From Candidatus Gastranaerophilales bacterium (GTDB taxonomy: Bacteria > Cyanobacteriota > Vampirovibrionia > Gastranaerophilales > Gastranaerophilaceae): 64,000 nucleotides of DNA. The position numbers were made by a program, and so were the translations under genes. How positions within the stretch are numbered: position 1 is the stretch's first letter; every line of letters begins with the position of its first letter. Below, in pieces: positions 1 to 64,000 of the stretch. The stretch is from assembly GCA_944325585.1 (NCBI GenBank), contig CALVAS010000001.1, forward strand, positions 7,283 through 71,282, read 5' to 3'. The notes under the pieces are model-generated. The model did not search any database, was not told where the DNA came from, and saw nothing but the letters and a program-made list of their open reading frames with translations.

Positions 1-71
1 ACCTCAGGTGAATAATCAAAACTCCATTTTAAAATTGTTCCGTCAATGTCGGTTGCAACCATTTTAATCAT
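1..71 (-). CDS. HAD-superfamily (Cof-like) hydrolase, N-terminal fragment running off the window
   Basis: The minus strand from ATG 71..69 reads MIKMVATDIDGTILKWSFDYSPE. DxDGT(I/L)L is HAD motif I. The ATG overlaps the TAA of the upstream Nudix gene (TAATG). Confidence 0.45.
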   Translation of the reverse strand, partial: MIKMVATDIDGTILKWSFDYSPE

Positions 72-604
72 TATTCAAGCCCTCTCATAACAGCGCATAT
101 TGTTTTGGCGTCCGTAATTTCTCCGTTCTTTATCATGTTTTTGATTTCATCAGGCGTATATTCATATTCAATTAGAATTTCACCTTCATCAGGGCATTCT
201 CCGACAAATTCCAAATCGGTTGCTTTATAAAGATATAATTTTTCATCGCTGTAGCCGGGAGATGTAAAAATACAACCCAAATCCTGCCAGTTTTTTGCCG
301 TATAACCGGTTTCTTCGGTCAGTTCTCGTTTTGCGGCTTCAAACGGGTCTTCATTCTTTTCCAGTTTTCCCGCCGGAAGCTCCAGAAGAGCATTTTTCAG
401 CGGATACCGGAATTGTTTAACCATAAGAACTTTTTCAATGCCGTCTTTTTTGCATATTGCAAGAATTACGACTCCGCCCGAGTGTTCGACAACTTCTCTA
501 AAAGACGTTTTTCCTGTCGAAAGCTCAACTTCATCTTTGTAAACGGTTATTATTTTTCCCTCATAAACAACTTCACTTGCTAAAGTCTTTTCAATCAAAT
601 CCAT
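71..604 (-). CDS. nudF: Nudix hydrolase, ADP-ribose pyrophosphatase-like
   Basis: Nudix box GKLEKNEDPFEAAKRELTEETG, and EVVEHSGGVVILA as in NudF. I trimmed the start to MDLIEK (ATG 604..602), because the longer track ORF would run through an independent promoter and mini-ORF locus. Confidence 0.75.
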   Translation of the reverse strand: MDLIEKTLASEVVYEGKIITVYKDEVELSTGKTSFREVVEHSGGVVILAICKKDGIEKVLMVKQFRYPLKNALLELPAGKLEKNEDPFEAAKRELTEETGYTAKNWQDLGCIFTSPGYSDEKLYLYKATDLEFVGECPDEGEILIEYEYTPDEIKNMIKNGEITDAKTICAVMRGLE

Positions 605-665
605 ATTCAATCTTAACCCTCTTTTATAAAAGTTTAGCATAAAAAGAGAAAGATTTTTAACAAAG

Positions 666-694
666 TTGATTATTAATAATATTTCCGTTATAAT
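666..694 (+). promoter_or_regulatory. Sigma70-type promoter of mini-ORF locus 1 (TTGATT-17-TATAAT)
   Basis: -35 at 666..671, -10 at 689..694. Predicted TSS near 701, at GAGGGTAAG. Confidence 0.5.
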
Positions 695-770
695 AAATTT
701 GAGGGTAAGTTCCAAACACCTCCCCTGTCACAGACAGTTTACGAAGAAAACGACAGAAAGGAGGTGCATA

Positions 771-845
771 ATGAAAAGGCGAATAATAAAAGATGCCCTA
801 ACGCTAATAGGACATCTCTTACAAATTATTTCAATTTTCTTATAG
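771..845 (+). CDS. 24-aa hydrophobic mini-protein (type I toxin-like), copy 1: MKRRIIKDALTLIGHLLQIISIFL
   Basis: SD GGAGGTG (760..766) lies 4 nt before the ATG. 5'-UTR CACCTCC-c-CTGTC (717..729) is complementary to GACAG-aaa-GGAGGTG (752..766). Paralogous to the ORFs at 47024..47098 and 36847..36918. Confidence 0.6.
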   Translation: MKRRIIKDALTLIGHLLQIISIFL

Positions 846-895
846 GGAACGAAGAACGGGTTGGATGTAAACGGCATTCCAATCCGTTTCCCTAT
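783..895 (-). ncRNA. Antisense sRNA (antitoxin-like), copy 1
   Basis: Minus-strand promoter TTGACA(929..924)-16-TATAAT(907..902). Stem TAGGGAA...TTCCCTA. Terminator hairpin at 791..817 (inside the mini-ORF) followed by a U run. The ends are predicted, not measured. Confidence 0.5.
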
Positions 896-948
896 ATGTA
901 TATTATAACCTCTTTTTTGACTTTGTCAATCCATGTGCAAAAGTATGA

Positions 949-2121
949 CTAAAGAGCTCTTATAATAGACTTGATGTTTTCGTCCGTAATCTTCAACAGC
1001 GCAACCTGTCTTGAGGTGTCGTCAAGCTCGTTGTGAGCTTTTAAAACTTCGGCGGTTTTTACAATAATTGTCTGGTTGCTGCACTTCAAAAGTTCTCTTA
1101 CCGCATACATATCCTGCGCAAAATCAAGCGCTGTATATACAAAAGGGCTGTCCTCACTCAATTCCTGATTAACAAAACAGAGAAGCTCTTTTTTGTTTAT
1201 ATGGCCTAAGAGTTTTTTGATATCAATAATTTCTTTTTTTGTTTCCTTGTCTTCATCATAAAGATATTCGTCATTTTCCGTCAGCGTTTCAAACTTTTCG
1301 TTCGCATTCAGAAGCACAATTGCTGTTTTGCTGTCGTCAGCGTTAACCATAAGCCTTTCAAAAAGCTCGTATAATTCATAGTCAAACACGGATGAAAGCG
1401 GGATAATTTCACCGAGACCGTTAATGATATTATTCAAAACCAGCAGTCCGTTTTCCAAATCATTTTCAAGAATCGTAAAAATTTCTGTTAAATACGGAAT
1501 TTCTGCCGCGATATTTTCAGACATTGTAGAGTTTTTCATTGCTTCAATAATCGGGTAAAGCGCTTCTTGATTTCCGTAGGCTGTTAGAAATTTGACTGCT
1601 TTTAACTGTTCAAATTCATCTTCTGACTTGAGGGCTGCAAGCGCGTTGGTGTATGAAATTTCATCTTTCATTGCGCCGAGTGCGGCAGCGCAGTTTGCAT
1701 TCAAAAATTCATCTTCTGTTCGGGCATTTTTTCTCAAAAGTTCCAGCGCAAGCGGATCCTGAATATATGTGAAGAATTTGGCGCAGTAAGTCTTTTCATC
1801 ATTTGTACCGGATTCAAAGATTTCGAGCATTCTGTCGGTCAAATCTTCGTCTGCGTACTTGACAAGGGTTGAAATAATTGCATCTTCGTAGGAAGGCGAA
1901 TAATATTTTAAGAATGAGAGAAGATTTTTGTAATTGGTTTCGTTGACTGCGTTCAAAATCCTCTCTGAAACATTTTGTTTGACAAAATCAAAGAGGAAAT
2001 CGTCTTTTTCGACAAGCGCCTTAAACATTTCAACATCAGCCGTATTTACAAGACGGCAGGCTGCGGCTTCGTACTCCTGTTTGTTTTTGCCCGTGAGTTG
2101 TTTAATTAAATCCTCGACCAT
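949..2121 (-). CDS. HEAT/PBS-lyase-like repeat protein, function unknown
   Basis: All-helical, repeat-like sequence (…AAALGAMKDE…LKAVKFLTAYGNQEALYPIIEAM…). Start moved to MVEDLIKQL (ATG 2121..2119), because the upstream codons coincide with a promoter. Confidence 0.5.
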   Translation of the reverse strand: MVEDLIKQLTGKNKQEYEAAACRLVNTADVEMFKALVEKDDFLFDFVKQNVSERILNAVNETNYKNLLSFLKYYSPSYEDAIISTLVKYADEDLTDRMLEIFESGTNDEKTYCAKFFTYIQDPLALELLRKNARTEDEFLNANCAAALGAMKDEISYTNALAALKSEDEFEQLKAVKFLTAYGNQEALYPIIEAMKNSTMSENIAAEIPYLTEIFTILENDLENGLLVLNNIINGLGEIIPLSSVFDYELYELFERLMVNADDSKTAIVLLNANEKFETLTENDEYLYDEDKETKKEIIDIKKLLGHINKKELLCFVNQELSEDSPFVYTALDFAQDMYAVRELLKCSNQTIIVKTAEVLKAHNELDDTSRQVALLKITDENIKSIIRAL

Positions 2122-2128
2122 AAAACAG

Positions 2129-2157
2129 ATTATAACACAGAAAAAATAGTTTATCAA
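2129..2157 (-). promoter_or_regulatory. Promoter TTGATA-17-TGtTATAAT, placing the TSS at or next to the ATG (leaderless candidate)
   Basis: -35 at 2157..2152, extended -10 at 2137..2129, and only 7 nt to ATG 2121. Confidence 0.45.
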
Positions 2158-2192
2158 TTTGGCAATTTGTTTGTTCGGATTAATATCTCACA

Positions 2193-2281
2193 CCTTCTCA
2201 CCGCGTCGGGCGATGGGAGAAATTTTACTAAATTTACGTCTTCCTTCTTCCCATGGCGGGAGAAGGCGGTACGAAGTGCCG
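2193..2281 (+). ncRNA. Candidate structured RNA: three consecutive GC-rich hairpins
   Basis: Plus-strand promoter TTGGCA(2159..2164)-16-TAATAT(2181..2186). Hairpins at 2195..2221, 2243..2266 and 2267..2281. The G-U pairs work only on the plus strand. No class recognised. Confidence 0.3.
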
Positions 2282-2293
2282 GATTAGGGGGAG

Positions 2294-2506
2294 TTATTGC
2301 ATAAACAATTTATAAACATCAATTTCCAGCGCATCCGCAATAAGACATAATCTTTTTATACTCGGAGTCTTTCTGCCACGTTCAATTTCAGACAAATAAT
2401 CACATGAGATTCCGGCTTTTTCGCTCAAAACCTCCTGCGATAATTTTTTCTCTGTTCGATATTTTTTAATATTTGATTGTAACAGTAAAATCGTGCTATT
2501 TGCCAT
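2294..2506 (-). CDS. XRE-family helix-turn-helix transcriptional regulator
   Basis: KKLSQEVLSEKAGISCDYLSEIERGRKTPSIKRL is a typical HTH_3/Cro-C1 motif. Confidence 0.8.
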   Translation of the reverse strand: MANSTILLLQSNIKKYRTEKKLSQEVLSEKAGISCDYLSEIERGRKTPSIKRLCLIADALEIDVYKLFMQ

Positions 2507-2556
2507 ACTTTTATTTTAGTGGTAAACTGTTTTTATAAACACAGGCAAATAGCACG
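2492..2556. promoter_or_regulatory. 13-bp perfect inverted repeat bracketing the divergent XRE/2566 promoter region
   Basis: cgtgctatttgcc (2492..2504, overlapping the XRE start codon) and ggcaaatagcacg (2544..2556, just upstream of the SD of the 2566 gene). Confidence 0.5.
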
Positions 2557-2565
2557 GAGAAAATC

Positions 2566-2913
2566 ATGACAGAAAATATAACGGAAACAGCATATGAAAC
2601 ATTGAAAAAACAAAAAGAATTGTTTTTCGACAAAAACTATCTTAAATCAAAACCTTTTAACGATATAATCTACGATATTTTTAAACCTTTTACACCCAAA
2701 TATCTCTCCTCAATTCTTATGTTTCAGCTTGCAGCAGAGGTTGCACTTTTTATCCGCTATTCGCCGGAAATTTATGAAAACTACACCCGTCAGGACAAAA
2801 ATAATCTGAAAACTTTCCTGAAAAACATGAGACTGATAACCCGCCACCTGAACAAAGCAAACAATGCCCTGTATAACATCAGCGAATTGGTTAAAAATAA
2901 CGGCAATAAATAA
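2566..2913 (+). CDS. Hypothetical protein (115 aa), divergent from the XRE regulator
   Basis: Clean ORF with an AGCACGGAGA SD-like element. No motif recognised. Confidence 0.45.
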   Translation: MTENITETAYETLKKQKELFFDKNYLKSKPFNDIIYDIFKPFTPKYLSSILMFQLAAEVALFIRYSPEIYENYTRQDKNNLKTFLKNMRLITRHLNKANNALYNISELVKNNGNK

Positions 2914-2919
2914 CAAAAA

Positions 2920-3513
2920 CTAATCCAAATAGAACACAGTAATAACTTTGTGACCTTCTTCAGCGTATTGAACTGCGTTGTGAAGAGTTTTACTTGTGTG
3001 TGAAAGGAAACATATCAACTGATTACAATCGTCAATAATTTCTCTGTTACATACGCGTGAAGCGTCAGCAAGAGTCATCATAGCGCGATCCGCATGTTCA
3101 ATAATATTCGGAACCCCGATAAGCTGATCCTGAACGTCGCTCGGCTGCTGCCCGATTGTCTGAGGAAGAATAACCTTCAATTTATCGGGATTTGCTTTCA
3201 TAGCGCCTCTGATAGCAGCCGCGTTTGTACCTGAAGAGCCGCCTGAAGTGATGATGGTATTTCCCTGTCTTACAAGAGCTGTCGCAAGGGTTTCAATCAT
3301 CTGCTGGTGCGTAATCGGAAGGTTACGGCTCCCGATAATTGCAATTTTTTTGGCAGACTGTCTTATTGTTGCAAGTTCCTGAGCCAATTCATCAACCGTG
3401 TGCGGAGAATCTGCGCTCACTGTGTCCATATCATCTATCGGAACCATTATTGACGGTTGTTCGTCATTACCTTTGTCGTCCGCATCCAATAAAATTTCTT
3501 CTACATCTGCCAT
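2920..3513 (-). CDS. DprA/Smf-like Rossmann-fold protein (short form)
   Basis: IAIIGSRNLP…TSGGSSGTNAAAIRGAM resembles the DprA core vAIVGsR…SGlA.GiD.aAH.gAL. Confidence 0.5.
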   Translation of the reverse strand: MADVEEILLDADDKGNDEQPSIMVPIDDMDTVSADSPHTVDELAQELATIRQSAKKIAIIGSRNLPITHQQMIETLATALVRQGNTIITSGGSSGTNAAAIRGAMKANPDKLKVILPQTIGQQPSDVQDQLIGVPNIIEHADRAMMTLADASRVCNREIIDDCNQLICFLSHTSKTLHNAVQYAEEGHKVITVFYLD

Positions 3514-3608
3514 TTTTCCTACTTTCTGAGATAAATCACAATTGCAATAAATATTTTTTTCAAGTATGCTGATTATAACACAAAAATTTAATTTTGGGAA
3601 TAGGGAGC

Positions 3609-6158
3609 ATGGAAAATCTACTTGAAAATCTTAACAAGGAGCAGAAAGACGCTGTTCAAACGGTTAAAGGCCCGCTGTTGATACTGGCAGGAGCCGGAAG
3701 CGGAAAGACAAAAGTTTTAACAACAAGGATTGCCTATCTTGTGCGTCAGGGTGTGCGTCCGAAAGACATTTTAGCCGTAACATTTACCAATAAAGCCGCA
3801 AAAGAAATGAAAGAACGTCTTGGAAATATTTTGGGCGAAAATACCGTAAAATTTATGTGGGTCGGCACTTTCCACGGAATTTGCGGAAGGATTCTGCGTG
3901 AAAACATTGACAACTACAACTTCCAGTCAGGCAAAAAACTGGACAAAAATTTCTCAATCTATGACGAAACCGACAGCGTTGCGGTGATTAAGCAGGCTAT
4001 CAAAAAGCTTAACCTTGATGACAAAGTTTATCAGCCAAAACTCGTTAAATCAGTTATTTCCAATGCAAAAAACAAAATGCAGGATGCATACACATTCGCA
4101 ACCTTTGCAAGAGATTTTAAGTCCCAAAAAATTGCCTCAATTTATGAAGAATACGAAAATGCTCTCAACAACAACAATGCAATCGACTTTGACGATATGC
4201 TTATGCTGACCGTAAAACTTCTTGAACAAAACGCTCAGGTCAGAGAATATTATTACAACAGATTTAAGCATATTCTTGTCGACGAGTATCAGGACACAAA
4301 CCTTGCGCAGTACAGATTGGTTAAAATGCTCTACACAAACAACCTGACTGATGTTTCTGAAGAACGTTCGCTTTGCGTTGTTGGTGATGTCGACCAGTCA
4401 ATTTACAGCTGGCGAGGCGCAGATTATACGATTATCCTGAACTTCCAGAAAGACTTCAAAAACACAAAAGTAATCAAACTGGAACAAAATTACCGCTCAA
4501 CCGCCAATATTTTGAATGTTGCAAACGCAATTATAGAGAACAATACCGAACGTGTGGACAAAGTTCTATATTCTAATAAGGGCGAGGGCGAAAAGATAGA
4601 TTATTACGAAGCGCAGGACGAAGCGGACGAAGCAAACTTTATTGTAAGCCGTATCAAGCAGGATTCCGGCGGGGATTACAACCGCTACGCAATCCTTTAC
4701 CGTACAAATTCGCAGTCACGTGCGCTTGAAGAAGCCTGCATGGCCGCCTCAGTGCCATATAGAATTTACGGCGGCTTAAAATTCTATGACAGAAAAGAAA
4801 TTAAAGATATTATTGCATACTTAAAACTTATCTACAATACTGACGACAGCCAGAGCTTCCGCCGTATCGTGAACGTTCCAAAACGTGCAATAGGCGACAC
4901 AACAGTAAAAAATCTTCAGGATTATGCGGACAAATTCGATATTTCGCTTTTTGCGGCCGCCGAAAGAATCGACGAAAACAGTGATATTCCGCCAAGAACC
5001 CGCTCCAAAATCAAAGATTTTGCAGAATTGATTTTGAAATTCAAAGACGCACAAAAGAATTATTCATTGCAGGAATTTGTGACACTCGTAATCGAAAAAA
5101 CAGGATATCTGGCAGAACTTCAGGCGCAGAACACACCTGAAAGCGAAGCTGATATTGAAAACCTTCAGGAACTTGTAAACGTTGCGGGCGAATTTGTACC
5201 CGAAGACAGCGAAAATGTCTTAGGCGAATTTTTACAGCAGGTTGCCCTTGTGTCAGACACGGACAACCTTGACAATATCGCAAACAACGTAACTTTGATG
5301 ACTTTACACTCAGCAAAAGGTCTGGAATTTCCGATAGTATTTCTTGCAGGCTGCGACGAAGGTGTTTTCCCGCACCAGAGAACGTTTAATGTGCCTTCCG
5401 AAATGGAAGAAGAGCGAAGACTGATGTATGTAGGTGTTACAAGGGCAGAAGAAAAACTTTACCTGACATCAGCCAAGCGCCGTCAGATGTGGGGAGAATA
5501 CAAATATTACAACCCCTCAAGGTTTATTGAAGAAATTCCGCGCCAGCTTTTGGAAATGACTTCATTTGAAGGCTCGACAAGCGGTTCTTCAACATTCCAG
5601 AATGCGGTTTCCAAAGCCAGAACAGGCAAATCCGACTACAATTACTCAGCAGCACAGGCCGACAGCTACGGTTATGTAAAACCCTCAAGCGGATTCGGTA
5701 AAGGCTTTGTCGCCCCGACAAAAGGGCTTGCCTCGGGCGGTAAAACAAATACAAGTTCTGGCACTCAACAGCAAAAACAAACTTACGGCAATTACAGCCA
5801 GCCTCAAAGAACTCCTTCCCGCACAATTTTGGTCAAAAACAAAGTGAACAAAGAGCGGGATGAAGAAAAAGTAAAAGAATTCTTTAAAGACAACGCAATC
5901 AAAAGAATGCTCGAAGAACGCAACAAGCAGGCTGCAGAACAAAAACAGAAAGAACAGGAAAAAATTGAAAAAGAACAGAGTTCGCCTGTAGTAGAGTATG
6001 TTTTTAACGAAGGTGAACGTGTTTTTCACGAAAAACTCGGAATCGGTCACATCAAAGAAGTTATTCATGTAGGTGACAGCATGATGTACACGATAGACTT
6101 CGGCAAACAGGGCGTCAAGGCTATGGATGCGGCGTATGCCAAGTTGAAGAAGTTTTAG
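3609..6158 (+). CDS. pcrA: ATP-dependent DNA helicase PcrA/UvrD
   Basis: AGAGSGKT, DEYQDTN and QNYRS motifs. The C-terminal low-complexity linker plus Tudor-like end (GERVFHEKLGIGHI) is typical of PcrA. ATG 3609 follows a GGGAG SD. Confidence 0.9.
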   Translation: MENLLENLNKEQKDAVQTVKGPLLILAGAGSGKTKVLTTRIAYLVRQGVRPKDILAVTFTNKAAKEMKERLGNILGENTVKFMWVGTFHGICGRILRENIDNYNFQSGKKLDKNFSIYDETDSVAVIKQAIKKLNLDDKVYQPKLVKSVISNAKNKMQDAYTFATFARDFKSQKIASIYEEYENALNNNNAIDFDDMLMLTVKLLEQNAQVREYYYNRFKHILVDEYQDTNLAQYRLVKMLYTNNLTDVSEERSLCVVGDVDQSIYSWRGADYTIILNFQKDFKNTKVIKLEQNYRSTANILNVANAIIENNTERVDKVLYSNKGEGEKIDYYEAQDEADEANFIVSRIKQDSGGDYNRYAILYRTNSQSRALEEACMAASVPYRIYGGLKFYDRKEIKDIIAYLKLIYNTDDSQSFRRIVNVPKRAIGDTTVKNLQDYADKFDISLFAAAERIDENSDIPPRTRSKIKDFAELILKFKDAQKNYSLQEFVTLVIEKTGYLAELQAQNTPESEADIENLQELVNVAGEFVPEDSENVLGEFLQQVALVSDTDNLDNIANNVTLMTLHSAKGLEFPIVFLAGCDEGVFPHQRTFNVPSEMEEERRLMYVGVTRAEEKLYLTSAKRRQMWGEYKYYNPSRFIEEIPRQLLEMTSFEGSTSGSSTFQNAVSKARTGKSDYNYSAAQADSYGYVKPSSGFGKGFVAPTKGLASGGKTNTSSGTQQQKQTYGNYSQPQRTPSRTILVKNKVNKERDEEKVKEFFKDNAIKRMLEERNKQAAEQKQKEQEKIEKEQSSPVVEYVFNEGERVFHEKLGIGHIKEVIHVGDSMMYTIDFGKQGVKAMDAAYAKLKKF

Positions 6159-6229
6159 TGAAGGAGACAATTCTAAAAATAAAAAATGCATTTCGGTAAT
6201 TGGTAGGTTGCAGTTTATTTGTTAGAAAA

Positions 6230-6454
6230 TTAGTCTATTTTGTAATCAAATATTTTGAAAAATTCAGCCAGAGTAATATCAAGAGCATTGCAGATTGCAT
6301 TGATTGTTGAAATTTTAGTGCACTTTATGCCTTTTTCTGCATAACTTACACAACTTTTTGACAAATCGGCAGTCCATGCAAGTTTTTCGGCTGTAAAGGA
6401 TTTTTCTTTTCTGAGAGCAAGTATTCGTTTTGCAATATGTTCGTTGATGTTCAT
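6230..6454 (-). CDS. XRE-family HTH regulator (74 aa)
   Basis: RKEKSFTAEKLAWTADLSKSCVSYAEKG helix-turn-helix pattern. Confidence 0.7.
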   Translation of the reverse strand: MNINEHIAKRILALRKEKSFTAEKLAWTADLSKSCVSYAEKGIKCTKISTINAICNALDITLAEFFKIFDYKID

Positions 6455-6461
6455 AGTAATA

Positions 6462-7898
6462 TTATTTAAACTTCCGCATCATTTTTAGAGCCTTGTTCAT
6501 TGCGTGTTTGCCCATTTTCGGATTTAAACCGCCCGGCATGTTCGGCATTCCCTTCATATTTGCAGGATTCGGCATTCCTCCTCCCATTTTTCCAAACATA
6601 CTCTTCATATCATACATTCCCTTCATCATCATCCGCATTTGTTCAAATTGTTTGACGTATGCGTTCACTTCCGCAAGTTCCATTCCTGCACCTTTTGCAA
6701 TACGTTTTTTGCGGCTTGTATCAATGAGTTCAGGTTTGTTACGCTCGGCCGGCGTCATACTTTGTATAAAAACTTCCATCCGTTTAAATTGTTTCTCTCC
6801 TTCATGTGAGATTTTGTCGCGGTCGTCTTTGCCAATATTCAATCCCGGAATCATACCCAGAATATTTCCCATTGAACCGAACATTTTCATCTGTTTTTGA
6901 AGGTTTAAAAAGTCATTGTATGAAAATTCTGACTTTGCCATTTTCGCTTCAAGTTCTTGGGCCTGTTTTTCATCAAAAACTTCCTGCGCACGCTCAACAA
7001 GAGAAACAATATCTCCCATTCCTAAAATTCTGGTTGCCATGCGCTCAGGGAAAAAATCCTCAAGTGCATGAAGTTTTTCGCCCGTACCTGTCAGTTTAAT
7101 TGGTTTTCCCGTGCAGTATGCTACACTTAATGCAGAACCTCCGCGGCTGTCACCGTCAAGTTTGGTTAAAATAAGACCGGTCAAACCAAGCTGTGCATCA
7201 AAGTTTTCCGCAACGTTAACAGCCTCCTGACCTGTCATTGCATCAATTACCAGAAGTTTTTCATCAGGGTGGAAAATCCTGTCAATCAAAAGAAGTTCCG
7301 CCATCATGTCCGTATCAATTTGCAGGCGGCCTGCAGTGTCAAGAATCAAAACATTAAAATTGCCGCTTTTTGCATATTCAATTGCTTTTTCAACAATATT
7401 TTGAACATCTTTGGATTCCGGAATTGTAAAAACTTCGGTTTCAATTTCTTTTCCTAATGTTTGAAGCTGGGTTATTGCTGCCGGTCTGTAAACGTCGCAG
7501 GCAACAAGAAGGGGATTTTTCCCTTCTTTTTTCAGTTTGACTGCAAGTTTTGCGCTTGATGTGGTTTTACCTGAACCCTGAAGCCCGAGCATCATAATTA
7601 ATGAAGGATTGCTTTTAAATTCAAGCGGTTTGCGCTCTTTTCCAAGAAGTTCTATTAATTCGTCATGAACGATTTTAACGAGCTGTTCGGACGGATTAAC
7701 CCCTTCAATTATTTTTTCACCTTCGGCTTTATCTCTTATTTTAGAAATGAATGATTTTACAACTCTGAGATTAACATCTGCTTCAAGCAATGCACGACGA
7801 ATTTCTCTTAGGGCATCATGCATATTTTCCTGCGTTAATTCCTGCCCCTTTGTTTTGCTTATGATGCTCTGTAACTTATCGCTTAAACTGTCAAACAT
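6462..7898 (-). CDS. ffh: Signal recognition particle protein Ffh
   Basis: GLQGSGKTT, DTAGR and TKLDGD GTPase motifs, with a Met-rich M domain at the C-terminus. Confidence 0.95.
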   Translation of the reverse strand: MFDSLSDKLQSIISKTKGQELTQENMHDALREIRRALLEADVNLRVVKSFISKIRDKAEGEKIIEGVNPSEQLVKIVHDELIELLGKERKPLEFKSNPSLIMMLGLQGSGKTTSSAKLAVKLKKEGKNPLLVACDVYRPAAITQLQTLGKEIETEVFTIPESKDVQNIVEKAIEYAKSGNFNVLILDTAGRLQIDTDMMAELLLIDRIFHPDEKLLVIDAMTGQEAVNVAENFDAQLGLTGLILTKLDGDSRGGSALSVAYCTGKPIKLTGTGEKLHALEDFFPERMATRILGMGDIVSLVERAQEVFDEKQAQELEAKMAKSEFSYNDFLNLQKQMKMFGSMGNILGMIPGLNIGKDDRDKISHEGEKQFKRMEVFIQSMTPAERNKPELIDTSRKKRIAKGAGMELAEVNAYVKQFEQMRMMMKGMYDMKSMFGKMGGGMPNPANMKGMPNMPGGLNPKMGKHAMNKALKMMRKFK

Positions 7899-7973
7899 TT
7901 TTTATCCCTTTTATAAATCTGATATTACCAGAATTATAACATGAAATTGCGGGAGAAAGAAATATTTATAGAA

Positions 7974-8408
7974 TTAGTCTTCAAACTCATCCAGAGTATC
8001 AGAATATTCAACTTTTTTTTCAGGTTTTTCTTTTACCTGCGGTTTCCAATCGGCAAAGTCTTCATCATTAAGATTATATGGATTATCCGTCAAATCTACC
8101 GGTTCAACATCATCATAGAAGGAATCGCGGTATTTTTTTATTTCTTCCGGTGTGAACAGGGGTTTGGGCGGTTTGGGATGAATGTCATGCACATATTTGT
8201 ACTGGTCAATCGTCATCATTTTAAGCGCTTTTGCCAGATTTTTCCATCTTTCAGCGTTGCTGTTAATAGGAAGATTAGGGTTATCAATAGGTTCCCAGTC
8301 TTCTGCTCCGTATCCGGATGTAAAACCGATATTTTTATTTTGCTGCTGTTTATTTGCTTGGCTGTAAGAATTAGAATAAGTTTTAAATGTATTAAAATGA
8401 ATTTGCAT
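7974..8408 (-). CDS. Hypothetical acidic protein (144 aa)
   Basis: GGTGAGGTG SD before the ATG. Its composition is more protein-like than the overlapping F-rich plus-strand ORF 7941..8441. Confidence 0.45.
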   Translation of the reverse strand: MQIHFNTFKTYSNSYSQANKQQQNKNIGFTSGYGAEDWEPIDNPNLPINSNAERWKNLAKALKMMTIDQYKYVHDIHPKPPKPLFTPEEIKKYRDSFYDDVEPVDLTDNPYNLNDEDFADWKPQVKEKPEKKVEYSDTLDEFED

Positions 8409-8540
8409 AGCACCTCACCAGTATTTTTTCATGAGAATTAAACACCGAAGATAAATTTATATGCTACCTTCATAGTAAAAATTTACATTATTTTACATAG
8501 TTTGTCAACCAAACATCATAAAAATGAATGATTTAATTTT

Positions 8541-8639
8541 AAGGGTGGTCTGCTATATTAAAACCATACTCCTTAGAGACTAAGATACACATATCCCTAA
8601 TCAACAGCTATGCACCTCAAGTACATAGCTTTTTTTTTT
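8541..8639 (+). ncRNA. Candidate sRNA ending in a strong intrinsic terminator
   Basis: Hairpin AGCTATG-N11-CATAGCT (8606..8630) plus T10. The 5' AAGGGTGG…CCCTAA resembles the 5' stem of the antisense sRNAs. The promoter is weak or unclear. Confidence 0.35.
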
Positions 8640-8734
8640 GCTTATCCGGAAATTTTTGTTTGATAAGAGCGGAGTTTTTTATAAAACTAATTTTGAGTGA
8701 TAAGAGACGCGTGGAAAAGTTTGGAATTTTATTA

Positions 8735-8762
8735 TTGACAAAAAGTATTGAGCGGATACAAT
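8735..8762 (+). promoter_or_regulatory. Promoter for tRNA-Ser (TTGACA-16-TACAAT)
   Basis: -35 at 8735..8740, -10 at 8757..8762, about 25 nt upstream of the tRNA. Confidence 0.55.
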
Positions 8763-8786
8763 AAAATTACATCTGATAAAACATTT

Positions 8787-8877
8787 GGAGGAGTGCCAGA
8801 GCGGTTTATCGGAGCGGTCTTGAAAACCGTCGTACGTGACGAGCGTACCGTGGGTTCGAATCCCACCTCCTCCTCCA
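8787..8877 (+). tRNA. tRNA-Ser (anticodon UGA), class II with long variable arm, CCA encoded
   Basis: Acceptor GGAGGAG/CTCCTCC. Anticodon loop CTTGAAA. Variable-arm hairpin GTACG…CGTAC. T arm GTGGGTTCGAATCCCAC. Confidence 0.9.
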
Positions 8878-8880
8878 TTT

Positions 8881-8907
8881 AAGCCACCTACTAAAGGTGG
8901 CTTTTTT
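8881..8907 (+). terminator. Intrinsic terminator after tRNA-Ser
   Basis: AAGCCACC-tactaaa-GGTGGCTT followed by TTTT. Confidence 0.7.
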
Positions 8908-9048
8908 AGTGCGTTTTAGGCATATGTGTATTGAAGTGAGTGTTTTGCGTATGACAGATGGTGCGATTATTTCGGGCAATCGGCTTGTGTTGCGGATTTC
9001 AGGGGTAGGAAATAATCAAACCAGTACCATAATTACTCTTTATTTATT

Positions 9049-9324
9049 CTAAAAATTTATTTTCATCTCGTTACCATCAAGATTATTAAATATAAATGTT
9101 ACATTTTGAATTTTGTCTAAATGTAATCCCATTGCAAGAATTCTTATGTTTTCTCCTTTTTTTATTGTATAGTTTTTAGGAAAGTCATATAGATAAGGGG
9201 TTTGTTCCCTGGTACTTTTGAAACCGTGGTAATCATCAATAAATGGAATATATGTCTGCCAGTATTTCAGGTTTCTTACATTAACTCTTGTCCAGTGACT
9301 CTTTCTTGTTATATTTTTGTTTGC
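9049..9324 (-). pseudogene. 91-codon open frame without a usable start, in frame with the upstream gene
   Basis: It follows the TAA of ORF 9334..10080 as TAA-ATT-TTG-TAA and then stays open to TAG 9051..9049. The first in-frame ATG leaves only 27 codons. The sequence looks protein-like and beta-rich (…KYWQTYIPFIDDYHGF…FIFNNLDGNEMKINF). Confidence 0.35.
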
Positions 9325-9333
9325 TTACAAAAT

Positions 9334-10080
9334 TTAAAAAACAAATTCAAACACAATTCCATAAATCTTTTTAGCAGAATAGTTGCTTATGACATACAGA
9401 GCTGAGTCATATTTGGAGCTGTCTACGGGAATTGTTTTCATTATTACACCTTCAACATTCGTAATCTCGTTTTTTATATTTTTAAGCACATTTACTCCTT
9501 GTTGGCTTGAGTTATTATTTTTTTGATTAAAAAAGAGTTCCGTCGTTAATTCTCCCTGTTTGAAAGGGTCTGTTACATGAGTTATTTTTAAGGACTTAAT
9601 ACCCTGCGGAAGATTAAATCTAATAGAATCAAATGTTCTTTTTTCAATAGAGGTGTCATATATTAAAAGATATTTCGAATTTGGGCAATAATGTATTTCA
9701 TTTAGGCTTAATGCTTTTTTCAGGTACGGGTAATTTTTGTTTATTCTTGCATAAAACTCTGCATTAGGATTACGTTCAATGCAGAACGGTACAAGCGGGT
9801 CTGCGGAACCTCTTATACAGCCTGCAGTAAGGTTTTGCTCCAGCTTTCTTTTATAAAGCCAGCCTGCAAGTCCTAAAACAGCCGTGCCGCCTATTGACCC
9901 GAGAGTTATTGCCGTAACAGCTCCCCCTGATAAACCATCATCTCCATTGTGATTATTTTCTCCGGATGCTGCCGGGTTATCATTTATTGCAAATACGAAT
10001 GTCGGCTGTCCCACGCGTGCATATGATAACGGTGCTGTAAATGTGATAATTATAAATAATGATATTATTTTTTTTAACAT
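9334..10080 (-). CDS. Hypothetical exported/membrane protein (248 aa)
   Basis: N-terminal signal peptide MLKKIISLFIIITFTAPLSYA, then a Gly-rich hydrophobic segment. Ends …FEFVF. Confidence 0.5.
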   Translation of the reverse strand: MLKKIISLFIIITFTAPLSYARVGQPTFVFAINDNPAASGENNHNGDDGLSGGAVTAITLGSIGGTAVLGLAGWLYKRKLEQNLTAGCIRGSADPLVPFCIERNPNAEFYARINKNYPYLKKALSLNEIHYCPNSKYLLIYDTSIEKRTFDSIRFNLPQGIKSLKITHVTDPFKQGELTTELFFNQKNNNSSQQGVNVLKNIKNEITNVEGVIMKTIPVDSSKYDSALYVISNYSAKKIYGIVFEFVF

Positions 10081-10082
10081 AT

Positions 10083-10559
10083 CTAAACTCGTCCAAGCGT
10101 AATAACTAAATGTGCTCTATATGTAGTACAAACTGTTGTATCATGGGCAAGTACTTTTGGGGTAAAAAAATCCGTTTCAACTTTATCATGTGGATTATTA
10201 ATAGTATAAGAAGATGGACTGACAGATAAATCTTCATTACTCATAGGATATCTGCCGCATGTACTGCAGCAGCTTTCCATTTTTGCGCTAACCTGAATAG
10301 GATCTGATAAATTCGTGGTTATTCTTACTGAAAACGGGCTGAGACAGAGTCTGTAGCATTTTTCATTCACGTATTCCGTACTTCTTATTTCCACATTTTT
10401 TAGTTCCTCATCTTTATCGTATTCCGCATTTTCAACAATAATTTTTTCTATATGTAAAACCTCGGGCACGCCGGCTTGTATAACCTGTGAAGCCTGATTC
10501 TCTGCAAATACGCTTGAACTGGTAAATAGAATTATGATAATTAATATAAATTTTTTCAT
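10083..10559 (-). CDS. Hypothetical secreted Cys-containing protein (158 aa)
   Basis: Signal peptide MKKFILIIIILFTSSSVFA. Sits 3 nt upstream of the next ORF, so probably an operon. Confidence 0.5.
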   Translation of the reverse strand: MKKFILIIIILFTSSSVFAENQASQVIQAGVPEVLHIEKIIVENAEYDKDEELKNVEIRSTEYVNEKCYRLCLSPFSVRITTNLSDPIQVSAKMESCCSTCGRYPMSNEDLSVSPSSYTINNPHDKVETDFFTPKVLAHDTTVCTTYRAHLVITLGRV

Positions 10560-10671
10560 TTCAATAGAACTATATTAAGTAACCAATAAAATATAAATTC
10601 CCTAACAGGCTATTTAGCAAATTATCATACTGTTTTATGCATACATCTATTTTTTTATTTAAAAAGAAATT

Positions 10672-11046
10672 TTATAAATTAATAGACTTGAGGATTTCAT
10701 TTGGAATGAAAATTGCCACAAAAGGCAGGACAAAAGCATTATCTTTTAATTGAAAATTGTCCAGTTCAGGAACTTTTATCCCCAGATAGTTTGCACTGAC
10801 ACTGAAGGACGGAAGTTCTTTCCCGAGAGAATATTTTGTCTGCTGGCGGTATTGCTCGACAACCTGTCCGGCTTTTTTTAAATCGTGGTTGTTATCAAGA
10901 GCCTGCTGTATATAACAGTTCAAATTTTCGTCATTAAATTTTTTGAAAAAATCAATATTTAATTCCTGAATGTCAACCGCAAAACAGCTTTGCGACGTAA
11001 ACAGCAAAACAACGATAAGGAGCAGTTTTTTAACCATCATTTGCAC
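10672..11046 (-). pseudogene. TolC-family outer-membrane efflux protein, N-terminal 124 aa only (truncated)
   Basis: Signal peptide, then …YIQQALDNNHDLKKAGQVVEQYRQQ…LPSFSVSANYLG…, the typical OMF first-repeat start. Full-length OMFs are about 420-480 aa, and no continuation exists in any frame downstream. Confidence 0.55.
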
Positions 11047-11665
11047 CCTCCTTTATAACAGCATTAATATAAAGTTTTACATTTTCTTTTATAATTTTAA
11101 TATCCTCTTCACAGAAATCCTCCTGCCCCAGAGGTCTGAGTGAAAATGCCGGCAAGATCCTTGGAGAATTCACCTGCGACAGCATAAAAAGAGTTTTTAA
11201 AATAACAAGTCTGTCATTAACATCTTTATTTAACACTCTTGCAACTACGGCTCTCATATAATCAAGAACCGGAGATTTGACTATAAAATCAGGCTTTTGC
11301 TGTTCTTTTAACAGCAGAACAATCAAATTAGAGGAAATATTTGTATAGAAAAAGTCAACAAATTTTTCCGATATAGTCAATAACAAATCAGCGCATTCAT
11401 CAACGCTCATACTTTTGGGGTCTTTATTTAAATCAAGAAAATTTTTGGAATATTCAAGCTGTTTTTCAAGCAGGTCTTCAATAATTCCCTGATAAAGCTC
11501 CTGTTTCCCGCCCCAGTAGTATGAAATCATACACAAATTTACATTTGCTTCTTTGCAGATTTCCCTGATGCTTGTTCCGTCAAAGCCTTTGCGGGCAAAA
11601 AGAGCCGTTGCGGCTTCCAGAATTCTTGCCTTTGAATTTTCATCTTTATTAACCTGAATAACCAT
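11030..11665 (-). CDS. TetR/AcrR-family transcriptional regulator
   Basis: ARILEAATALFARKGFDGTSIREICKEANVN is the TetR N-terminal HTH. Start taken at MVIQVNK (ATG 11665). Confidence 0.85.
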   Translation of the reverse strand: MVIQVNKDENSKARILEAATALFARKGFDGTSIREICKEANVNLCMISYYWGGKQELYQGIIEDLLEKQLEYSKNFLDLNKDPKSMSVDECADLLLTISEKFVDFFYTNISSNLIVLLLKEQQKPDFIVKSPVLDYMRAVVARVLNKDVNDRLVILKTLFMLSQVNSPRILPAFSLRPLGQEDFCEEDIKIIKENVKLYINAVIKEGANDG

Positions 11666-11680
11666 ATCACAAATATAAAA

Positions 11681-11690
11681 CAAACGTTTG
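11681..11690. promoter_or_regulatory. Perfect 10-bp palindrome CAAACGTTTG upstream of the tetR start (operator candidate)
   Basis: Lies 16 nt upstream of ATG 11665. Confidence 0.35.
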
Positions 11691-11807
11691 ATTATGTCAA
11701 GAAAATTTTACAAATCCGTACGCGGCAGTTGTAAAAAATAAGATGTCCAAATAGACAATTAGAATTTTTCATTGTATATTTTTATTAAAATTAAATACAA
11801 AAATTTT

Positions 11808-11890
11808 CTAGGGTTCCGCGGTTTTGCCGGCTGGTCCGAGAGAAAATTCACAAAAATTTTGTGTACACGGAAGGATAAAAACCTGGGAGA
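11808..11890 (+). promoter_or_regulatory. Guanidine-I riboswitch (ykkC-yxkD class, subtype 1)
   Basis: CTAGGGTTCCG…GGCTGGTCCGAGAG…ACACGGAAGGATAAAAACCTGGGAGA matches the ykkC consensus blocks. A Gdx/SugE gene follows. Confidence 0.85.
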
Positions 11891-11916
11891 TAATTTTATC
11901 TCTCAGGTTTTTTATA
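11882..11916 (+). terminator. Riboswitch expression-platform terminator
   Basis: CCTGGGAGAT-aatttt-ATCTCTCAGG plus T6. The 5' arm overlaps the aptamer 3' block, which predicts an ON switch. Confidence 0.75.
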
Positions 11917-11944
11917 AAAGGTTTAAATGAAAGGAGATAAACTA

Positions 11945-12262
11945 ATGCATTGGATATATTTGCTTATTGCAGGATTGTTTGAAATAAGCTGGGCTGTCGG
12001 ATTGAAATTTTCACACGGTTTTACTCAAATTGTCCCTTCTGTTTTAACCGTAATCGGCATGATTGCAAGTTTTTATTTTCTCTCGCTTGCGCTTAAACAT
12101 CTGCCTCTCGGCACGGCTTATGCTATTTGGACAGGAATCGGAACTCTCGGAACCGTAATTTTTGGGATTATTCTGTTTAAAGAACCTGTTACGGCCTTGC
12201 GGCTTTTATGTATTGCGCTGATAATTTCCGGTATTACGGGATTAAAATTACTCTCTCATTAA
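11945..12262 (+). CDS. sugE: SMR-family guanidinium exporter Gdx/SugE
   Basis: MHWIYLLIAGLFEISWAVGLK… with four TM segments. AAGGAG SD 8 nt before ATG 11945. Confidence 0.85.
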   Translation: MHWIYLLIAGLFEISWAVGLKFSHGFTQIVPSVLTVIGMIASFYFLSLALKHLPLGTAYAIWTGIGTLGTVIFGIILFKEPVTALRLLCIALIISGITGLKLLSH

Positions 12263-12341
12263 GCGTAAAGTTCTTATTATAGGCTCTGAACGGCCGTGTC
12301 ATGGGATAATTGAAAAAATAATTTTTACCAGTAGTAATTTT

Positions 12342-12379
12342 AAATTTTCTTGTGCTATAATTACATCACAAGAAAATTT
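12342..12379. promoter_or_regulatory. 13-bp inverted repeat straddling a TATAAT box (MarR operator candidate)
   Basis: AAATTTTCTTGTG (12342..12354), cTATAATtacat, then CACAAGAAAATTT (12367..12379), upstream of marR-emrAB. Confidence 0.55.
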
Positions 12380-12405
12380 TTTAAATATACATTAGGAAAC
12401 CAAAT

Positions 12406-12864
12406 ATGTACAGAGAATACTTAAAGGGCAGAATCGGCTCGTTAATTTATATAACAGGTACGTTGATACGCGGATTTTCGTCTCAAACTTTCACAGAAAA
12501 AGGTTTTGATTTGACTCCGGATCAGTATGTTATCTTAAACCTTCTTCTTGAAAACGAGGAAATAATGTATCAAAGACAGCTTGCAGAAATCACATTTAAG
12601 GACAGAGCAAACATCTCAAGAATAATTGATATTATGCAGCACAAAGGATTTATCGAAAAAATACCCGATTCAAACGGCAGAAAAATATATAAACTGGTGG
12701 TGACCGAAAAGGGTAAAAAAGCAAGAGATATGGTATTTCCGGCAGATATATATTTGAGAGAAATGATAACAAAAGATATTTCAGAAGAAGATCTTGCCGT
12801 TACATTTTGCACGCTGGAAAAAATGAATATGAATATAAGAGATAAAGTTAAATTACAAATATAA
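12406..12864 (+). CDS. MarR-family transcriptional regulator
   Basis: Winged-helix pattern …LTPDQYVILNLL…QRQLAEITFKDRANISRIIDIMQHKGFIEK…. Confidence 0.8.
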   Translation: MYREYLKGRIGSLIYITGTLIRGFSSQTFTEKGFDLTPDQYVILNLLLENEEIMYQRQLAEITFKDRANISRIIDIMQHKGFIEKIPDSNGRKIYKLVVTEKGKKARDMVFPADIYLREMITKDISEEDLAVTFCTLEKMNMNIRDKVKLQI

Positions 12865-12884
12865 AAATAAAAGGAGATAAAAAA

Positions 12885-13865
12885 GTGGAAGAAAAACATG
12901 CCGAAGATATAGTGGAAATTGAAGATACACGCCCCGAATATATGAAAAAGAGAGTCGTTGTGCCATGTATAACAGCAATAATCTTTTTGATATGCGGAAT
13001 ATTTTATGCGGTTCACACGGTTTATTATAAATCAACGGACGACGCCTTTATTGAAGGTCATGTAATAACTGTTGCTCCAAGAGTTGCGGGGCCTGTGTTA
13101 AATTTGAATATAGAAGATAATCAGGAGGTTAAAAAGGGTGATTTATTACTTGAAATCGACCCGAAAGATTATGAGGCGAAACTCAAGGAAACCCGAGCCA
13201 AACTTGATGAGGCGAAAGCAGCTCTTATAAATACGGAAAATCAGGTTACAAAAACTTTATCCGATTTGGATTTTGCACAGGCGGATTTTGACAGATATTC
13301 TCAGATGTATGACAGGGGGATCTCTTCAAAGCAGGAGTATGACGCAAGTTTGAATAAATTAACCGCAGCCCAGTCAAACAGCAGATCCGCAAAAGCCAGA
13401 TATAACGAGATAGAATCTTCCATAAAAAGACTGGAAGCGGAAGTCGAACAGGATGAGTTAAATCTTTCATACACAAAAATATACGCCGCATCAGACGGAA
13501 AAATTACAAACAGATCTGTTGAACAGGGAAATTATGTTCAGGTTGCGCAGCCGATGTTTGCAATTGTTCCGGAGAAAATGTGGATAGTTGCAAACTTTAA
13601 AGAAACACAGCTTGCGAATATGAAACCGGGACAGCCTGTAAAAATAAAAATCGACACTTACGGCGGAAAGAAATTTGTAGGAGAAGTTGACAGTATTCAG
13701 CGTTCAACCGGCGCAAGAGCAAGTCTTTTTCCTCCTGAAAATGCAGTCGGAAGTTATGTAAAAATCGTACAGAGAGTTCCGGTGAAAATAGTTTTTAAAG
13801 AAGATATTTCAAAATACAATATAGTTCCCGGAATGTCAGTTGTTCCGGAGGTTAAGGTTAAATAA
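12885..13865 (+). CDS. HlyD/EmrA-family membrane fusion protein
   Basis: N-terminal TM, coiled-coil region and C-terminal beta-barrel (…YVKIVQRVPVKI…). GTG start after an AAGGAG SD. Confidence 0.8.
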   Translation: MEEKHAEDIVEIEDTRPEYMKKRVVVPCITAIIFLICGIFYAVHTVYYKSTDDAFIEGHVITVAPRVAGPVLNLNIEDNQEVKKGDLLLEIDPKDYEAKLKETRAKLDEAKAALINTENQVTKTLSDLDFAQADFDRYSQMYDRGISSKQEYDASLNKLTAAQSNSRSAKARYNEIESSIKRLEAEVEQDELNLSYTKIYAASDGKITNRSVEQGNYVQVAQPMFAIVPEKMWIVANFKETQLANMKPGQPVKIKIDTYGGKKFVGEVDSIQRSTGARASLFPPENAVGSYVKIVQRVPVKIVFKEDISKYNIVPGMSVVPEVKVK

Positions 13866-15409
13866 TGACTAAATATGTTTATAAACATACGCCGGCGCCT
13901 CTCTGGCTTGTCGCGTTTTCAATACTTTTGCCCACATCATTTGCATGTCTTGCGACTTCTGCCACAAACGTTGCAATCCCGCATATTTCCGGATATTTCG
14001 GTTCAACAATTGACGAGGCAAACTGGATAATTACATCTTATATGATTGCAAATTCATGTTTGATTTTGATGTCAGGCTGGCTTGAAAATTTGCTTGGCAG
14101 AAAGCGATTTTTAAAAGTATTTATCGGAATTTTCACACTTGGTTCACTAATCTGCGCAATTGCTCCAAACCTTAACTTGATGGTGCTTGGCCGATTAATT
14201 CAAGGTATCGGCGGAGGGCCTATGACACCGGTTTCACAGGCTATTCTTCTTGCCGCTTTTCCGAAGGACAAACGCGGAATTGCGATGAGTTTGTACGGAA
14301 TTGCAGTTATGGTTTTTGCAATTCTCGGGCCGACATTCGGGGGATTTATTGTGGATAACGCCGACTGGCAGTGGATTTATCTTGTAAATATTCCAGTCGG
14401 AATCCTTTCGATTTCAATGGTTCATGCAAATATTGAGGAGTTGGAAACAAGAAAAGAAGTTAAAAAAACAGATTTTCTCGGGATGATTTCTCTTGTTTTA
14501 TGGCTATTATCAATGCAGGTCGTTCTGGATAAAGGCCAGCAGTACAACTGGTTTGACTGTGCATGGATAAGCTGGCTTGCAGGATTTTCAGTCTGTATGC
14601 TTGTGTTTTTCGTTATACGTGAACTGGAAAGCAGTGCCCCGTTGATTAATCTGAGGTTATTTAAAGACAAAAACTTTTTAATCGGAACGATTTTGAGTGC
14701 ATCTGTCAATATGCTTGTGTTTTCAAGTATTGTTCTTATTCCTCAGTTTTTGCAAAATATGATGGGATATACGGCAATTTTGAGCGGTTATGCGCTTGCT
14801 CCGCGTATTATATCATGTGTATTGATGATGCTTGTCATAAACTCTTTAATGAAAATTTTTGACAACAGAATTTTAATTGCAATCGGATTTTTCTTTCTGG
14901 GAATTTCTATTTTATTCTTTATAAATTTAAACTTAAGCGTGTCATTTATTTATATTGCAATTCCTCAAGTGCTTATGGGTGTTGGGGTTATTCTTGTCTT
15001 TATACCTGTATCGGCACTTGTTCTCGGAACATTGCCAAAGTCTGAATTGACAAACGGCTCAAGCTTTCACAACTTGTGCAAAAGTACAATGACTGCAATT
15101 ATAGCGTCAGTTGCATCAACACTTGTTGCAAGACACAGCCAGATGCATCAGGTTTATCTGGTAGATAATCTGTCAAATTTTAATCTGGTATTTCAACAAA
15201 AAATGGCGGCTCTTGTGGGAACGTTTATGTCAAACGCATCAAGCACATTTGCAACAGTAAAGGCGAATTCATACCTTTACAAATCTCTTTTAACGCAGTC
15301 GCGTTTGATGGCTTATGTTGATGTATTTTCAATTTTTGCGCTGATTGCATTTCTGTTAATCCCGCTTGCTTTCTTCTTTAAAACGGAATATAAACAAAGC
15401 AAGGCATAA
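13865..15409 (+). CDS. EmrB/QacA-family (DHA2, 14-TMS) MFS efflux transporter
   Basis: …GWLENLLGRKR… and GRLIQGIGGGPM motifs. Start overlaps the emrA stop (TAATG). Confidence 0.85.
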   Translation: MTKYVYKHTPAPLWLVAFSILLPTSFACLATSATNVAIPHISGYFGSTIDEANWIITSYMIANSCLILMSGWLENLLGRKRFLKVFIGIFTLGSLICAIAPNLNLMVLGRLIQGIGGGPMTPVSQAILLAAFPKDKRGIAMSLYGIAVMVFAILGPTFGGFIVDNADWQWIYLVNIPVGILSISMVHANIEELETRKEVKKTDFLGMISLVLWLLSMQVVLDKGQQYNWFDCAWISWLAGFSVCMLVFFVIRELESSAPLINLRLFKDKNFLIGTILSASVNMLVFSSIVLIPQFLQNMMGYTAILSGYALAPRIISCVLMMLVINSLMKIFDNRILIAIGFFFLGISILFFINLNLSVSFIYIAIPQVLMGVGVILVFIPVSALVLGTLPKSELTNGSSFHNLCKSTMTAIIASVASTLVARHSQMHQVYLVDNLSNFNLVFQQKMAALVGTFMSNASSTFATVKANSYLYKSLLTQSRLMAYVDVFSIFALIAFLLIPLAFFFKTEYKQSKA

Positions 15410-15473
15410 TAAGAAATTTTATGTATAATTTTTTTGTAATAAAATCAGATTAGCGGAAAATTCGGAGTAAATT

Positions 15474-16364
15474 ATGCAAAAAATTAAAATAACAAAAATG
15501 CAGGGTTTGGGAAATGATTTTGTGATTCTGGACTTTGAAGAGTATAAAAAAACGGGAATTTCAATGTCTGAGCTGGCCGTCAAACTCTGTGACAGACATT
15601 TTGGAGCCGGTGCTGACGGAATGATAATACCTTTTGTCAAAGGTATGGAAACAGAGCAAAGTTCAAATGCTTCACCGTATGAGACACTTTTTGCGGAAGG
15701 TTTGCAAACGGATATCGGCTGGTATTTTTACAATTCAGACGGCTCAACCGCCCAGATGTGCGGAAACGGAATGAGATGTTTTGCAAAATACGTTTATGAC
15801 AGAGGACTTGTAAATAAAAAGCAATTTTCCGTTCAAACTCTTGCAGGCGTTATAAAACCTGAACTTCTTGATAACGGCTTGGTGAAAGTTGATATGGGTG
15901 CGCCGATTTTGGAAGATGAAAAAATTCCGTTTAAAGGCTCAAGAAAATTGAAAGTTGCTGACAGAGAATTTGATATTTTTCCTGTGTCAATGGGCAACCC
16001 GCACTGTGTAATTTTTACGGATGAAGATACCCTAAAATTGGCAGAAACTTACGGGCCTTTGATTGAAAAGCACGAATATTTCCCCGAAAAAACGAACACG
16101 GAATTTGTAAAAGTTCTGTCACGCACTGAAGTTGAAATGCGTGTTTTTGAACGCGGCTGCGGGATTACTCTTGCCTGCGGAACAGGAGCCTGCGCAACGG
16201 TTGTTGCATCTGTTTTAAATAACTTAACAGAAAATAAAGTGAAAGTTAATCTTCTTGGCGGCTCCGTAATCATTGAATGGCGCGGGTTAAGGGAAAATTT
16301 ATCCGAACATGTTTTTATGACCGGATGTGCGGATTATAGTTTTTTTGCCGATTACATCTTGTAA
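15474..16364 (+). CDS. dapF: Diaminopimelate epimerase
   Basis: MQGLGNDFVILD, MCGNG, GNPHCV and ACGTGACA motifs. Confidence 0.9.
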   Translation: MQKIKITKMQGLGNDFVILDFEEYKKTGISMSELAVKLCDRHFGAGADGMIIPFVKGMETEQSSNASPYETLFAEGLQTDIGWYFYNSDGSTAQMCGNGMRCFAKYVYDRGLVNKKQFSVQTLAGVIKPELLDNGLVKVDMGAPILEDEKIPFKGSRKLKVADREFDIFPVSMGNPHCVIFTDEDTLKLAETYGPLIEKHEYFPEKTNTEFVKVLSRTEVEMRVFERGCGITLACGTGACATVVASVLNNLTENKVKVNLLGGSVIIEWRGLRENLSEHVFMTGCADYSFFADYIL

Positions 16365-16430
16365 AAAATTGTATTTCCATGATATTATTGCTTTACAGCC
16401 TAAATATAAATATAAAAGGAGAAATAAAAT

Positions 16431-16733
16431 ATGAAAACTTATGAATTATTAGCTGTATTTAAACCGAATTTAGATGCAGAAGAAGTGGATAAACAAATCG
16501 CAAGTCTTAACGAAATCATCACAGGATTTGGCGGAAATGTTGAATCTACAGACAAAACAGGCAGAAAAAAACTTGCTTATGATATTCAAAATTTCCGTGA
16601 CGGATTTTTTGTAACAATGATTCTGGCATTGCCTGCTGACAAAGTTGCAGAATTTAAGAGACAGTTGAGATTAAACGACAATCTTTTAAGAACTATGTTT
16701 ATGGAAGTTTCCCAAAAACAACTTTGCAAATAG
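16431..16733 (+). CDS. rpsF: 30S ribosomal protein S6
   Basis: MKTYELLAVFKPNLD…GRKKLAYDI; rpsF-ssb-rpsR synteny. Confidence 0.9.
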   Translation: MKTYELLAVFKPNLDAEEVDKQIASLNEIITGFGGNVESTDKTGRKKLAYDIQNFRDGFFVTMILALPADKVAEFKRQLRLNDNLLRTMFMEVSQKQLCK

Positions 16734-16773
16734 TGTGATTTTGTCACAGAATTATTAAAAAAGAGGAAAACAA

Positions 16774-17175
16774 ATGTCATTAGCAAAATCAGTCGTAACA
16801 GGAACAGTTTACAGAACACCCGAAAAACGTTTTACACAGAACAATGTCGGGGTTTCAGCGTTTGTGATGAATATCGGCGACAGAGACGAAATGTTAATCC
16901 GTGTAATTTCAAAACGCAATTCGCTGGATGAACTTGTTTCATCACTCAACAAAGGCGATAAAGTTCTTGTTGAAGGGCGTCTTCAAACCGCAGCGGTCAA
17001 AATGGACGACGGAACAGAAAAAAGAATTTATGAAATTGATGCCAATACAATCGAAAGATGGGGTGAAATTTCATCATCTTCAGGAAGTTCTGATTTGGGC
17101 GGTGAAGATATCGTTAAATTTGAATCTGACGATATGTCTAACGAATTGATTAATGAAGACGAAATTCCGTTCTAA
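16774..17175 (+). CDS. ssb: Single-stranded DNA-binding protein
   Basis: OB-fold N-terminus, acidic tail ending DEIPF, located between rpsF and rpsR. Confidence 0.85.
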   Translation: MSLAKSVVTGTVYRTPEKRFTQNNVGVSAFVMNIGDRDEMLIRVISKRNSLDELVSSLNKGDKVLVEGRLQTAAVKMDDGTEKRIYEIDANTIERWGEISSSSGSSDLGGEDIVKFESDDMSNELINEDEIPF

Positions 17176-17284
17176 AAAGATTAAAATCGAGCCGTGCGCA
17201 CAAAGACGCCGCGGATTATAAACACTTAAAACACAAAACAGGTCGAGCGCGCAAGCGCAAAATAGAAAGGTAAAACAAAAAACA

Positions 17285-17515
17285 ATGGCAAGACAGGAAC
17301 AAGACAAGAAAAAACGTAAAAATTGTTCACTCTGTGCAGATAAAGTAACTTCTATCGATTATAAAGATGCTGCAAAATTAAAAAGATACTTAACAGAAGC
17401 AGGCAAAATTATTCCGAGAAGAATTACCGGAAACTGTGCAGAACACCAGCGCATGATTGCAAAAGCAATTAAACGTGCCCGTGAAGCAGCAATTATTGAT
17501 TACGTTTTTGACTAA
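17285..17515 (+). CDS. rpsR: 30S ribosomal protein S18
   Basis: …[26 protein letters not shown]…[13 protein letters not shown]. Confidence 0.9.
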
Positions 17516-17552
17516 TGAAATGTATCAGGAAAAATTCTTGAATTAAAGAATA

Positions 17553-17585
17553 ACAGAAACGACCGGCGAAGCCGGTCGTTTCTGT
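17553..17585. terminator. Bidirectional hairpin between rpsR and ferritin
   Basis: ACAGAAACGACCGGC-gaa-GCCGGTCGTTTCTGT (15-bp stem). Confidence 0.65.
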
Positions 17586-17599
17586 TTATAAAAAATTAC

Positions 17600-18109
17600 C
17601 TAACCGATAACAGGAGCAACAAAAGTTCTTGCTGCAAGTTCTTTATCAAGCATCAATAATGCTTTGGCGTCATCTTTGATAAGTTTTAATGTTGCAAGAA
17701 CGCCGCCGACATTTGATTCTTCTTCAACCTGTTCTTTCAAATACCAGTCGAGGAATGAAAGCGCTGCACGGTCTTTTACTTCTTCTGCAACATCCATTAA
17801 AGCATTAATGCGAGAAGTTACATACTCTTCATGTTTCAAAACTTCTTCGAAAACATGCAGAGGTGAAGTCCAGTCAACCTGCGGTTTTGCAATCGCTTCA
17901 AGTTCAACCTTGCCGCCGCGTTCGTGAACATAATTGAACATTCCCATTGCATGAGCGTGTTCTTCCTGAACTTGAACTGTCATCCAGTTTACAAAACCTT
18001 TCAGATTCAATCTTTCAAAATAAGCCTGCATTGAAAGATAAAGATATTCAGAATAAAGTTCTTTGTTAATTTGATCGTTAAATGCTTTTTCTAATTTTTC
18101 AGAAATCAT
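17600..18109 (-). CDS. ftn: Non-haem ferritin
   Basis: …ELYSEYLYLSMQAYF…QEEHAHA… are ferroxidase-centre residues. Confidence 0.85.
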   Translation of the reverse strand: MISEKLEKAFNDQINKELYSEYLYLSMQAYFERLNLKGFVNWMTVQVQEEHAHAMGMFNYVHERGGKVELEAIAKPQVDWTSPLHVFEEVLKHEEYVTSRINALMDVAEEVKDRAALSFLDWYLKEQVEEESNVGGVLATLKLIKDDAKALLMLDKELAARTFVAPVIG

Positions 18110-18289
18110 TTTTCCACTCCTTCTTATATTTTGTTATTCAGACCGACAAAGTGTCGTCCGAATAATATACCATCTGTTATTTTTAATTTTATCACCGAAA
18201 TACTCTAACAAACATTAATTTTTAATTAAATTATATTAACCATACAAGAGAATGAAAAAAATGCAGGTGTTTTTTATAAAAAATTTGTT

Positions 18290-19639
18290 ATGAATGCAAA
18301 TTTTGAAAACAATGAAATGCCGCCTGTTAAAAAACTTTTAAAAACAAAAAGCGGTAGTACAAAACTTCATTACGACAATTGGAGTACTGTGCGGAGTTTT
18401 AAAGGTGTCGGCAATGCTTCAAACAAAAAATGGATTGCGGGCATTCACCCTTCAACGCTTTTGACCAGAACCTTTAAACGCGCTGTGGATTCGATTTGTT
18501 CTCTTTGCGAGTGCAATGAATTTTATTATGAATTTCCTCCGGAAATCGAAAGTCCCAATTACGGCGACCACTGGGGCCGTCAGGCAAATTATATTGAAAT
18601 AAATAACCGTGCAATCGCAAATATGACTTACGAACATTGCTGCTGCGGAATTATCAGTGCAATGAAACTTTTGCCGGCAATTCCGCCTTCTGCATTAAGC
18701 TGGGCAAATTGTGTAATATTGTCTCAGATTTGGCCGAATATTTTCGGAGACGGCTATAACAAAGGGACTGAAGAAAATTCCATTTACGGAGTAAGACTTA
18801 ATGCGGGTTACAGCCAAAATATCATTGATTTTTCAATATATGATGAGGTAAAACCTGAGGAGCAGTTTAAAGCATTTAATGATCTTGCGCACTTTAGAGG
18901 ACTTAAAACGGGATTTCGTGTGGTAATATCGGCAGATCAGATGAAGATTGCACATCCTGACGGGGATGATGAAGGTTTTGACTGGTGTAATCCGCAGCAT
19001 CAGGAAATCTGGATTGATGAGTGCGTAAAACTTTGTAAATTAGGTTTTGAAGCGATTTTTATAGATTCCGCAAAACACATCGGAGGTTATGATTGTGAAA
19101 ATTATACAGGTGTCGGAGATTTGCCCGAATACGGACAAATGCAGTATATTTTGAATGCTATCCGTTCACGCTCCGGAATGACAACATTGAGTTTTGTCGG
19201 AGAAAAAAGTTCCGGCGACTTTGAGCGTTACAAAAACCTCGGATTAACGGCGGGAACGGCTTTTATAAATCCGGACAATTACGAAACCGTAAAAGATTGG
19301 TCGGAAAAACTTAAATACAATCGTGAGTACGCACCGGGCGTTGAAGTTTCAAATGATAACGATACAGGCGGAACGCCTTATGAAATAAGATTGGAAAGAA
19401 TAAGAAATTCTCTGTTCGGTTATGAATTTGCCAGCGATAAACTTCCGAGTTTTATGCAGATGGAAGACTTATTTCCTTTGCGTTATGACACAAACACGCA
19501 TCTTTTAATGATGACAAATCCGTCTTATTCCACAGACGGCACCCCGGAAAGTCACTGGTACAATCTTTTTACTCATGATGACGGGATTGAATATAACAGA
19601 AAAGTCGGAGAACTGTTTGCATATGCACTTGACAAATGA
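18290..19639 (+). CDS. Divergent alpha-amylase-family (GH13-like) TIM-barrel protein
   Basis: Segments resemble GH13 regions I-IV: GFRVVISADQ, GFEAIFIDSAKHI, SFVGEKSS and VSNDNDT. The match is distant, so low certainty. Confidence 0.4.
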   Translation: MNANFENNEMPPVKKLLKTKSGSTKLHYDNWSTVRSFKGVGNASNKKWIAGIHPSTLLTRTFKRAVDSICSLCECNEFYYEFPPEIESPNYGDHWGRQANYIEINNRAIANMTYEHCCCGIISAMKLLPAIPPSALSWANCVILSQIWPNIFGDGYNKGTEENSIYGVRLNAGYSQNIIDFSIYDEVKPEEQFKAFNDLAHFRGLKTGFRVVISADQMKIAHPDGDDEGFDWCNPQHQEIWIDECVKLCKLGFEAIFIDSAKHIGGYDCENYTGVGDLPEYGQMQYILNAIRSRSGMTTLSFVGEKSSGDFERYKNLGLTAGTAFINPDNYETVKDWSEKLKYNREYAPGVEVSNDNDTGGTPYEIRLERIRNSLFGYEFASDKLPSFMQMEDLFPLRYDTNTHLLMMTNPSYSTDGTPESHWYNLFTHDDGIEYNRKVGELFAYALDK

Positions 19640-19703
19640 GGGCGGGTCAATTGGATATCCGCCGGAAAAACGCTTTAAACAATAAACAGAAAGGAAAATT
19701 GAT

Positions 19704-21008
19704 ATGACATTTAATCCGTTAAAAGAAAAAGGTATTTCAATCAAAAATCAGCTGAGAAGCTGGCATGATATTGTTAAAAGACCTTTTGACAAACATAAAG
19801 TTGACTGTTACACAAGAACAAGACAAATTTTGATGAACGGCATTGAGGTTGAGGCGTGGAATTTTAAACATGCTTTTGCAAGATTTTGTCCGGACTGTGA
19901 GGTCTGCAAAACTATTGCGGAAGTCCGCAGGATTGAAGATATGCAGCAAACGACCGTAAACTGGATGACGCCTGCGGAACAATCAGTGCTTGAAACAACC
20001 CTCGGATATGAACAGGTCGCAGTTGATTTGACCGCATGGCTTGCGCAGAATGAACCTGATGATTATGTTCGTGAAACTTTCAACTTCGGTTTGCTTGAAG
20101 ACTTTGATCATTTGTACAGATACAGTCAGTGGGCATATATGATTCACGGGATTGATCCGAATAACATCATTCAAAACCAAACGGATGTTCTGGTGAGCCG
20201 TCCGACTCAAAACCACCACAATGACAACAAAATAAGACTTCGCAGCCATTATGACCGCAATACCGCGGATCCTCAAACAAAAGTTAATATTTTAACACTT
20301 GTATCCGGTGAACAGCAGACGCACAATTTTTATGCAGAACACGGAATGATGTACGGGAATGATGATTTGCGCAGAACTTTCGGTGAAATATGCGACGTTG
20401 AAGAGGAACATGTTTCAATGTATGAATCTTTGATTGATCCGGAGGAAACAATGTATGAGAAACTTCTTCTTCATGAATTTACGGAAGTCTGTACATATTA
20501 CAACTGCTATAAAGACGAACAGGATGAAAAGTTAAAAATGATTTGGGAAGAGTTTCTTGCATTTGAACTTGAACATTTGAAAATCGCTTCTGATTTAATC
20601 AAAAAACACGAAAAACGTGATCCAGAAGAAATTATAGGAGACAAAGTTCTCGAACCTTGTCATTTTGAAAGCCAGAAAGAATATGTTGCGGATATTCTTG
20701 TGAATGAAGTCGACAAACGTCTTGACGGTACGGAAAAGAAAGGTTACACAACAATTGACAGACTTCCTGATGATTGGGCAAGTTATGAGGTTCAGGAAAT
20801 TGTCGGAGAAGACGGAGCCCCGACAGAAAAAACAATTCAACTTATTACGGCTGCAACCGGACGGGATATTGTTTTTGCAGCACCGAAACTTATTAAAAAA
20901 CAGGCTGATTTGATTGAACGCGGTCTTGAGGCAAAATCTCAGGCTCCCGATACGGTTTCGGCAGACGATTACAGAGATATGGAAACCGTTGAAATGGTGG
21001 AACTTTAA
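19704..21008 (+). CDS. Ferritin-like / di-iron carboxylate superfamily protein (434 aa)
   Basis: Helical, with repeated E…ExxH signatures (DVEEEHV, FELEHL, LEDFDH). No specific family recognised. Confidence 0.4.
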   Translation: MTFNPLKEKGISIKNQLRSWHDIVKRPFDKHKVDCYTRTRQILMNGIEVEAWNFKHAFARFCPDCEVCKTIAEVRRIEDMQQTTVNWMTPAEQSVLETTLGYEQVAVDLTAWLAQNEPDDYVRETFNFGLLEDFDHLYRYSQWAYMIHGIDPNNIIQNQTDVLVSRPTQNHHNDNKIRLRSHYDRNTADPQTKVNILTLVSGEQQTHNFYAEHGMMYGNDDLRRTFGEICDVEEEHVSMYESLIDPEETMYEKLLLHEFTEVCTYYNCYKDEQDEKLKMIWEEFLAFELEHLKIASDLIKKHEKRDPEEIIGDKVLEPCHFESQKEYVADILVNEVDKRLDGTEKKGYTTIDRLPDDWASYEVQEIVGEDGAPTEKTIQLITAATGRDIVFAAPKLIKKQADLIERGLEAKSQAPDTVSADDYRDMETVEMVEL

Positions 21009-21031
21009 CAAATACAGAAAGGAAATTTTTT

Positions 21032-21301
21032 ATGGACAAAACAGTTAAAATAGTCGGCGGATTTATCCTTTTCGGGTTGGCCGCAGCGGTTGTCACAGCA
21101 ATTGTGATGGCGAAAAACGGCAAATTCGACGAGATGATAGAGAAAATTAAAGATAAAAAAGAATCCTGCGAAAATGATTCGGAAGATATTTTCGAAAAAG
21201 GAATGTGCATGATTTCAAAAAATTCGGATGACTACAAGCCGCATGATAAAAAATCTTACGGAAGAGAAGATTTGAAAGCCTATCCGAACGGAAAACATTA
21301 A
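21032..21301 (+). CDS. Small single-pass membrane protein (89 aa)
   Basis: N-terminal TM IVGGFILFGLAAAVVTAIVM followed by a charged tail. Confidence 0.45.
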   Translation: MDKTVKIVGGFILFGLAAAVVTAIVMAKNGKFDEMIEKIKDKKESCENDSEDIFEKGMCMISKNSDDYKPHDKKSYGREDLKAYPNGKH

Positions 21302-21397
21302 GATAAAACATTTTTATAAAAAGATTCTTCGCATCTGATTTTGGTCTGTGCAATGCAGGAAAATCATCTGATTTCAGTGAAATGTGAAGAATCTTTT

Positions 21398-22030
21398 TTA
21401 TATCAAATTTACAAGACCTGTTGAATGGTCAAAATGACAATTTGCAATGAACAGTTCGTTGTTTTTAACGGCTTCGTTTATAATGACCGAATGCTTCATC
21501 AAATAATCATTTACCCAGATTGTATGCTGCTGTGCGAAAAAGTTGTGGCAGGTTATGTCCTCTTTTTTATCCAAAACCGGATAAACACATTTTAAAATTG
21601 ATGAAAATTCTCTCATCGGTTCCGGATAATGTTCTTTTGCATACTTCATAACTCCGCAGTCATCATGCCCCAGAAGAATCAGAAGCGGAACTTTAAGTTT
21701 TTTAACCGCATATTCGACACTTTCAATTACATTTGCTCCTGTTGTCATTCCGGCAACTCTTACCACAAAGATTTCACCGATTCCGCAGTCAAAAATAATT
21801 TCCGGCACAACGCGCGAGTCGGAACATGTCAATACACACGCATACGGCTCCTGATGAAATGCATATTTGTTTAACGTCTCAAGCGACATGTTTTTTAAAG
21901 TCGGTGTTCCGTTTACAAAATTCAAATTGCCTTTTAAAAGTTTTTCAAGCTCGTTTTTTGCTTTAAGTGTTATGTTTTCAGGTATATTAAAATTGTTTTC
22001 CATAAATATATTTTTATATAAAAAGTTCAC
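21398..22030 (-). CDS. Beta-class carbonic anhydrase
   Basis: CSDSRV and GHDDCG zinc-ligand motifs. The start is ambiguous (GTG 22030 or ATG 22003). Confidence 0.85.
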   Translation of the reverse strand: MNFLYKNIFMENNFNIPENITLKAKNELEKLLKGNLNFVNGTPTLKNMSLETLNKYAFHQEPYACVLTCSDSRVVPEIIFDCGIGEIFVVRVAGMTTGANVIESVEYAVKKLKVPLLILLGHDDCGVMKYAKEHYPEPMREFSSILKCVYPVLDKKEDITCHNFFAQQHTIWVNDYLMKHSVIINEAVKNNELFIANCHFDHSTGLVNLI

Positions 22031-22042
22031 ATAAGCAAATTG

Positions 22043-22462
22043 TTAAGATTTTTCACCATCCAGATAATCTTTGAAAGTTTTTATATTAACCCTGTACCCG
22101 CAGCCTTCATGGAGTTTTCCGGGGAAGTAAAGTTTTTTAACGGGATAGTTTCTGCACATTCGCGGTCTGTTTTTGTAATCCGAACACAACCCCTCGGGCG
22201 TTACAAGTTTGCAGGCAAATATAAAATTGCCATGTTCATCTTTTCCTTTAATATAAAATCGTCTGTATTTCGGAAATAAAAACTGCATTATTTTAAATTC
22301 CTTTTCCGTATATGTGTCGACACTGTACATGTAATTGCAGCATTTGCCGCATTTTTTACATTCTCCGGTCACTTCGTAAACAATTTTTTCCGGCACAAAA
22401 TACGAGCGGAATTCATTAATTATCGAAATAATAAAGTCAAACATAAAAATATTATATCCCAA
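22043..22462 (-). CDS. YkgJ-family cysteine-cluster protein (UPF0153)
   Basis: CKKCGKCC… and C-terminal …CSDYKNRPRMCRNYP. Confidence 0.7.
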   Translation of the reverse strand: MGYNIFMFDFIISIINEFRSYFVPEKIVYEVTGECKKCGKCCNYMYSVDTYTEKEFKIMQFLFPKYRRFYIKGKDEHGNFIFACKLVTPEGLCSDYKNRPRMCRNYPVKKLYFPGKLHEGCGYRVNIKTFKDYLDGEKS

Positions 22463-22537
22463 TTTGTTATAAACTTGCCTATGACTAAATTTTATACTAA
22501 AATCATGGAAGTAACATTAAAAGGTAATTAAGTACAA

Positions 22538-24700
22538 ATGGTAAGAATAAAAAGAACAAGTTCCGATAAAGCAGCGGCAAGAAGAAATATTGTTCGTAAA
22601 GAAAATAAATTTTTTAAGGCAGTGAAAGTAACATTTATTTTAGGCGTGGCATTTGTTTTAGCAGCAGGTGTTTCTTTCAACCTTTATCTTTCATCACTTC
22701 CGCCGATAAACAATCTTGACGGATTTAAACCTAATATTGTTACAAAATTCTATTCTCATGACGGTGAAATTATCAAAACTTTCACCGCATATACTTATTC
22801 CCGTGTTGATATAAAAAACGTTCCTCAGGATTTTATCAATGCACTTATCGCAACCGAGGATAAAAATTTCTACAACCACAACGGTTATGATTTGTACGGC
22901 CTTGCCCGTTCAACAGTGCAAAATCTTATTGCCAGAAAGTTTGTTCAGGGCGCAAGTACAATTACCCAGCAGCTTGCAAGAATTTTGTTCCTCTCAAACG
23001 AAAAAACTTTTGACAGAAAGTTAAAAGAACTTGTGATTGCAGCAAGAATCGAAAAAACCATTTCAAAAGAACAAATTCTTGAAATGTATATGAATAATGT
23101 TTATTTGGGCTCCGGCGCCTATGGCGTTGAAGGTGCTGCCGAAATTTATTTTAATAAAAAACTCAAAGAACTTTCTCTTCCGGAACTTGCTTTGATTGCG
23201 GGGCTTCCGCAGGCTCCGTCCGTATATTCTCCGTTCAACAATCTTGATCTGGCTATTCAGCGTCGTAATCAGGTTTTGTTGAGAATGTATAAAATGAAAT
23301 ATATTACCAAAGAGCAATACGAAAAAGCAAAAGAAGCGAAAGTAAAACTCAGTGCGGTTCCCAAATTTTATACAACAAACAAAGCGCCTTATTTTTGCGA
23401 TTTAGTTATGGCTGAACTTGAAAAATTAGGCTTTGATGACACGGATATTTCACAGGGCGGTTACAAAATTGTTACAACACTGGATGCAAAAGCTCAAAAA
23501 GCCGCTAATGAAGCGATTATCAAAAATCTGAACGCTTACGGATTAAAAGGTAAAAACCAGCAGGCAGCTGTCTTTTCATTCAGTCCGATAGACGGCAGAA
23601 TTCTGGCATATGCCGGCGGAAAAGATTATACCCAGAGCCAGTTTGACCGTGTACAGGCCGTAAGACCTGCGGGGTCTGCTTTCAAACCATTTGTTTATGC
23701 TGCTGCAATTGAAAAAGGTATCAGTCCGAACGATTTCATAGACGATTCCCCCGTAACTCTCGGTGATTGGTCTCCGCATAACTACGGCAAATACAGAGGC
23801 AAAATTCCTGTTTACAAAGCTCTTATGTATTCATCCAACGTCTGTGCCGCAAGATTGATTAAAGAAGTCGGAGTACGTTCCGTAATTCAGCTTGCAAGAG
23901 TTCTCGGCATAACAACTCCGCTTGAATATGATTATACAATTGCGTTAGGCTCAAACGGTACAAAATTATTCGAAATTACAAGGGCATACGGAGCTTTTGC
24001 AAACGGCGGTTATGTTGTACAGCCTTATGCAATCGAAAGTGTTGAAACTTCACGCGGAAAAGTCGTTTATCGCGCTCCTGCAGTTAAGTCCTCTCATCAA
24101 TTAAGTTACAATACTGCGGCTGTTATGACGGCAATGCTTAAAAATGTTATCAAAAGCGGTACAGGTGTTGCTGCAAATATCGGCAAACCGGCAGCCGGCA
24201 AAACAGGTACAACTGATGATTACAAGGATGCAAGTTTTATAGGCTATACACCTGATGTTGTAACAGGAGTTTGGGTTGGTAATGATGATAACACAACCAA
24301 TTCAAAAGCAATTCAGGGCGGAACGGTTCCGGCACTTATCTGGCGTGATGTAATGAAAGTTGCAACAGCTCCATATAAAAATGCTGATTTCGACTATCCG
24401 GTGATAGAGTTTATAAATACAAAAGCTCCTGTAGAAAAACCACAGGCAGAGCCGGAAGAGAAGAGTGATGAAAATGCTGAACAAAATCAAGATCAACTTG
24501 AAAATAACACTGAAAATACCAAGCCGGCTGTAACACCTGCCGATGTATTGAAAAACTTTAAACAATCTCAGGCTGAAAAGAATAACGCATCTCAAACACC
24601 TGCCGCTCCGGTTCCGGTGCAGCCGCAGACACCTGCTCCACAGCCGCAGCCGAAAGCTCCTGTCCCTGTACCAATGGCAGTTCCGGAGAGCTTACACTAA
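22538..24700 (+). CDS. mrcA: Class A penicillin-binding protein (PBP1A; glycosyltransferase + transpeptidase)
   Basis: GT51 motifs EDKNFYNHNG and RKLKE. Transpeptidase motifs SAFKP, SSN and KTGT. Pro-rich C-terminal tail. Confidence 0.9.
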   Translation: MVRIKRTSSDKAAARRNIVRKENKFFKAVKVTFILGVAFVLAAGVSFNLYLSSLPPINNLDGFKPNIVTKFYSHDGEIIKTFTAYTYSRVDIKNVPQDFINALIATEDKNFYNHNGYDLYGLARSTVQNLIARKFVQGASTITQQLARILFLSNEKTFDRKLKELVIAARIEKTISKEQILEMYMNNVYLGSGAYGVEGAAEIYFNKKLKELSLPELALIAGLPQAPSVYSPFNNLDLAIQRRNQVLLRMYKMKYITKEQYEKAKEAKVKLSAVPKFYTTNKAPYFCDLVMAELEKLGFDDTDISQGGYKIVTTLDAKAQKAANEAIIKNLNAYGLKGKNQQAAVFSFSPIDGRILAYAGGKDYTQSQFDRVQAVRPAGSAFKPFVYAAAIEKGISPNDFIDDSPVTLGDWSPHNYGKYRGKIPVYKALMYSSNVCAARLIKEVGVRSVIQLARVLGITTPLEYDYTIALGSNGTKLFEITRAYGAFANGGYVVQPYAIESVETSRGKVVYRAPAVKSSHQLSYNTAAVMTAMLKNVIKSGTGVAANIGKPAAGKTGTTDDYKDASFIGYTPDVVTGVWVGNDDNTTNSKAIQGGTVPALIWRDVMKVATAPYKNADFDYPVIEFINTKAPVEKPQAEPEEKSDENAEQNQDQLENNTENTKPAVTPADVLKNFKQSQAEKNNASQTPAAPVPVQPQTPAPQPQPKAPVPVPMAVPESLH

Positions 24701-25338
24701 TGAATGAAAATATTTTTATCCCGCATATTGGAGTTGATGAATCCGGCAAAGGTGATTTTTTCGGGCCGCTTTGCGTTGCAGGGGTTCTTGTAGATGAAAA
24801 AAACGCGGAGTTTTTCAAATCACTCGGAATAAGAGACAGCAAAAAAATTACCGATAAAAAAATTTTGGAACTTGAAACAAAGATTAAAGCAAATGCCCCT
24901 CATACGGTAATTGTTATTGCAAATAAAAGGTATAACGAGCTTTACGGAAATATAAAAAATCTCAATAAACTTCTTGCCTGGGGGCATGCAAGAGCGATTG
25001 AAAATATTCTTGAAAAAGAAAATTGTGAATATGCTCTGTCCGATCAATTCGGTGATGAAAGTCTTATCAAATCCGCACTGATGAAGAAAGGTCGTGAAAT
25101 AAGATTAGAACAGATGGTGCGTGCGGAAAGCGATGTCGCTGTTGCGGCAGCTTCAATTCTTGCGCGGGCCGCATTCGTGCATAAAATTTCTGCACTTGAA
25201 AGCGAATTCGGAATCAGATTTCCAAAAGGCTGTGCGTCTCAGGTTAAAGATGCAGCCAAGGAATTTATTCAAAAATTCGGGCGTGAAAGGCTTAATGAGG
25301 TCTGTAAAACACATTTTAAAACTTATAAAGAAGTTTAA
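24700..25338 (+). CDS. RNase HII/HIII-family ribonuclease, RNase HIII-like catalytic domain without the N-terminal domain
   Basis: GVDESGKGDFFGPLCVAG and …SDQFGD…ESDVAVAAASILAR. The DESGKGD signature is HIII-like. Confidence 0.7.
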   Translation: MNENIFIPHIGVDESGKGDFFGPLCVAGVLVDEKNAEFFKSLGIRDSKKITDKKILELETKIKANAPHTVIVIANKRYNELYGNIKNLNKLLAWGHARAIENILEKENCEYALSDQFGDESLIKSALMKKGREIRLEQMVRAESDVAVAAASILARAAFVHKISALESEFGIRFPKGCASQVKDAAKEFIQKFGRERLNEVCKTHFKTYKEV

Positions 25339-25342
25339 AAAA

Positions 25343-25367
25343 ATCCGGCTGATTAGCCGGATTTTTT
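25343..25367. terminator. Bidirectional terminator between rnh and hpf
   Basis: AAAAAAATCCGGCT-gatt-AGCCGGATTTTTT. Confidence 0.75.
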
Positions 25368-25388
25368 AAGAAACTTTTTTGTTCAAAA

Positions 25389-25754
25389 TTATTCTTCAAC
25401 GGTTTCTTTTTCTTCAGCTTCTTCAACAACATCTGTTCTGATTGAAGAATTGTCGAAACCTGATGTTTTTTCTTTTTGTTTTTTAATCTGTCTTGCCAGT
25501 TTGTCAGCAAGCAAATCAATACTTGCATACATTGATTCGGCAGCCTCTTCAACACGGATTGTACCGCTGTTTGTTTTGCACAAAACTTCTGCTATATGTT
25601 TCTCCGATGCAGCCGGATTTTTGATAACAGTCAACACAACTTCAATTCCTTGAATTTGGTCGTAATGACTTGCAACTTTGCCCAGTTTCTCCTTAACATA
25701 AGCCTTGATTGCATCCGTGATTTCAATGTTTCGTCCGTTAACGTGAATGTGCAT
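25389..25754 (-). CDS. hpf: Ribosome hibernation promoting factor / RaiA family
   Basis: MHIHVNGRNIEITDAIKAYVKEKL…SMYASIDLLADKLARQIKK. Confidence 0.85.
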   Translation of the reverse strand: MHIHVNGRNIEITDAIKAYVKEKLGKVASHYDQIQGIEVVLTVIKNPAASEKHIAEVLCKTNSGTIRVEEAAESMYASIDLLADKLARQIKKQKEKTSGFDNSSIRTDVVEEAEEKETVEE

Positions 25755-25864
25755 CTGAACCTCCTATTTATACTGCCTATACAGTATAACATAATAATGA
25801 TTTTTTTTAAAGGGTAAATATCATTTCAGGTAATGTATATTTAACACAAATTCACTTTCAAAGA

Positions 25865-26086
25865 CTAATCTTCCAAAATAAATTGCTGCAATTCAACATT
25901 AGGAGTTCCGATAACACGAACCAATTCAAGAACTGATGCTTTCATCTGGCATTTTTGTGATGATCCGCTGAAAAAATCTTTATAAAAACAACCTTCACAG
26001 TTGCACCCGCGTTTGTAACATTCCAAAGCTGTCGGCGTCCATCTTCTGACGGCAACGGCTCTACCCATATCTCTACTTCTAAACAA
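25865..26086 (-). CDS. Small Cys-rich protein (67-73 aa), unknown function
   Basis: …WTPTALECYKRGCNCEGCFYKDFF…QKCQMK…. Start is TTG 26086 or ATG 26068. Preceded by a roughly 100-nt structured leader. Confidence 0.5.
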   Translation of the reverse strand: MFRSRDMGRAVAVRRWTPTALECYKRGCNCEGCFYKDFFSGSSQKCQMKASVLELVRVIGTPNVELQQFILED

Positions 26087-26191
26087 TTTATACTATCTCC
26101 AAACTTTAATCTACAACAATAGCAAAGTTTCCAGCCGACTGACAGGCTGTTTTCTCCACCCCTCGCGGTCTTTCGACCACCTCTTAATTAC

Positions 26192-26219
26192 ATTATAGGA
26201 AATAAGGATATTTTTTCAA
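26192..26219 (-). promoter_or_regulatory. Near-consensus promoter TTGAAA-16-TATAAT driving the leader of the Cys-rich ORF
   Basis: -35 at 26219..26214, -10 at 26197..26192. TSS predicted near 26185. Confidence 0.55.
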
Positions 26220-26438
26220 GGGCACAACATGAGAATATTAACAATTGTAACGAAAGTCTTAATTTAAGCATTTCTGCGGGTTTTGCACGGTCAACATCCG
26301 CAAAACCGAAACTGTAACATGGTTTTGGAGCTTTTGGCCATGAAATCATGCTCGTGGCATGTGTTTCCATGATTTTAAACTTTATTAAGTTTTGTAAAAG
26401 ATTATAATATGCGACCTGATTTGGGGCATGCCGATTTT

Positions 26439-26993
26439 TTAAAATAAGGCTTTGACTGCGAGAATTATAAGTATTACGCCGCCTGAAACTTCCAGAATTT
26501 TTGACGGAAAATTTTTAAACAGATTCCCGAACCAGAATCCGAAAAGTGACATTAAAAATGAAACGGTTCCGATAACAAGAGCGGGCAGTAAAAGTTCTGT
26601 TTCGCTAAACTTCAGGCTTGCACCGGCGGCGAGTGCATCAATACTTGTCGCAAGCCCCATTGTCATAAGGCAGGCAAAACCGATACAGCAAATTTTTTCA
26701 TCTTCTTTTTCTTGAAACGCTTCAAAAATAAATTTTACACCCAGAATCAGAAATATTGCAAAAACCAGCCAATGACTGAAAGTTTCTACATATTTGTTTA
26801 TAAGGTTTGCAAAAACATAGCCGATTGCGGGCATCAAACCTTGAAAAATTCCCATAGTCAGGGCAAGCAGAAATGAATTTTTGCGGCGGTTTGACGTGAA
26901 AACCAATCCTTGTGAAAAAGATACAACGCAGCAATCAACACCTAAAGCAATAGCAAGCAGAATTATCTCAAATGAACTCAATTTCCACCTCAA
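26439..26993 (-). CDS. mntP: Manganese efflux pump MntP family (DUF204)
   Basis: Two DUF204 repeats (LAIALGVDCCVVS… and GLATSIDALAAG…), six TM segments. Confidence 0.8.
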   Translation of the reverse strand: MRWKLSSFEIILLAIALGVDCCVVSFSQGLVFTSNRRKNSFLLALTMGIFQGLMPAIGYVFANLINKYVETFSHWLVFAIFLILGVKFIFEAFQEKEDEKICCIGFACLMTMGLATSIDALAAGASLKFSETELLLPALVIGTVSFLMSLFGFWFGNLFKNFPSKILEVSGGVILIILAVKALF

Positions 26994-28302
26994 AAAGTCT
27001 GTTCCACGGGTATTTATAATTCATATTATAACTTGTTTTTAAAAAATTTTGCACTTGTAATTTGTAAGGTTCAATTAAGTTTTTAATTTCTTCTGTATCA
27101 GGTTTTAAAAGTTTTTGTCTGCAATTTGCCTGATATGCCCAATCATCAATAAGTCTTGTCATTTGAAGTTTTAAAAACGCATTATGGTTATATTTTTTTG
27201 CCGCGAATTTTATTTTGGCGGCACATATCAGACTGCCTAAAGTATTTGCGGAAGTGTTCCATGCCGAATAGCCGAAAAAGTTTTCGTCAACCGGCTTTTC
27301 AAGAATTTGTTTTACAAGATTGTTGTCACCGCCGTTTGCAAATCTCACATCAGCAATCATATAAGGCTTTTCCGGCGTATTCCATGTGCCCTGAAAAGGT
27401 TCGGTTGGAATTTTCATAACAATTTCCCCTTGCCGTTCGGCAAAGTTGTTCACATAAAGCAGTATATCTGCGTTTTTTTCGTCCGTCACTTCACATTTGG
27501 CAAGTTCAAGCTGGCCTTTTACGGAATTTTCAATGGAAACATCTTCGTAGTTTGAAATGAGATTTTTGGAATCAGGTTCCAAAAATACCGGTGCAATTTT
27601 CAACTCTGACGGAATCGCGCGCGCAAGAAGCGTCAAAGGTATTTCATCCGCGCCTGTTTTGGTAAATCCGCCGAGTTCTTCCAGCTTTTGCGCCTCTTGA
27701 ACGTTGAATCCGTATTCTGCACAATCGTCTTTTGAAAAAATCAGAGTATCAAAAAATCCTTCCTTCTGCCATTCAAGATAAATTTTATTTATTTCAAAAT
27801 TTCTCTTTCTCGTTGCCAGATAATCTTCAAGAATTTCCTCAGGTATTAAATCCGCTGAAGCAGTTCCCGTTTTGCAATATTCAAAAGAGTATTCAAAAAT
27901 CTTTTTTCCAAATTCTGCCCAGTATTTTTTTTCTTCTTCATTTATATTATTGTTTGAAATTCTCATGATACTTGAAAAAGCATAAATTTTCGCCTCTTTT
28001 TGTTTGAGAATTTCTTTGAATTTTAAAATCCTTGATTTTATTTCCTCAAATGTATCGGGGCATCTTCTTGAAGGTATAAGTCCGCCGTATGCAATTGTGT
28101 CAAGTGAAATTATAAATGCATCAAGTTTCGGAAGCGTTTTAATCCATTCAAAAATTTTGGCGGTATCCGCATACTTTGTTAAATCTCCCAGAAGTTTGCG
28201 CGGCGGTATGAATAAATTAATTGAATCGTCGATTTCTGTGATGTTTTTGACGAGTGTGTAACAAACAGGCCGATTGTCTATTGGAATAAATCCTATGTTC
28301 AT
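26968..28302 (-). CDS. DUF4127-family protein
   Basis: MNIGFIPIDNRPVCY…PPRKLLGDL… matches my recollection of the DUF4127 N-terminus. Start trimmed to ATG 28302. Confidence 0.55.
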   Translation of the reverse strand: MNIGFIPIDNRPVCYTLVKNITEIDDSINLFIPPRKLLGDLTKYADTAKIFEWIKTLPKLDAFIISLDTIAYGGLIPSRRCPDTFEEIKSRILKFKEILKQKEAKIYAFSSIMRISNNNINEEEKKYWAEFGKKIFEYSFEYCKTGTASADLIPEEILEDYLATRKRNFEINKIYLEWQKEGFFDTLIFSKDDCAEYGFNVQEAQKLEELGGFTKTGADEIPLTLLARAIPSELKIAPVFLEPDSKNLISNYEDVSIENSVKGQLELAKCEVTDEKNADILLYVNNFAERQGEIVMKIPTEPFQGTWNTPEKPYMIADVRFANGGDNNLVKQILEKPVDENFFGYSAWNTSANTLGSLICAAKIKFAAKKYNHNAFLKLQMTRLIDDWAYQANCRQKLLKPDTEEIKNLIEPYKLQVQNFLKTSYNMNYKYPWNRLFEVEIEFI

Positions 28303-28351
28303 AAATTTATTATATGTTAATATCAAGATATTGCAAAACAGGTTAAATTTT

Positions 28352-29020
28352 ATGACATTATCAAAATCGCCGGAAAAAATTCGTTCTCTTTTTAACGGGA
28401 TTGCGGAAAAATACGATTTTATGAATAATTTGATATCCTTGGGGCTTCACAGGAAAATCAAGAAAATTTCCGCGGAAACTCTGGATATCAAACCGCATTC
28501 AAAAGTTCTTGACGCATGCTGCGGAACGGGAGATATGGCGGATATTATAAAAAAGATTCAGCCGCTTGCGGATGTAACAGGATGCGACTTTTCCGAAAAA
28601 ATGCTCGAAATTGCAAAAGCAAAAATTCATAATGTAAAATTTATTTATTCGGACGTATCAAATCTTGAATTTTCCGACAACAATTTTGATTTTGTGACAA
28701 TGGCTTTCGGACTTCGAAACATAGCAAATCCAGAAAAGGTTTTGAATGAAATTTACAGAGTTTTGAAACCCGGCGGAGAATTTTTGCATCTTGATTTCGG
28801 GCGAAAAAATTTACTGAACGGAATTTTTGATATTGAAGCGCCTCTTTTTGCAAAGATGTTTTACGGGAATAAAAGCCCTTATGAGTACCTTGTTAAATCT
28901 AAAAGAGTTTTCCCTGAACCTGATGAGTTGATTGAAGATTTTGAAAAATGCGGGTTCAAATTCAAAAAGAAAAAGGATTTTTTATGCGGTGCGATTTCCG
29001 TACAGATTATGAAAAAATAA
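28352..29020 (+). CDS. ubiE: Demethylmenaquinone/ubiquinone methyltransferase UbiE/MenG
   Basis: FNGIAEKYDFMNNLISLGLHR and SAM motif VLDACCGTGD. Start trimmed to ATG 28352. Confidence 0.8.
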   Translation: MTLSKSPEKIRSLFNGIAEKYDFMNNLISLGLHRKIKKISAETLDIKPHSKVLDACCGTGDMADIIKKIQPLADVTGCDFSEKMLEIAKAKIHNVKFIYSDVSNLEFSDNNFDFVTMAFGLRNIANPEKVLNEIYRVLKPGGEFLHLDFGRKNLLNGIFDIEAPLFAKMFYGNKSPYEYLVKSKRVFPEPDELIEDFEKCGFKFKKKKDFLCGAISVQIMKK

Positions 29021-29021
29021 A

Positions 29022-30026
29022 TTACATAACACCGTATAGATTTCCGCCTTTTATATTGTCTTTTATCTGATCAATTGTGCTTTGGAGTATGTAATCCAGT
29101 GCTTCTTTCGTGTTGTAGGCAATATGCGGGGTTAAAATTACGTTATTTGTATTTTTTAATAATTCAAGATACTTTTCTTCCTCCTGACAAACTTTTGTAA
29201 CAGGTTTTTCGCCGTTGCACATTTCATTTTTGCTCCTGCATATTTTTGTATCAATTGCGGCTCCTTTTAATTTTTTAATTATTAAAGCATTGTATAAACT
29301 TTCGCAATCGACGAGTTTTATTGAAGAGGTGTTTATAAAATACGAATCTTTTTTCATTAAATCAAATTCTTTTGCGGAAAACATATGAAAATTGTCGCCG
29401 GTGAACGGAATATGAACCGTAACAATGTCGGATTTTTTAAGCAGATTTTCAAACGAAAGATATTCAATATCATATTTTTTTATTAATTCATGTTTGATTC
29501 TCAAATCGTAACCGTAAATTTTCATGTTGAAGAAATTTGCGATTTTAGCAACAGAGGCTCCGATTGCACCAGTGCCGACTATACCGATGGAAAGTTCCGA
29601 AATATCGCGTCCTATAATATCTTCCTCTTTAACATCATTTTTTCCCGCGGGCATGAGGTTTCTGATGAGCGCAATAATTACGCCGAACGTGAATTGTGCA
29701 ACTGATTTTTCCCCGTAATTCGGAACATTTAAAACAGCAATGTTTCTATTCATTACTGCTTTTTTGCTGATATGGTCATATGCTGTTGAGCGGGTTGAAA
29801 TTATACGAAGATTTTTGAACTCTTTGATGACATCTTCTGTTATATCAGAGTCGGTAAAAATGCTTATTACGGAGGTATTGTCTTTAATATTTGCAGGCAG
29901 ATTTTTAACGGTTTCCGAATTAAGACTTTCACTGAACAATGTGAATTTAAAATGTTGAAAATTATTATTTTCAAGAAATTCCTTTTCATCTTCTCTAACA
30001 TCAAATAAAACCATTTCAATTGTCAT
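29022..30026 (-). CDS. D-isomer-specific 2-hydroxyacid dehydrogenase family, NAD-binding
   Basis: GIVGTGAIGASVA Rossmann motif and …LTPHIAYNT…. Substrate not assignable. Confidence 0.75.
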   Translation of the reverse strand: MTIEMVLFDVREDEKEFLENNNFQHFKFTLFSESLNSETVKNLPANIKDNTSVISIFTDSDITEDVIKEFKNLRIISTRSTAYDHISKKAVMNRNIAVLNVPNYGEKSVAQFTFGVIIALIRNLMPAGKNDVKEEDIIGRDISELSIGIVGTGAIGASVAKIANFFNMKIYGYDLRIKHELIKKYDIEYLSFENLLKKSDIVTVHIPFTGDNFHMFSAKEFDLMKKDSYFINTSSIKLVDCESLYNALIIKKLKGAAIDTKICRSKNEMCNGEKPVTKVCQEEEKYLELLKNTNNVILTPHIAYNTKEALDYILQSTIDQIKDNIKGGNLYGVM

Positions 30027-30173
30027 AATCTCTCCTTTTTTCTTAATTATTCCGGTGTAAACAATTCTCTTCCATTAAACAAATGTTTATATTTTAAGGA
30101 TTAATTTTTAGGAGATTAGTGTAATGAAACCAAATTAAAAAAAGTTTATCCTGGATATGTGAAAGGAGTTTCA

Positions 30174-30716
30174 ATGAAGTACGATTTGATGATAAGAGAA
30201 CCTGAATTGTATTTTGACAGCATACATCAGGAATTAAATAATTTTCTCCGCGACACATTTATGACAAACGCATTCGCCAATCCTTTGAATGTACGCAAAG
30301 TAACTACCTGGCGTCCTGCAATTGAAGTTAAACAGAGTGATAAATGTTATAAAGTAAAAGTTCAGCTTCCGGGTGTTAAAAAAGACGACATTGAAGTTGA
30401 ATTGGACAACGATTTTATGACAATAACCGCTGAAATTCAGGAGGAAAAAGAAGAAAAATCCGAAGAAGAAAAAAATGCGCGTTATCACACAAGCGAATTT
30501 CGTTACGGCAAATATAAACGGACAATTTCGTTTGACTCTCCGATAAAACCTGAAGAATGCAAAGCGGAATATAAAGACGGACTTTTGACTATAAAGGTTC
30601 CGAAACAAAACGTTGAACAGACCAAACCGAAAAAAATTGAAATCAATTCAAATTCCGAAATTGAAGATAAAAGTTCTAAAAAAGCGGAATCTTCCGAAAA
30701 AAAGGAAGATGAATAA
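30174..30716 (+). CDS. Hsp20/alpha-crystallin small heat-shock protein
   Basis: …WRPAIEVKQSDKCYKVKVQLPGVKKDDIEVELDNDFMTITAE…DGLLTIKVPK. AAGGAG SD before ATG 30174. Confidence 0.85.
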   Translation: MKYDLMIREPELYFDSIHQELNNFLRDTFMTNAFANPLNVRKVTTWRPAIEVKQSDKCYKVKVQLPGVKKDDIEVELDNDFMTITAEIQEEKEEKSEEEKNARYHTSEFRYGKYKRTISFDSPIKPEECKAEYKDGLLTIKVPKQNVEQTKPKKIEINSNSEIEDKSSKKAESSEKKEDE

Positions 30717-30926
30717 ATTCGTATTCTAAAGCCGAGTTCTCCTGCGATTGAGCGGGCGTGGCGCATGGTTTGGAAAAGAAAGTTAAATATTCTTTCCTCT
30801 GATATATGCAAAATAAGCGGCGGAATACGGATAAAGGCGGCTGCGGGCAGGCCCCCACGAACTTGCCTTAAATTTGCAGCCGGAGAAAAGGCGTGACGGG
30901 TAAAACTGTTGCGCCTTCTGTTTTTA
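30717..30926 (+). ncRNA. GC-rich structured RNA element (3' UTR of hsp20, or an independent sRNA)
   Basis: Stems GGCTGC/GCAGCC (30839/30876), GGCAGG/CTTGCC and TTCTCC/GGAGAA (30737/30882). Terminator AAGGCG…CGCCTT plus CTGTTTTT (30888..30926). The G-U pairs favour the plus strand. No class recognised. Confidence 0.35.
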
Positions 30927-30960
30927 TAAAGTAAAGATTTTATACCCGTTACAGGTATGT

Positions 30961-30996
30961 AAAAATAATAAAAAAGAGCAGATAATATCCGCTCTT
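30961..30996 (-). terminator. Intrinsic terminator of the 44-aa ORF
   Basis: Minus strand reads AAGAGC-ggatattatct-GCTCTT followed by a U-rich run. Confidence 0.55.
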
Positions 30997-31037
30997 ACAT
31001 TTCGTGCATTTGCACTTCACACAATCCTTTTCAACAG

Positions 31038-31172
31038 CTATTTATCAATAACTTTTTCAGTCGATTTAATCTTTTTCATCAGTTCTTCAAATTGTTCTTT
31101 TATGTATAAAAGAAACAATGAACATTCTTCTTTAAAGCTGTAAGCGCCGGGCCAAACCGTGTATCTGTACAT
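31038..31172 (-). CDS. Small protein (44 aa): MYRYTVWPGAYSFKEECSLFLLYIKEQFEELMKKIKSTEKVIDK
   Basis: AAGGAG SD 9 nt before the ATG, and its own terminator downstream. Below the ORF-track cutoff. Confidence 0.45.
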   Translation of the reverse strand: MYRYTVWPGAYSFKEECSLFLLYIKEQFEELMKKIKSTEKVIDK

Positions 31173-31295
31173 AAAGTTTACTCCTTATCTAACCTTCTTA
31201 CAAAAACCTTATCGGTCAGCAGGCGGTTAAACTTTAAAAAAACTCTTTTTTTGTTAAAGAAAGTTTACAAAAAATTCGGTTTTCCAAAAAAACTC

Positions 31296-31673
31296 TTATT
31301 CAAAAAGTTTGCTGTAATTTTCTCTCAACTGGCACATTGGTTTGGGTAAATATTCGACATTATATTTTTCCGCAATTCTTTTTATGTTAGGTGCCGCTGA
31401 AATTATAATAATCCGGCTGTTGTTATACTCTTTATAAGTTTTAATCTGTTTTACAAACCATTCTCCGGCATACATCGGCAAAAAATCACTTTCCATCTGC
31501 ATGTCCGTGAAAATCACGTCGTAAGGCGAATCAATATTCAGTGTAATTTTATCAAGCCCTTCCTTTGCGCTTTTTGCCGTGTCAATTTCGCATCCTGCGG
31601 GCAAAATTTGTCTTAACGCATTAACATGGTATTCTATCCAGCCGCTTGAATCATCTGTAACAAGTATTTTCAT
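31296..31673 (-). CDS. Stand-alone CheY-like response-regulator receiver domain
   Basis: MKILVTDDS…DVIFTDMQM…ISAAP…KP carries the receiver acidic pocket and phospho-Asp context. Confidence 0.7.
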   Translation of the reverse strand: MKILVTDDSSGWIEYHVNALRQILPAGCEIDTAKSAKEGLDKITLNIDSPYDVIFTDMQMESDFLPMYAGEWFVKQIKTYKEYNNSRIIIISAAPNIKRIAEKYNVEYLPKPMCQLRENYSKLFE

Positions 31674-31690
31674 AACTCAAATTCTATCAT

Positions 31691-31721
31691 AAAAAAGCCG
31701 GACTTTATGTCCGGCTTTTTT
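31691..31721. terminator. Bidirectional-looking terminator
   Basis: AAAAAAGCCGGAC-tttat-GTCCGGCTTTTTT. Confidence 0.7.
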
Positions 31722-31733
31722 AAATCTCTTAAC

Positions 31734-32282
31734 CTAATCATCTTCAATCGGAACAACTATAATATATTTTTCTCCGTCTCTATATTTGCTCATCTCGCCT
31801 AAATCAGCTTCATCAGGGAAAATAAAACTTTGCGTGAATCGGATTATGGCATTTTTGTTTTTCTTTTTTGTTTCACCCGCGGCATTTATTGTCAGTTTGT
31901 TGCCTTCTGTTGTAACTTCGACATTTTTTTCATTATTGTCAAACGGTTTCAAATTCATAATGATTTTGTACGCATCATCTGTTTTTTCTATGTGAACAAT
32001 TTCTCCGGCTCTGTTTTCAAGCCGTTCTGCCTGATGCATACGGCGATGCATCATTTGTTCTGCCTGACGGGCTTCTTTCATCATCATTCTGTCCATTTTG
32101 CGCATTTGAACCATCGGATCAAGCATTCGTTTATAATGCCAGTCGGTTACAACATAAAACGCGGCAAATGCACCCAAAAACGTCAACAATCCGACCAAAA
32201 TATGTTTTAATACAGGATGTCCGCATAAAAAACAATTTTCATGATGGTGCTCATGCTTGTTTTCATAATTGTTTTCGTCCAT
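31734..32282 (-). CDS. Membrane-anchored protein with His/Met-rich segments and a C-terminal Hsp20-like domain
   Basis: HEHHHENCFLCGH, a TM helix, Met/His-rich MRKMDRMMMKEARQAEQMMHRRMH, then an alpha-crystallin-like beta region (…AYKIIMNLKPF…KLTINA…). Confidence 0.5.
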   Translation of the reverse strand: MDENNYENKHEHHHENCFLCGHPVLKHILVGLLTFLGAFAAFYVVTDWHYKRMLDPMVQMRKMDRMMMKEARQAEQMMHRRMHQAERLENRAGEIVHIEKTDDAYKIIMNLKPFDNNEKNVEVTTEGNKLTINAAGETKKKNKNAIIRFTQSFIFPDEADLGEMSKYRDGEKYIIVVPIEDD

Positions 32283-32427
32283 AAAAACACTCCTTTCTTG
32301 ATGTCACAATGTTATAATATTTCAAATAAAAATATTATGTCCATAGCATAGTCGGGTTAATCCTCTTAACAATCTTGTCAAAGTGATAAATATATGTTAC
32401 AATTATAGCATGGAGGGTTAATGTAAA

Positions 32428-32616
32428 ATGGCAAAAATATTAGTCACAATGCCAGATGAATTTTTAAATCGTGTAGATGGTCTTGCAAATACTGAACAGC
32501 GAACACGCAGCGAACTTATTCGTGAAGCGCTCAGATCTTATATGCGCAGAACTACCGTTCAGCAGGTGCAAAAAGCTGAAGATAATGCAAAAATTTTAGA
32601 ACATCTTCTCGATTAA
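32428..32616 (+). CDS. CopG/ribbon-helix-helix DNA-binding protein (62 aa)
   Basis: MAKILVTMPDEFLNRVDGLA…RTRSELIREALRSYM is an RHH signature. Promoter TTGTCA-17-TACAAT lies upstream. Confidence 0.7.
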   Translation: MAKILVTMPDEFLNRVDGLANTEQRTRSELIREALRSYMRRTTVQQVQKAEDNAKILEHLLD

Positions 32617-32695
32617 AAGTATATTTTTGGAATTAATAAATTTGTTTAATAAATTGTGATTTGGTCTCTTAATAATGAGATATATTTTGTCAACC

Positions 32696-33778
32696 TCAAA
32701 TTCTGTCAAGTTCAATTGTGTGCCTGATAATCGAATGTGCTGTCAAAAGCAGATAGGGATTAATTTCATTTGTATGGGACATGTTTATTTTTGCATTGGT
32801 CATTTCAGACGTTTGTGCTTCATTGAGAGTTTTCTTTGTTTCAAAAGATATAACCGATTGCATTGAATAACGTTTTTGTTCGCTTTCTAATCTCAGAATC
32901 AGTTCATCTTTCGGAAATTTTTCGCTGCATTCAATGTTTACATGAACCGAATTTGCGGTTTCAAGAATCAGTGTTGCCGTTATTACTCCAAAATGTATTG
33001 TGGTAATTGTGACGATTAAAATGCTTTCGTCTTCCGCTCCGCCTCCGCTGGAAGCCTCGATTTCCAGATCAAAACCCGCGCCTTCATGCAGCGGAAGCCA
33101 TGGCAGATATAAAAGCATCAGAGTTTTAAGCGTTTGAGCGGGGTTGTCGGTGGAGGCAAGAGCAATACTTGCATTAATCAGTTTGGCTGTTTCTTTAAGC
33201 TGGCTCAAGTCTGTTACGCCTTGTTTTGAGGCGGCAGTCATTGCCAGAATCAGTTTTGTAACGGCATCTTTTCCGTTTGTTTGAATAAGTGCTGCAATAT
33301 CTGCAATATTAATCATCTGTCCTGCCGCAAGCTGAAGATTTTTTAGAGCGGAAGCCATCTGGGTATTTATCTGGCTTTTCATAACAGTCTGCATTTCGCT
33401 TGTTGTAAGCCCCTGAAGCTGGGCAAGAATTTGAGCCTGAGTTTGAGAGAGCAGATTTTTTCTTGCTGCGATTTGCTGTTCAAAAAGTCTGTTAAACTGC
33501 ACCTGATTAAGATTTTTTTGAAGCATAAAGAGAAGTTCATTCATATTTCTCGGGAGCTGCATCAAATCTTTTATATAAACAGAGCGGTCTCCGCCGGTTA
33601 ATGCGCCCATTTGAGGATTTGCGGAAGACGCGGTTGAACCTGTTGTTTGTGCGATATTTGCGGCAGAAGAAGAATTTGCTGAAAAATTTGACGGATTCAC
33701 ATTGTTTGGGGATGTTGACTTTACCGGTTTGTAGTTAATATATTTTGCGATAAGATTTCCGAGATTCAAATTTTCCAT
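32696..33778 (-). CDS. Hypothetical protein (360 aa) with an S/N/Q-rich N-terminus
   Basis: Long clean ORF; no motif recognised. Confidence 0.45.
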   Translation of the reverse strand: MENLNLGNLIAKYINYKPVKSTSPNNVNPSNFSANSSSAANIAQTTGSTASSANPQMGALTGGDRSVYIKDLMQLPRNMNELLFMLQKNLNQVQFNRLFEQQIAARKNLLSQTQAQILAQLQGLTTSEMQTVMKSQINTQMASALKNLQLAAGQMINIADIAALIQTNGKDAVTKLILAMTAASKQGVTDLSQLKETAKLINASIALASTDNPAQTLKTLMLLYLPWLPLHEGAGFDLEIEASSGGGAEDESILIVTITTIHFGVITATLILETANSVHVNIECSEKFPKDELILRLESEQKRYSMQSVISFETKKTLNEAQTSEMTNAKINMSHTNEINPYLLLTAHSIIRHTIELDRI

Positions 33779-33847
33779 AAAAGTAATTATACTTATTTTT
33801 TACTCTTTGTCCACTGCGGGATTAAAAAATATCGGAGATGAGGAAAA

Positions 33848-34837
33848 TTATTTTCTTACCGGAAGATATGATTGCGGATAATTGTAATCTTCTTTAAAGC
33901 CAAGATGCCTGTACATTTTCAGCGCCTGAAAATTGTTTGTTTCCGTACAGGTATTAACTTCCGTAATCGGTTTTTCACCGTTGTCAACCCATTTGATAAG
34001 CTGTTCTACAGAGGCTTTCAACATATGTTTTGAGAGGCCTCTGCCCTGATGTTCTTTTTTTATGGCAACAATCGGGATGTTTGCAATTTGTCCGCCTGTC
34101 AGATTCATAAAGCAAAATCCGACGGGTGTTCCGCTGCATAGAAGAACGCTTGTTGCCTCAGGCAAAAATTCAGCATAAATATTATTTACGATTTTATCGA
34201 GAATATCGTAGGTGCCCTCTAAAGTTTTAAATCTCGGATCAAACAGGGCGTCAGCGCTTGTTGTAAATGCTTCGTTAACAATTTCAACGGCTGCATCAAA
34301 GTATTCTTCAGACCAGCTTACAACTTTATAGCACGGGTTTAAACCTGTAAGTTCGGTAAGATTTAATATTTCACGCGAATTTGTTCCGCTCATCATAAAT
34401 CTCAAAACCGCAATCCCCACAAATTTGAATCCGAAACGCGCTATCTCGCCGATTAAAGTTTTTTGAGAACCCAGCATCGGGTAGCAAACTATTTTTTCTC
34501 TGCGTTCGTCTCTTGTTTCTCTTAAAAACTCTTCAATAAGATATTTGCTTCTTGTCATAATATTTTCCATCTTGTAAGAGTGGATTATATTAAGTTCAAC
34601 AGCCTCGGAAATAGCTGTTGTATAAACCAGAAACGCAGTCGGAATATTATTTTCAAACAATACTATGCAATTAATAAGTTCCTTTTCTAACGAATCTATA
34701 AAATCAGTATAACTCAGCGGCTCAAGTTCAAATTTGTATTCGATAACAGCTCTGTTTCGAAAATCGTTGTAAACCGATGCAAAACTTTTGTAGTCTTTTT
34801 CCTCAAGAGGTTTTGCCTCGTAAAGTGTGTCTATCAT
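33848..34837 (-). CDS. GNAT-family N-acetyltransferase (two-domain)
   Basis: …VAIKKEHQGRGLSKHMLKA…NNFQALKMYRHLGF is the acetyl-CoA binding motif A. Confidence 0.7.
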   Translation of the reverse strand: MIDTLYEAKPLEEKDYKSFASVYNDFRNRAVIEYKFELEPLSYTDFIDSLEKELINCIVLFENNIPTAFLVYTTAISEAVELNIIHSYKMENIMTRSKYLIEEFLRETRDERREKIVCYPMLGSQKTLIGEIARFGFKFVGIAVLRFMMSGTNSREILNLTELTGLNPCYKVVSWSEEYFDAAVEIVNEAFTTSADALFDPRFKTLEGTYDILDKIVNNIYAEFLPEATSVLLCSGTPVGFCFMNLTGGQIANIPIVAIKKEHQGRGLSKHMLKASVEQLIKWVDNGEKPITEVNTCTETNNFQALKMYRHLGFKEDYNYPQSYLPVRK

Positions 34838-34859
34838 AGTTCATTCACCCCGAAATGCA

Positions 34860-36077
34860 TTATTCTAAAAACATATGATGCATTTTTTCTTTTTTTGTTT
34901 TCATATAGCGTTCATTATATGAATTGATTTCAGGTGTTAATCTTACCACATCATTGATTTTAAGTCCATAACCCGTCAGGGCTATTATTTTTTTAGGATT
35001 GTTGGTAATTAGATTGAAATTGTTAAAGCCTAAATCCGAGATTATTTGTGCACCCATTCCGTAATCGCGCAAATCTGCCTTGAATCCGAGTGACAAATTC
35101 GCTTCAACGGTATCCTGACCGCATTCCTGCAGTTTGTAGGCTTTAATTTTGTTAACAATACCTATTCCGCGGCCTTCATGACCTTTCATATAAATCAGCG
35201 CGCCTTTGCCGTAATCATTAATCATTTTTAATGCACTGTGAAGCTGGTAATTGCAATCGCATTTTAGACTGTGGAAAATATCGCCCGTCAGACATTCGCT
35301 GTGAACTCTTACGAGCGGAATTTTGTCACTGCCGTCATCTTTTACGAGAGCAACACTTTCCTGTCCTGTCAGATGGTTTACATATCCGTAGATTTCAAAC
35401 TCGCCGAAAGCTGTCGGAAGATGTGCTTCTGCTTCACGGGTTACGATTTTTTCATGTTTTAATCTGTATGCAATTAATTCCGCAACGGTTATAAATTTAA
35501 TTCCGTGTTTTTGAGCGAATTTGAAAAGTTCATCACGTTTTGCCATATGCCCGTCTTCGCCCATAATTTCACACATAGGGCCGGCCGGAATGTGTCCTGC
35601 AAGTTTGGCAAGGTCGACAACTGCTTCGGTGTGTCCGGTTCTTTGAAGAACTCCGCCTTTTCGTGCAACACAGGGGAAAAGATGTCCCGGGCGTCTTAAA
35701 TCTGACGGAACAGCATCGGGTGCAAGCGCAACTTCAATTGTTTTGGCTCTGTCAAATGCGGAAATTCCTGTTGTAACGCCGTATTTTTCCGCTGCATCAA
35801 TGCTTACAGTGAAAGCTGTTTTCATACCTTCGGTATTTTGTTCGACCATTTGAGGCAAATCAAGTTTTTCAGCCAATTCCGGTGAAATCGCAAGGCATAC
35901 AAGGCCTTTTGCGTTTTCAGCCATAAATTTAATGATTTCAGGTGTGACCATCTGGCCGGAACAAATTAAATCGCCTTCATTTTCACGATCTTCATCATCC
36001 GCAACGATAATCATTTTGCCGTTTTTAAAGTCCTCAATGGCTTCCTCAATTGTATTAAATTTCAATTCATCCATCAC
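34860..36077 (-). CDS. ribBA: Bifunctional DHBP synthase / GTP cyclohydrolase II
   Basis: DRENEGDLI and …[20 protein letters not shown]…. Confidence 0.92.
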
Positions 36078-36673
36078 ATAAACCCGTTTTCTTTTAAAAA
36101 TTCTTCCGTAATATTATTATTTTTCAGATATAAAAATTTTTCAACATATCTGCCCAGAATATCGGTTTCAATATTTACCGAATCTCCGGTTCTCAACTCT
36201 TTCAGATTGGTATTTTCAAGTGTATGAGGAATAATTGCAACACTGAATTTCCGATTTTCGTTTTTTGAAACCGTCAGGCTGACGCCGTTCACGGTAATCG
36301 AACCTTTATAAACAACATACTTATCAAGTTCCTGCGGCAATTCAAAAGTCATATTCCCGATATATTTTGCGGTTCCGTCAACATGTCCCTGAACAAAATG
36401 TCCGCCTATTCTTGTTGAAGGTGTCAATGCGCGTTCAAGATTTACGTTTCTGCCGGATTTAAAAGTTTTGAAAGTTGTTATTGAAACTGTTTCATTGCTA
36501 ACGTCTGCCGTAAAGCTGTTTGATGTCATATCCACAACAGTCTGGCAGCATCCGTCAATTGCAATGCTGTCTCCGATTTGTGTGTTTTCCAAAACTTTTT
36601 TACATTCGACAACGAGTTTTGCGCCGTCAAAACTTTTTACTCTGCCTATTTCCTCTACAATGCCTGTGAACAT
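36074..36673 (-). CDS. ribE: Riboflavin synthase alpha chain
   Basis: MFTGIVEEIG… with an internal repeat (…GDSIAIDG…/…SITVNGVSLTV…). Confidence 0.9.
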   Translation of the reverse strand: MFTGIVEEIGRVKSFDGAKLVVECKKVLENTQIGDSIAIDGCCQTVVDMTSNSFTADVSNETVSITTFKTFKSGRNVNLERALTPSTRIGGHFVQGHVDGTAKYIGNMTFELPQELDKYVVYKGSITVNGVSLTVSKNENRKFSVAIIPHTLENTNLKELRTGDSVNIETDILGRYVEKFLYLKNNNITEEFLKENGFM

Positions 36674-36846
36674 ACCCTTATATTAACATGAACACAATTT
36701 GTGTTTAAGACTAAATGAAATATTAATAATATTGACAGAAATCAAACAAAAATATATGGATAAATTGTGGGTAGGCCCTTATCACCTGTTATTCTGAAAG
36801 CACGAACTATAAATTTGTTAAACTTTTAGAAAGGGGGTGATATAAT

Positions 36847-36918
36847 GTGGAGATCAGTATAACTGAAAAAGCGTTAGTGCTTATCCTGCTGATAATACTA
36901 ACGCTTAAATTACTCTAA
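36847..36918 (+). CDS. 23-aa hydrophobic mini-protein (type I toxin-like), copy 3: (M)EISITEKALVLILLIILTLKLL
   Basis: GTG start 9 nt after the GAAAGGGGG SD, which is homologous to GAAAGGAGGTG of copies 1 and 2. Same length and polarity pattern. The sRNA terminator hairpin is embedded in the ORF. Confidence 0.5.
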   Translation: MEISITEKALVLILLIILTLKLL

Positions 36919-36962
36919 CTAGGGCTTTTAAAGGGGCAAGGAGGAACTTGCTCCGCCCTTAT
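36866..36962 (-). ncRNA. Antisense sRNA (antitoxin-like), copy 3
   Basis: Promoter TTGAAA(36996..36991)-16-TATAAT(36974..36969). 5' stem AGGGC…GCCCT. Terminator hairpin GCGTTAGT…ACTAACGC (36871..36904) plus U5. Confidence 0.5.
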
Positions 36963-37091
36963 TTACTTATTATAACATATTTTTTTATGATTTCAAGTGC
37001 GGTATAGTTTGGCGCGGTTCAAAAAGAAGCAAATTTTTCGACAGTGATTTCAGGACAACAAAATTCCTGACCGGGCAAATTCCGATTTCAA

Positions 37092-37120
37092 TTGCAATTA
37101 AAAAATTTTCACTCTATAAT
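37092..37120 (+). promoter_or_regulatory. tpiA promoter TTGCAA-17-TATAAT
   Basis: -35 at 37092..37097, -10 at 37115..37120. Confidence 0.55.
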
Positions 37121-37154
37121 ATCCATGTCGTGACAAAAAGATAGGAGAGAAATT

Positions 37155-37955
37155 ATGTCAAGAAAACCAATTATCGCAGGAAACTGGAAAATGAATCTTA
37201 TCCGTTCGGAAGCTGAAAAAGTTTTTGAAGGAATTAAAGAATTCGTAAATGACTACACAGCAGTTGAATTGCCGACAATTGTTATTGCACCGGTGTTCAC
37301 ATCAATCAGTGCTGTAAGAACAGTAAAATGCACATGCGGCTGCGGCGGCAATAAAATTTCAATTGCCGGACAAAACTGCCACTGGGAAAATTCAGGCGCT
37401 TACACAGGCGAAATTTCAGTAGAAATGTTAAAAGATGCCGGATGTGATTATGTAATTATCGGACACTCAGAAAGAAGACAATATTTCGCTGAAACTGATG
37501 AAATGATTAATAAAAAAGCAAAAGCAATTCTTGCAGGCGGTTTGATTCCGATTATCTGCTGCGGTGAAACTCTTGAACAAAGAGAAGCAGGAATTACCGA
37601 CAAATGGATTTCAGGCCAAATCAAAGCTGCTTTGGAAGGAATTTCTTCAGAAGACGTTGCAAAATCAGTTATTGCATACGAACCTATCTGGGCAATCGGA
37701 ACAGGCAAAACTTGTGACGCAGACGAAGCTAACAGAGTAATCGCAATGATTAGAAGTGTTGTTAAAGAAGTTGCAGGTGCTCAGGCTGCTGAATCTATCA
37801 GAATTCTTTACGGCGGATCAGTTAAACCTTCAACAATTGCAGAACAAATGTCAAAATCAGACATTGACGGCGCACTTGTTGGCGGAGCTTCTTTAAAAGC
37901 TGACAGCTTCAACGAAATCATTGCAAACACAATGAAAGTTGCGGTTGCAAAATAA
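37155..37955 (+). CDS. tpiA: Triosephosphate isomerase
   Basis: IIAGNWKMN, GHSERR and AYEPIWAIGTG motifs. Confidence 0.95.
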   Translation: MSRKPIIAGNWKMNLIRSEAEKVFEGIKEFVNDYTAVELPTIVIAPVFTSISAVRTVKCTCGCGGNKISIAGQNCHWENSGAYTGEISVEMLKDAGCDYVIIGHSERRQYFAETDEMINKKAKAILAGGLIPIICCGETLEQREAGITDKWISGQIKAALEGISSEDVAKSVIAYEPIWAIGTGKTCDADEANRVIAMIRSVVKEVAGAQAAESIRILYGGSVKPSTIAEQMSKSDIDGALVGGASLKADSFNEIIANTMKVAVAK

Positions 37956-37973
37956 AATTTCAATAAAATTTTC

Positions 37974-38010
37974 AAAAAGGCGGACAAATTAATGTCTGCC
38001 TTTTTGTTTT
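37974..38010 (+). terminator. tpiA intrinsic terminator
   Basis: AAAAAGGCGGACA-aattaa-TGTCTGCCTTTTT. Confidence 0.75.
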
Positions 38011-38014
38011 CTAT

Positions 38015-38043
38015 TTGCACAAAATCTTTTTTTATTCTATAAT
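38015..38043 (+). promoter_or_regulatory. Promoter TTGCAC-17-TATAAT preceding a roughly 140-nt structured leader
   Basis: -35 at 38015..38020, -10 at 38038..38043. Confidence 0.5.
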
Positions 38044-38189
38044 TGTAACACTTAGTCGGTTAGCCTTAGCAGCGCCGGCAAAAATCCGCAAAACGTTTAC
38101 ACAACGGCGGAATACATTCCAACAGTTTTGCCTGTTCAAAGGTGCCGGAAGTAAATTTTAAAAGCGGTAAACAGAAAAGGAGTAAGAAA

Positions 38190-38438
38190 ATGGCTCAACA
38201 ATTTAATGCCCAAAATATTAAAAAAAGAACGTCTGTTCTTGTGTTTTTAAAAGGTTCGACAGCGCCTCTTGTGCTTTATGTTGAAAATCCCGAGGCAATG
38301 TATGAAGAACTTAAACAGTCAATCAAAAGCCCGACGCCTCTTTTAATTGAAAGAGAAACAATGGGACCGCTTAAAAAAGTTTGTTTCATTTCAAATCAGG
38401 TGGCTTCTCTGGCACTTCAGGAAGAACAGTACATGTAA
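38190..38438 (+). CDS. Hypothetical protein (82 aa)
   Basis: AAGGAG SD before ATG 38190. Lies immediately upstream of yceD-rpmF. Confidence 0.5.
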   Translation: MAQQFNAQNIKKRTSVLVFLKGSTAPLVLYVENPEAMYEELKQSIKSPTPLLIERETMGPLKKVCFISNQVASLALQEEQYM

Positions 38439-38452
38439 TAAGGATTTAAAAA

Positions 38453-38938
38453 ATGTCCGTAATATCAATCGAAGATATAGAAAATTCAGCAAATAAAACT
38501 CTATATTGTAAATTTAATGAAGAAATCGATGAAATAAATTCAGCCGGTCCGATTCATGCTGATTTAGAGTTCCAATCGCTCGGAGATTTTATTGAAGTGA
38601 AAGGACATGTAAACGGCGTTCTAAAATTGGAATGCGACCTCTGCCTTAAAGAATTTGAATATAATCTTGATTTTGATATTGACGAAACATATGCCAAAAA
38701 CGCGCTTATGGAGAGTTACGGGCAGGAAACCGAGCTTAAAGACGGTCAGTTTATAACAGACCTCAACGGCGAAGATAAAATTGATATTTATGACTTATTG
38801 TATCAATCTGTAATATTAAATATACCAAATAAAAAAGTTTGTGGTATAAATTGTAATGGGGACAAATTTCTTAAAGAAGAAAATTTGTCCGATCCCAGAC
38901 TGGATGTATTCAAAAACATTCAAATAGACAAGGGATAA
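38453..38938 (+). CDS. yceD: YceD/DUF177 family (23S rRNA accumulation protein)
   Basis: …CDLCLKEFEYNLDFDIDE…CGINC…, and conserved position upstream of rpmF. Confidence 0.8.
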   Translation: MSVISIEDIENSANKTLYCKFNEEIDEINSAGPIHADLEFQSLGDFIEVKGHVNGVLKLECDLCLKEFEYNLDFDIDETYAKNALMESYGQETELKDGQFITDLNGEDKIDIYDLLYQSVILNIPNKKVCGINCNGDKFLKEENLSDPRLDVFKNIQIDKG

Positions 38939-39076
38939 CCTGCTTTGCGGGTTCCGGCACTCCGGCGGCATGACGACGTTTCCGGCAAACGGATTGAGGA
39001 GTGTGAAAGTTCTCCCTTAGACGGAGAACATAAAAGAAATATAAGTAGTAGGAAAAAATAAAAAGGAAAAAGAAAA

Positions 39077-39466
39077 ATGGCAGTACCTAAGAAAAGAACA
39101 GGACATTCCGCACAAGGACATAGAAGAAGCAACTGGAAAGCAACAAAACCGGAAACAACAAAATGCCCGAATTGCGGTGAAACAGTATTAACTCACACAG
39201 TCTGCACGGCTTGCGGAACTTACAAAGGCAAACCGGTAAGATTGAAAGACAGAGTTGAAGAAGTAAAGGTTGAAGAAAAGAAACCTGCAAAAAGAACTTC
39301 TAAAAAAGCTGAAACCAAAGCTGCAGCTGAAGAAACTAAAGTTGAAGCAGTAAAAGAAGAAGAAGTAAAACCTGAAGCTGAAGAAGCAGTTGAAGCAAAA
39401 ACTTCAGAAACAGAAGAAAAAACCGAAGCCAAAGCAGAAGAAGTTTCAGAAGACGAAGAAAAATAA
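39077..39466 (+). CDS. rpmF: 50S ribosomal protein L32 with a roughly 70-aa Lys/Glu/Ala-rich C-terminal extension
   Basis: MAVPKKRTGHSAQGHRRSNWK…CPNCGE…CTACGTYKGK, then KVEEKKPAKR…EEK. Confidence 0.88.
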   Translation: MAVPKKRTGHSAQGHRRSNWKATKPETTKCPNCGETVLTHTVCTACGTYKGKPVRLKDRVEEVKVEEKKPAKRTSKKAETKAAAEETKVEAVKEEEVKPEAEEAVEAKTSETEEKTEAKAEEVSEDEEK

Positions 39467-39545
39467 TTACAAAACCGGATGGTTGGATTTCCAATCATCC
39501 GGTATAAACAAACCGTTGAACTTGATAAGACTTTGAGAGGGAAAG

Positions 39546-40601
39546 ATGACAAGAATAGCAATTGATGCAATGGGCGGGGATCATGCTCCGCATGAAATCG
39601 TAGCAGGTGCCGTTTGGGCAGCTCAAGAATACGGTGTAGCTCTTGAATTGGTCGGAAAACAGGATCGCATTGAACAGGAACTTGATAAGATTACTCATGA
39701 AGGGTTCTATTCGGATTGCGGCAAGGCCGGCAAACAGTACCGTGTAAAAATTGATACATCAAAACTTGATATCAAAATAACCCATGCTTCAGAAGTAATT
39801 GAAATGGGTGAAGCACCCGGACAAGCTATTCGTAAGAAGAAAAAATCATCAATTGTTCTGGCAGTAGACGCTGTTGCTCAAGGAAGTTCCGACGCAGTAG
39901 TTGCCGCAGGTTCAACAGGAGCCGCAATGGCATCAAGTTTATTCGGTCTGGGCAGAATCCCCGGAATCGACCGTCCTGCAATTGCCGTAACACTGCCGAC
40001 TATTAAAAAACCTATTGTTGTTATTGATGCCGGTGCAAACAGCAACTGTTCTCCTGAGATGTTATACCAGTTTGCTGTTATGGGTTCAACTTTCTCTAAA
40101 AACGTTCTTGGTATTGAGCACCCACGTATCGGTGTATTGAATATCGGCGAAGAAGCCGGTAAAGGCAATGAACTTGCTCAGGCAACATACAAACTTTTAG
40201 AAGAACAGCAGGAAAAATTGAACTTTGTCGGAAATATCGAAGGCAAAGAAATCTTTTTGAGCGTTTGTGACGTTGTTGTATGCGACGGATTTGTAGGAAA
40301 CGTTGCATTAAAAGTTACCGAAGGTACTTCTCAAATGCTTTTCAGAATGCTTAAACAGGAGTTTAAGGCTGATTTGCTCGGAAAAGTTATCGGACTTCTT
40401 GCAAAACCGTTTATGAAAAGAATTTATACAAAAATTAACTATGAAGAATTTGGCGGCGCATTACTTTTAGGCGTTAAAGGAATTACCGTAATTTCACACG
40501 GAAGAAGCAAAGCCTATGCAATTAAAAATGCGGTTAGAGTTGCAAAACACGCTGTTGAAACAGGTGTAAACGAAAAAATAGCAAAGTTTTATGAGGAATA
40601 A
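39546..40601 (+). CDS. plsX: Phosphate acyltransferase PlsX
   Basis: IAIDAMGGDHAP and …VVCDGFVGNVALK…. Confidence 0.92.
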   Translation: MTRIAIDAMGGDHAPHEIVAGAVWAAQEYGVALELVGKQDRIEQELDKITHEGFYSDCGKAGKQYRVKIDTSKLDIKITHASEVIEMGEAPGQAIRKKKKSSIVLAVDAVAQGSSDAVVAAGSTGAAMASSLFGLGRIPGIDRPAIAVTLPTIKKPIVVIDAGANSNCSPEMLYQFAVMGSTFSKNVLGIEHPRIGVLNIGEEAGKGNELAQATYKLLEEQQEKLNFVGNIEGKEIFLSVCDVVVCDGFVGNVALKVTEGTSQMLFRMLKQEFKADLLGKVIGLLAKPFMKRIYTKINYEEFGGALLLGVKGITVISHGRSKAYAIKNAVRVAKHAVETGVNEKIAKFYEE

Positions 40602-40604
40602 TTA

Positions 40605-41615
40605 ATGACGAATAAGGTATATCCGCTTAGAATAGCGGGCGTTGGATACAGTTTACCCGAAACGGTTATAACAAATGATGATTTGACACAATTGTACGAA
40701 ACTTCTGACGAATGGATTTATACAAGAACCGGTATAAAGGAAAGACGTGTTGTTTCAGGCGAAGAAAACGCAATTGATTTAGGATTTGATGCCGCTAAAA
40801 AAGCTATTGAAAAATCAGGCATTGATCCGGAAGATATAGACTTAATTCTTGCAGCGTCATCAGCTCCGCCGGATTTGTATCCTGCTATCGCATGCCATAT
40901 TCATCAAAGACTCGGTATTAAAAAGCCTGTTCCTGCATTTGATATAACTGCGGCTTGCACAGGTTTAGTCTACGGTCTAAGCATTGCAAAGGCTTATATC
41001 GCATCAGGCATGTACAAAAATATTCTTCTTGTTGCGACAGATAACAATTCACGTCTCGTAAACTGGGCAGACAGAAGCACTTCAATTCTTTTCGGAGACG
41101 GCGCAGGCGCAATGGTTGTTACCCGTGCTGAAGACGGAATTGATGATATTATTGCAATTGATATTAAAGCCGACGGAAATTACGGAAATTTAATCGAGCT
41201 TTCATATGACGGAAAAAATTGCCCGCTGGTCGAACAATATCAAGAAAAACCGAAAGGTATCCGTATGAACGGACGCGGAGTTTATACATTCGTTGCGAAA
41301 GTTCTTCCTCATTATGTTGAAGAACTGGTTACAAATGCAGGCATGAAGGCTGAAGATATTGATTATCTGATTCCGCATCAGGCAAATATCAGAATAATTC
41401 AGGCTGTTCAGGAAAGACTCGGATACAGCGATGACAAAGTCGTTGCAAATATTAAATACTATGGAAACACATCTGCAGCATCAATTCCTATAGCTCTGGC
41501 CGAAAGTGTTGAAAAAGGCAATGTTAAACTCGGTACAACAGCAATTCTTTGCGGATTCGGCGCAGGTATGACCTGGGGCGGAGCAATAGTCAGACTGAGA
41601 GAGGGAATCTGCTGA
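40605..41615 (+). CDS. fabH: 3-oxoacyl-ACP synthase III
   Basis: AACTG (active-site Cys), HQANIRI and GNTSAASIP. Confidence 0.92.
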   Translation: MTNKVYPLRIAGVGYSLPETVITNDDLTQLYETSDEWIYTRTGIKERRVVSGEENAIDLGFDAAKKAIEKSGIDPEDIDLILAASSAPPDLYPAIACHIHQRLGIKKPVPAFDITAACTGLVYGLSIAKAYIASGMYKNILLVATDNNSRLVNWADRSTSILFGDGAGAMVVTRAEDGIDDIIAIDIKADGNYGNLIELSYDGKNCPLVEQYQEKPKGIRMNGRGVYTFVAKVLPHYVEELVTNAGMKAEDIDYLIPHQANIRIIQAVQERLGYSDDKVVANIKYYGNTSAASIPIALAESVEKGNVKLGTTAILCGFGAGMTWGGAIVRLREGIC

Positions 41616-41848
41616 TGAATTTCGGATTTGGTAAAATAAACGGATTCAGTTCTGCAGGCTTTTTAATTTCAGGAGCCCAACAAGTGTTTGAAAAGCCAAG
41701 TGCAAAATTGGTTAAAAATGTTAATAAATCAGTTCCTGAAACTCCGTTTTTTGCAAAGCCTTTCAAACCTCAGTGTGAATTCTGCAAGGAAAAAATCGGA
41801 CTGCTGAATGATGATGTGTTTGTAAAAGAAAGTAAAGTCCATAAGTGA
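41615..41848 (+). CDS. Small hypothetical protein (77 aa) inserted between fabH and fabD
   Basis: Its ATG overlaps the fabH TGA (TGATG). It ends 21 nt before the fabD ATG. Contains CEFC. No homology recognised. Confidence 0.4.
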   Translation: MNFGFGKINGFSSAGFLISGAQQVFEKPSAKLVKNVNKSVPETPFFAKPFKPQCEFCKEKIGLLNDDVFVKESKVHK

Positions 41849-41868
41849 AATTTAATAAGGAGTATAAA

Positions 41869-42819
41869 ATGACAAAAAAGATGGCATTCTTATTTCCAGG
41901 ACAAGGCTCACAGTCAGTCGGAATGGGAAAAGATTTGTATGAAAATTTTGACAGTGCAAAAAAAGTTTTTGAAACGGCAGACGCAGTCTTAGGTAAATCA
42001 ATATCAGCTTTATGCTTTGAAGGGCCGGAAGAAGATTTGAAACAAACCGTAAACACCCAGCCATGTATTGTTACGACATCAATTGCAGCCCTTGAAAGTC
42101 TGAAATCAGAATTTGGCATAAATCCGGACTATGTAGCGGGGCATTCACTCGGTGAATACTGTGCAATGTACGCAGCAGGCGTAATGTCTTTGGAAACAGC
42201 CTTAAAAGCAATTCAGAAACGCGCGGATTTGATGAATGCATCAGCAAAAGGCGGTGCAATGTCAGCGGTTTTGAACGCAAGCGAAGAAGCAATTAACGAA
42301 TCGTTAAAAGAAGCCTCAAAAATAGGTTACGTTGATGTTGCTAATTACAATTCTCCTGCGCAGGTTGTTATCACAGGGGATGAAAATGCTGTTCAGAAAG
42401 CAGGCGAACTTCTTCTGGAAAAAGGCGCCAGAAGAGTTGTTCCGCTTCCTGTTTCTGGGGCTTTCCATTCAAAGTTTATGGAAAATGCAGGCAAAGAGTT
42501 TGAAACCTTTGCGGCAAGTTTGAATTTGAATAATGCATCAATTCCTGTTTTTACGAACGTTGACGCGGAAGCAACAGTGAGTGCTGCTGATTTCAGAGCA
42601 AAAATGCCGAAACAAATTTATTCATCCGTTTATTGGACGCAAACAATACAAAAAATGGCTGCCGAAGGCGTAGAAATTTTTGTGGAAATCGGACCCGGCA
42701 AAGTTCTTGCGGGATTGAATAAAAAAATCGTGCCGGAAGCAAAGATTTTCAACGTATATGATAAAGCATCACTTGAAGCAACAGTTGCTGCATTGAAAGA
42801 AGATTTGGTTTTAGTATAA
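41869..42819 (+). CDS. fabD: Malonyl-CoA:ACP transacylase
   Basis: FLFPGQGSQ and GHSLGEY. AAGGAG SD before ATG 41869. Confidence 0.92.
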   Translation: MTKKMAFLFPGQGSQSVGMGKDLYENFDSAKKVFETADAVLGKSISALCFEGPEEDLKQTVNTQPCIVTTSIAALESLKSEFGINPDYVAGHSLGEYCAMYAAGVMSLETALKAIQKRADLMNASAKGGAMSAVLNASEEAINESLKEASKIGYVDVANYNSPAQVVITGDENAVQKAGELLLEKGARRVVPLPVSGAFHSKFMENAGKEFETFAASLNLNNASIPVFTNVDAEATVSAADFRAKMPKQIYSSVYWTQTIQKMAAEGVEIFVEIGPGKVLAGLNKKIVPEAKIFNVYDKASLEATVAALKEDLVLV

Positions 42820-42833
42820 AAGGAGAAAGCAAT

Positions 42834-43166
42834 ATGAAAAAAATATTAGTTGCATTTTTAATGTTTTTAGCTGGTTCAACTGTAATGGCAGCAAGTAATA
42901 ACGCTGTTGTAAACTCTAATAGCAGTTTACAGGATTATTACACTAAAATGAAAACTTGTACTCCTGCAAAGGCAAGCGGTATGCAAGTCATCGGGAAAGT
43001 CGGCGGTAAGTGCCAATTTAAGGAAGGTCCTGTAACTTGTAGTGTTCCGATGAGTGTAGCCCAAAAATATGCTGTTGAAAGTCTAAATAAATTGGGCAAA
43101 AGTGGTACAAACAAATATGTGGATGATGTGATAAACAATCCTCAATATTGTCAGTTTAAATTTTAA
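42834..43166 (+). CDS. Small secreted protein (110 aa) inside the fab operon
   Basis: Signal peptide MKKILVAFLMFLAGSTVMA and four Cys. Located between fabD and fabG. Confidence 0.5.
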   Translation: MKKILVAFLMFLAGSTVMAASNNAVVNSNSSLQDYYTKMKTCTPAKASGMQVIGKVGGKCQFKEGPVTCSVPMSVAQKYAVESLNKLGKSGTNKYVDDVINNPQYCQFKF

Positions 43167-43177
43167 GGAGAATATAA

Positions 43178-43903
43178 ATGTCTGAAAAATTAGCATTGAT
43201 AACAGGCGCATCAAGAGGAATCGGAAAAGCGTGTGCAATTGAACTTGCAAAAGCGGGTTATGATATTGCCGTAAATTACGCCGGAAACGTTGATGCCGCA
43301 AATAAAACAGTTGAAGAATTGAAGGCTCTGGGCGTTCAGGCAGAAGCATTTAAATTTGATGTTTCTGACAAGGAAGAGGCTCAAAAAGGTGTTGAAGCCG
43401 TGATTGAGAAATTCGGACGTATTGATGTTCTTGTAAATAATGCAGGCATAACCCGCGACGGTTTGTTTATGAGAATGAGTGCAGAAAATTGGGATGCCGT
43501 TATTAATACAAATTTATCAAGTGCTTTTTATGTTTCACAACCGGTAGTTAAAGTTATGATGAAGCAAAGAAGCGGTGCAATTGTTAATATGTCAAGCGTT
43601 GTCGGTGTTTCAGGAAATGCAGGTCAGGCAAACTATTCTGCGGCAAAAGCAGGTCTTATCGGTTTGACCAAAACTTTAGCAAAAGAACTCGGTTCACGCG
43701 GAATAAGAGTTAACGCAATTGCCCCCGGTTTTATTAACACTGATATGACAAAAGATTTGGATACTTCCAAATTTACTGACTTTATTCCGCTTAAACGTCT
43801 TGGCGAGCCGGAAGATATTGCAAAAGCCGTTAAGTTTCTTGCGGCAGACGCGGACTACGTAACCGGACAGGTTCTGGAAGTTGACGGCGGATTGATTATC
43901 TAG
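43178..43903 (+). CDS. fabG: 3-oxoacyl-ACP reductase
   Basis: ALITGASRGIG, NNAGI and YSAAKAG. Confidence 0.92.
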   Translation: MSEKLALITGASRGIGKACAIELAKAGYDIAVNYAGNVDAANKTVEELKALGVQAEAFKFDVSDKEEAQKGVEAVIEKFGRIDVLVNNAGITRDGLFMRMSAENWDAVINTNLSSAFYVSQPVVKVMMKQRSGAIVNMSSVVGVSGNAGQANYSAAKAGLIGLTKTLAKELGSRGIRVNAIAPGFINTDMTKDLDTSKFTDFIPLKRLGEPEDIAKAVKFLAADADYVTGQVLEVDGGLII

Positions 43904-43950
43904 GCTAAAGTAAAGATTTTTAACAATATGCTTTGGGGAATGTAAATTCC

Positions 43951-43979
43951 TTGCAAAAAAATCATGTGCCAGATATAAT
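43951..43979 (+). promoter_or_regulatory. acpP promoter TTGCAA-17-TATAAT
   Basis: -35 at 43951..43956, -10 at 43974..43979. Confidence 0.55.
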
Positions 43980-44048
43980 ATTATGGTATAGACGCGAGAG
44001 CGAACTTAAAAGATGTGTAGTAATACAATAATTAATGAGGAAAAAAAG

Positions 44049-44279
44049 ATGAGTACATTTGAAAAAGTTAAAAAAGTTGTAGCAGATCAATTGAGCGTTG
44101 ATGAAGCATTAGTTACTCCGGAAGCTAGTTTCACAGCTGATTTGGGTGCTGATTCATTAGACACTGTTGAATTGGTTATGGCTTTTGAAGAAGAGTTCGG
44201 ATGCGAAATTCCTGATGAAGAAGCTGAAAAAATTCAAACAGTTCAAGACGCTGTAAATTATATTGATTCTCACAAATAG
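44049..44279 (+). CDS. acpP: Acyl carrier protein
   Basis: [21 protein letters not shown] (phosphopantetheine Ser). Confidence 0.95.
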
Positions 44280-44327
44280 TCGGTAAAAGTCAGACCGTTC
44301 TTATCTTGTGAGAGCGTTAAGAAATTT

Positions 44328-44370
44328 ACGAGGGCGAAAATTGAATATTAATTTTCCCCTCGTATATTTT
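44328..44370 (+). terminator. Hairpin/partial terminator between acpP and fabF
   Basis: ACGAGGGcGAAAATT-gaatatt-AATTTTCCCCTCGT, followed by a U-rich tail. Confidence 0.5.
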
Positions 44371-44471
44371 AAAAAAAAGTTTTAAAGCCGTATTTGATTT
44401 TAAATGAATAATTTTAAAAATATTGTCGAAATCCGGCTTAAATCTGAGAGTAATTTTAAAAAGGTAAAGAG

Positions 44472-45725
44472 ATGGCTAAAAGAAGAGTTGTAATAACAGG
44501 ACTTGGTGCAGTAACACCGTTTGGTGTAGGAACAGACAAATTTTGGAACAGTCTTGTTGAAGGTAAAAGCGGAATATCAACATCGGAATCTATTGACATT
44601 TCCAAACATGTTGTAAAAATTTCCGGTGAGGTCAAAAACTTCAATCCAGAAGAATATATTGATCCGAAAGAAGCAAAAAAAATGGACAGATATATTCAAT
44701 TTGCGGTCATTGCGGCAGATGAAGCAGTTAAAGACGCAAAATTGGAAGAAGTGAAAGATGTTGATCCTTACAGAATAGGAGTTATCGTCAGCTCTGCTGC
44801 AGGCGGTTTCAGAACTTTTGAAGATAACCATGTCAGAATTTTGGAAAAAGGTCCGAACAAATGTTCACCGTTTACAATTCCGATGATGATTGTAAATATG
44901 GCATCAGGCAGAATTTCAATGAAATACGGTTTCAAAGGCATTAACAAGGTTGTAGTTTCAGCCTGTGCTACAGGAACCCATTCAATCGGTGATGCATTCC
45001 GTTCAATTCAATACGGTGATGCTGATATTATGATTGCCGGCGGTGCAGAAGCAACGATTTGTGATGTAGGCGTCGGAGCGTTTTCATCTGCAAGAACTCT
45101 TTCCAAACGCAATGATGAACCGCAGAAGGCATCACGTCCGTGGGATGTTGACCGTGACGGATTTGTAATGAGCGAAGGCGCAGGGGTTCTTGTTCTGGAA
45201 GAATATGAACATGCCAAAAAACGCGGTGCAAAGATTTATGCAGAAATTGTCGGATACGGTCAAACAGCTGATGCTTATGATGTTGTTGCGCCGGATCCTG
45301 AAGGTCAGGGTGCAACTCATTCAATGAAATTTGCGCTTGAAGACGCAGGCTTGAAACCTGAAGATATCCAGTACATTAATGCTCATGGTACAAGCACAGG
45401 CCTTGGCGATATTGCAGAAAGCAAAGCGATTGAAGGATTGTTTGGCGACAAAGTTAAAAACCCGAATTTGATGGTTTCATCAACAAAATCAATGCACGGG
45501 CACCTTCTGGGCGCAACGGGGGCTGTTGAATGTATTGCATGCGTTAAGGCAATCAACGAACACATTGTTCCGCCGACAATCAACCTTGACAATCAGGATG
45601 AAAATGTCGGAAATCTTGATTATGTTCCGCACAAAGCTAGAAAAGCTGATATTCATGCAGCGCTTTCAAATTCATTCGGATTTGGCGGACAAAACGCTTC
45701 AATTGTTATTAAAGAAGTTAAGTAA
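44472..45725 (+). CDS. fabF: 3-oxoacyl-ACP synthase II
   Basis: SACATG, HGTSTGLGD and GHLLGATG. Confidence 0.93.
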   Translation: MAKRRVVITGLGAVTPFGVGTDKFWNSLVEGKSGISTSESIDISKHVVKISGEVKNFNPEEYIDPKEAKKMDRYIQFAVIAADEAVKDAKLEEVKDVDPYRIGVIVSSAAGGFRTFEDNHVRILEKGPNKCSPFTIPMMIVNMASGRISMKYGFKGINKVVVSACATGTHSIGDAFRSIQYGDADIMIAGGAEATICDVGVGAFSSARTLSKRNDEPQKASRPWDVDRDGFVMSEGAGVLVLEEYEHAKKRGAKIYAEIVGYGQTADAYDVVAPDPEGQGATHSMKFALEDAGLKPEDIQYINAHGTSTGLGDIAESKAIEGLFGDKVKNPNLMVSSTKSMHGHLLGATGAVECIACVKAINEHIVPPTINLDNQDENVGNLDYVPHKARKADIHAALSNSFGFGGQNASIVIKEVK

Positions 45726-45745
45726 CAAAATTCTAATTTTAACAT

Positions 45746-45775
45746 AAAAAGCCGGATTTTTTATCCGGCTTTTTA
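45746..45775. terminator. Terminator after fabF (bidirectional)
   Basis: AAAAAGCCGGAT-tttt-ATCCGGCTTTTT. Confidence 0.75.
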
Positions 45776-45790
45776 TGTTTTTTAATCAAT

Positions 45791-46048
45791 CTATTTGTAA
45801 AGCTCCTCAATATCATATTTATATTTTTCAAGGTCATCAAACGAAAAAATAGATTTCAAATCGGCTCCGAGAGCCCTTGAAATTTTAAACAGTGCACTTA
45901 TGGTTACGTCTCTTTTTCCGGCTTCTATCATGGCAATGTGAGAGCGCGATATGCCGGATTCAAGATAAATTGTTTCCTGAGTCATATTTTTTTGCTGCCT
46001 GATTTTTCTGATATTTTGCCCGAGAGCTTTTTTAAAGTTGTTGCACAT
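45791..46048 (-). CDS. XRE-family HTH regulator (85 aa)
   Basis: KNMTQETIYLESGISRSHIAMIEAGKRDVTISALFKISRAL. Confidence 0.75.
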   Translation of the reverse strand: MCNNFKKALGQNIRKIRQQKNMTQETIYLESGISRSHIAMIEAGKRDVTISALFKISRALGADLKSIFSFDDLEKYKYDIEELYK

Positions 46049-46112
46049 ATTGTTATTTTATGATATGTTACTGTCAGTGACTGTCGCTGATAGTGACATT
46101 AAGGAGAATATT

Positions 46113-46772
46113 ATGACTAAAAAAGCATTCACATTGTCAGAAGTGCTGATTACGCTGGGTATAATTGGAGTTGTTATGGCTATGACGCTGCCTGTTCTGA
46201 TTGGCAAGTGGCAGAAAACTGTTTTTGCAAATAAAGTTAAATATGCGTATTCTGTAATTTCAAATGCATTTTTAATGGCGGAACAGGAGTACGGCGACCC
46301 GACCCAGTGGGATTGGGGCAGCGAACAAACCTACGAAAATAATAAAAGAGTTGTTGAAACCTATTTGCTGCCGTATTTAAATACTGTTGAAACAGGCAGG
46401 CATTATGGAAACTATCAAATTGCAGCATTAAAGAACGGGCTTTATCTTATGTTTACACTTGACGGCTGCACAAATCCGGATGCATGCAATCCTGTCACTA
46501 TTAGTGCTCTGTATATTATTGTTTCTACAAAACCCAAAATAATTCCAATGCAAGACGGAAAAAGAGATTATTCAAGGGAAGATTTTATATTGCGCTTCAG
46601 CCGTTCAAATAAAAAATTGGACTTTTTTCACTGGGGTAACTTTACAAGAGATGGGATAAAAAATCATTCGCTTTACGGCTGCAACAAGAATATTTTAAAA
46701 AATAAAAGATTAAACTGCGGTGCATTAATTTTCTATGACGGCTGGGAAATCAAAGATGATTATCCATGGTAA
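46113..46772 (+). CDS. Prepilin-type N-terminal cleavage/methylation domain protein (type IV pilin / T2SS pseudopilin-like)
   Basis: MTKKAFTLSEVLITLGIIGVVMAMTLPVLI. AAGGAG SD before ATG 46113. Confidence 0.7.
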   Translation: MTKKAFTLSEVLITLGIIGVVMAMTLPVLIGKWQKTVFANKVKYAYSVISNAFLMAEQEYGDPTQWDWGSEQTYENNKRVVETYLLPYLNTVETGRHYGNYQIAALKNGLYLMFTLDGCTNPDACNPVTISALYIIVSTKPKIIPMQDGKRDYSREDFILRFSRSNKKLDFFHWGNFTRDGIKNHSLYGCNKNILKNKRLNCGALIFYDGWEIKDDYPW

Positions 46773-46776
46773 GAAT

Positions 46777-46873
46777 AAATGTTAAATTTCGGTCAGCCAC
46801 AGTCATCCTGAATTTATTTCAGGATCCCTTTGAGATACTGAAACAAGTTCAGCATGACCGAAATTTAACATTT
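46777..46873. repeat. 97-bp nested palindromic element (MITE/REP-like)
   Basis: Perfect 19-bp terminal inverted repeats aaatgttaaatttcggtca (46777..46795) and tgaccgaaatttaacattt (46855..46873). They enclose two inverted copies of a roughly 24-nt hairpin unit (gtcatcctgaatttatttcaggat / atactgaaacaagttcagcatgac). Confidence 0.6.
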
Positions 46874-46954
46874 GAGAAATTTCGTCTGAATATTAAATCT
46901 TGCGCAACTATATGACTAAAGTTTGAAAAAAGATAATTCGATTATCCTAACCAC

Positions 46955-46982
46955 TTGAAATTTATAAAAAGTAAGTTATAAT
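46955..46982 (+). promoter_or_regulatory. Promoter of antisense sRNA copy 2 (TTGAAA-16-TATAAT)
   Basis: -35 at 46955..46960, -10 at 46977..46982. Confidence 0.55.
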
Positions 46983-46988
46983 AAATAT

Positions 46989-47085
46989 AGGGTGGGTGCT
47001 CTGCTAAGCACCCGTTACAGACCCTAAATGAATAACGAAATTATTTGTAAAAAGAGCCCTACTGCATTTAGGACTCTTTTTATTA
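46989..47085 (+). ncRNA. Antisense sRNA (antitoxin-like), copy 2
   Basis: 5' stem TAGGGT…ACCCTA enclosing GGGTGC…GCACCC. Hairpin AGAGCCCTA…TAGGACTCT (47053..47077) plus a U run. Fully antisense to the 3' two-thirds of the mini-ORF. Confidence 0.5.
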
Positions 47086-47098
47086 TGTCCGTTTTCAT
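47024..47098 (-). CDS. 24-aa hydrophobic mini-protein (type I toxin-like), copy 2: MKTDIIKRVLNAVGLFLQIISLFI
   Basis: SD GGAAAGGAGGTGA lies 7 nt before the ATG. 5'-UTR CCCTCC (complement of 47150..47155) is anti-SD. 13/24 residues are identical to copy 1. Confidence 0.55.
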   Translation of the reverse strand: MKTDIIKRVLNAVGLFLQIISLFI

Positions 47099-47186
47099 CT
47101 TCTCACCTCCTTTCCACCCATGTTACAGTATAGTGTTTGATGTGTAGTTGGAGGGATTCGGTCTTACCCTATATTAAATTATCAGA

Positions 47187-50100
47187 TTATTTTTCGGGAT
47201 TAAGCTCTCTCAGAACTCTGTCAAGGCAGGCATTCGGCGAGTATTGCCATTCACGGAAGGTTATTCTGTTTACCTTAAAACCGCAGCGTTCCAGTATTGC
47301 CTGTTTTTTCATTGAGGGCATTGTTGAGGAAATTTTGTCTTCCATACCGTCAACTTCAATAACTATCTTGTCATCAACAAGTAAATCCGCAGACAATCCG
47401 GCAATTTCTGCACCTGCCTGAACTTTATGCCCCCGTTCTCTGATTTTGGATGCGATAATCTGTTCAAGTTCGTTTTTGTAAGTGTTTTCGGCAATATCTC
47501 CTGAAAGCATTGCCTGACGCATATTTTGATAATGTTTCAGAAAGTTTATATAATTTCTGAAATGCCCTTCCGGAAGTTCTGTCGGGTCTTTTGAGATAAA
47601 ATTGATAACTTTATTTCTGGCACGGGTAACGGCAACGTTAAAGAGGTTGGGCTTTTGAAGGAAGATAAGGCTTTGCGGGAAACTGTTGTTTGCAATTGCC
47701 CAGCTTATGAGCATAATATCTCTTTCGTCCCCCTGGAATGTATGTGCCGTACCAATTTCAATCTGATGTTTCTTAATCATGTGATCCGAAAGAACTTTGG
47801 ATAGAGAAACTTTCAACTGTTCAACCTGCGCACGGAACGGGGAAATAATTCCGATAGAAACAGGATTGTCAGGATTTTTGCGCTCGTCCTCAATAACAAT
47901 TTCATGAACACGTTTGACAACCGCTTCGATTTCAGGAAGATTTCGGGTTGCGTCAGCATCAACTTTTCCGTCTTTAACTTCTTCAAGTTCAAGTACAAGA
48001 TCATCCGACTTATCTTTTCGCATAACACGAATTCTGTCATTGTAGAACTCGTGGTTTGAGAAGTTGATAATCGGCGGAAGGCTTCTGAAATGTTCGTCAA
48101 GCATAACGGAATTTATTGAATAATAATCCGCAAGGTCGAACATAGAATTTGTTCTGAACCTCCAGATGAGCTGGTATTTGTCGGGAATTCCGTACTGGCT
48201 GAGGAAAGATTGTTCTTTCGCTTTTTCAAGGAATGAAAGATGCGGAAGCTGTTTGTCATCACCGACGATTACGGCTCTTTTGGCACGGAAAAGTATCGGG
48301 AAACAGCTTGCAATATCGCATTGAGAAGCTTCGTCAATAATTGCAACGTCAAACATGCCGGGCTTTAGCGGAAGGGAATCCGAAACGGCATAAGTCGTTA
48401 CACACCAGCAGGGGAAAGCTTCAAGAAGCGGTTTAAAATCTTCTTCTTCGAGAATATTTGTCTGCTGGCGCTTGCGGTTCGAGATAAGAGATTTTGCGTG
48501 GATTTTCAATCTTCTGCACTTGTTTTCATCCCTCAGAAGTGCTTTAAGAGCCTCACGGCGTTTGTTTTTGAGAATATTCACAGCAAGTTTTGGCTGTTTC
48601 TTTTTCATCTGGCGGATTTGCTCGGACATAATGTGAAGGTTGCCGAGTGCCTGAATCTGTTCTTCGACGCTGTTCATATCACAAATCTTTGCGGCAAGCT
48701 GAAGTTCTTCTGCCAGTTTGGAAAGATTTTGAGGAGTCGCATCAAAGTCTTTCATTTCAAGGATTTTTTTCAGCTGCGAAAGCGTTGTAAAATTCGTAAA
48801 TTTGCTGAAAATTCCTGATTTTTGAATGTTTTCACGAAGAGTTTTGAGAGTATTTCGGATTGCCTCAACCTCATTTTTCTTCAAGTTCCGTCTGATAAAG
48901 ACCGATTCGGGGTGAAGTGCGCTTTCTTCCTCGGCTTCGATTGATTTTTCTCTCCAGATTTTTTCGAGTTTTATAATCTGTTCGCACTTTTCTTCTGTTT
49001 TGCGCAAGATATCAAGATGGTTTTTCATATCATCAAGGTCTGCAAAAAGCGCATCTTCAAAGCCGCTGTCAAGCGACGAATGCTCTGCAATAAGCGCATT
49101 AAGTTCATTGCTCAAAGAACGCTGATAATTCAGACGTCCCGCACGAAGCGCCATATGGCTTGCGCCAAGAGCATTAAGCCTTTCAGCCACAACGTCAACG
49201 GCTTTGTCCATTCGAGATGCGACAAGAACAGTTTTGCCGTTTGCAACAAGATGGGCAACCAGATTCACGATAGTTTGCGATTTACCTGTTCCCGGAGGCC
49301 CCTGAACAGCTACAAACTTCGTATTATCTATGTTTTTGATAACCTGCTGCTGGGTATCTGACAGAGAAAGCGGGGTTATCGGATAAAATTCCTTTATAGC
49401 ATTGATATCTTTTATCGGAACTGATTTTTCTTTGCTCTGCGCAAATTCTTCGTTAATTATGCTAAGAGCCGTTTCTCTGTAAATTCCGCTCGGCTGCTCG
49501 GCAATTCTGGTGAGTTCATGAAGAACACCCGCCGTCATTGAAGGACGTTTTGTCAAAATGATGGCGCTCTGATAAGTTACTGAAATTTTTTCCAGCTTAA
49601 CCCTTTGTTTCTGCGCATTTTCTTCGTGTTCAATTACATCTTCAATGTTTTCACCGTCGATTTTTTCTTTGTAAAAATCTTTTTCGTTAGTTTTGGAAAT
49701 ATTGTCTTCTGTTTCGTAATCGGATTTGTTATATGAAATCTCGACTTCCGGAACAAGGGATTTAAGAGTAGTCAAAAATATATTGAGTTTTTCTTCCGTT
49801 ATAGGAAGCTCCGGCACAACGTCAAGAAGCCCTTCAAGCATAATATCAGTTTCATCTTCGTCATCAGACTTTCTCATTAAAGCCGCCAGTGCTCCTGTGT
49901 TCAGCGACAAAACCTCATCCAGCGGAAGACAGTTGATATTTACACCGTTTCGCTCCAGCTTGCAGGGCATATATAATAACGGAGTCAAAAATTCATTCTG
50001 CCGTTTTGATTTATTGCTTTTGCCGACAAGAAACAAATAGCCGTAAATTAAGTATTTATCTTTTGAACCGAGTTCACTCTGGAGCATAAGTTCAGTCAAT

Positions 50101-50321
50101 TTGCTGTCTTTGCCGTCAAGGGAAATGTATTCTTTATTTTGCGTAAAAAGTTCTTCTTCTTCCGGAAGAAAAATCCATTTGTTATCCTTGTCGCCCTTAA
50201 GGTTTCTGAAAGTTGAGCTTTTAACCTCTTCTCTCACACAGTCGTGAAGATACTGGCTTAATTTTTTTATAAAACTGTTGTTAAATGCCGAATTTAGTGC
50301 TTTTGTTGCTTCCTGTAACAT
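47187..50321 (-). CDS. SF1 (Upf1/DNA2-like) helicase with DUF4011-like N-terminus and C-terminal DUF559/Vsr-like endonuclease domain (Hhe-like)
   Basis: Walker A GPPGTGKS, IIDEASQ, VGDDKQLP, TAHTFQGDERD and VAVTRARNK. The C-terminus …LLVDDKIVIEVDGMEDK…RCGFKVNRITFREW resembles the DUF559 restriction-endonuclease-like fold. Confidence 0.7.
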   Translation of the reverse strand: MLQEATKALNSAFNNSFIKKLSQYLHDCVREEVKSSTFRNLKGDKDNKWIFLPEEEELFTQNKEYISLDGKDSKLTELMLQSELGSKDKYLIYGYLFLVGKSNKSKRQNEFLTPLLYMPCKLERNGVNINCLPLDEVLSLNTGALAALMRKSDDEDETDIMLEGLLDVVPELPITEEKLNIFLTTLKSLVPEVEISYNKSDYETEDNISKTNEKDFYKEKIDGENIEDVIEHEENAQKQRVKLEKISVTYQSAIILTKRPSMTAGVLHELTRIAEQPSGIYRETALSIINEEFAQSKEKSVPIKDINAIKEFYPITPLSLSDTQQQVIKNIDNTKFVAVQGPPGTGKSQTIVNLVAHLVANGKTVLVASRMDKAVDVVAERLNALGASHMALRAGRLNYQRSLSNELNALIAEHSSLDSGFEDALFADLDDMKNHLDILRKTEEKCEQIIKLEKIWREKSIEAEEESALHPESVFIRRNLKKNEVEAIRNTLKTLRENIQKSGIFSKFTNFTTLSQLKKILEMKDFDATPQNLSKLAEELQLAAKICDMNSVEEQIQALGNLHIMSEQIRQMKKKQPKLAVNILKNKRREALKALLRDENKCRRLKIHAKSLISNRKRQQTNILEEEDFKPLLEAFPCWCVTTYAVSDSLPLKPGMFDVAIIDEASQCDIASCFPILFRAKRAVIVGDDKQLPHLSFLEKAKEQSFLSQYGIPDKYQLIWRFRTNSMFDLADYYSINSVMLDEHFRSLPPIINFSNHEFYNDRIRVMRKDKSDDLVLELEEVKDGKVDADATRNLPEIEAVVKRVHEIVIEDERKNPDNPVSIGIISPFRAQVEQLKVSLSKVLSDHMIKKHQIEIGTAHTFQGDERDIMLISWAIANNSFPQSLIFLQKPNLFNVAVTRARNKVINFISKDPTELPEGHFRNYINFLKHYQNMRQAMLSGDIAENTYKNELEQIIASKIRERGHKVQAGAEIAGLSADLLVDDKIVIEVDGMEDKISSTMPSMKKQAILERCGFKVNRITFREWQYSPNACLDRVLRELNPEK

Positions 50322-50432
50322 TATGACTCCTCTTTAATCCCCTTTTTATAAAATATTGCAGTTTTATTTTTCAACATGCCGCAAGGGGTTAAGTTATTCC
50401 ATTTTTTACCATTTTACGCTAAAATCAGTATT

Positions 50433-51611
50433 ATGAACATCATCAGTTTAAACGATACTTCAAAATTATACCTTGTCGGCGGAGTTGTAAGAGATGAACT
50501 TCTCGGGATTAAGTCGCTTGATGTCGATATTGTTTACGAAGGCAGCGTCATCGAGGATATCGAAATGCTCCGGCAATCCCAAAAGGATGTCCTTTTAAAC
50601 CTGTTTCAAAAACTCTATGACATTAACATTCAGCCTGAAAAAAACGACATTGAAGTTGTCCGCACAAACCCCGATTTCGGAACGGTTCGTGTTAAACTTT
50701 CAGGGCAGGAAGTCGATATAGCCTCAACCAGAACAGAACGCTATGACCGCAAAGGCCATCTTCCGCAGGTCGAAAAAATTGGCTGTTCCTTACAGGAAGA
50801 CGTTATGCGCAGAGATTTTACGGTTAATTCGCTATACAAATCATTATCCACAGGTGAAATTTTTGACTTCACAGGCGGGCTTGAGGATTTGAAAAACAAA
50901 AAACTCCGTGTCTTGCATGATGGCAGCTTCATCGATGATCCGACAAGAATTATCCGTGCTCTCAAATTTTCCCACCGTTTCGGTTTTGAATTGGATGGCA
51001 AAACTCTTGAATTGCGTGACGAATATTTGAAAAATATCAACTACGATATGTGTTATAAACGCATAAAAAAAGAACTGATTGAAACTCTGGGCCTGAACAG
51101 TGACGAAGTTTTCAAGCGGTTTATAAAAGAAAAAATTTACAAACTCATAACTGAAAATGAAGTTGAATTACCCGCAAATTCTCCGGAACAATTAATCAAA
51201 AAATATGCGCCCGATTCAGAAAATATATGGTTGATTTATGCAGGAATTTTAAGGGATTTGTCACGCCTTGAATTGACCAGAAAAGAGCAGAAAATTCTTG
51301 ACGATTTCACCGAATTAGAAAATCAAAATCCGCAAAATGATTTTGAAATTTACAAAACCTTTGAAAATAAAGAGGTTGAAAGCATAATACTTTATGCTAT
51401 TTTAAAAGACGAAAATACTGCACGGCATTATCTGGATAATTTAAGACAGATTAAAGTCCGAATTACAGGCAAAAATCTGGAGATGATGGAAATCGAGCCC
51501 TCACCGAAATACAAAGAAATTTTTGATTCTATTTTGAAAAAGAAACTTGAGAATCCGGAGCTGACGCTTGATGATGAAATTGCGGAAGTAAAAAGAGAAT
51601 TTTTAAATTAA
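50433..51611 (+). CDS. cca: tRNA nucleotidyltransferase / poly(A) polymerase family (CCA-adding enzyme)
   Basis: LVGGVVRDELLG…DVDIV and RRDFTVNS. Start trimmed to ATG 50433. Confidence 0.8.
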   Translation: MNIISLNDTSKLYLVGGVVRDELLGIKSLDVDIVYEGSVIEDIEMLRQSQKDVLLNLFQKLYDINIQPEKNDIEVVRTNPDFGTVRVKLSGQEVDIASTRTERYDRKGHLPQVEKIGCSLQEDVMRRDFTVNSLYKSLSTGEIFDFTGGLEDLKNKKLRVLHDGSFIDDPTRIIRALKFSHRFGFELDGKTLELRDEYLKNINYDMCYKRIKKELIETLGLNSDEVFKRFIKEKIYKLITENEVELPANSPEQLIKKYAPDSENIWLIYAGILRDLSRLELTRKEQKILDDFTELENQNPQNDFEIYKTFENKEVESIILYAILKDENTARHYLDNLRQIKVRITGKNLEMMEIEPSPKYKEIFDSILKKKLENPELTLDDEIAEVKREFLN

Positions 51612-51643
51612 ATAAAATATCTGCTTAATTTTCTAATCTCTAC

Positions 51644-51671
51644 TTGAAAAAATAAAAAGTGCGGTTATAAT
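51644..51671 (+). promoter_or_regulatory. ssrA promoter TTGAAA-16-TATAAT
   Basis: -35 at 51644..51649, -10 at 51666..51671, about 60 nt upstream of the mature tmRNA 5' end. Confidence 0.5.
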
Positions 51672-51736
51672 TATAGAACAGACTGTGAGTGAAAATATTT
51701 ACACCTACAGAATTGCACATTTATAATTGAATTTAT

Positions 51737-52135
51737 GGGGACGTTTTGGATTTGACAGGATGTTTCGGTTGGAACAGGCTGCGGGTCCGTGCGCTGTTCA
51801 CGGTTATCAACGAGCAAAACAAATTAAATGCTAACAACGTAGTTGAAGCAGACTTCAGCAGAGCATATGCAAAAGCTGCCTAGTTTGCGATTATAGCTAC
51901 TCATAGAGCCCAGCTTGCCGGTTTTATGGGTCCATTATGCAAGCGCAGTACGTCAATGACGGTAGACGTATCCAGATAACCGTCAGGGGTTTAGAGTTTC
52001 CCTTAAATAAAACCTTGGGCTGATTTATAAGGTTCTGATTTTCCCCCGAATCAGCCGAGAAAATGAAAATCTACACTCGTAGACGTCGGTTACAATCCAT
52101 TTTGGACAGGGGTTCGACTCCCCTCGTCTCCACCA
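51737..52135 (+). ncRNA. ssrA: tmRNA (SsrA); tag reading frame 51830..51883 encodes ANNVVEADFSRAYAKAA*
   Basis: 5' GGGGACG pairs with 3' CGTCTCC-A-CCA, including the G3:U pair. T-arm GGGGTTCGACTCCCC. Resume codon GCT followed by an ANN… tag. Confidence 0.92.
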
Positions 52136-52144
52136 TTAAAATTC

Positions 52145-52169
52145 AGAGGCTTACGATAGCCTCTTTTTT
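52145..52169 (+). terminator. ssrA terminator
   Basis: AGAGGC-ttacgata-GCCTCT plus T6. Confidence 0.7.
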
Positions 52170-52419
52170 AATGCCAAATTCGCCGCACCGTGCAGACCTT
52201 CGCCGATTCAAGAGAATTTCTTTGTTGTGATTTTTAGAGAATTTTACCAAGATTGTATCAAAATTCTCTTTGGGCAAATAAAAAGAGTCCTTTTTGAAAT
52301 ATAGATACAGAGCTGTTTTTAGTAAGTTTGGACAAAAGCTCGACTTTTACCATCTTGAGATAAATAAAAATTATAAACTAATGTCTATCGACAAAAATTA
52401 TTGTTGTATAATATTAGCT

Positions 52420-52947
52420 ATGAAAAGAATAATCTTTACATTTGCACTATGTGTTATAGCTTTATTTGGAAATTATTTCGCCTATGCAAAAGAATTTCCA
52501 AATAAAATTAATGATACACACTTTATTAATGGCGGATATTTGGATTATGATTTAAACTCTTATAAGTATAACAAAAAATATGATACTTATTCTATAGATG
52601 TTATGGAAGAATTAGATCCCGGCGGAGATATCGAAAATATTAAAATTAAATGTCCGTATGGTGAAGGCTATATAACACATGTTATATCGTCAACAAAATA
52701 TTCGCCAAAGCATAAGTTTTTCAAGGCTAAATATAAAGGTTTTATGTGTTCTGTTGGAGAGTATGAATATGAGAATTCAAGGCCAACTGAATTTCATTAT
52801 AATTATAAAGGAGTATATTATGATAATAACTCCTCTATAATTCCTAATTTTAATATGGATTATTTTGAAAATCTAAAAACGGAAATCAACAATCCAAATG
52901 AGTATAATTATTTTGTTTTCGTCAGAAAGATTAAAAACCTATTTTAA
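52420..52947 (+). CDS. Hypothetical secreted Tyr/Asn-rich protein (175 aa)
   Basis: Signal peptide MKRIIFTFALCVIALFGNYFAYA. A TATAAT box sits 7 nt upstream of the ATG. The 3' end overlaps the convergent M23 gene by 17 nt. Confidence 0.5.
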   Translation: MKRIIFTFALCVIALFGNYFAYAKEFPNKINDTHFINGGYLDYDLNSYKYNKKYDTYSIDVMEELDPGGDIENIKIKCPYGEGYITHVISSTKYSPKHKFFKAKYKGFMCSVGEYEYENSRPTEFHYNYKGVYYDNNSSIIPNFNMDYFENLKTEINNPNEYNYFVFVRKIKNLF

Positions 52948-53690
52948 TATACTTGCCTGGATCCACGGCCTTTCCTTGAAAATTACCCTCTCTAATTGTT
53001 ATATGTAGATGAGGACCGCTGGATGTCCCAGTGTTACCTGACTTTGCAATAACTTGTCCCTGTTTAACAGTTTGTCCGTAGGATACATTCCAGGATGAAA
53101 TATGTCCATATTCACTAGTTACTTTTATTCCGTTTATAATTCCATGATCTATTGCTACCCAATTCCCATATCCTCTAGCGGGACCAACTGCAATCACTTT
53201 GCCGTCTGCTATCGTACTAACGGGAGTCCCAACAGAAACCCCAATATCCCAACCATTATGATATTCACTAGCACCAGGAACAGGAGCAACTCGTTTACCA
53301 AATCCACTTGTAATAGGTCCATCGCAAGGCTTTATCCATCTTTGAGGCTGCGTTGTTTTTTTTAGGCTCAGAATTTTGTTGTGGTGCGTTAGATGTTGTC
53401 TGAGGTGTCGAAGTTTGAGGCTTTTGATTTTCAGATGAGATTCTATTCGTATCATCATTTTTTTCTGTAACTCTTTCAAAATCACCGTTTGAACTTGTAT
53501 CTTCCACAATTTCAACAGTACATCTGCAATTCGGGTGAGGACGTTCAGGAACTTCTTCATAAAAATCAAATTCTTTGCCATCTAAAGATTTGCATACATC
53601 ACATGTATCCTCGCTATTTTCAGAGTGCCAGATATATTTGTTATAACTAATACCGCCCTTCAAGAGGATAGTTTCAATATATTTTGACAT
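52931..53690 (-). pseudogene. Frameshifted gene: phage-MuF/SPP1-gp7-type Zn-ribbon motif + S/T/Q-rich linker + M23 (LytM) metallopeptidase
   Basis: Frame 1 (53690..53295) reads …DTCDVCKSLDGKEF…PERPHPNCRCT…. Frame 2 (downstream of 53356) reads PITSGFGKRV…HNGWDIG…GHISS…GPHLHI (M23 HxxxD / HxH). The frames switch at an A8 run (T8 on plus, 53356..53363). Removing one A fuses them. Confidence 0.65.
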
Positions 53691-53831
53691 GGAAACCCGT
53701 ACCTTGTCATGTTTTAAGGCTGATTTGACCGATGAAAATAATAAAATTTACAAAGTTTTTGTAAAAATTTACTTAACAAAATCCCTTGGATTTATAATAT
53801 AATGAAAGAAAATCTTTTAAAGGAGTAAGAT

Positions 53832-55133
53832 ATGCAGGAAATAAAATGCCCCAAATGTGGCAAAATTTTTCAGGTTGATGAAACCGGATATGCTTCAATT
53901 GTCAAACAGGTTCGTGACAAAGAATTTGAAAAAGAGATTAATGCGCGCGAAAAACAGTTTGAAAACGAAAAAGAAAACGCTGTAAAAATCGCAAAAGCAG
54001 AAACGGAAATTTTGCTTAAGGAACAGTTAACGGCAAAAGAACTGCAGATTTCGGAATTGATGTCAAAAATCGAGTCGGAAAACACTGCGAAAAAAATTGC
54101 TGTGGCTGAAATTTCATCCGAAAAAGATATGGAAATTGCAAGACTGAAAGCTCAGATTGATTCATACAAGACCGATACGGAACTTGCAATAAGCAAGGCT
54201 TTGACGGAAAAGGATAAAGAACTTTCCGAAATAAATATTCAGTTTGTCAAACTTGAAGAACAAATCAAAACAAGTGAAAAAGAAAGCCAGTTGAAAGAGC
54301 AGTCGTTGAAAGAACAGTATGAAGCAAAATTGCGTTACAAAGATGAAGAAATTGCACGTTATAAAGATTTTAAAGCCAAACTATCAACAAAAATGATTGG
54401 AGAAAGTCTCGAGCAGTATTGTGAAATCGAGTTTAACAGAATCCGTCCGACAGGTTTTCAAAATGCGTATTTTGAAAAGGATAACGACGCCAGAACGGGC
54501 AGTAAAGGTGATTATATTTTCAGAGAAACCGATTCTGACGGCGTTGAATTTATTTCAATAATGTTTGAAATGAAGAATGAAGCGGATTCAACTTCCACAA
54601 AAAAGAAGAACGAGGATTTTTTGAAAGAGCTTGACAAAGACCGCCGCGAAAAAAATTGTGAATATGCTGTTTTGGTTTCTCTTCTGGAGCCTGAAAGCGA
54701 ATATTATAATTCAGGAATTGTTGATATGTCGCACCGTTACCCGAAAATGTATGTGATTCGTCCTCAGTTTTTTATTCCGATGATTACGCTTTTGCGGAAC
54801 GCTGCTCTTAATTCGCTTCAATACAGGCATGAACTTGCAGTAATTAAAAATCAGAATATTGATATTTCAAATTTTGAGGCGGAAATGAACGAATTTAAAG
54901 AAAAATTCTCAAGAAATTACGAACTTGCAAGCAAAAAGTTTAAAACAGCAATTGAAGAAATTGACAAAACAATTGATCATCTTCAAAAAACAAAAGAAGC
55001 TCTTCTTTCATCAGAAAACAATTTGCGTCTTGCAAACAATAAGGCGGAAGATTTGAGCATCAAACGTTTGACAAAAAACAATCCGACAATGGCAGCTAAA
55101 TTTGCGGAACTTGAGGACAGGCAAAAAGTCTGA
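53832..55133 (+). CDS. DUF2130-family protein (Zn-ribbon, coiled coil, nuclease-like C-terminal region)
   Basis: [35 protein letters not shown]…, a long coiled coil, then …GDYIFRE…FEMKNE…. Confidence 0.6.
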
Positions 55134-55152
55134 GAAATATTTGATAGAAATT

Positions 55153-55185
55153 AAAAAGGACTGTTTTTTTAACAGTCCTTTTTTA
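55153..55185. terminator. Bidirectional terminator
   Basis: AAAAAGGACTGTT-ttttt-AACAGTCCTTTTT. Confidence 0.75.
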
Positions 55186-55210
55186 TCTGTTTTAGTGCAG
55201 ATTACAAAAT

Positions 55211-56563
55211 TTATTTAACAGGAATCAATTTGTATTTGCGAACCCCGATACCTAAATCAGCAGCGGCTTCAACAGTATGAATTCCATGTCTTGACTCCAT
55301 TCTTTCAATAAGAGCTTTTTTACCGGCATCGTTTGATTTATAAACTAAATCAACACAGGCCTGATCCAGAGCAACAGGATCATCTGAAGCTAAAATTCCA
55401 ATATCTGCGATTTCCGGTTTTGCCGGATTGTTGTTGCAGTCACAATCAACTGACATTCTTGTCATAACATTAATGAAGGTGATATTTCCTTTCATATAAT
55501 CCATAACTGATTTGTCTGCATCTGCCATTGATTCTAAAAATTTATCCTGTTCACATGTCCACATTTCTTCGGGTTTGCCTGCTCCGTGAATGTAGGCTTT
55601 GCCGTGAGATGACGCAATTCCGATTGACATGTTTTTCAATGCTCCGCCGAATCCGCCCATCTGATGACCTTTAAAGTGTGATAACACAAGCATGGAATCG
55701 TAATTTTTTAAATGCGAACCGACATAGTTAACTTTAATCTGTTTTCCGTCGGGAACCGGAAGTTCCATTTCGCCTTCTTCATCCATAATATCGACTTTTG
55801 CAATTTTATCAAATCCGTGTTCTTTGATAGCAAGTTTATGTTCCTCAGTTGTGTCTCTTCTTCCTTCATAAGCTGTGTTGCATTCAACAATAGTACCGTT
55901 TAAATGTTTGATAATCGGTTCGATAAATTCAGGTTGTAAAAAGTTATGTCCGCCGGGTTCACCTGAATGAACTTTTACTGCAACTTTTCCCTGAAGGTTT
56001 TTCCCTAAAGTTTTGTACATTTCAACAAGATTTTCAGAAGTTATTTCAGGCGTGAAATACACAACTGCCGTATCCGGATGTAATTTCTTGTAAATCAAAC
56101 CGTAAGCCTGAGCCGGATTTTCGGCATTTTTTGTCAACTCTTCAAACGGGCACAAGCCTGTTTTTGATTTGTTTTGAATTTCGTCAACAGTTTTTGCTGA
56201 ATCAAATTTGATTTTGTGTTCTTTCAAGATTTCTTTTGCCGGTTTTGAAATAGTGTCGGCGTAAACATAATCAGCGTTGCCGTAAACATATAAATATGCT
56301 GCCGCGCGTCCGACTACTTTATCAAAGACATATGCACCTTTAAAATCGCTTTTGTCCAGATAATTTACGAGCGGAACTAATCCGCGGCCGTCAAATGCAG
56401 TGGTTTCGCCGTCTTTGTAAACAACAAGAGACGAAGAATTCAATTTTTCAATAAGCATTGATTTTGTTTCTTTTGAAAGTTTTTCAGTTTTGCTGTAAGC
56501 GGGTAAAATCATAAACATAAATGCAGCAATACCCAGAACAGCGAGTTTCAAAAATTTTTTCAT
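55211..56563 (-). CDS. Exported fusion protein: DUF1893-like N-domain + DUF362-like C-domain
   Basis: Signal peptide. …FDKVVGRAAAYLYVYG… (DUF1893-like) and …HFKGHQMGGFGGALKNMSIG…DCDCNN… (DUF362-like). The domain names are from memory. Confidence 0.5.
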   Translation of the reverse strand: MKKFLKLAVLGIAAFMFMILPAYSKTEKLSKETKSMLIEKLNSSSLVVYKDGETTAFDGRGLVPLVNYLDKSDFKGAYVFDKVVGRAAAYLYVYGNADYVYADTISKPAKEILKEHKIKFDSAKTVDEIQNKSKTGLCPFEELTKNAENPAQAYGLIYKKLHPDTAVVYFTPEITSENLVEMYKTLGKNLQGKVAVKVHSGEPGGHNFLQPEFIEPIIKHLNGTIVECNTAYEGRRDTTEEHKLAIKEHGFDKIAKVDIMDEEGEMELPVPDGKQIKVNYVGSHLKNYDSMLVLSHFKGHQMGGFGGALKNMSIGIASSHGKAYIHGAGKPEEMWTCEQDKFLESMADADKSVMDYMKGNITFINVMTRMSVDCDCNNNPAKPEIADIGILASDDPVALDQACVDLVYKSNDAGKKALIERMESRHGIHTVEAAADLGIGVRKYKLIPVK

Positions 56564-56683
56564 AATATCCCCCCGTTTCTTATAGCATAAGTATATAACA
56601 AATATAATTATACAATACCATCAGAGGGCAAAGAAATTGTTAACGGAATTTTTAAATCGTTAAAAAAGTATTATAATAATTAT

Positions 56684-57679
56684 ATGAAGTATCAAAGAAA
56701 AAACGGTGATAAAATACAATGTCTTATCTGCCCGAGAAATTGTAATTTAAAAGAGGGTCAGGAAGGATTTTGTCATGTGCGCAGGAACGAAAACGGTGAG
56801 ATAAAATTAGTTTCATACGGTTATAATACGGGGCTTGCTATAGATCCGATTGAAAAGAAACCGTTGTATCAATTTTTTCCGTCGAGTTCCGTCCTGTCTT
56901 TCGGCACTCTCGGGTGCAATATGGGATGTCAATTCTGCCAGAACTGGAAAACAACAAAAAATAAAAGTGATTGTCATCTTTTAAATAGAACTTCTCCTGC
57001 TGAAATTGTTGAAATCGCACGGAAATACAATTGCAAAAGCGTGGCTTTTACATATAATGATCCGATTGTATTTTTTGAATATGCACTTGATACGGCAAAG
57101 TTGTGCCGTGAAGCGGGTATAAAAACGATTGCCGTGACATCAGGTTTTATAAATCCGGAGCCTGCCGCGGAATTTTTCAAACATATGGATGCGGCAAATA
57201 TAGATTTGAAAGGATTCAGTGAAAGTTTTTATAGGAAAAACTGTCTTGCAAGACTTGAGCCGGTGCTTGAAACTATAAAATATGTAAAAAACGAAACTGA
57301 TTGCTGGCTCGAACTTACAACAATGCTGATTGAAGGCGAAAACGATTCTGACAGTGAAATTAAAGCCGAATGCGAATGGATTTTAAAAAATTTGGGAGAT
57401 TGTGTGCCTCTTCATTTCAGCGCGTTTTTCCCTAACTATAAATTTATGAACAAAAAATCCACGGATTTTGCAACACTTTTGAAAGCATACAAAATTGCGC
57501 AGGAAACAGGGTTAAAATATGTTTATACAGGCAATCTTACAAATCAGGCAGTGTCGAGTACATATTGCAAAAATTGCGGCAAGCCGGTAATTGTAAGAAA
57601 CGGGTATCAATTGTTTGAATATAATTTACATGACGGCGGATGCGCTTTCTGTAATATCGAATGCGACGGAAGATTTTAA
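56684..57679 (+). CDS. AmmeMemoRadiSam-system-type radical SAM enzyme (PflA-like activase fold)
   Basis: CLICPRNCNLKEGQEGFCHVR…DPIEKKPLYQFFP…GCNMGCQFCQNW (CxxxCxxC). Confidence 0.75.
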   Translation: MKYQRKNGDKIQCLICPRNCNLKEGQEGFCHVRRNENGEIKLVSYGYNTGLAIDPIEKKPLYQFFPSSSVLSFGTLGCNMGCQFCQNWKTTKNKSDCHLLNRTSPAEIVEIARKYNCKSVAFTYNDPIVFFEYALDTAKLCREAGIKTIAVTSGFINPEPAAEFFKHMDAANIDLKGFSESFYRKNCLARLEPVLETIKYVKNETDCWLELTTMLIEGENDSDSEIKAECEWILKNLGDCVPLHFSAFFPNYKFMNKKSTDFATLLKAYKIAQETGLKYVYTGNLTNQAVSSTYCKNCGKPVIVRNGYQLFEYNLHDGGCAFCNIECDGRF

Positions 57680-58647
57680 TAATAATCATACCCCAGTTTA
57701 AACAGAAAATTGATTTTACTTCTCAATTTTTTTATCAAAACATAAGAAAACAAAAATTTAAAATTCGTAAAAAAGAATTCCATCTTGCTTAAAAAAGAAG
57801 GTGTTTTTAAAGCTGTTATATAAAGAAGAAATCCGTAATATTTGATTTTTTTATTTTTCAACTGTTTTTCAACTTCATTATAATAAATTTTAAACTGTTC
57901 ATCCGTCATGTATTTTAGGAATTTTTCTTTTAAAGAAAATACGTGTGGAAGTCCATAATAAAACAAATTGACATCTTCAAGTTTTTCAGAACAACGCCAG
58001 AATTCATAATCTTTAATTTTAAAAATACAGATATTTTTAAATCCGGCAGATTTCAAATCATTTTTCAACGTTTTTTCGTCAAAATTTGTCAAAGGATCAT
58101 AAAATTCATTCCGGACTTTATCTTCAACAGCTTTATAAAATTCGTAATTTTTTGTGATTTTCGGGTTTAAATAATCATAAATTCTAAAAGTTTTATCATA
58201 AAATATTACATCAAAAAGCGAAATTTGACTGTCTTTTTTTAGAATTCTGTAATATTCGTTTAAAACATTTTGTTTATTTACACAATACATCGTGACAGCA
58301 CGTTCAAGAATTCTATCCGCAGAACAGTCTTCAAGAGGTATTTTTTCATCTATAGCTGCCTCAATCAGTTTATAATTTTCTCGGATATTATTTTTTTCAA
58401 TGATTTCCCTGCAGTAATTAAGGCACTCTTTATCTTTGTCAATTGCGATAACATTTAAATTTTTAAACTTCTTAAAAACTCGGAAACCTATAAGTCCCAG
58501 CCCTGTACCTGCATCCACAACAGTTAAATTATCTTTGATTCTTCCCAGAAAGATAATTCTGTCCGCAAGTTTGTCAAGATAAGTTTTGGCTTCATCATAT
58601 ATTGGTTTAAGCCAGTTTTTCCAGCTCTCTTTGTATCCTTCTTCCAT
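57676..58647 (-). CDS. Class I SAM-dependent methyltransferase
   Basis: VVDAGTGLGLIG motif I. Convergent with the radical SAM gene, overlapping its stop by 4 nt. Confidence 0.65.
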   Translation of the reverse strand: MEEGYKESWKNWLKPIYDEAKTYLDKLADRIIFLGRIKDNLTVVDAGTGLGLIGFRVFKKFKNLNVIAIDKDKECLNYCREIIEKNNIRENYKLIEAAIDEKIPLEDCSADRILERAVTMYCVNKQNVLNEYYRILKKDSQISLFDVIFYDKTFRIYDYLNPKITKNYEFYKAVEDKVRNEFYDPLTNFDEKTLKNDLKSAGFKNICIFKIKDYEFWRCSEKLEDVNLFYYGLPHVFSLKEKFLKYMTDEQFKIYYNEVEKQLKNKKIKYYGFLLYITALKTPSFLSKMEFFFTNFKFLFSYVLIKKLRSKINFLFKLGYDYY

Positions 58648-58717
58648 ATATTAATTATATCTTTTTTATTTAAAAAATCAACTTTACTTTTTCACTGAAA
58701 AATGCCATAATTCCTTT

Positions 58718-59614
58718 ATGCAAAATGTCTTTGAAAAAAAACTTGCGGCAGGACTTTCAATCGGTTCAAATGCTGCGATTATTATTTTAAAACTGGCTGC
58801 CGGAATTGTTTCGGGAAGTATCAGTATAATCTCTGAGGCGATTCATTCTCTGAGCGATTTTCTTGCATCAGTTCTTACTTTCTTCGCGGTTATGAAATCG
58901 TCCGAGCCTGCCGATAAAGAACATCCTTTCGGACATGGAAGATACGAAGATATGTCAGGCTTTATTGAAGGCGGTTTAATTGTTTTTGCCGCATTTTTCA
59001 TAATTTTCGAGGCAGGGAAAAAATTGATTTTCGGCGTTTCCATGGAAAACGAATCTTTTTTGGGAATTTCTGTTATGGCAATTGCGGTTGTTTCAAATTT
59101 TCTGGTAAGTTCTTATCTTTTCAGGGTCGCAAAAAAAACAAATTCAATTTCTCTTTATGCAGACGGCGAACATTTGAGAACGGATATCTGGTCTTCTCTC
59201 GGCGTTCTGATAGGGTTGATTCTGATTAAAATTATCGGTCTTATTATTCTTGACCCGATAATTGCGATTGTCGTTGCACTTTTTATATTAAAAACAGGTT
59301 TTTCAATTTCAAAAACCACTCTCAACAATCTTCTTGACGGTTCTTTGCCGCAGGAGGATTTGAATAAAATAGAAAATATAATAACAAAATATATGAATCA
59401 GGACGGAATTCTGGGCTACAAATCTTTGAAAGCCAGAAGCGCCGGCCCCGAAAAACAAATCGAAATGACGCTTTTGTTTCCCAAGCATATGACAATTGAA
59501 ATTTGCCACAATATCTGTGATGAACTTGAGGATAAAATCAGAAATGAACTCGGAATTTGCAACATTTCAATCCATGCAGAACCTGAATGCGAAAAATGTT
59601 TAAAAAGACTGTAA
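58718..59614 (+). CDS. Cation diffusion facilitator (CDF) family metal efflux transporter
   Basis: …SEAIHSLSDFLAS…HPFGHGRYE…, six TM segments and a cytoplasmic C-domain. Confidence 0.8.
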   Translation: MQNVFEKKLAAGLSIGSNAAIIILKLAAGIVSGSISIISEAIHSLSDFLASVLTFFAVMKSSEPADKEHPFGHGRYEDMSGFIEGGLIVFAAFFIIFEAGKKLIFGVSMENESFLGISVMAIAVVSNFLVSSYLFRVAKKTNSISLYADGEHLRTDIWSSLGVLIGLILIKIIGLIILDPIIAIVVALFILKTGFSISKTTLNNLLDGSLPQEDLNKIENIITKYMNQDGILGYKSLKARSAGPEKQIEMTLLFPKHMTIEICHNICDELEDKIRNELGICNISIHAEPECEKCLKRL

Positions 59615-59672
59615 GTTTTTACAATTATGAGTTATCATGTAATTAAAGACATTTGATAAAGGGTTTATAAAA

Positions 59673-60479
59673 ATGAAATCAGTTAAAGAAGTTGCTCTGG
59701 AATCTAAAATTATAAAACGACTTGAAAAAAGTCCGGTTTGTCTGGAACTTGTCAATTATCTTTTTGCGGACGAAGAATTGCAGGAGATGCAGGAGTATGC
59801 AAACAATGTTTCGATAAAACGACTGGGTTATAACGATCACGGGCCTGTGCATATGCGTCAGGTTGTGGGTAATGCCATAAAAATGCTGAATATTTTGCAG
59901 GATTCCGGCATTAAAACCTCGCTTGAGGCAGAAGAAATCGGAACATTTGAAGACAGTATGTGCGCTGTCATTCTGGCGGGTTTAATGCACGATCTAGGAA
60001 TGATGATAGGACGTCAGGGACATGAAGATATGTCCGTAATTCTTGCCAAACCGATAATTGAACGGGCTTTGATACATATTTTACCTGAGGATTTGCATCG
60101 TCGTGTTGTAATAAAATCTCTTGCAATCGAGGCGATAATCGGGCATATGTCTTCTAAAAAAATTCACTCTATTGAAGCCGGAATTATACTGATTGCGGAC
60201 GGCTGTGATATGACAAAAGGCCGTGCAAGGATTCCGCTTTCGATTAATACAACGCCGAAAGTCGGAGATATTCACAAATATTCTGCAAACGCAATAAATC
60301 GTATAGGAATTCATCACGGAGAAAGAAAACCGATTAAAATTGATATTGAAATGTCGGGTGATGTAGGGTTTTTCCAGATTGAAGAAGTCCTTTTGACAAA
60401 AATTGATTCAAGTCCGGCAAAACAATATGTAGAACTTTATGCGGGCGTTGAAGGACAGGAACGTAAATGTTATTTATAG
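59673..60479 (+). CDS. HD-domain phosphohydrolase
   Basis: …HGPVHMRQV… and …AGLMHDLGM…. Confidence 0.65.
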   Translation: MKSVKEVALESKIIKRLEKSPVCLELVNYLFADEELQEMQEYANNVSIKRLGYNDHGPVHMRQVVGNAIKMLNILQDSGIKTSLEAEEIGTFEDSMCAVILAGLMHDLGMMIGRQGHEDMSVILAKPIIERALIHILPEDLHRRVVIKSLAIEAIIGHMSSKKIHSIEAGIILIADGCDMTKGRARIPLSINTTPKVGDIHKYSANAINRIGIHHGERKPIKIDIEMSGDVGFFQIEEVLLTKIDSSPAKQYVELYAGVEGQERKCYL

Positions 60480-60489
60480 CGTGAAATCA

Positions 60490-60987
60490 ATGAACATAAT
60501 TTTGCGGGCAGAAAAAGAAATTGATAAAGATGAAATTTTTAAAGTAAATCAACTTGCGTTTAATCGGAACGCAGAGGCAAATCTCGTTAATCTTATAAGA
60601 GATTCTGATGCGGAATATTTTTCCTGCGTTGCACTTTTCAGGGATAAAATAATTGCGCATATAATGTATTCAACGGTTTATATTGACAATGTTCCCGCAG
60701 GATTGGGGCTTGCACCTGTTGCTGTTCTGCCTGAATATCAAAATAGAGGCATTGGAACAAAACTTATTAAGTTTACGTTGAATGAACTTAAAAAGTGCAA
60801 TTTAATTGTTGTTCTGGGTGACGACAAGTTCTATTCTCGTTTCGGGTTTAAACCTGCGTCCAATTTCGGATTAAAATCAACTTATGATGTGCCTGAGCAA
60901 TATTTTATGGCAATTTCGTCCGGAAATTCAAAATGGCAGAATAAAATTGTTAATTATCATCCTGTTTTTAAAACTTTGGATGAATGA
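60490..60987 (+). CDS. GNAT-family N-acetyltransferase (YhbS-like)
   Basis: …LAPVAVLPEYQNRGIGTKLIK…FYSRFGFKP. Start trimmed to ATG 60490. Confidence 0.75.
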   Translation: MNIILRAEKEIDKDEIFKVNQLAFNRNAEANLVNLIRDSDAEYFSCVALFRDKIIAHIMYSTVYIDNVPAGLGLAPVAVLPEYQNRGIGTKLIKFTLNELKKCNLIVVLGDDKFYSRFGFKPASNFGLKSTYDVPEQYFMAISSGNSKWQNKIVNYHPVFKTLDE

Positions 60988-61018
60988 AAAAAATGAGTGT
61001 TTTTTAAGGGAATATTGT

Positions 61019-61495
61019 TTAACCTGTAATTTCTGCAAGCTGAAACCGGATTACTCTAGAGAGTTCATCAAGGCTCATTTCGACCTGATAGCCGATTTTG
61101 CCCGCGCTGAAAATAATTGTATCAAAATTTTTTGCGGATATGTCGATTGTTGTGTCAAAGAATTTCTTCATCCCTATCGGAGAACATCCGCCATGAATAT
61201 AACCGGTAACAGGCAAAAGCTCTTTGGATTTAATCATTTCAACTGATTTTTCACCAACGGCGTGTGCTGCTTTTTTTAAATCCAATTCTTTTTCTACGGG
61301 CACCATGAAAACATAATATTTTTTTGATTTTGAAACTGTTACAAGAGTTTTGAAAACCTGTTCCGGATTTTGCCCCAGAACATTTGCAACCTCAACCCCG
61401 CTTACGGCATTGGTTTCCGCATATGTATAGTGTTTATAATTTATTTTATGCTTATCAAGCATTCTCATAACATTTGTTTTAAATTCCATATTCAC
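61019..61495 (-). CDS. ybaK: Cys-tRNA(Pro)/Cys-tRNA(Cys) deacylase YbaK/EbsC
   Basis: …TNVMRMLDKHKINY…FKTLV…GYIHGGCSPIGMKK…. Confidence 0.8.
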   Translation of the reverse strand: MNMEFKTNVMRMLDKHKINYKHYTYAETNAVSGVEVANVLGQNPEQVFKTLVTVSKSKKYYVFMVPVEKELDLKKAAHAVGEKSVEMIKSKELLPVTGYIHGGCSPIGMKKFFDTTIDISAKNFDTIIFSAGKIGYQVEMSLDELSRVIRFQLAEITG

Positions 61496-61536
61496 ATCTC
61501 TTTCAACAATAAATTATCATAAAAAAACAGAAAAAC

Positions 61537-61567
61537 TTGACTTGGAGTTGACTCTAAATGTTAAGAT
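61537..61567 (+). promoter_or_regulatory. MerR-type promoter with 19-bp spacer and internal dyad
   Basis: TTGACT (61537..61542), a 19-nt spacer containing TTGGAGT-tg-ACTCTAA, then TAAGAT (61562..61567). Confidence 0.55.
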
Positions 61568-61592
61568 TTTAAATGAAGATGGAGATTTATAT

Positions 61593-61976
61593 ATGAAAAT
61601 TTCGGAAGTAAGCAAAAAATACGATTTGCCGGTTGATACGCTGAGATATTACGAAAAAATGGGGCTTTTGCCAAATGTAAAAAAGAATTCAAGCGGGATA
61701 AGGGATTATTCGGAGAAGGATTGCAGCTGGGTTGCATTTATAAAATGTATGCGCGGAGCAGGGCTTTCAATCGAGATTTTAAAAAATTACATAGACCTTT
61801 GCAATCAGGGAGATGAAACAATTGAAAAAAGACGTGAAATTTTGATTGAAGAGAGAAGAAAATTGGTTGAAAAACGCGAAGCCATACAAAGCACTATTGA
61901 CAAACTTGACTATAAAATAGATATTTATTATCAAACGCTTTGTAAAAAAGAAAAGGAACTTGTAAAAGGAGAGTGA
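61593..61976 (+). CDS. MerR-family regulator, NmlR/AdhR-like
   Basis: MKISEVSKKYDLPVDTLRYYEKMGLL, with a conserved Cys in …DCSWVAFIKCMRGAGLSI…. Confidence 0.75.
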   Translation: MKISEVSKKYDLPVDTLRYYEKMGLLPNVKKNSSGIRDYSEKDCSWVAFIKCMRGAGLSIEILKNYIDLCNQGDETIEKRREILIEERRKLVEKREAIQSTIDKLDYKIDIYYQTLCKKEKELVKGE

Positions 61977-61979
61977 TTT

Positions 61980-62696
61980 GTGAAAAAGTTATTATTAATT
62001 TTTACGGCAATTGTAATGACCGTATTCGGGACGGTATTAAGAGCGGAGGCAGAAGATATGGGAAAATTAACCGTTAGAGAACAAAATATTTCAAGAATTG
62101 CTTCATTAACTGCCACGGGAGATTTGGACAATCTTGAAAAGGCATTGAACAAGGGGCTTGATGAGGGTCTTACGGTAAACGAAGTAAAAGAAGTTCTCAT
62201 TCAGATGTACGCATATGTTGGATTTCCGCGGAGTTTGAACGGAATAAATACTGCGCTTAAGGTTACGGAAGAGCGTAAAGCAAAAGGAATTAATGATGTA
62301 ATCGGGCCGGAGCCTGAAACTGTTCCGTCAGAAAACAAATATGATGTAGGAAAGGCTAATGTAGACAAACTTTTCGGCGGAAGTTCCGCAAAAGCTCCGT
62401 ATGAAATTTTTGCGCCTGCGATAGGCACGTTTTTAAAAGAGCATTTGTTCTGTGATATTTTTGAGCGCGGTGTTTTAAGTTATAAAGACCGTGAAATTGC
62501 AACGGTTTCTGCGCTTGCATCAATAGAAGGTGTTAATCCGCAGCTTCAGGGGCATATTAACGGTGCATTAAATACAGGCGTTACAGAAGATGAAGCATTT
62601 GAAATTATTGAAATCATAAAACAAAATGCCGGAAAAGACAGGGCAAAAAATGCGGAGAAAGTTTTGAAATCAGTGATTGAATCACGTAAAAAATAA
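61980..62696 (+). CDS. Carboxymuconolactone decarboxylase (AhpD-like) family protein with signal peptide
   Basis: Two CMD-like halves (…LIQMYAYVGFPRSLN… / …REIATVSALASIEG…). GTG start. Confidence 0.6.
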   Translation: MKKLLLIFTAIVMTVFGTVLRAEAEDMGKLTVREQNISRIASLTATGDLDNLEKALNKGLDEGLTVNEVKEVLIQMYAYVGFPRSLNGINTALKVTEERKAKGINDVIGPEPETVPSENKYDVGKANVDKLFGGSSAKAPYEIFAPAIGTFLKEHLFCDIFERGVLSYKDREIATVSALASIEGVNPQLQGHINGALNTGVTEDEAFEIIEIIKQNAGKDRAKNAEKVLKSVIESRKK

Positions 62697-62720
62697 AATT
62701 TATTAAATATATTAAGTCTA

Positions 62721-62750
62721 AAAAATTCGGTCTTATGACCGAATTTTTGT
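62721..62750 (+). terminator. Intrinsic terminator
   Basis: AAAAATTCGGTC-ttat-GACCGAATTTTT. Confidence 0.75.
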
Positions 62751-62889
62751 TTATATATCGGTGCAATTCCGCAAGCCTTCAAGGGCGGCCGGCAAATGCC
62801 AGAAAATCTTTGCAAAAATTTACAAAAATAAAAAGGCAAAAAAATAAATTTTCGGATTTATATTCTAATATTCAAATATGGAGGACTGA

Positions 62890-63483
62890 ATGCAAGTTAA
62901 TTTTACAGGAATAAAAAATGTCGGATATGAGCATGCTTATTACGCTTCTCAGGAAAAACGTGCAGATAATATACTCGCAGGGGATACCCAGTGGTTAAAT
63001 ATTCAATTAACAGACGACTACAACGGCAAACATTTAACAGGATTTAAAAAGGCTCTTGAAAAATCGGGATTGTCTTATTCTGATTACAGAAACCCTGTTA
63101 ATAAAGATTTTTTAAATCTTGCTATAGATATGGAAGTTTATGATGACGACGGCGACGGAGAAGTTGAACAGCAGTTTATATTAAATGATATGCCTTTACG
63201 GGTAAATGATGAAACTTTGCCTATGTTTTCATTTCTGGCAAAACTGCTCAACGAAATTATTCACAAGCCTTCAAAAGAATTTGTTGTGAACAAGGATTAT
63301 TTGGACAGTGATGATGTAAATAACGGACTTGCTTTAAGTGTAAATATGGAAGAAATATTTGAAGAAGATTATGATGATGTAATCAGAGAAGCGCACGAGC
63401 CTTCTGTTGTAAAAGACGGCGCCGAGTGTATGCATAATGTGATTATGGAGACAATGGAAGATTATTTTACGGTTAATGCATAA
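62890..63483 (+). CDS. Hypothetical acidic protein (197 aa)
   Basis: GGAGG SD before the ATG; no motif recognised. Confidence 0.45.
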   Translation: MQVNFTGIKNVGYEHAYYASQEKRADNILAGDTQWLNIQLTDDYNGKHLTGFKKALEKSGLSYSDYRNPVNKDFLNLAIDMEVYDDDGDGEVEQQFILNDMPLRVNDETLPMFSFLAKLLNEIIHKPSKEFVVNKDYLDSDDVNNGLALSVNMEEIFEEDYDDVIREAHEPSVVKDGAECMHNVIMETMEDYFTVNA

Positions 63484-63499
63484 AAAGGTATAAATAAAC

Positions 63500-63534
63500 A
63501 CAACGAGGCGCCGGCTCTGCCGGCGCCTCGTTGT
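63500..63534. terminator. 16-bp GC-rich hairpin between convergent genes
   Basis: ACAACGAGGCGCCGGC-tct-GCCGGCGCCTCGTTGT. Confidence 0.6.
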
Positions 63535-63539
63535 TCGGA

Positions 63540-64000
63540 TTAAACCCCGATATCCCGAAGCCTTTTGCCGTCCATAAGATTTTTTTCGATATTTTCAAGC
63601 GAAATGCCTTTGGTTTCCGGAATTAATAAAACAGTCAGAATAACAAATAGAATATTCATACCCGTATAAATCCAGAAAGTTACGGCAATACCAAATGTAT
63701 TAATTAATGTCAGGAAAGTAGCTCCGATAATCATATTAACAATCCAGTTGGTAGTTGTTGAACAAGCTACACCAAAATCACGGCTTTTAAGCGGTTGAAT
63801 TTCGGAGCATAAAATCCAGACAACAGGCCCTGCGCTCATTGCAAAACTTGCAATAGTAAATAACGTCATTAAAATGGCGAAAATCGAAATCCAAAGAGCG
63901 CTGAATCCCGCATTAATCATATATAAACAAACACCCAGCAAGAACGTGCCGATTGCAATTCCCGCAAACCCTATTTTTAAAACAGGTTTTCTGCCCTGTT
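63540..64000 (-). CDS. MFS sugar-porter family transporter, C-terminal part (gene continues beyond the window)
   Basis: …[19 protein letters not shown]… and …LIPETKG… sugar-transporter signatures. Confidence 0.75.

Follow-up and report, generated by a model that had tools for sequence, protein, structure and literature searches.

A multi-copy family of putative type I toxin-antitoxin-like modules with convergent, 3′-overlapping antisense genes in Gastranaerophilales

The Gastranaerophilales are non-photosynthetic, gut-dwelling relatives of cyanobacteria, and we analyzed a 64,000-nt stretch of DNA from one of them (the window). At 36732-36996 lies copy 3 of an element that occurs three times in the window, in which a short forward-strand gene and a predicted reverse-strand antisense gene face each other. 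The parts of this element had been listed in an earlier note on the same DNA, and on rereading the sequence all were in place, including the GTG-initiated ORF at 36847, the ATG of a second ORF (MWRSV) at 36845, TATCACC at 36780-36786, and TTGACA at 36732-36737. The features of copy 3 are as follows.

36732..36760, + strand: toxin-side promoter, read from the sequence, with -35 TTGACA (36732-36737), a 17-nt spacer, and a weak -10 TATGGA (36755-36760)
36769..36775, + strand: GGGTAGG, conserved mRNA 5′ end, predicted to pair with CCC beyond the 3′ hairpin (5′-3′ closure)
36780..36786, + strand: anti-SD TATCACC, pairing with GGTGATA at the SD/start region in the MFE fold
36794..36829, + strand: 5′-UTR stem-loop, CTGAAAG (36794-36800) pairing with CTTTTAG (36823-36829) in the MFE fold
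36803..36817, + strand: apical hairpin of the 5′ UTR, CGAA/TTTG, with loop CTATAAA
36829..36839, + strand: SD box GAAAGGGGGTG, part of the family search pattern
36847..36918, + strand: GTG-initiated ORF of 23 aa from the ORF listing, MEISITEKALVLILLIILTLKLL, putative membrane toxin of subfamily B
36920..36968, + strand: toxin mRNA 3′ hairpin and terminator (a terminator-like site)
36969..36996, - strand: antisense promoter, TTGAAA (36996..36991), a 16-nt spacer, and TATAAT (36974..36969), an 11/12 match
36866..36962, - strand: predicted antisense sRNA of ~97 nt (antitoxin candidate), its start placed 7 nt after the -10 and its end at the U-run
36866..36905, - strand: sRNA intrinsic terminator, a hairpin at ~36870-36905 plus U5 (36870..36866), inside toxin codons 7-20

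The toxin-side TTGACA had been described as lacking a well-spaced -10, a view that we revise, as TTGACA-17-TATGGA precedes the conserved 5′ end (GGGTAGG) by 8 nt. This -10 is poor in the source strain, and the loss of one G in L001, L003, and L005, half of the six sister strains, gives TTGACA-17-TATGAT. Downstream, the ORF starts 7 nt after GAAAGGGGGTG (the SD box was previously given as GAAAGGGGGTGA at 36829-36840), and GTG 36847 is the sole possible start because the in-frame codon at 36838-36840 is TGA. The stop, TAA at 36916-36918, is followed by CTAGGG. [quoted passage not shown] Against this reading, only ~13 contiguous hydrophobic residues occur within the 23 aa. Disruption of the GTG frame in orthologous loci was looked for, and the frame was intact in all six strain copies as well as in the corresponding slots of other species; at one strain locus (L003), both hydrophobicity and the hairpin were kept despite ~10 substitutions.

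Two other candidate products were rejected. The MWRSV product of the out-of-frame ATG at 36845 is conserved in neither length nor sequence, since L034 and L065 read ATG-TGA at its position and L009 has 11 codons, in agreement with its earlier dismissal as probably irrelevant. A tpiA leader peptide or attenuator was discarded because neither copy 1 nor copy 2 has a gene in the same direction downstream of it.

The sense RNA of copy 3 (36768-36962) folds at -70.1 kcal/mol (z = -6.2), and this fold contains the pairing of TATCACC in the 5′ UTR with GGTGATA that had been proposed. At the other end, AGGGC (36921-36925) and GCCCT (36955-36959) form an outer stem around a GC hairpin (36933-36954), with a T-rich tail behind it. 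The 5′ stem-loop of the sRNA is encoded by this DNA as well. A fold limiting translation by SD sequestration, another hallmark of type I TA, is thus predicted in silico for the sense transcript. On the reverse strand, TG precedes the -10 of the antisense promoter, and the predicted sRNA covers, with full complementarity, codons 7-23 of the toxin as well as the 3′ UTR. The minus-strand RNA (MFE -31.5 kcal/mol, z = -3.5) forms the 5′ stem AGGGC/GCCCT around the GC hairpin and then the terminator hairpin (36871-36904), followed by U5. The in silico evidence thus points to an antisense gene that has a promoter and a terminator of its own and whose RNA would be complementary to the toxin mRNA.

The motif GAAAGGRGGTG occurs three times in the window against 0.03 expected, and nhmmer recovered exactly three full-length copies. 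Copies 1 and 2 comprise the following.

687..932, + strand: copy 1, subfamily A, with -10 at 689-694, GGGTAAG at 703-709, and SD at 756-766
771-845, + strand: copy 1 ORF, MKRRIIKDALTLIGHLLQIISIFL
929..902: copy 1 antisense promoter, TTGACA (929..924), a 16-nt spacer, and TATAAT (907..902)
46948..47183, - strand: copy 2, subfamily A, with SD at 47114..47104 and the ORF MKTDIIKRVLNAVGLFLQIISLFI at 47098..47024
46955-46982, + strand: copy 2 antisense promoter, TTGAAA (46955-46960), a 16-nt spacer, and TATAAT (46977-46982)

The architecture ascribed to all three copies is indeed common to them. The likeness does not extend to peptide class, the copy 3 peptide being uniformly hydrophobic whereas those of copies 1 and 2 are amphipathic.

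We searched genome contigs with a strict DNA pattern, consisting of the SD box, TAGGG, and the antisense -10, and obtained 111 stretches in ~80 assemblies, nearly all labelled Gastranaerophilales or Melainabacteria, although this taxonomic restriction may partly reflect the search because the family pattern was derived from the window itself. Chance matches to the strict pattern were estimated at ~8, assuming uniform base composition. A further 7 matches came from viral contigs, and the family is also represented inside a phage tail gene cluster. The family has more than 140 copies, and recurrence was counted over 115 distinct elements for features absent from the search pattern.

An ORF of at least 15 aa was present in 115/115 elements and measured 20-29 aa in 114 of them, the one in L086 being frameshifted to 44 aa. 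It starts 3-10 nt past the SD box in 114/115 elements, frequently with GTG or TTG, and ends at the TAG of TAGGG in 106/115, while the +1 frame is never open. Together the elements encode 98 distinct peptides. T occupies the second position of 72% of tail codons, versus 23-24% at the first and third positions, and substitutions by codon position numbered 994/513/1187, fewest at the second. A recurrent I-[TI]-[EK]-K-A-L motif is not independent evidence for protein function, because the U-tract and stem of the antisense terminator force it. As regards transcription signals, in most elements GGGTA precedes the SD by 45-70 nt, and a sense -10 located 5-10 nt upstream of GGGTA scores at least 5/6 in 54 of 82, with 29 exact TATAAT. 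The antisense -35, which was absent from the search pattern, matches at 5/6 or better at 16-17 nt from the -10 in 98/115 elements, and the antisense hairpin and U-run fall inside the ORF, at toxin codons 6-8, also in 98/115. Predicted sRNAs have a median length of 95 nt (range 84-111). The in silico comparison of 115 elements strongly supports the small SD-led hydrophobic ORF, the convergent antisense gene, and the ORF-embedded terminator that the earlier note described, and with them both promoters, both terminators, and the coding nature of the ORF.

Conservation of RNA structure was also evident. Across the family, the probability that the SD core is paired was 0.90, versus 0.70 with shuffled UTRs (p = 6.5e-15), the partner, a pyrimidine tract, lying 16-24 nt from the 5′ end, so that SD sequestration is a family-wide trait. 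A 3′ hairpin of -8 kcal/mol or lower, with five or more T among the 10 nt that follow it, was found in 110/114. In an RNAalifold covariation analysis restricted to subfamily B, 89.5% of helix cells were paired compared with 36-46% in slid controls, and 155 double-change cells were counted compared with 16-29. The 5′-3′ closure pairs were predicted by RNAalifold, with helix 1 being 98% paired and compensatory cases in L010 (GGAGC/GCTCC) and L114 (AGGAC/GTCCT). The apical 5′-UTR hairpin covaries through CG/AU, AU/CG, and AU/GC exchanges (helix 2, double changes in 3/3 pairs), and covariation of the outer 5′-UTR stem was judged by eye (alignment A4). In the 3′ hairpin (helices 5 and 6), 7/7 pairs show double changes. 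Compensatory changes also occur in the sRNA terminator helix, and the G-U pairs of the ORF hairpin, 33 allowed on the antisense strand only versus 12 on the sense strand only, assign this hairpin to the antisense strand. RNAalifold gave no consensus for 79 sRNAs of all subfamilies, because MAFFT misaligns the variable inner hairpins.

The elements are multi-copy and present in tandem arrays, and the same intergenic slots are occupied by different subfamilies in related species. Between locus L061 and the window, the flanks are identical and the ORF alone has been swapped. We count these three traits, that is, multi-copy and tandem arrangement, subfamily turnover in slots, and ORF swapping between loci, as typical of type I TA systems.

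Searches of reference collections connected the family to no described system. A blastn search of a plasmid collection gave no match, and PHROGs returned only a chance-level holin match for one F-type peptide (E = 0.12). Rfam at gathering thresholds identified tmRNA, a guanidine-I riboswitch, and tRNA in the whole window, and no antitoxin RNA; for 36650-37160, with E up to 10, matches were at chance level. Ten representative peptides matched no toxin family in Pfam or NCBIfam with E up to 10 (ShoB itself has no model in either), a PDB profile search with the peptides gave nothing relevant, and the literature held no match to the module family.

We consider it probable that copy 3 (36732-36996) is a cis-antisense, 3′-overlapping type I TA-like module, with toxicity and transcription putative, and we rate the module family as new and previously undescribed, though of a known kind. 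The sense transcript would be ~195 nt, running from near 36768 to near 36965, past the 3′ hairpin, and would code for a 23-aa membrane peptide. The primary mRNA would be kept translationally quiet by the anti-SD TATCACC on the SD and start, by the long 5′-UTR stem-loop, and by pairing of the 5′ GGG with the 3′ CCC. From the convergent promoter (36996..36969), an sRNA of ~97 nt may be produced, whose 5′ stem-loop is complementary to the 3′ hairpin of the toxin mRNA, and which most likely forms an extended duplex with the mRNA, nucleated at the complementary loops or at an unpaired UUUAAAA segment. The duplex may expose the toxin mRNA to double-strand-specific cleavage and decay, and/or hold it in an inactive fold, and, were sRNA levels to drop, the peptide would be made and insert into the membrane. 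We infer expression of both RNAs, duplex-dependent decay, toxicity of the peptide, and antitoxin activity of the sRNA.

Among the closest known systems are TxpA/RatA, BsrG/SR4, BsrE/SR5, and YonT/SR6 of Bacillus subtilis and SprG/SprF of Staphylococcus aureus, which are alike in having convergent genes, and also in the small hydrophobic peptide, structured toxin mRNA, and partly sequestered SD. The family peptides, at 21-29 aa, are much shorter, BsrG and TxpA having lengths of 38-59 aa, and their polarity is reversed, with a charged N-terminus and a C-terminus that is hydrophobic up to the stop codon. Unlike in the Gram-positive systems, the sRNA ends at a terminator within the toxin ORF, the hosts are Melainabacteria rather than Firmicutes, and there is no match to an Rfam antitoxin covariance model, Pfam, or NCBIfam. 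As in the module, the antisense RNA of the known 3′-overlapping systems is placed at the 3′ side, where it covers the 3′ UTR together with a portion of the ORF (PMC8594479). The hok/Sok and AapA1/IsoA1 systems resemble the module in the predicted 5′-3′ mRNA pairing, sequestered SD, and inert-looking primary transcript, but their antitoxins pair at the 5′ side, their peptides and RNAs are unrelated to it, and no sign of 3′ processing emerged for the module. Within the Cyanobacteria phylum, MsoT1/MsoA1 of Microcystis aeruginosa is reported as the first candidate type I TA system, and the predicted target of MsoA1 is the end of the CDS together with the 3′ UTR (PMC12390103). MsoT1, however, at 63 aa and with a pI of 11, is predicted to have two membrane helices, shows no sequence relationship to the family, and belongs to a photosynthetic host rather than Melainabacteria.

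A resemblance at the peptide level was found with ShoB of E. coli (MTDCRYLIKRVIKIIIAVLQLILLFL), which aligns to subfamily E and A peptides up to the C-terminus. ShoB and MRKEIIKSAIKVLIALLNLIIIFL are identical at 11/20 positions (score 59, z = 5.8 against shuffles), whereas nine other type I toxins reached z of 2.8 at most. Both ShoB and the E/A peptides have ~24-26 aa, basic N-terminal residues, and no charged C-terminal tail. The likeness concerns subfamilies E and A, including copies 1 and 2, in peptides too short to separate homology from convergence, while copy 3 (subfamily B) scored 28 against ShoB, the null level. ShoB overexpression depolarises the membrane and is toxic in E. coli (PMC8309996), so that the likeness of the sister subfamilies is the one indirect pointer to toxicity in the family. 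Its antitoxin, OhsC, is encoded divergently and base-pairs to the 5′ UTR of shoB (PMC2887945, PMC8594479), in contrast to the convergent 3′ cis-antisense sRNA over the 3′ half of the toxin mRNA seen here.

Alternative explanations concern both the product and the role of the RNA. We think it unlikely that the locus is a gene for a non-toxic membrane micro-protein, regulatory or structural, whose level the antisense RNA merely tunes. The evidence for coding and for an antisense gene fits such a gene equally well, and sRNA/asRNA pairs encoding non-toxic small proteins are known (for example, bioRxiv 10.1101/2025.10.28.685009). It accords less well with several traits that are more typical of type I toxins than of housekeeping micro-proteins, namely the strong repression of translation by SD sequestration and common GTG/TTG starts, the multi-copy and tandem layout, quick peptide turnover and swapping between loci, occurrence inside a phage tail gene cluster, and the ShoB-like sister peptides. 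Far more improbable is an element that acts purely as RNA or DNA, for instance a bidirectional terminator, an insulator, or a REP/MITE-like repeat, with an incidental ORF. While terminators in both directions, the intergenic slots, and repetition in the genome would suit it, 3-nt periodicity, frame-specific openness, and conserved SD-start spacing are unexplainable by RNA structure alone. Moreover, the element has a pair of conserved promoters directed towards each other, neither terminal inverted repeats nor target duplications were seen, and only the ORF differs between the identical flanks of L061 and the window.

The remaining alternative, which had been proposed for copy 3 and to which we assign a low probability, concerns how the sRNA acts. 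Here, the sRNA segment CCCCUUUAAAAG would pair in trans with CUUUUAGAAAGGGG and occlude the SD, as SprA1AS or Fst RNA II do. Both copies of the locus-specific repeat, CTTTTAGAAAGGGG (36823-36836) and CTTTTAAAGGGG (36925-36936), are present as reported, and UUUAAAA lies in an unpaired internal loop of the sRNA fold. In a windowed duplex test of the sRNA against the translation-initiation region, used because whole-length RNAduplex permits huge loops and is uninformative, pairing was borderline better than shuffles for copy 3 (p ~0.075) and non-significant for copies 1 and 2 (~0.2), and cognate pairs scored no better than non-cognate ones. The SD-occluding role of CTTTTA(G)AAAGGGG and CTTTTAAAGGGG could not be upheld, as CTTTTAG is the 3′ strand of the covarying 5′-UTR stem and the repeat is not conserved in subfamily B (alignment A4). 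In the subfamily alignment, the SD-upstream bases vary and covary with the upstream UTR strand (CTGAAAG/CTTTCAG, TGCGG/CCGCA, and CTTTACGG/CTGTAAAG) and belong to an intramolecular stem, and the 3′-UTR AAAGGGG variant does not track the SD variants GGGGG or GGAGG. Fst/RNA II (par) and SprA1/SprA1AS, moreover, differ from the module in that their antitoxins act via direct repeats outside the overlap, at or near the toxin translation-initiation region.

Returning to the type I TA-like reading, we put forward tentatively, at somewhat below even chances, a combined interpretation in which these elements form an undescribed, order-wide type I TA family, in a lineage from which no such system has been reported, with a dual-coded terminator, cassette exchange, and distant kinship to ShoB. 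The U-tract of the antitoxin would double as conserved Lys/Glu codons and the stem as the hydrophobic core of the toxin ORF. The ORF and the 3′ half of the sRNA would be exchanged as a cassette between otherwise identical loci, an exchange that re-sets specificity automatically because the antitoxin is cis-encoded. The amphipathic subfamilies would be distantly related to enterobacterial ShoB, with a different antitoxin geometry.

According to a 2025 paper (PMC12390103), the known type I TA systems were confined to Proteobacteria, Firmicutes, and Tenericutes, apart from the one Microcystis candidate, and a well-defined family with over 140 copies among uncultured Melainabacteria of the gut would bring this class to a new lineage. 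If the kinship with ShoB is true, ShoB-type toxins would be far more widespread than assumed. The 98 peptides with their matched RNAs constitute a data set on the co-evolution of a toxin ORF and an antisense terminator that share bases, which could also serve studies of toxin-cassette swapping between loci and of whether ShoB/Ibs-like peptides of only 21-24 aa represent a recurring solution. Finally, these genes are missed by gene callers, the intergenic region of copy 3 having no called gene in 6/6 assemblies, and the pattern and HMM derived here permit their annotation.

Sequence comparison supported, as far as it goes, a reading of copy 3, in the ribE-tpiA intergenic region, as a type I toxin-antitoxin (TA)-like module with a putative toxin and a predicted sRNA. 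The observation of the earlier note was confirmed, and all of its coordinates for copy 3 proved correct in the sequence, as did the existence of the paralogous copies 1 (687-932, plus strand) and 2 (47183-46948, minus strand); exactly three copies were found in the window with nhmmer. Its type I TA-like reading stood, while the specific mechanism of SD occlusion did not. The features of copy 3 are:

36732-36737, plus strand: TTGACA, toxin-side -35
36780-36786, plus strand: TATCACC
36829-36840, plus strand: SD box GAAAGGGGGTGA
36847-36918, plus strand: toxin ORF, GTG start at 36847, product MEISITEKALVLILLIILTLKLL
36996..36969, minus strand: antisense promoter TTGAAA-16-TATAAT (11/12 match; TG precedes the -10)

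No start other than the GTG at 36847 was available, since TGA occupies the in-frame codon 36838-36840; CTAGGG came directly after the TAA stop. The minus-strand RNA (36962..36866) folded at -31.5 kcal/mol (z = -3.5) into a 5′ stem-loop, AGGGC/GCCCT, enclosing a GC hairpin, and then a terminator hairpin followed by U5. The sense RNA (36768-36962) folded at -70.1 kcal/mol (z = -6.2), with TATCACC paired to GGTGATA in the predicted structure. The toxin-side promoter, previously considered unclear for want of a well-spaced -10 to the TTGACA at 36732, was found as TTGACA-17-TATGGA. A single-G insertion/deletion polymorphism was present in its -10 box (36755-36760; alignment A2): TATGGA occurred in the window and in the strain-level copies L002, L004, and L006, while three of the six sister strains (L001, L003, and L005) had one G fewer, giving TTGACA-17-TATGAT. 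The window strain thus has the weaker of the two alleles, a weakened version of a normal promoter.

In six of nine GTG-started members of subfamily B, the peptide class of copy 3, we observed an ATG in another frame that began two bases before the GTG, as ATGTG (window 36845-36862, L034, L065, L009, L029, and L043; alignment A4). The ORF it opens had 1-11 codons (MWRSV in the window, an ATG-TGA start-stop in L034 and L065) and a peptide that was not conserved across the subfamily; the ATG could be a decoy start that reduces toxin translation.

To survey the wider family, we searched a set with a single genome for each GTDB species, using the pattern GAAAGGRGGTG-N65-95-TAGGG-N30-60-ATTATAAC. 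This returned 111 stretches in ~80 assemblies, against ~8 chance matches estimated under uniform base composition; 7 additional matches were on IMG/VR viral contigs. Nearly all assemblies were labelled Candidatus Gastranaerophilales, Melainabacteria, Vampirovibrio, or "Cyanobacteria bacterium UBA", and came from human, rabbit, chicken, reindeer, goat, and some environmental samples; the exact TpiA protein sequence was also present on human-gut metagenome contigs. A few matches bore Firmicutes or Bacteroidetes labels, which we infer to be binning or naming errors because the elements were near-identical to those of Melainabacteria. With an HMM made from the 115 distinct elements, 27 extra copies were found in the fetched loci, many in tandem arrays within single intergenic regions (four in L010:5256-6549, three each in L082:4957-5772 and L045:519-1362).

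ORF features that the search pattern did not demand were tallied over the 115 elements. An ATG, GTG, or TTG ORF began 3-10 nt past the SD box in all 115, was 20-29 aa long in 114, and stopped exactly at the TAG of TAGGG in 106, whereas the +1 frame was open in none. The distinct peptides numbered 98. Over the last 15 codons, the share of T was 72% at codon position 2, compared with 23-24% at each of the other two. Substitutions at codon positions 1, 2, and 3, counted within subfamilies, numbered 994, 513, and 1187, and 997 of 1305 non-synonymous changes kept the hydrophobic/polar class. A frame lost while RNA structure was kept, the pattern that the earlier note had set against a toxin gene, was not what we found: the copy 3 ORF was intact in six of six strain-level assemblies, including L003, where ~10 substitutions yielded the peptide MEISITEKALIIILLIIIALKLHI and the internal hairpin was still kept. 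The bases encoding the conserved I-[TI]-[EK]-K-A-L peptide segment also supply the antisense terminator with its U-tract and stem, so this part of the conservation is doubly constrained. In L086:7233-7477, the ORF was frameshifted to 44 aa (MTRILKTVITVIITVLQISFIGYRV...), with the 23-aa ORF kept in the close relatives L012 and L100; this element is probably a decaying copy.

On the antisense strand, 98 of 115 elements had a -35 box (TTGAAA or TTGACA, matched in at least 5/6) at a spacing of 16-17 nt to the -10, and 98 likewise had a terminator (hairpin plus U-run), whose U-run always started opposite toxin codons 6-8. The predicted sRNA had a median length of 95 nt (range 84-111). In copy 3 it was co-directional with ribE and ended ~190 nt before the ribE start codon. 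Helices were compared in a subfamily B alignment of 36 sequences. The ORF-internal hairpin had compensatory changes, and its G-U pairs (33 antisense-only versus 12 sense-only) assign the helix to the sRNA. The opposite lean at the 3′ hairpin (16 sense-only versus 6 antisense-only), together with the T-rich tail that followed it in 110 of 114 elements, points to a toxin mRNA terminator, the complement of which would form the sRNA 5′ stem-loop.

Across the family, a -10 box preceded the conserved GGGTA(A/G)G of the toxin mRNA by 5-10 nt, often accompanied by a full TTGACA -35. RNAalifold and pair counts supported four helices, namely the 5′ GGG with CCC past the 3′ hairpin, an apical 5′-UTR hairpin, the ORF-internal hairpin, and the 3′ hairpin. 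This structure paired 89.5% of cells (slid controls, 36-46%), with 155 double-change cells (16-29) and a covariation score of 0.42 (~0.1); independent compensatory cases of the 5′-3′ pairing occurred in L010 (GGAGC/GCTCC) and L114 (AGGAC/GTCCT). The predicted probability that the SD core is paired was 0.90, versus 0.70 with shuffled UTRs (p = 6.5e-15), and the partner was a pyrimidine tract lying 16-24 nt in from the 5′ end.

The earlier note had proposed that the sRNA can occlude the SD directly through a locus-specific repeat. The 12-nt repeat does exist in copy 3, but three results speak against its acting in trans. CTTTTAG (36823-36829) was paired with CTGAAAG (36794-36800) in the predicted mRNA fold, and the equivalent bases in relatives covaried with the upstream UTR strand (CTGAAAG/CTTTCAG, TGCGG/CCGCA, CTTTACGG/CTGTAAAG); these bases are part of an intramolecular stem. 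A windowed sRNA duplex test returned p values of ~0.075 (copy 3) and ~0.2 (copies 1 and 2), and cognate pairs performed no better than non-cognate ones. On these grounds we prefer a plain cis mechanism, in which the sRNA and mRNA would form an extended duplex along their ~97-nt overlap.

In related species, the equivalent intergenic slots were filled, yet with different subfamilies. The ribE-tpiA slot held B-types in both L043 and L083 and a C-type in L052, and L049 had another copy there; the types at the copy 1 slot were A, E, or B. In L061, the helicase at the copy 2 slot was 99.5% identical and the 5′ and 3′ UTRs were identical to those of copy 2, but the ORF was D-type and the hairpin was restored by compensatory changes. 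Alignment A5 (window 46948-47183, minus strand, with L061:4170-4470 and L054:5105-5410) placed identical or near-identical UTRs around a replaced coding part of ~65 nt, with an A-type peptide exchanged for a D-type and the internal hairpin re-formed. This amounts to a swap, between paralogous modules, of the ORF cassette alone. One member (L123:1166-1322, MDNRIIKAAITAIIAALKIIILYL) was inside a phage-like contractile-tail gene cluster (also L120, L121, and L124; IMG/VR contigs), flanked by tail sheath/tube-like genes on one side and the tape-measure gene on the other, a location that makes it phage-, prophage-, or tailocin-borne.

The module had no match in Rfam, Pfam, NCBIfam, PHROGs, or a PDB profile search, and our literature search returned no paper connecting type I TA with Melainabacteria or Gastranaerophilales. 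The Microcystis MsoT1/MsoA1 pair was presented in 2025 as the first candidate from the phylum Cyanobacteria (PMC12390103), and its 63-aa toxin is unrelated to the module peptides. The modules represent a new family of the type I TA-like kind, in a lineage without previously known ones. Their genes are arranged as in the Gram-positive 3′-overlap families TxpA/RatA, BsrE/G/H, YonT, and SprG/SprF (PMC8594479). The peptides fell into an amphipathic class (A, D, E, and F; muH 0.32-0.43), containing copies 1 and 2, versus a uniformly hydrophobic class (B and C; muH 0.10-0.13), containing copy 3. Escherichia coli ShoB (verified sequence), overexpression of which leads to membrane depolarisation (PMC8309996), aligned with E and A peptides to the C-terminus, its best match sharing 11/20 identical residues (score 59, z = 5.8 against shuffles). 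These ShoB-like amphipathic peptides were at window 771-845 and 47098..47024, and in subfamily E of L093, L111, and L045. Copy 3 scored at null level against ShoB, and nine other toxins gave z <= 2.8. ShoB, however, is controlled by OhsC, a divergent antitoxin that binds the 5′ UTR (PMC2887945), which places the module outside the ShoB/OhsC system.

Elsewhere in the window, the region upstream of ribE-ribBA (36074-36760) yielded no FMN riboswitch, and the following were noted:

8787-8874, plus strand: long-variable-arm tRNA
11797-11891, plus strand: guanidine-I riboswitch aptamer (Rfam RF00442, 82 bits versus a gathering score of 63)
39077-39466, plus strand: ribosomal protein L32, 129 aa (Pfam Ribosomal_L32p in matching loci)
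51737-52135, plus strand: tmRNA gene (RF00023, 113 bits)

The L32 had a long, acidic, Lys/Glu/Ala-rich C-terminal extension.

Follow-up and report, generated by a model that had tools for sequence, protein, structure and literature searches.

Immediately behind a helicase gene, a window of 64 kb (the whole stretch of DNA analysed) carries a short segment, here called copy 2, in which a 24-codon ORF on the minus strand faces a near-consensus promoter on the plus strand. A preliminary description had read this segment as a type I toxin-antitoxin (TA)-like module with a second copy elsewhere in the window. The question is whether the segment is an independent cassette of that kind, or whether it is better seen as the 3' end of the helicase transcript, as structured RNA with a chance ORF, or as a regulated small membrane protein gene.

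Layout of the cassette

Every element listed for copy 2 (46955-47183) was located at its coordinates, with two small corrections (Table 1). The GATAAT hexamer stands where it had been placed, but its distance from the helicase stop is 3 nt (tct) and not 4, and the terminal hairpin, previously given as 47053..47077, is present with the core and A/U extensions listed in Table 1. The anti-SD, AGGGTAAG, GGAAAGGAGGTGA, ATG 47098, the stop codon and the plus-strand promoter are all present, the repeat CACCCGTTACAG (47009..47020) / CACCCATGTTACAG (47115..47128) is exact, and the identity between the peptides of copies 2 and 1, when recomputed, is again 13/24. The plus-strand RNA, noted at about 97 nt and predicted here at about 98 nt, folds with the AGGGU/ACCCU and GGGUGC/GCACCC stems. 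The toxin-side promoter is indeed poor: it is a weak sense promoter that has no -35, so that read-through from the helicase gene may be needed, and its -10-to-box spacing equals that of copy 1 (TATAAT 689..694).

Table 1. Features of copy 2 and of copy 1 in the 64-kb window
Feature	Position	Strand	Basis or remark
Helicase stop TAA	47189..47187	-	Direct reading
GATAAT, -10-like hexamer of the peptide mRNA	47183..47178	-	No good -35; 7 nt before the AGGG box
AGGGTAAG	47170..47163	-	Direct reading
5' box AGGGTAAGACC	47160..47170	-	At or near the predicted mRNA 5' end; MFE fold
Anti-SD CCCTCC	47155..47150	-	MFE fold and covariance-model alignment
CUAC, 5' arm of the helix adjoining anti-SD/SD	47147..47144	-	Fold and covariance
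Upstream repeat copy, CUGUAAC in the mRNA	47122..47128	-	11 nt before GGAGG; proposed second sRNA target
GUGG, 3' arm of the inner helix	47117..47114	-	Fold and covariance
Shine-Dalgarno GGAAAGGAGGTGA with GGAGG core	47110..47106 (core)	-	Direct reading, fold
ORF, 24 codons and stop, MKTDIIKRVLNAVGLFLQIISLFI	47024..47098	-	ATG 47098..47096, TAG 47026..47024
Hairpin inside the ORF (codons 7-17)	47049..47081 with A/U extensions; core 47054..47076		Folds of both strands
Post-stop segment GGTCTGTAAC	47014..47023	-	GGUCU (partner of the 5' box) and CUGUAAC (downstream repeat copy)
3' UTR hairpin GGGTGC-N8-GCACCC and tail ACCCTATA	46986..47013	-	Tail predicted to pair with the mRNA 5' end
Antisense sRNA promoter TTGAAA-16-TATAAT	46955..46982	+	11/12 consensus matches
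Predicted antisense sRNA, about 98 nt	46989..47086	+	Fold and promoter position
Copy 1, same cassette	666..929	+	Second instance inside the window
Copy 1 sense promoter TTGATT-17-TATAAT	666..694	+	Box at 702
Copy 1 ORF, peptide MKRRIIKDALTLIGHLLQIISIFL	772..846	+	Direct translation
Copy 1 repeat			ACGAAGAA
Copy 1 antisense promoter TTGACA-16-TATAAT	929..902	-	
Copy 1 predicted sRNA	about 895..783	-	

A family of related cassettes

The family was sought by degenerate DNA pattern scans, followed by nhmmer and inspection of the flanks of helicase homologues. The scans yielded another 35 instances and not one false positive, in genome bins of Candidatus Gastranaerophilales/Melainabacteria and in human-gut metagenomes, while nhmmer and the helicase flanks added 10 divergent copies, tandem arrays of three among them, which brings the whole arrangement to 45 further instances in other sequence records. 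Nearly all titled genome hits belong to Gastranaerophilales or Melainabacteria. The host lineage is uncultured. Plasmids searched with tblastn and phages searched with blastn gave no match to the cassette, and no Rfam family reached its gathering score in the window, the interval 46850-47250 yielding only chance-level matches (E at least 0.44). In the divergent copies the RNA scaffold is kept, and the peptides, although very different, remain hydrophobic and 22-28 residues long. Taken element by element, the comparative evidence supports the type I TA-like reading, and we consider it probable that copy 2 is a member of a multi-copy family of such cassettes specific to Candidatus Gastranaerophilales (Melainabacteria).

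Relation to the helicase gene

The region begins 3 nt past the helicase stop and its -35 is poor, as could be said of a mere helicase 3' UTR and terminator that has no function of its own. Such a reading has a negligible likelihood and is, on sequence comparison, already refuted in practice: the cassette, equipped with promoters of its own, turns up in many other surroundings, copy 1 included, and homologues of the helicase gene differ in whether they carry it. The same 3' module recurs at related helicase genes only in part, being present behind an 84%-identical helicase, where CTGTAAC is changed to TGCGAC at both repeat sites, replaced by a different peptide type in a 91%-identical homologue and missing from homologues of 77-79% identity.

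The designation of the gene as an Hhe-like defence helicase proved weakly founded. The PADLOC match to Hhe is partial (residues 637-1041 only, E 1e-25) and weaker than those to PDC-S37 and MkoC, and neither a full-length match to the Hhe profile nor a variable defence island was found for this gene. Every homologue examined (77-100% identity) has a PolyA_pol/CCA-adding enzyme gene as its partner, and from these comparisons the helicase gene looks like a core gene. The linkage between cassette and helicase, on whose meaning the preliminary description was undecided, is positional and inherited within one clade; a functional link as a trait of the family was rejected, and the genomic neighbours vary.

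Coding signature of the small ORF

All 23 unique ORFs of the core family comprise 24 codons with invariant start and stop, and every copy, the divergent ones (22-28 codons) included, has a hydrophobic ORF directly behind a perfect SD. Among the 23 core-family ORFs, codon position 2 is the least variable, and pN/pS, at 0.46 in frame, rises to 0.66 and 1.22 in the two alternative frames; by these measures the substitution pattern is of the coding type, and in this frame only. The copy 2 peptide has a cationic N-terminus followed by a hydrophobic stretch of 15 C-terminal residues, and GRAVY from residue 10 to the end ranges from 1.9 to 3.1 across the peptides, with values of about 2 for residues 10-24. 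It lacks the charged C-terminal tail found in many type I toxins. Searches of Pfam and NCBIfam gave no hit for the family peptides, and none for the toxin ShoB either. A plus-strand ORF of 39 codons (47028..47147) was dropped as a candidate: among 38 cassettes checked, 12 offer no ATG for it, its length varies and it extends beyond the sRNA terminator.

These data bear on the possibility that the ORF is incidental, the functional products being structured non-coding RNAs or the whole being a selfish repeat that carries two promoters. Such an element would accord with an RNA scaffold better conserved than the peptide across the divergent copies, with repetition of the cassette, also in tandem, and with the motif TAATAATATT, which recurs upstream of cassettes; it would not explain the hydrophobic 22-28-codon ORF right behind the perfect SD in every copy, the coding-type substitutions in frame and not out of frame, or an invariant SD that is the target of a conserved sequestering helix. 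We regard an incidental ORF as improbable.

Predicted folding of the mRNA

Both copies of the mRNA are predicted to be highly structured (fold z of -6.3 for copy 2 and -5.2 for copy 1), and in 34 of the 35 unique cassettes the predicted fold pairs the SD with the upstream anti-SD. In the covariance-model alignment, 86% of the cells are paired as against 77.9% in shuffles (0/500), and the inner helix beside the SD shows compensatory changes in three of its four pairs; the SD-sequestering helix is lengthened by this co-varying stem of 4-5 bp. The 5' box of copy 2 can in addition reach the other end of the molecule, its AGGGU finding a partner in ACCCU of the 3' tail and its AGACC in GGUCU just past the stop codon. 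Folding predicts a 5'-3' closure of 6 bp or more for 27/35 unique cassettes; it is absent from the MFE structure of the other eight, copy 1 among them. When partners were swapped between loci, the box paired with its own post-stop segment at -8.19 kcal/mol and with foreign ones at -4.88 kcal/mol (0/5000 permutations), and the corresponding controls for the anti-SD arm against the SD arm and for the 5' UTR against the sRNA each gave 0/5000 permutations as well.

When whole cassettes were aligned with MAFFT, the 5' UTR fell out of register, and RNAalifold consequently saw no more than the ORF hairpin and a portion of the 3' stem; the covariance model and the register-free swap tests solved this problem. 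Three RNA contacts co-vary between loci, namely the SD-adjacent helix, the pairing of the 5' end with the 3' UTR and the direct repeat described below.

The hairpin inside the ORF carries compensatory changes at four stem pairs across the family. It fits an intrinsic terminator for the antisense RNA, with a U tract that favours the antisense strand. The sense-strand U tract pointed out in the preliminary description exists, the antisense tract being the richer one (7.1 versus 4.9 T in 10 nt), and the hairpin could end a share of the sense transcripts; in the mRNA it could serve as a partial attenuator and as a site for loop-loop contact. A consensus terminator scan detected no intrinsic terminator for the mRNA, and it flagged nothing at the ORF hairpin because the hairpin has one mismatch.

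The predicted antisense RNA and its locus-specific repeat

Of the promoters of the cassette, the antisense one is the best conserved: 34 of 35 unique cassettes show at least 10/12 consensus matches for it, always at the same place, compared with a median of 9/12 for the sense promoter. The predicted sRNAs of about 95-115 nt are perfect complements of codons 5-24 and the 3' UTR, and share a conserved architecture consisting of a 5' stem whose internal loop (7 nt, GUUACAG, in copy 2) carries the complement of the repeat, a linker and the terminator hairpin (fold z of -3.6 for copy 2). The family comparison supports a convergent sRNA predicted to end at the hairpin inside the ORF. Across 32 predicted sRNAs, the complement of the repeat has a mean unpaired probability of 0.76, against 0.39 for the whole RNA. 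Of the seed suggested before, the conserved 7-mer in the internal loop stands, and the CACCC portion is hidden inside a stem.

One copy of the direct repeat, which measures 6-9 nt, precedes the GGAGG of the SD by 8-15 nt, and the other closely follows the stop codon. The sequence changes from locus to locus but agrees between the two copies of a locus, and at least 11 distinct versions were found, all of them present at both sites. Since direct repeats have no means of pairing with one another, only an antisense transcript explains their co-evolution. Counting in fixed alignment columns puts the repeat pairing at only 57%, as the register shifts by one position between loci. For copy 2, the duplex between the sRNA and its own 5' UTR (-17.3 kcal/mol) is the best among all partners. 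The co-variation of the repeat across loci thus bears out the suggestion that it would enable the sRNA to pair beside the SD. We note that the nucleotides with which the sRNA matches the 5' site form a perfect complement of the 3' UTR site too, and as one sRNA molecule cannot use the same nucleotides at both, the role of the 5' site is one that we infer.

What this evidence describes is tight post-transcriptional control of a small hydrophobic peptide, and not toxicity as such; the cassette might instead encode an antisense-regulated small membrane protein, for example a transporter or membrane-stress modulator, whose level is tuned by the RNA controls. One peptide does faintly resemble a symporter small accessory protein model, with a hit (E 0.04) that falls short of the cutoff. 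However, multiple copies and tandem arrays, fast-diverging peptides on a conserved RNA scaffold, variable genomic neighbours, an antisense promoter that outscores the sense promoter, and a peptide resembling the toxin ShoB all typify type I TA loci rather than small accessory proteins. A non-toxic membrane protein is on this balance unlikely, though it is the strongest of the competing explanations, and the TA-like reading is retained in what follows.

Proposed mechanism

The minus strand would yield an mRNA of about 190-200 nt for the 24-residue peptide, with its SD masked by the anti-SD and its 5' end able to close the molecule by pairing at two places in the 3' UTR. The strong convergent promoter would supply the sRNA as antitoxin. 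First contact between sRNA and mRNA would be made through exposed loops, after which a long 3' duplex, probably a substrate for RNase III, could form and displace the mRNA 5' end. By way of the repeat, the sRNA would in addition pair beside the SD and keep ribosomes from entering, in the manner of RNA II of Enterococcus par. Any peptide produced may insert into the membrane and cause harm, by analogy with ShoB and other type I toxins.

The two parts of the copy 2 5' box, AGGGU and AGACC, are identical in sequence to two segments of the sRNA and have the same 3' UTR targets, ACCCU and GGUCU. As the box and the sRNA would occupy the same sites, an mRNA that is closed could not at the same time be bound there by the sRNA, and vice versa. 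It is possible, although we hold this only tentatively, that the 5' box acts as a mimic of the antitoxin within the mRNA and forms part of a three-way competition switch, in which a single sRNA loop could read two identical sites, one by the stop codon and one by the SD, and the outcome would decide between storage, decay and translation. A separate and similarly tentative suggestion is that the ShoB-like peptides represent an ancient toxin type that was re-wired, across distant phyla, to unrelated RNA control circuits.

Significance

To our knowledge, type I TA systems have been described nearly exclusively from Proteobacteria, Firmicutes and Tenericutes. No type I system in Melainabacteria was named in the literature located, and with the present family the class would come to include gut relatives of cyanobacteria that are uncultured and non-photosynthetic. 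From the cyanobacterial lineage there is a single recent candidate, in Microcystis (PMC12390103). The comparative record is unusually complete, with dozens of natural variants and three co-varying RNA-RNA contacts, and so provides a ready-made set of compensatory mutants. In addition, the cassettes could serve as compact orthogonal RNA regulators, because every locus has its own seed sequence.

Comparison with known type I systems

At the level of sequence, the cassette combines two features of type I systems, a gene for a hydrophobic peptide and a convergent gene for an antisense RNA with the potential to pair with it. Its layout is closest to par of Enterococcus faecalis pAD1 (Fst, RNA I/RNA II) and the related SprA1/SprA1as of Staphylococcus aureus. 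The par locus has convergent promoters, direct repeats at the initiation region, a 5' stem-loop covering the SD and a helix sequestering the 5' end (PMC7472228); its shared hairpin is a terminator, and the repeats give the sRNA a second site outside the overlap (PMC7472228, PMC8594479). The cassette likewise has convergent promoters, a shared terminator hairpin and direct repeats that are read in opposite directions and offer a second sRNA pairing site at the initiation region, and its predicted folds mask both the SD (34/35) and the 5' end (27/35). Its 5' end pairs with the 3' UTR, however, and the helix is therefore long-range and not the local upstream one of par. The RNA overlap of par is limited to the terminator and excludes the coding region (PMC4147584, PMC8594479), whereas that of the cassette takes in about 20 codons (5-24) and the 3' UTR, with the shared hairpin lying inside the ORF. 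Furthermore, par has DRa and DRb over the start codon, in contrast to the single repeat beside the SD in the cassette, and the hosts belong to different phyla. A U-turn motif like that of par was looked for by eye in the hairpin loop and is not consistently present. The family peptides differ from Fst in having no PXXXG motif, tryptophan or charged C-terminal tail, as well as no Pfam hit, and alignment of Fst with a family peptide gave a shuffle z of at most 3.3.

In bsrG/SR4, txpA/RatA and related systems of Bacillus subtilis the sRNA is also on the 3' side, with an overlap of about 100 nt comprising ORF and 3' UTR (PMC8594479); binding of SR4 to the 3' end alters the accessibility of the SD, and RNase III degrades the duplex (PMC4147584). 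These systems lack the repeat-based second pairing site of the cassette. Their toxins, of 38-59 residues, are longer than the family peptides and unrelated to them. In hok/Sok and in aapA1/IsoA1 of Helicobacter, long-distance 5'-3' pairing closes the full-length mRNA and thereby holds it translationally inert. The predicted closure of the cassette mRNA resembles this established picture. The sRNAs of both systems, however, target the 5' region and act on a 3'-processed mRNA, unlike that of the cassette, whose perfect target is the 3' region that is also bound by the mRNA's own 5' end. The candidate msoT1/msoA1 of Microcystis aeruginosa has an sRNA that overlaps the coding region at its 3' end as well as the 3' UTR, and its toxin MsoT1, at 63 residues with two predicted helices, is unrelated in sequence to the family peptides; the part of the account available describes no comparative RNA-structure evidence (PMC12390103).

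The family peptide is most like ShoB (MTDCRYLIKRVIKIIIAVLQLILLFL), sharing its length, polarity, IKRV and LQ[IL]I.LF[IL] at the extreme C-terminus. BLASTP of a peptide against ShoB, as a single comparison, gave 9/20 identities (E 4e-4), and the shuffle z was 5.8-9.3 for ShoB compared with at most 3.3 for nine other type I toxins. In hhalign, the family profile matched ShoB with a probability of 92% over 22 columns, too short to separate homology from convergence, and a likeness over 22 hydrophobic columns may be convergence. ShoB homologues have been reported chiefly from E. coli and Shigella (PMC2887945). The arrangement of the RNAs also differs, as OhsC is divergent, lies 5' of shoB without overlapping it (PMC2887945, PMC8594479) and targets a long 5' UTR, whereas the sRNA of the cassette is convergent and 3'-overlapping and the 5' UTR is about 70 nt. 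From these sequence comparisons, the cassette resembles par in its layout and ShoB rather than Fst in its peptide, a combination that bears on whether toxins and their RNA controls co-evolve or are re-assorted.

Parts of copy 2

Sequence comparison identifies the copy 2 cassette as a real feature. [quoted passage not shown] On reading both strands of 46700-47400, all elements named for copy 2 in the preliminary description were found, with the sRNA promoter and both copies of the repeat precisely where they had been placed. The plus-strand RNA, predicted to start near 46989, would be ~98 nt long (~97 nt had been proposed) and folds with the expected stems, TAGGGT/ACCCTA and GGGTGC/GCACCC, and a terminal hairpin that carries a U tract. 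Small corrections apply to the -10-like GATAAT, whose position stands but which lies 3 nt, not 4 nt, from the helicase stop codon TAA (47189..47187), and to the hairpin ending the sRNA, which is present with a slightly different extent from the 47053..47077 initially assigned. Within the window, nhmmer finds two cassettes only, copy 1 and copy 2. The interpretation offered initially is supported as far as sequence comparison reaches.

Coordinates of cassette parts and other features (window positions unless a record handle, L, is given)
Feature	Position	Strand	Basis or remark
Copy 2 -10-like GATAAT	47183..47178	-	sequence read
Copy 2 box AGGGTAAG	47170..47163	-	sequence read
Copy 2 anti-SD CCCTCC	47155..47150	-	sequence read
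Copy 2 SD GGAGG	47110..47106	-	sequence read
Copy 2 ORF MKTDIIKRVLNAVGLFLQIISLFI	ATG 47098, stop TAG 47026..47024	-	translation
Copy 2 repeat CACCCGTTACAG / CACCCATGTTACAG	47009..47020 / 47115..47128		sequence read
Copy 2 sRNA promoter TTGAAA-16-TATAAT	46955..46982	+	11/12 consensus
Copy 2 sRNA hairpin	47049..47081, core 47054..47076		predicted fold
Palindrome GATAAT-TCG-ATTATC	46929-46943		
Inverted-repeat element	46777-46873		arms 46777-46795 / 46855-46873
Copy 1 cassette	666..929	+	parts in same order as copy 2; antisense promoter 12/12
Motif TAATAATATT	672-690; 36724		first within copy 1 promoter spacer
SF1 helicase (1044 residues) and divergent PolyA_pol/CCA-adding enzyme gene	47187-51611		helicase with AAA_11, AAA_12 and MTES_1575 domains
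tmRNA	51737-52135		Rfam scan
Guanidine-I riboswitch	11797-11891		Rfam scan
tRNA	8787-8874		Rfam scan
Cassette at 91% helicase locus	L039 5137-5345		
Cassette at 84% helicase locus	L041 5196-5394		
Cassette at 79% helicase locus	L043 627-833		
Tandem arrays, three cassettes each	L008 ~3738-4633; L009 529-1335		

Peptide gene and mRNA structure

In the core family the ORF is exactly 24 codons long in 23/23 unique cases, variation being lowest at the second codon position, and the peptides follow the pattern MK..IIK..L...G..LQII[SA].[FIL]. The pN/pS ratio of these ORFs is 0.46 in frame, rising to 0.66 and 1.22 when the alternative frames are read. In divergent copies, the ORF at this position after the shared SD specifies peptides of 22-28 residues with quite different sequences (for example, MKRKAVKSAIKALIALLQIVILFM, MREVIKKVLRLIGLLLTLIAELM and MVDKIIMLLLAFSIAVIALKLIQL), and in all copies a charged or polar start precedes a strongly hydrophobic remainder. 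An antisense ORF spanning the cassette region showed no conservation and was rejected.

Compared with shuffled sequences, the predicted mRNAs fold much more stably, with z-scores of -6.3 (copy 2) and -5.2 (copy 1). In the minimum-energy folds, the SD is paired with an upstream CCUCC-type anti-SD in 34 of the 35 unique cassettes, and directly inside this helix resides a 4-5-bp stem whose sequence varies by locus while its pairing is kept (CUAC/GUGG, CUGAC/GUCAG, CUGUC/GACAG, CCGC/GCGG, CAGC/GCUG, CAAC/GUUG and CGGC/GCCG). When the 5' UTRs are aligned by covariance model, 86% of cells are paired, versus 77.9% in shuffles (0/500) and at most 57% in slid controls, and three of the four inner pairs have changed on both sides. 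The AGGGU of the box, the 5' segment of the mRNA, is predicted to pair with ACCCU of the 3' tail, and the following 4-6 nt with the nucleotides immediately past the stop codon (AGACC/GGUCU in copy 2, GUUCC/GGAAC in copy 1, and GCCC/GGGC, GUACC/GGUAC or CUUCC/GGAAG elsewhere). This 5'-3' closure is present in the minimum-energy folds of 27/35 cassettes; when box and post-stop segments are swapped, own partners give -8.19 and those of other loci -4.88 kcal/mol (0/5000 permutations).

Further upstream, 97-132 nt before the ATG, 16 of 35 cassettes carry the motif TAATAATATT (often TTAATAATATTTCC), which could be an operator or UP-like element; besides copy 1, these include cassettes in records L006, L009, L010, L012, L014, L015, L017, L024, L025 and L030-L032. 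A subgroup (L002, L003, L008, L016, L019 and L021) has GAAC-N-TTGAAA 12-14 nt ahead of its GGG box. As the nearest -10-like hexamer is ~30 nt upstream, these mRNAs may bear an extra leader of ~22 nt. If the mRNA reaches there, the TTGAAA could pair with UUUCAA, the complement of the antisense -35.

Predicted antisense sRNA and locus-specific repeat

No other signal in the cassette is conserved as well as the sRNA promoter, which matches at least 10/12 consensus positions in 34/35 cassettes and at least 11/12 in 27, the median for sense promoters being 9/12. A common design runs through the 32 distinct sRNAs predicted (95-142 nt; 31 of them no longer than 116 nt). It comprises a 5' stem with AGGG/CCCU as its closing pairs, an apical hairpin whose sequence varies freely, an internal loop that is asymmetric, then a linker and, within the ORF, a terminator hairpin. 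This hairpin exhibits compensatory changes at four pairs, and the U tract that follows is richer on the antisense strand (7.1 versus 4.9 T in 10 nt), which fits termination of the sRNA as its main role, possibly with partial attenuation of the mRNA. The palindrome that immediately precedes the -35 of the copy 2 antisense promoter is kept in the orthologous loci L001, L004, L007 and L020 and could be a regulator binding site.

The repeat is a 6-9-nt word that occurs twice, once 8-15 nt ahead of GGAGG and again 2-5 nt past the stop codon. It varies by locus (CTGTAAC, CTGTGAC, TGCGAC, TGTGAAG, TACGAAG, GTGAAGAAA, GCGACAA, GAACGA, TACTAAG, ATGTGA and GTTAAGCAG), while the two sites agree within each locus: own pairs share a longest common word of 7.4 nt, foreign pairs one of 5.0 nt. 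Where the helicase is 84% identical, the orthologous cassette that follows it has TGCGAC in place of CTGTAAC at both sites. Because direct repeats on the same strand cannot pair together, their co-evolution is best explained by an opposite-strand transcript covering both sites. The duplex between 5' UTR and sRNA amounts to -11.15 kcal/mol for cognate and -7.72 for non-cognate partners (0/5000 permutations), and the repeat complement lies in the internal loop of the sRNA, with a mean unpaired probability of 0.76 versus 0.39 for the whole RNA. In fixed columns, the repeat pairing is blurred by one-position register shifts, yet remains above all shuffles.

The comparison of cassettes establishes, as predicted elements, the ORF, the SD-sequestering hairpin, the 5'-3' closure, the convergent promoter, the sRNA architecture and an sRNA loop complementary to the region beside the SD. 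We propose that the sRNA, in excess, would contact the mRNA via exposed loops and form a duplex of ~95 bp spanning the distal part of the ORF and the 3' UTR, which would necessarily oust the mRNA's own 5' end and present a substrate for RNase III. The repeat complement would also pair beside the SD and exclude ribosomes, and peptide escaping this control would damage the membrane. The mRNA could be activated by loss of the sRNA, by processing, or by co-transcriptional translation before the fold closes.

Helicase neighbour

The helicase adjoining copy 2, described initially as Hhe-like, is matched better in PADLOC by PDC-S37 and MkoC than by Hhe, which matches only its C-terminal part. In all homologues examined (77-100% identity) it is flanked by a divergent PolyA_pol/CCA-adding enzyme gene, an arrangement that suggests a conserved core gene and not a mobile one serving defence. 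Conservation of the helicase in related bins (94.5-97.7%) far exceeds that of the PolyA_pol gene (70-87%).

Directly past the stop codon of the helicase homologues lies a copy-2-type cassette at 94.5-100% identity, one with another peptide type (MREVIKKVLRLIGLLLTLIAELM) at 91%, and one of copy-2 type with a changed repeat and the peptide MKRDIIKRALNAVGLFLQMISLFI at 84%, whereas at 79% the cassette is found across the PolyA_pol gene, on its other side, and at 77% none directly follows. Since cassette types behind the helicase differ among close relatives, we suggest replacement or conversion between paralogues at this site. Together with the unrelated neighbours of the other ~30 cassettes, this distribution argues that the linkage reflects a position inherited within a single clade, where cassettes have been replaced, rather than a functional association characteristic of the family.

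Between a pilin-like gene and copy 2 sits an element in which a perfect 19-bp inverted repeat encloses a second, imperfect 25-nt hairpin. Both gene and element look like a variable insert, as they are present in L007 and missing at the same site in L004 and L020.

Family size and hosts

Degenerate DNA patterns based on SD and peptide matched 1 viral, 19 genome and 16 metagenome contigs, with a complete cassette in every match and no false positives. The genome matches are titled nearly all Candidatus Gastranaerophilales or Melainabacteria, 'Clostridium sp. CAG:967' among them, and their lineage is within the Cyanobacteriota/Melainabacteria group; the metagenome matches stem from human gut samples. 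On this basis the window is assigned to a gut melainabacterium. A cassette profile search returned more copies, far more divergent, the tandem arrays of three in L008 and L009 among them. In the tandem arrays, peptide and repeat differ per cassette, and those of L008 are parted by a repeated spacer starting ATGAATGAACAAAAATTTACATCC. Contigs L008, L011 and L019, filed in Muribaculaceae or Methanomethylophilaceae bins, are probably mis-binned Gastranaerophilales DNA. Plasmid and phage collections yielded nothing similar to the cassette, and Rfam, Pfam and NCBIfam no matching model for its RNA or peptide.

Comparison with known systems

The predicted regulatory layout is closest to par (Fst/RNA II) of pAD1, where convergent promoters share a terminator hairpin, direct repeats let RNA II cover the initiation region, and the SD lies under a 5' stem-loop with the 5' end hidden by a helix (PMC7472228), all of which have counterparts in the cassette. 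Membership of the par family was nevertheless rejected, because the overlap takes in the greater part of the ORF, a trait of Bacillus systems of the bsrG/SR4 and txpA/RatA type, the shared hairpin is within the ORF, and the peptide is without every Fst hallmark.

The peptide instead resembles ShoB of E. coli (sequence from the K-12 record), with 9/20 identical residues, including IKRV and the C-terminal LQ.I.LF. motif (E 4e-4), shuffle z-scores of 5.8-9.3 and, for the peptide family, an hhalign probability of 92%. Since reports of ShoB come mainly from E. coli and Shigella (PMC2887945) and its controlling sRNA is divergent and does not overlap it (PMC2887945, PMC8594479), unlike the convergent, overlapping sRNA predicted for the cassette, the likeness, on 22 columns, may reflect distant homology or convergence. 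Full-text searches of the literature turned up no publication that connects type I TA systems to Melainabacteria; the only cyanobacterial type I TA candidate, msoT1/msoA1 (PMC12390103), is unrelated to the cassette. Read as a type I TA system, the cassette would combine a par-like circuit with a ShoB-like peptide.
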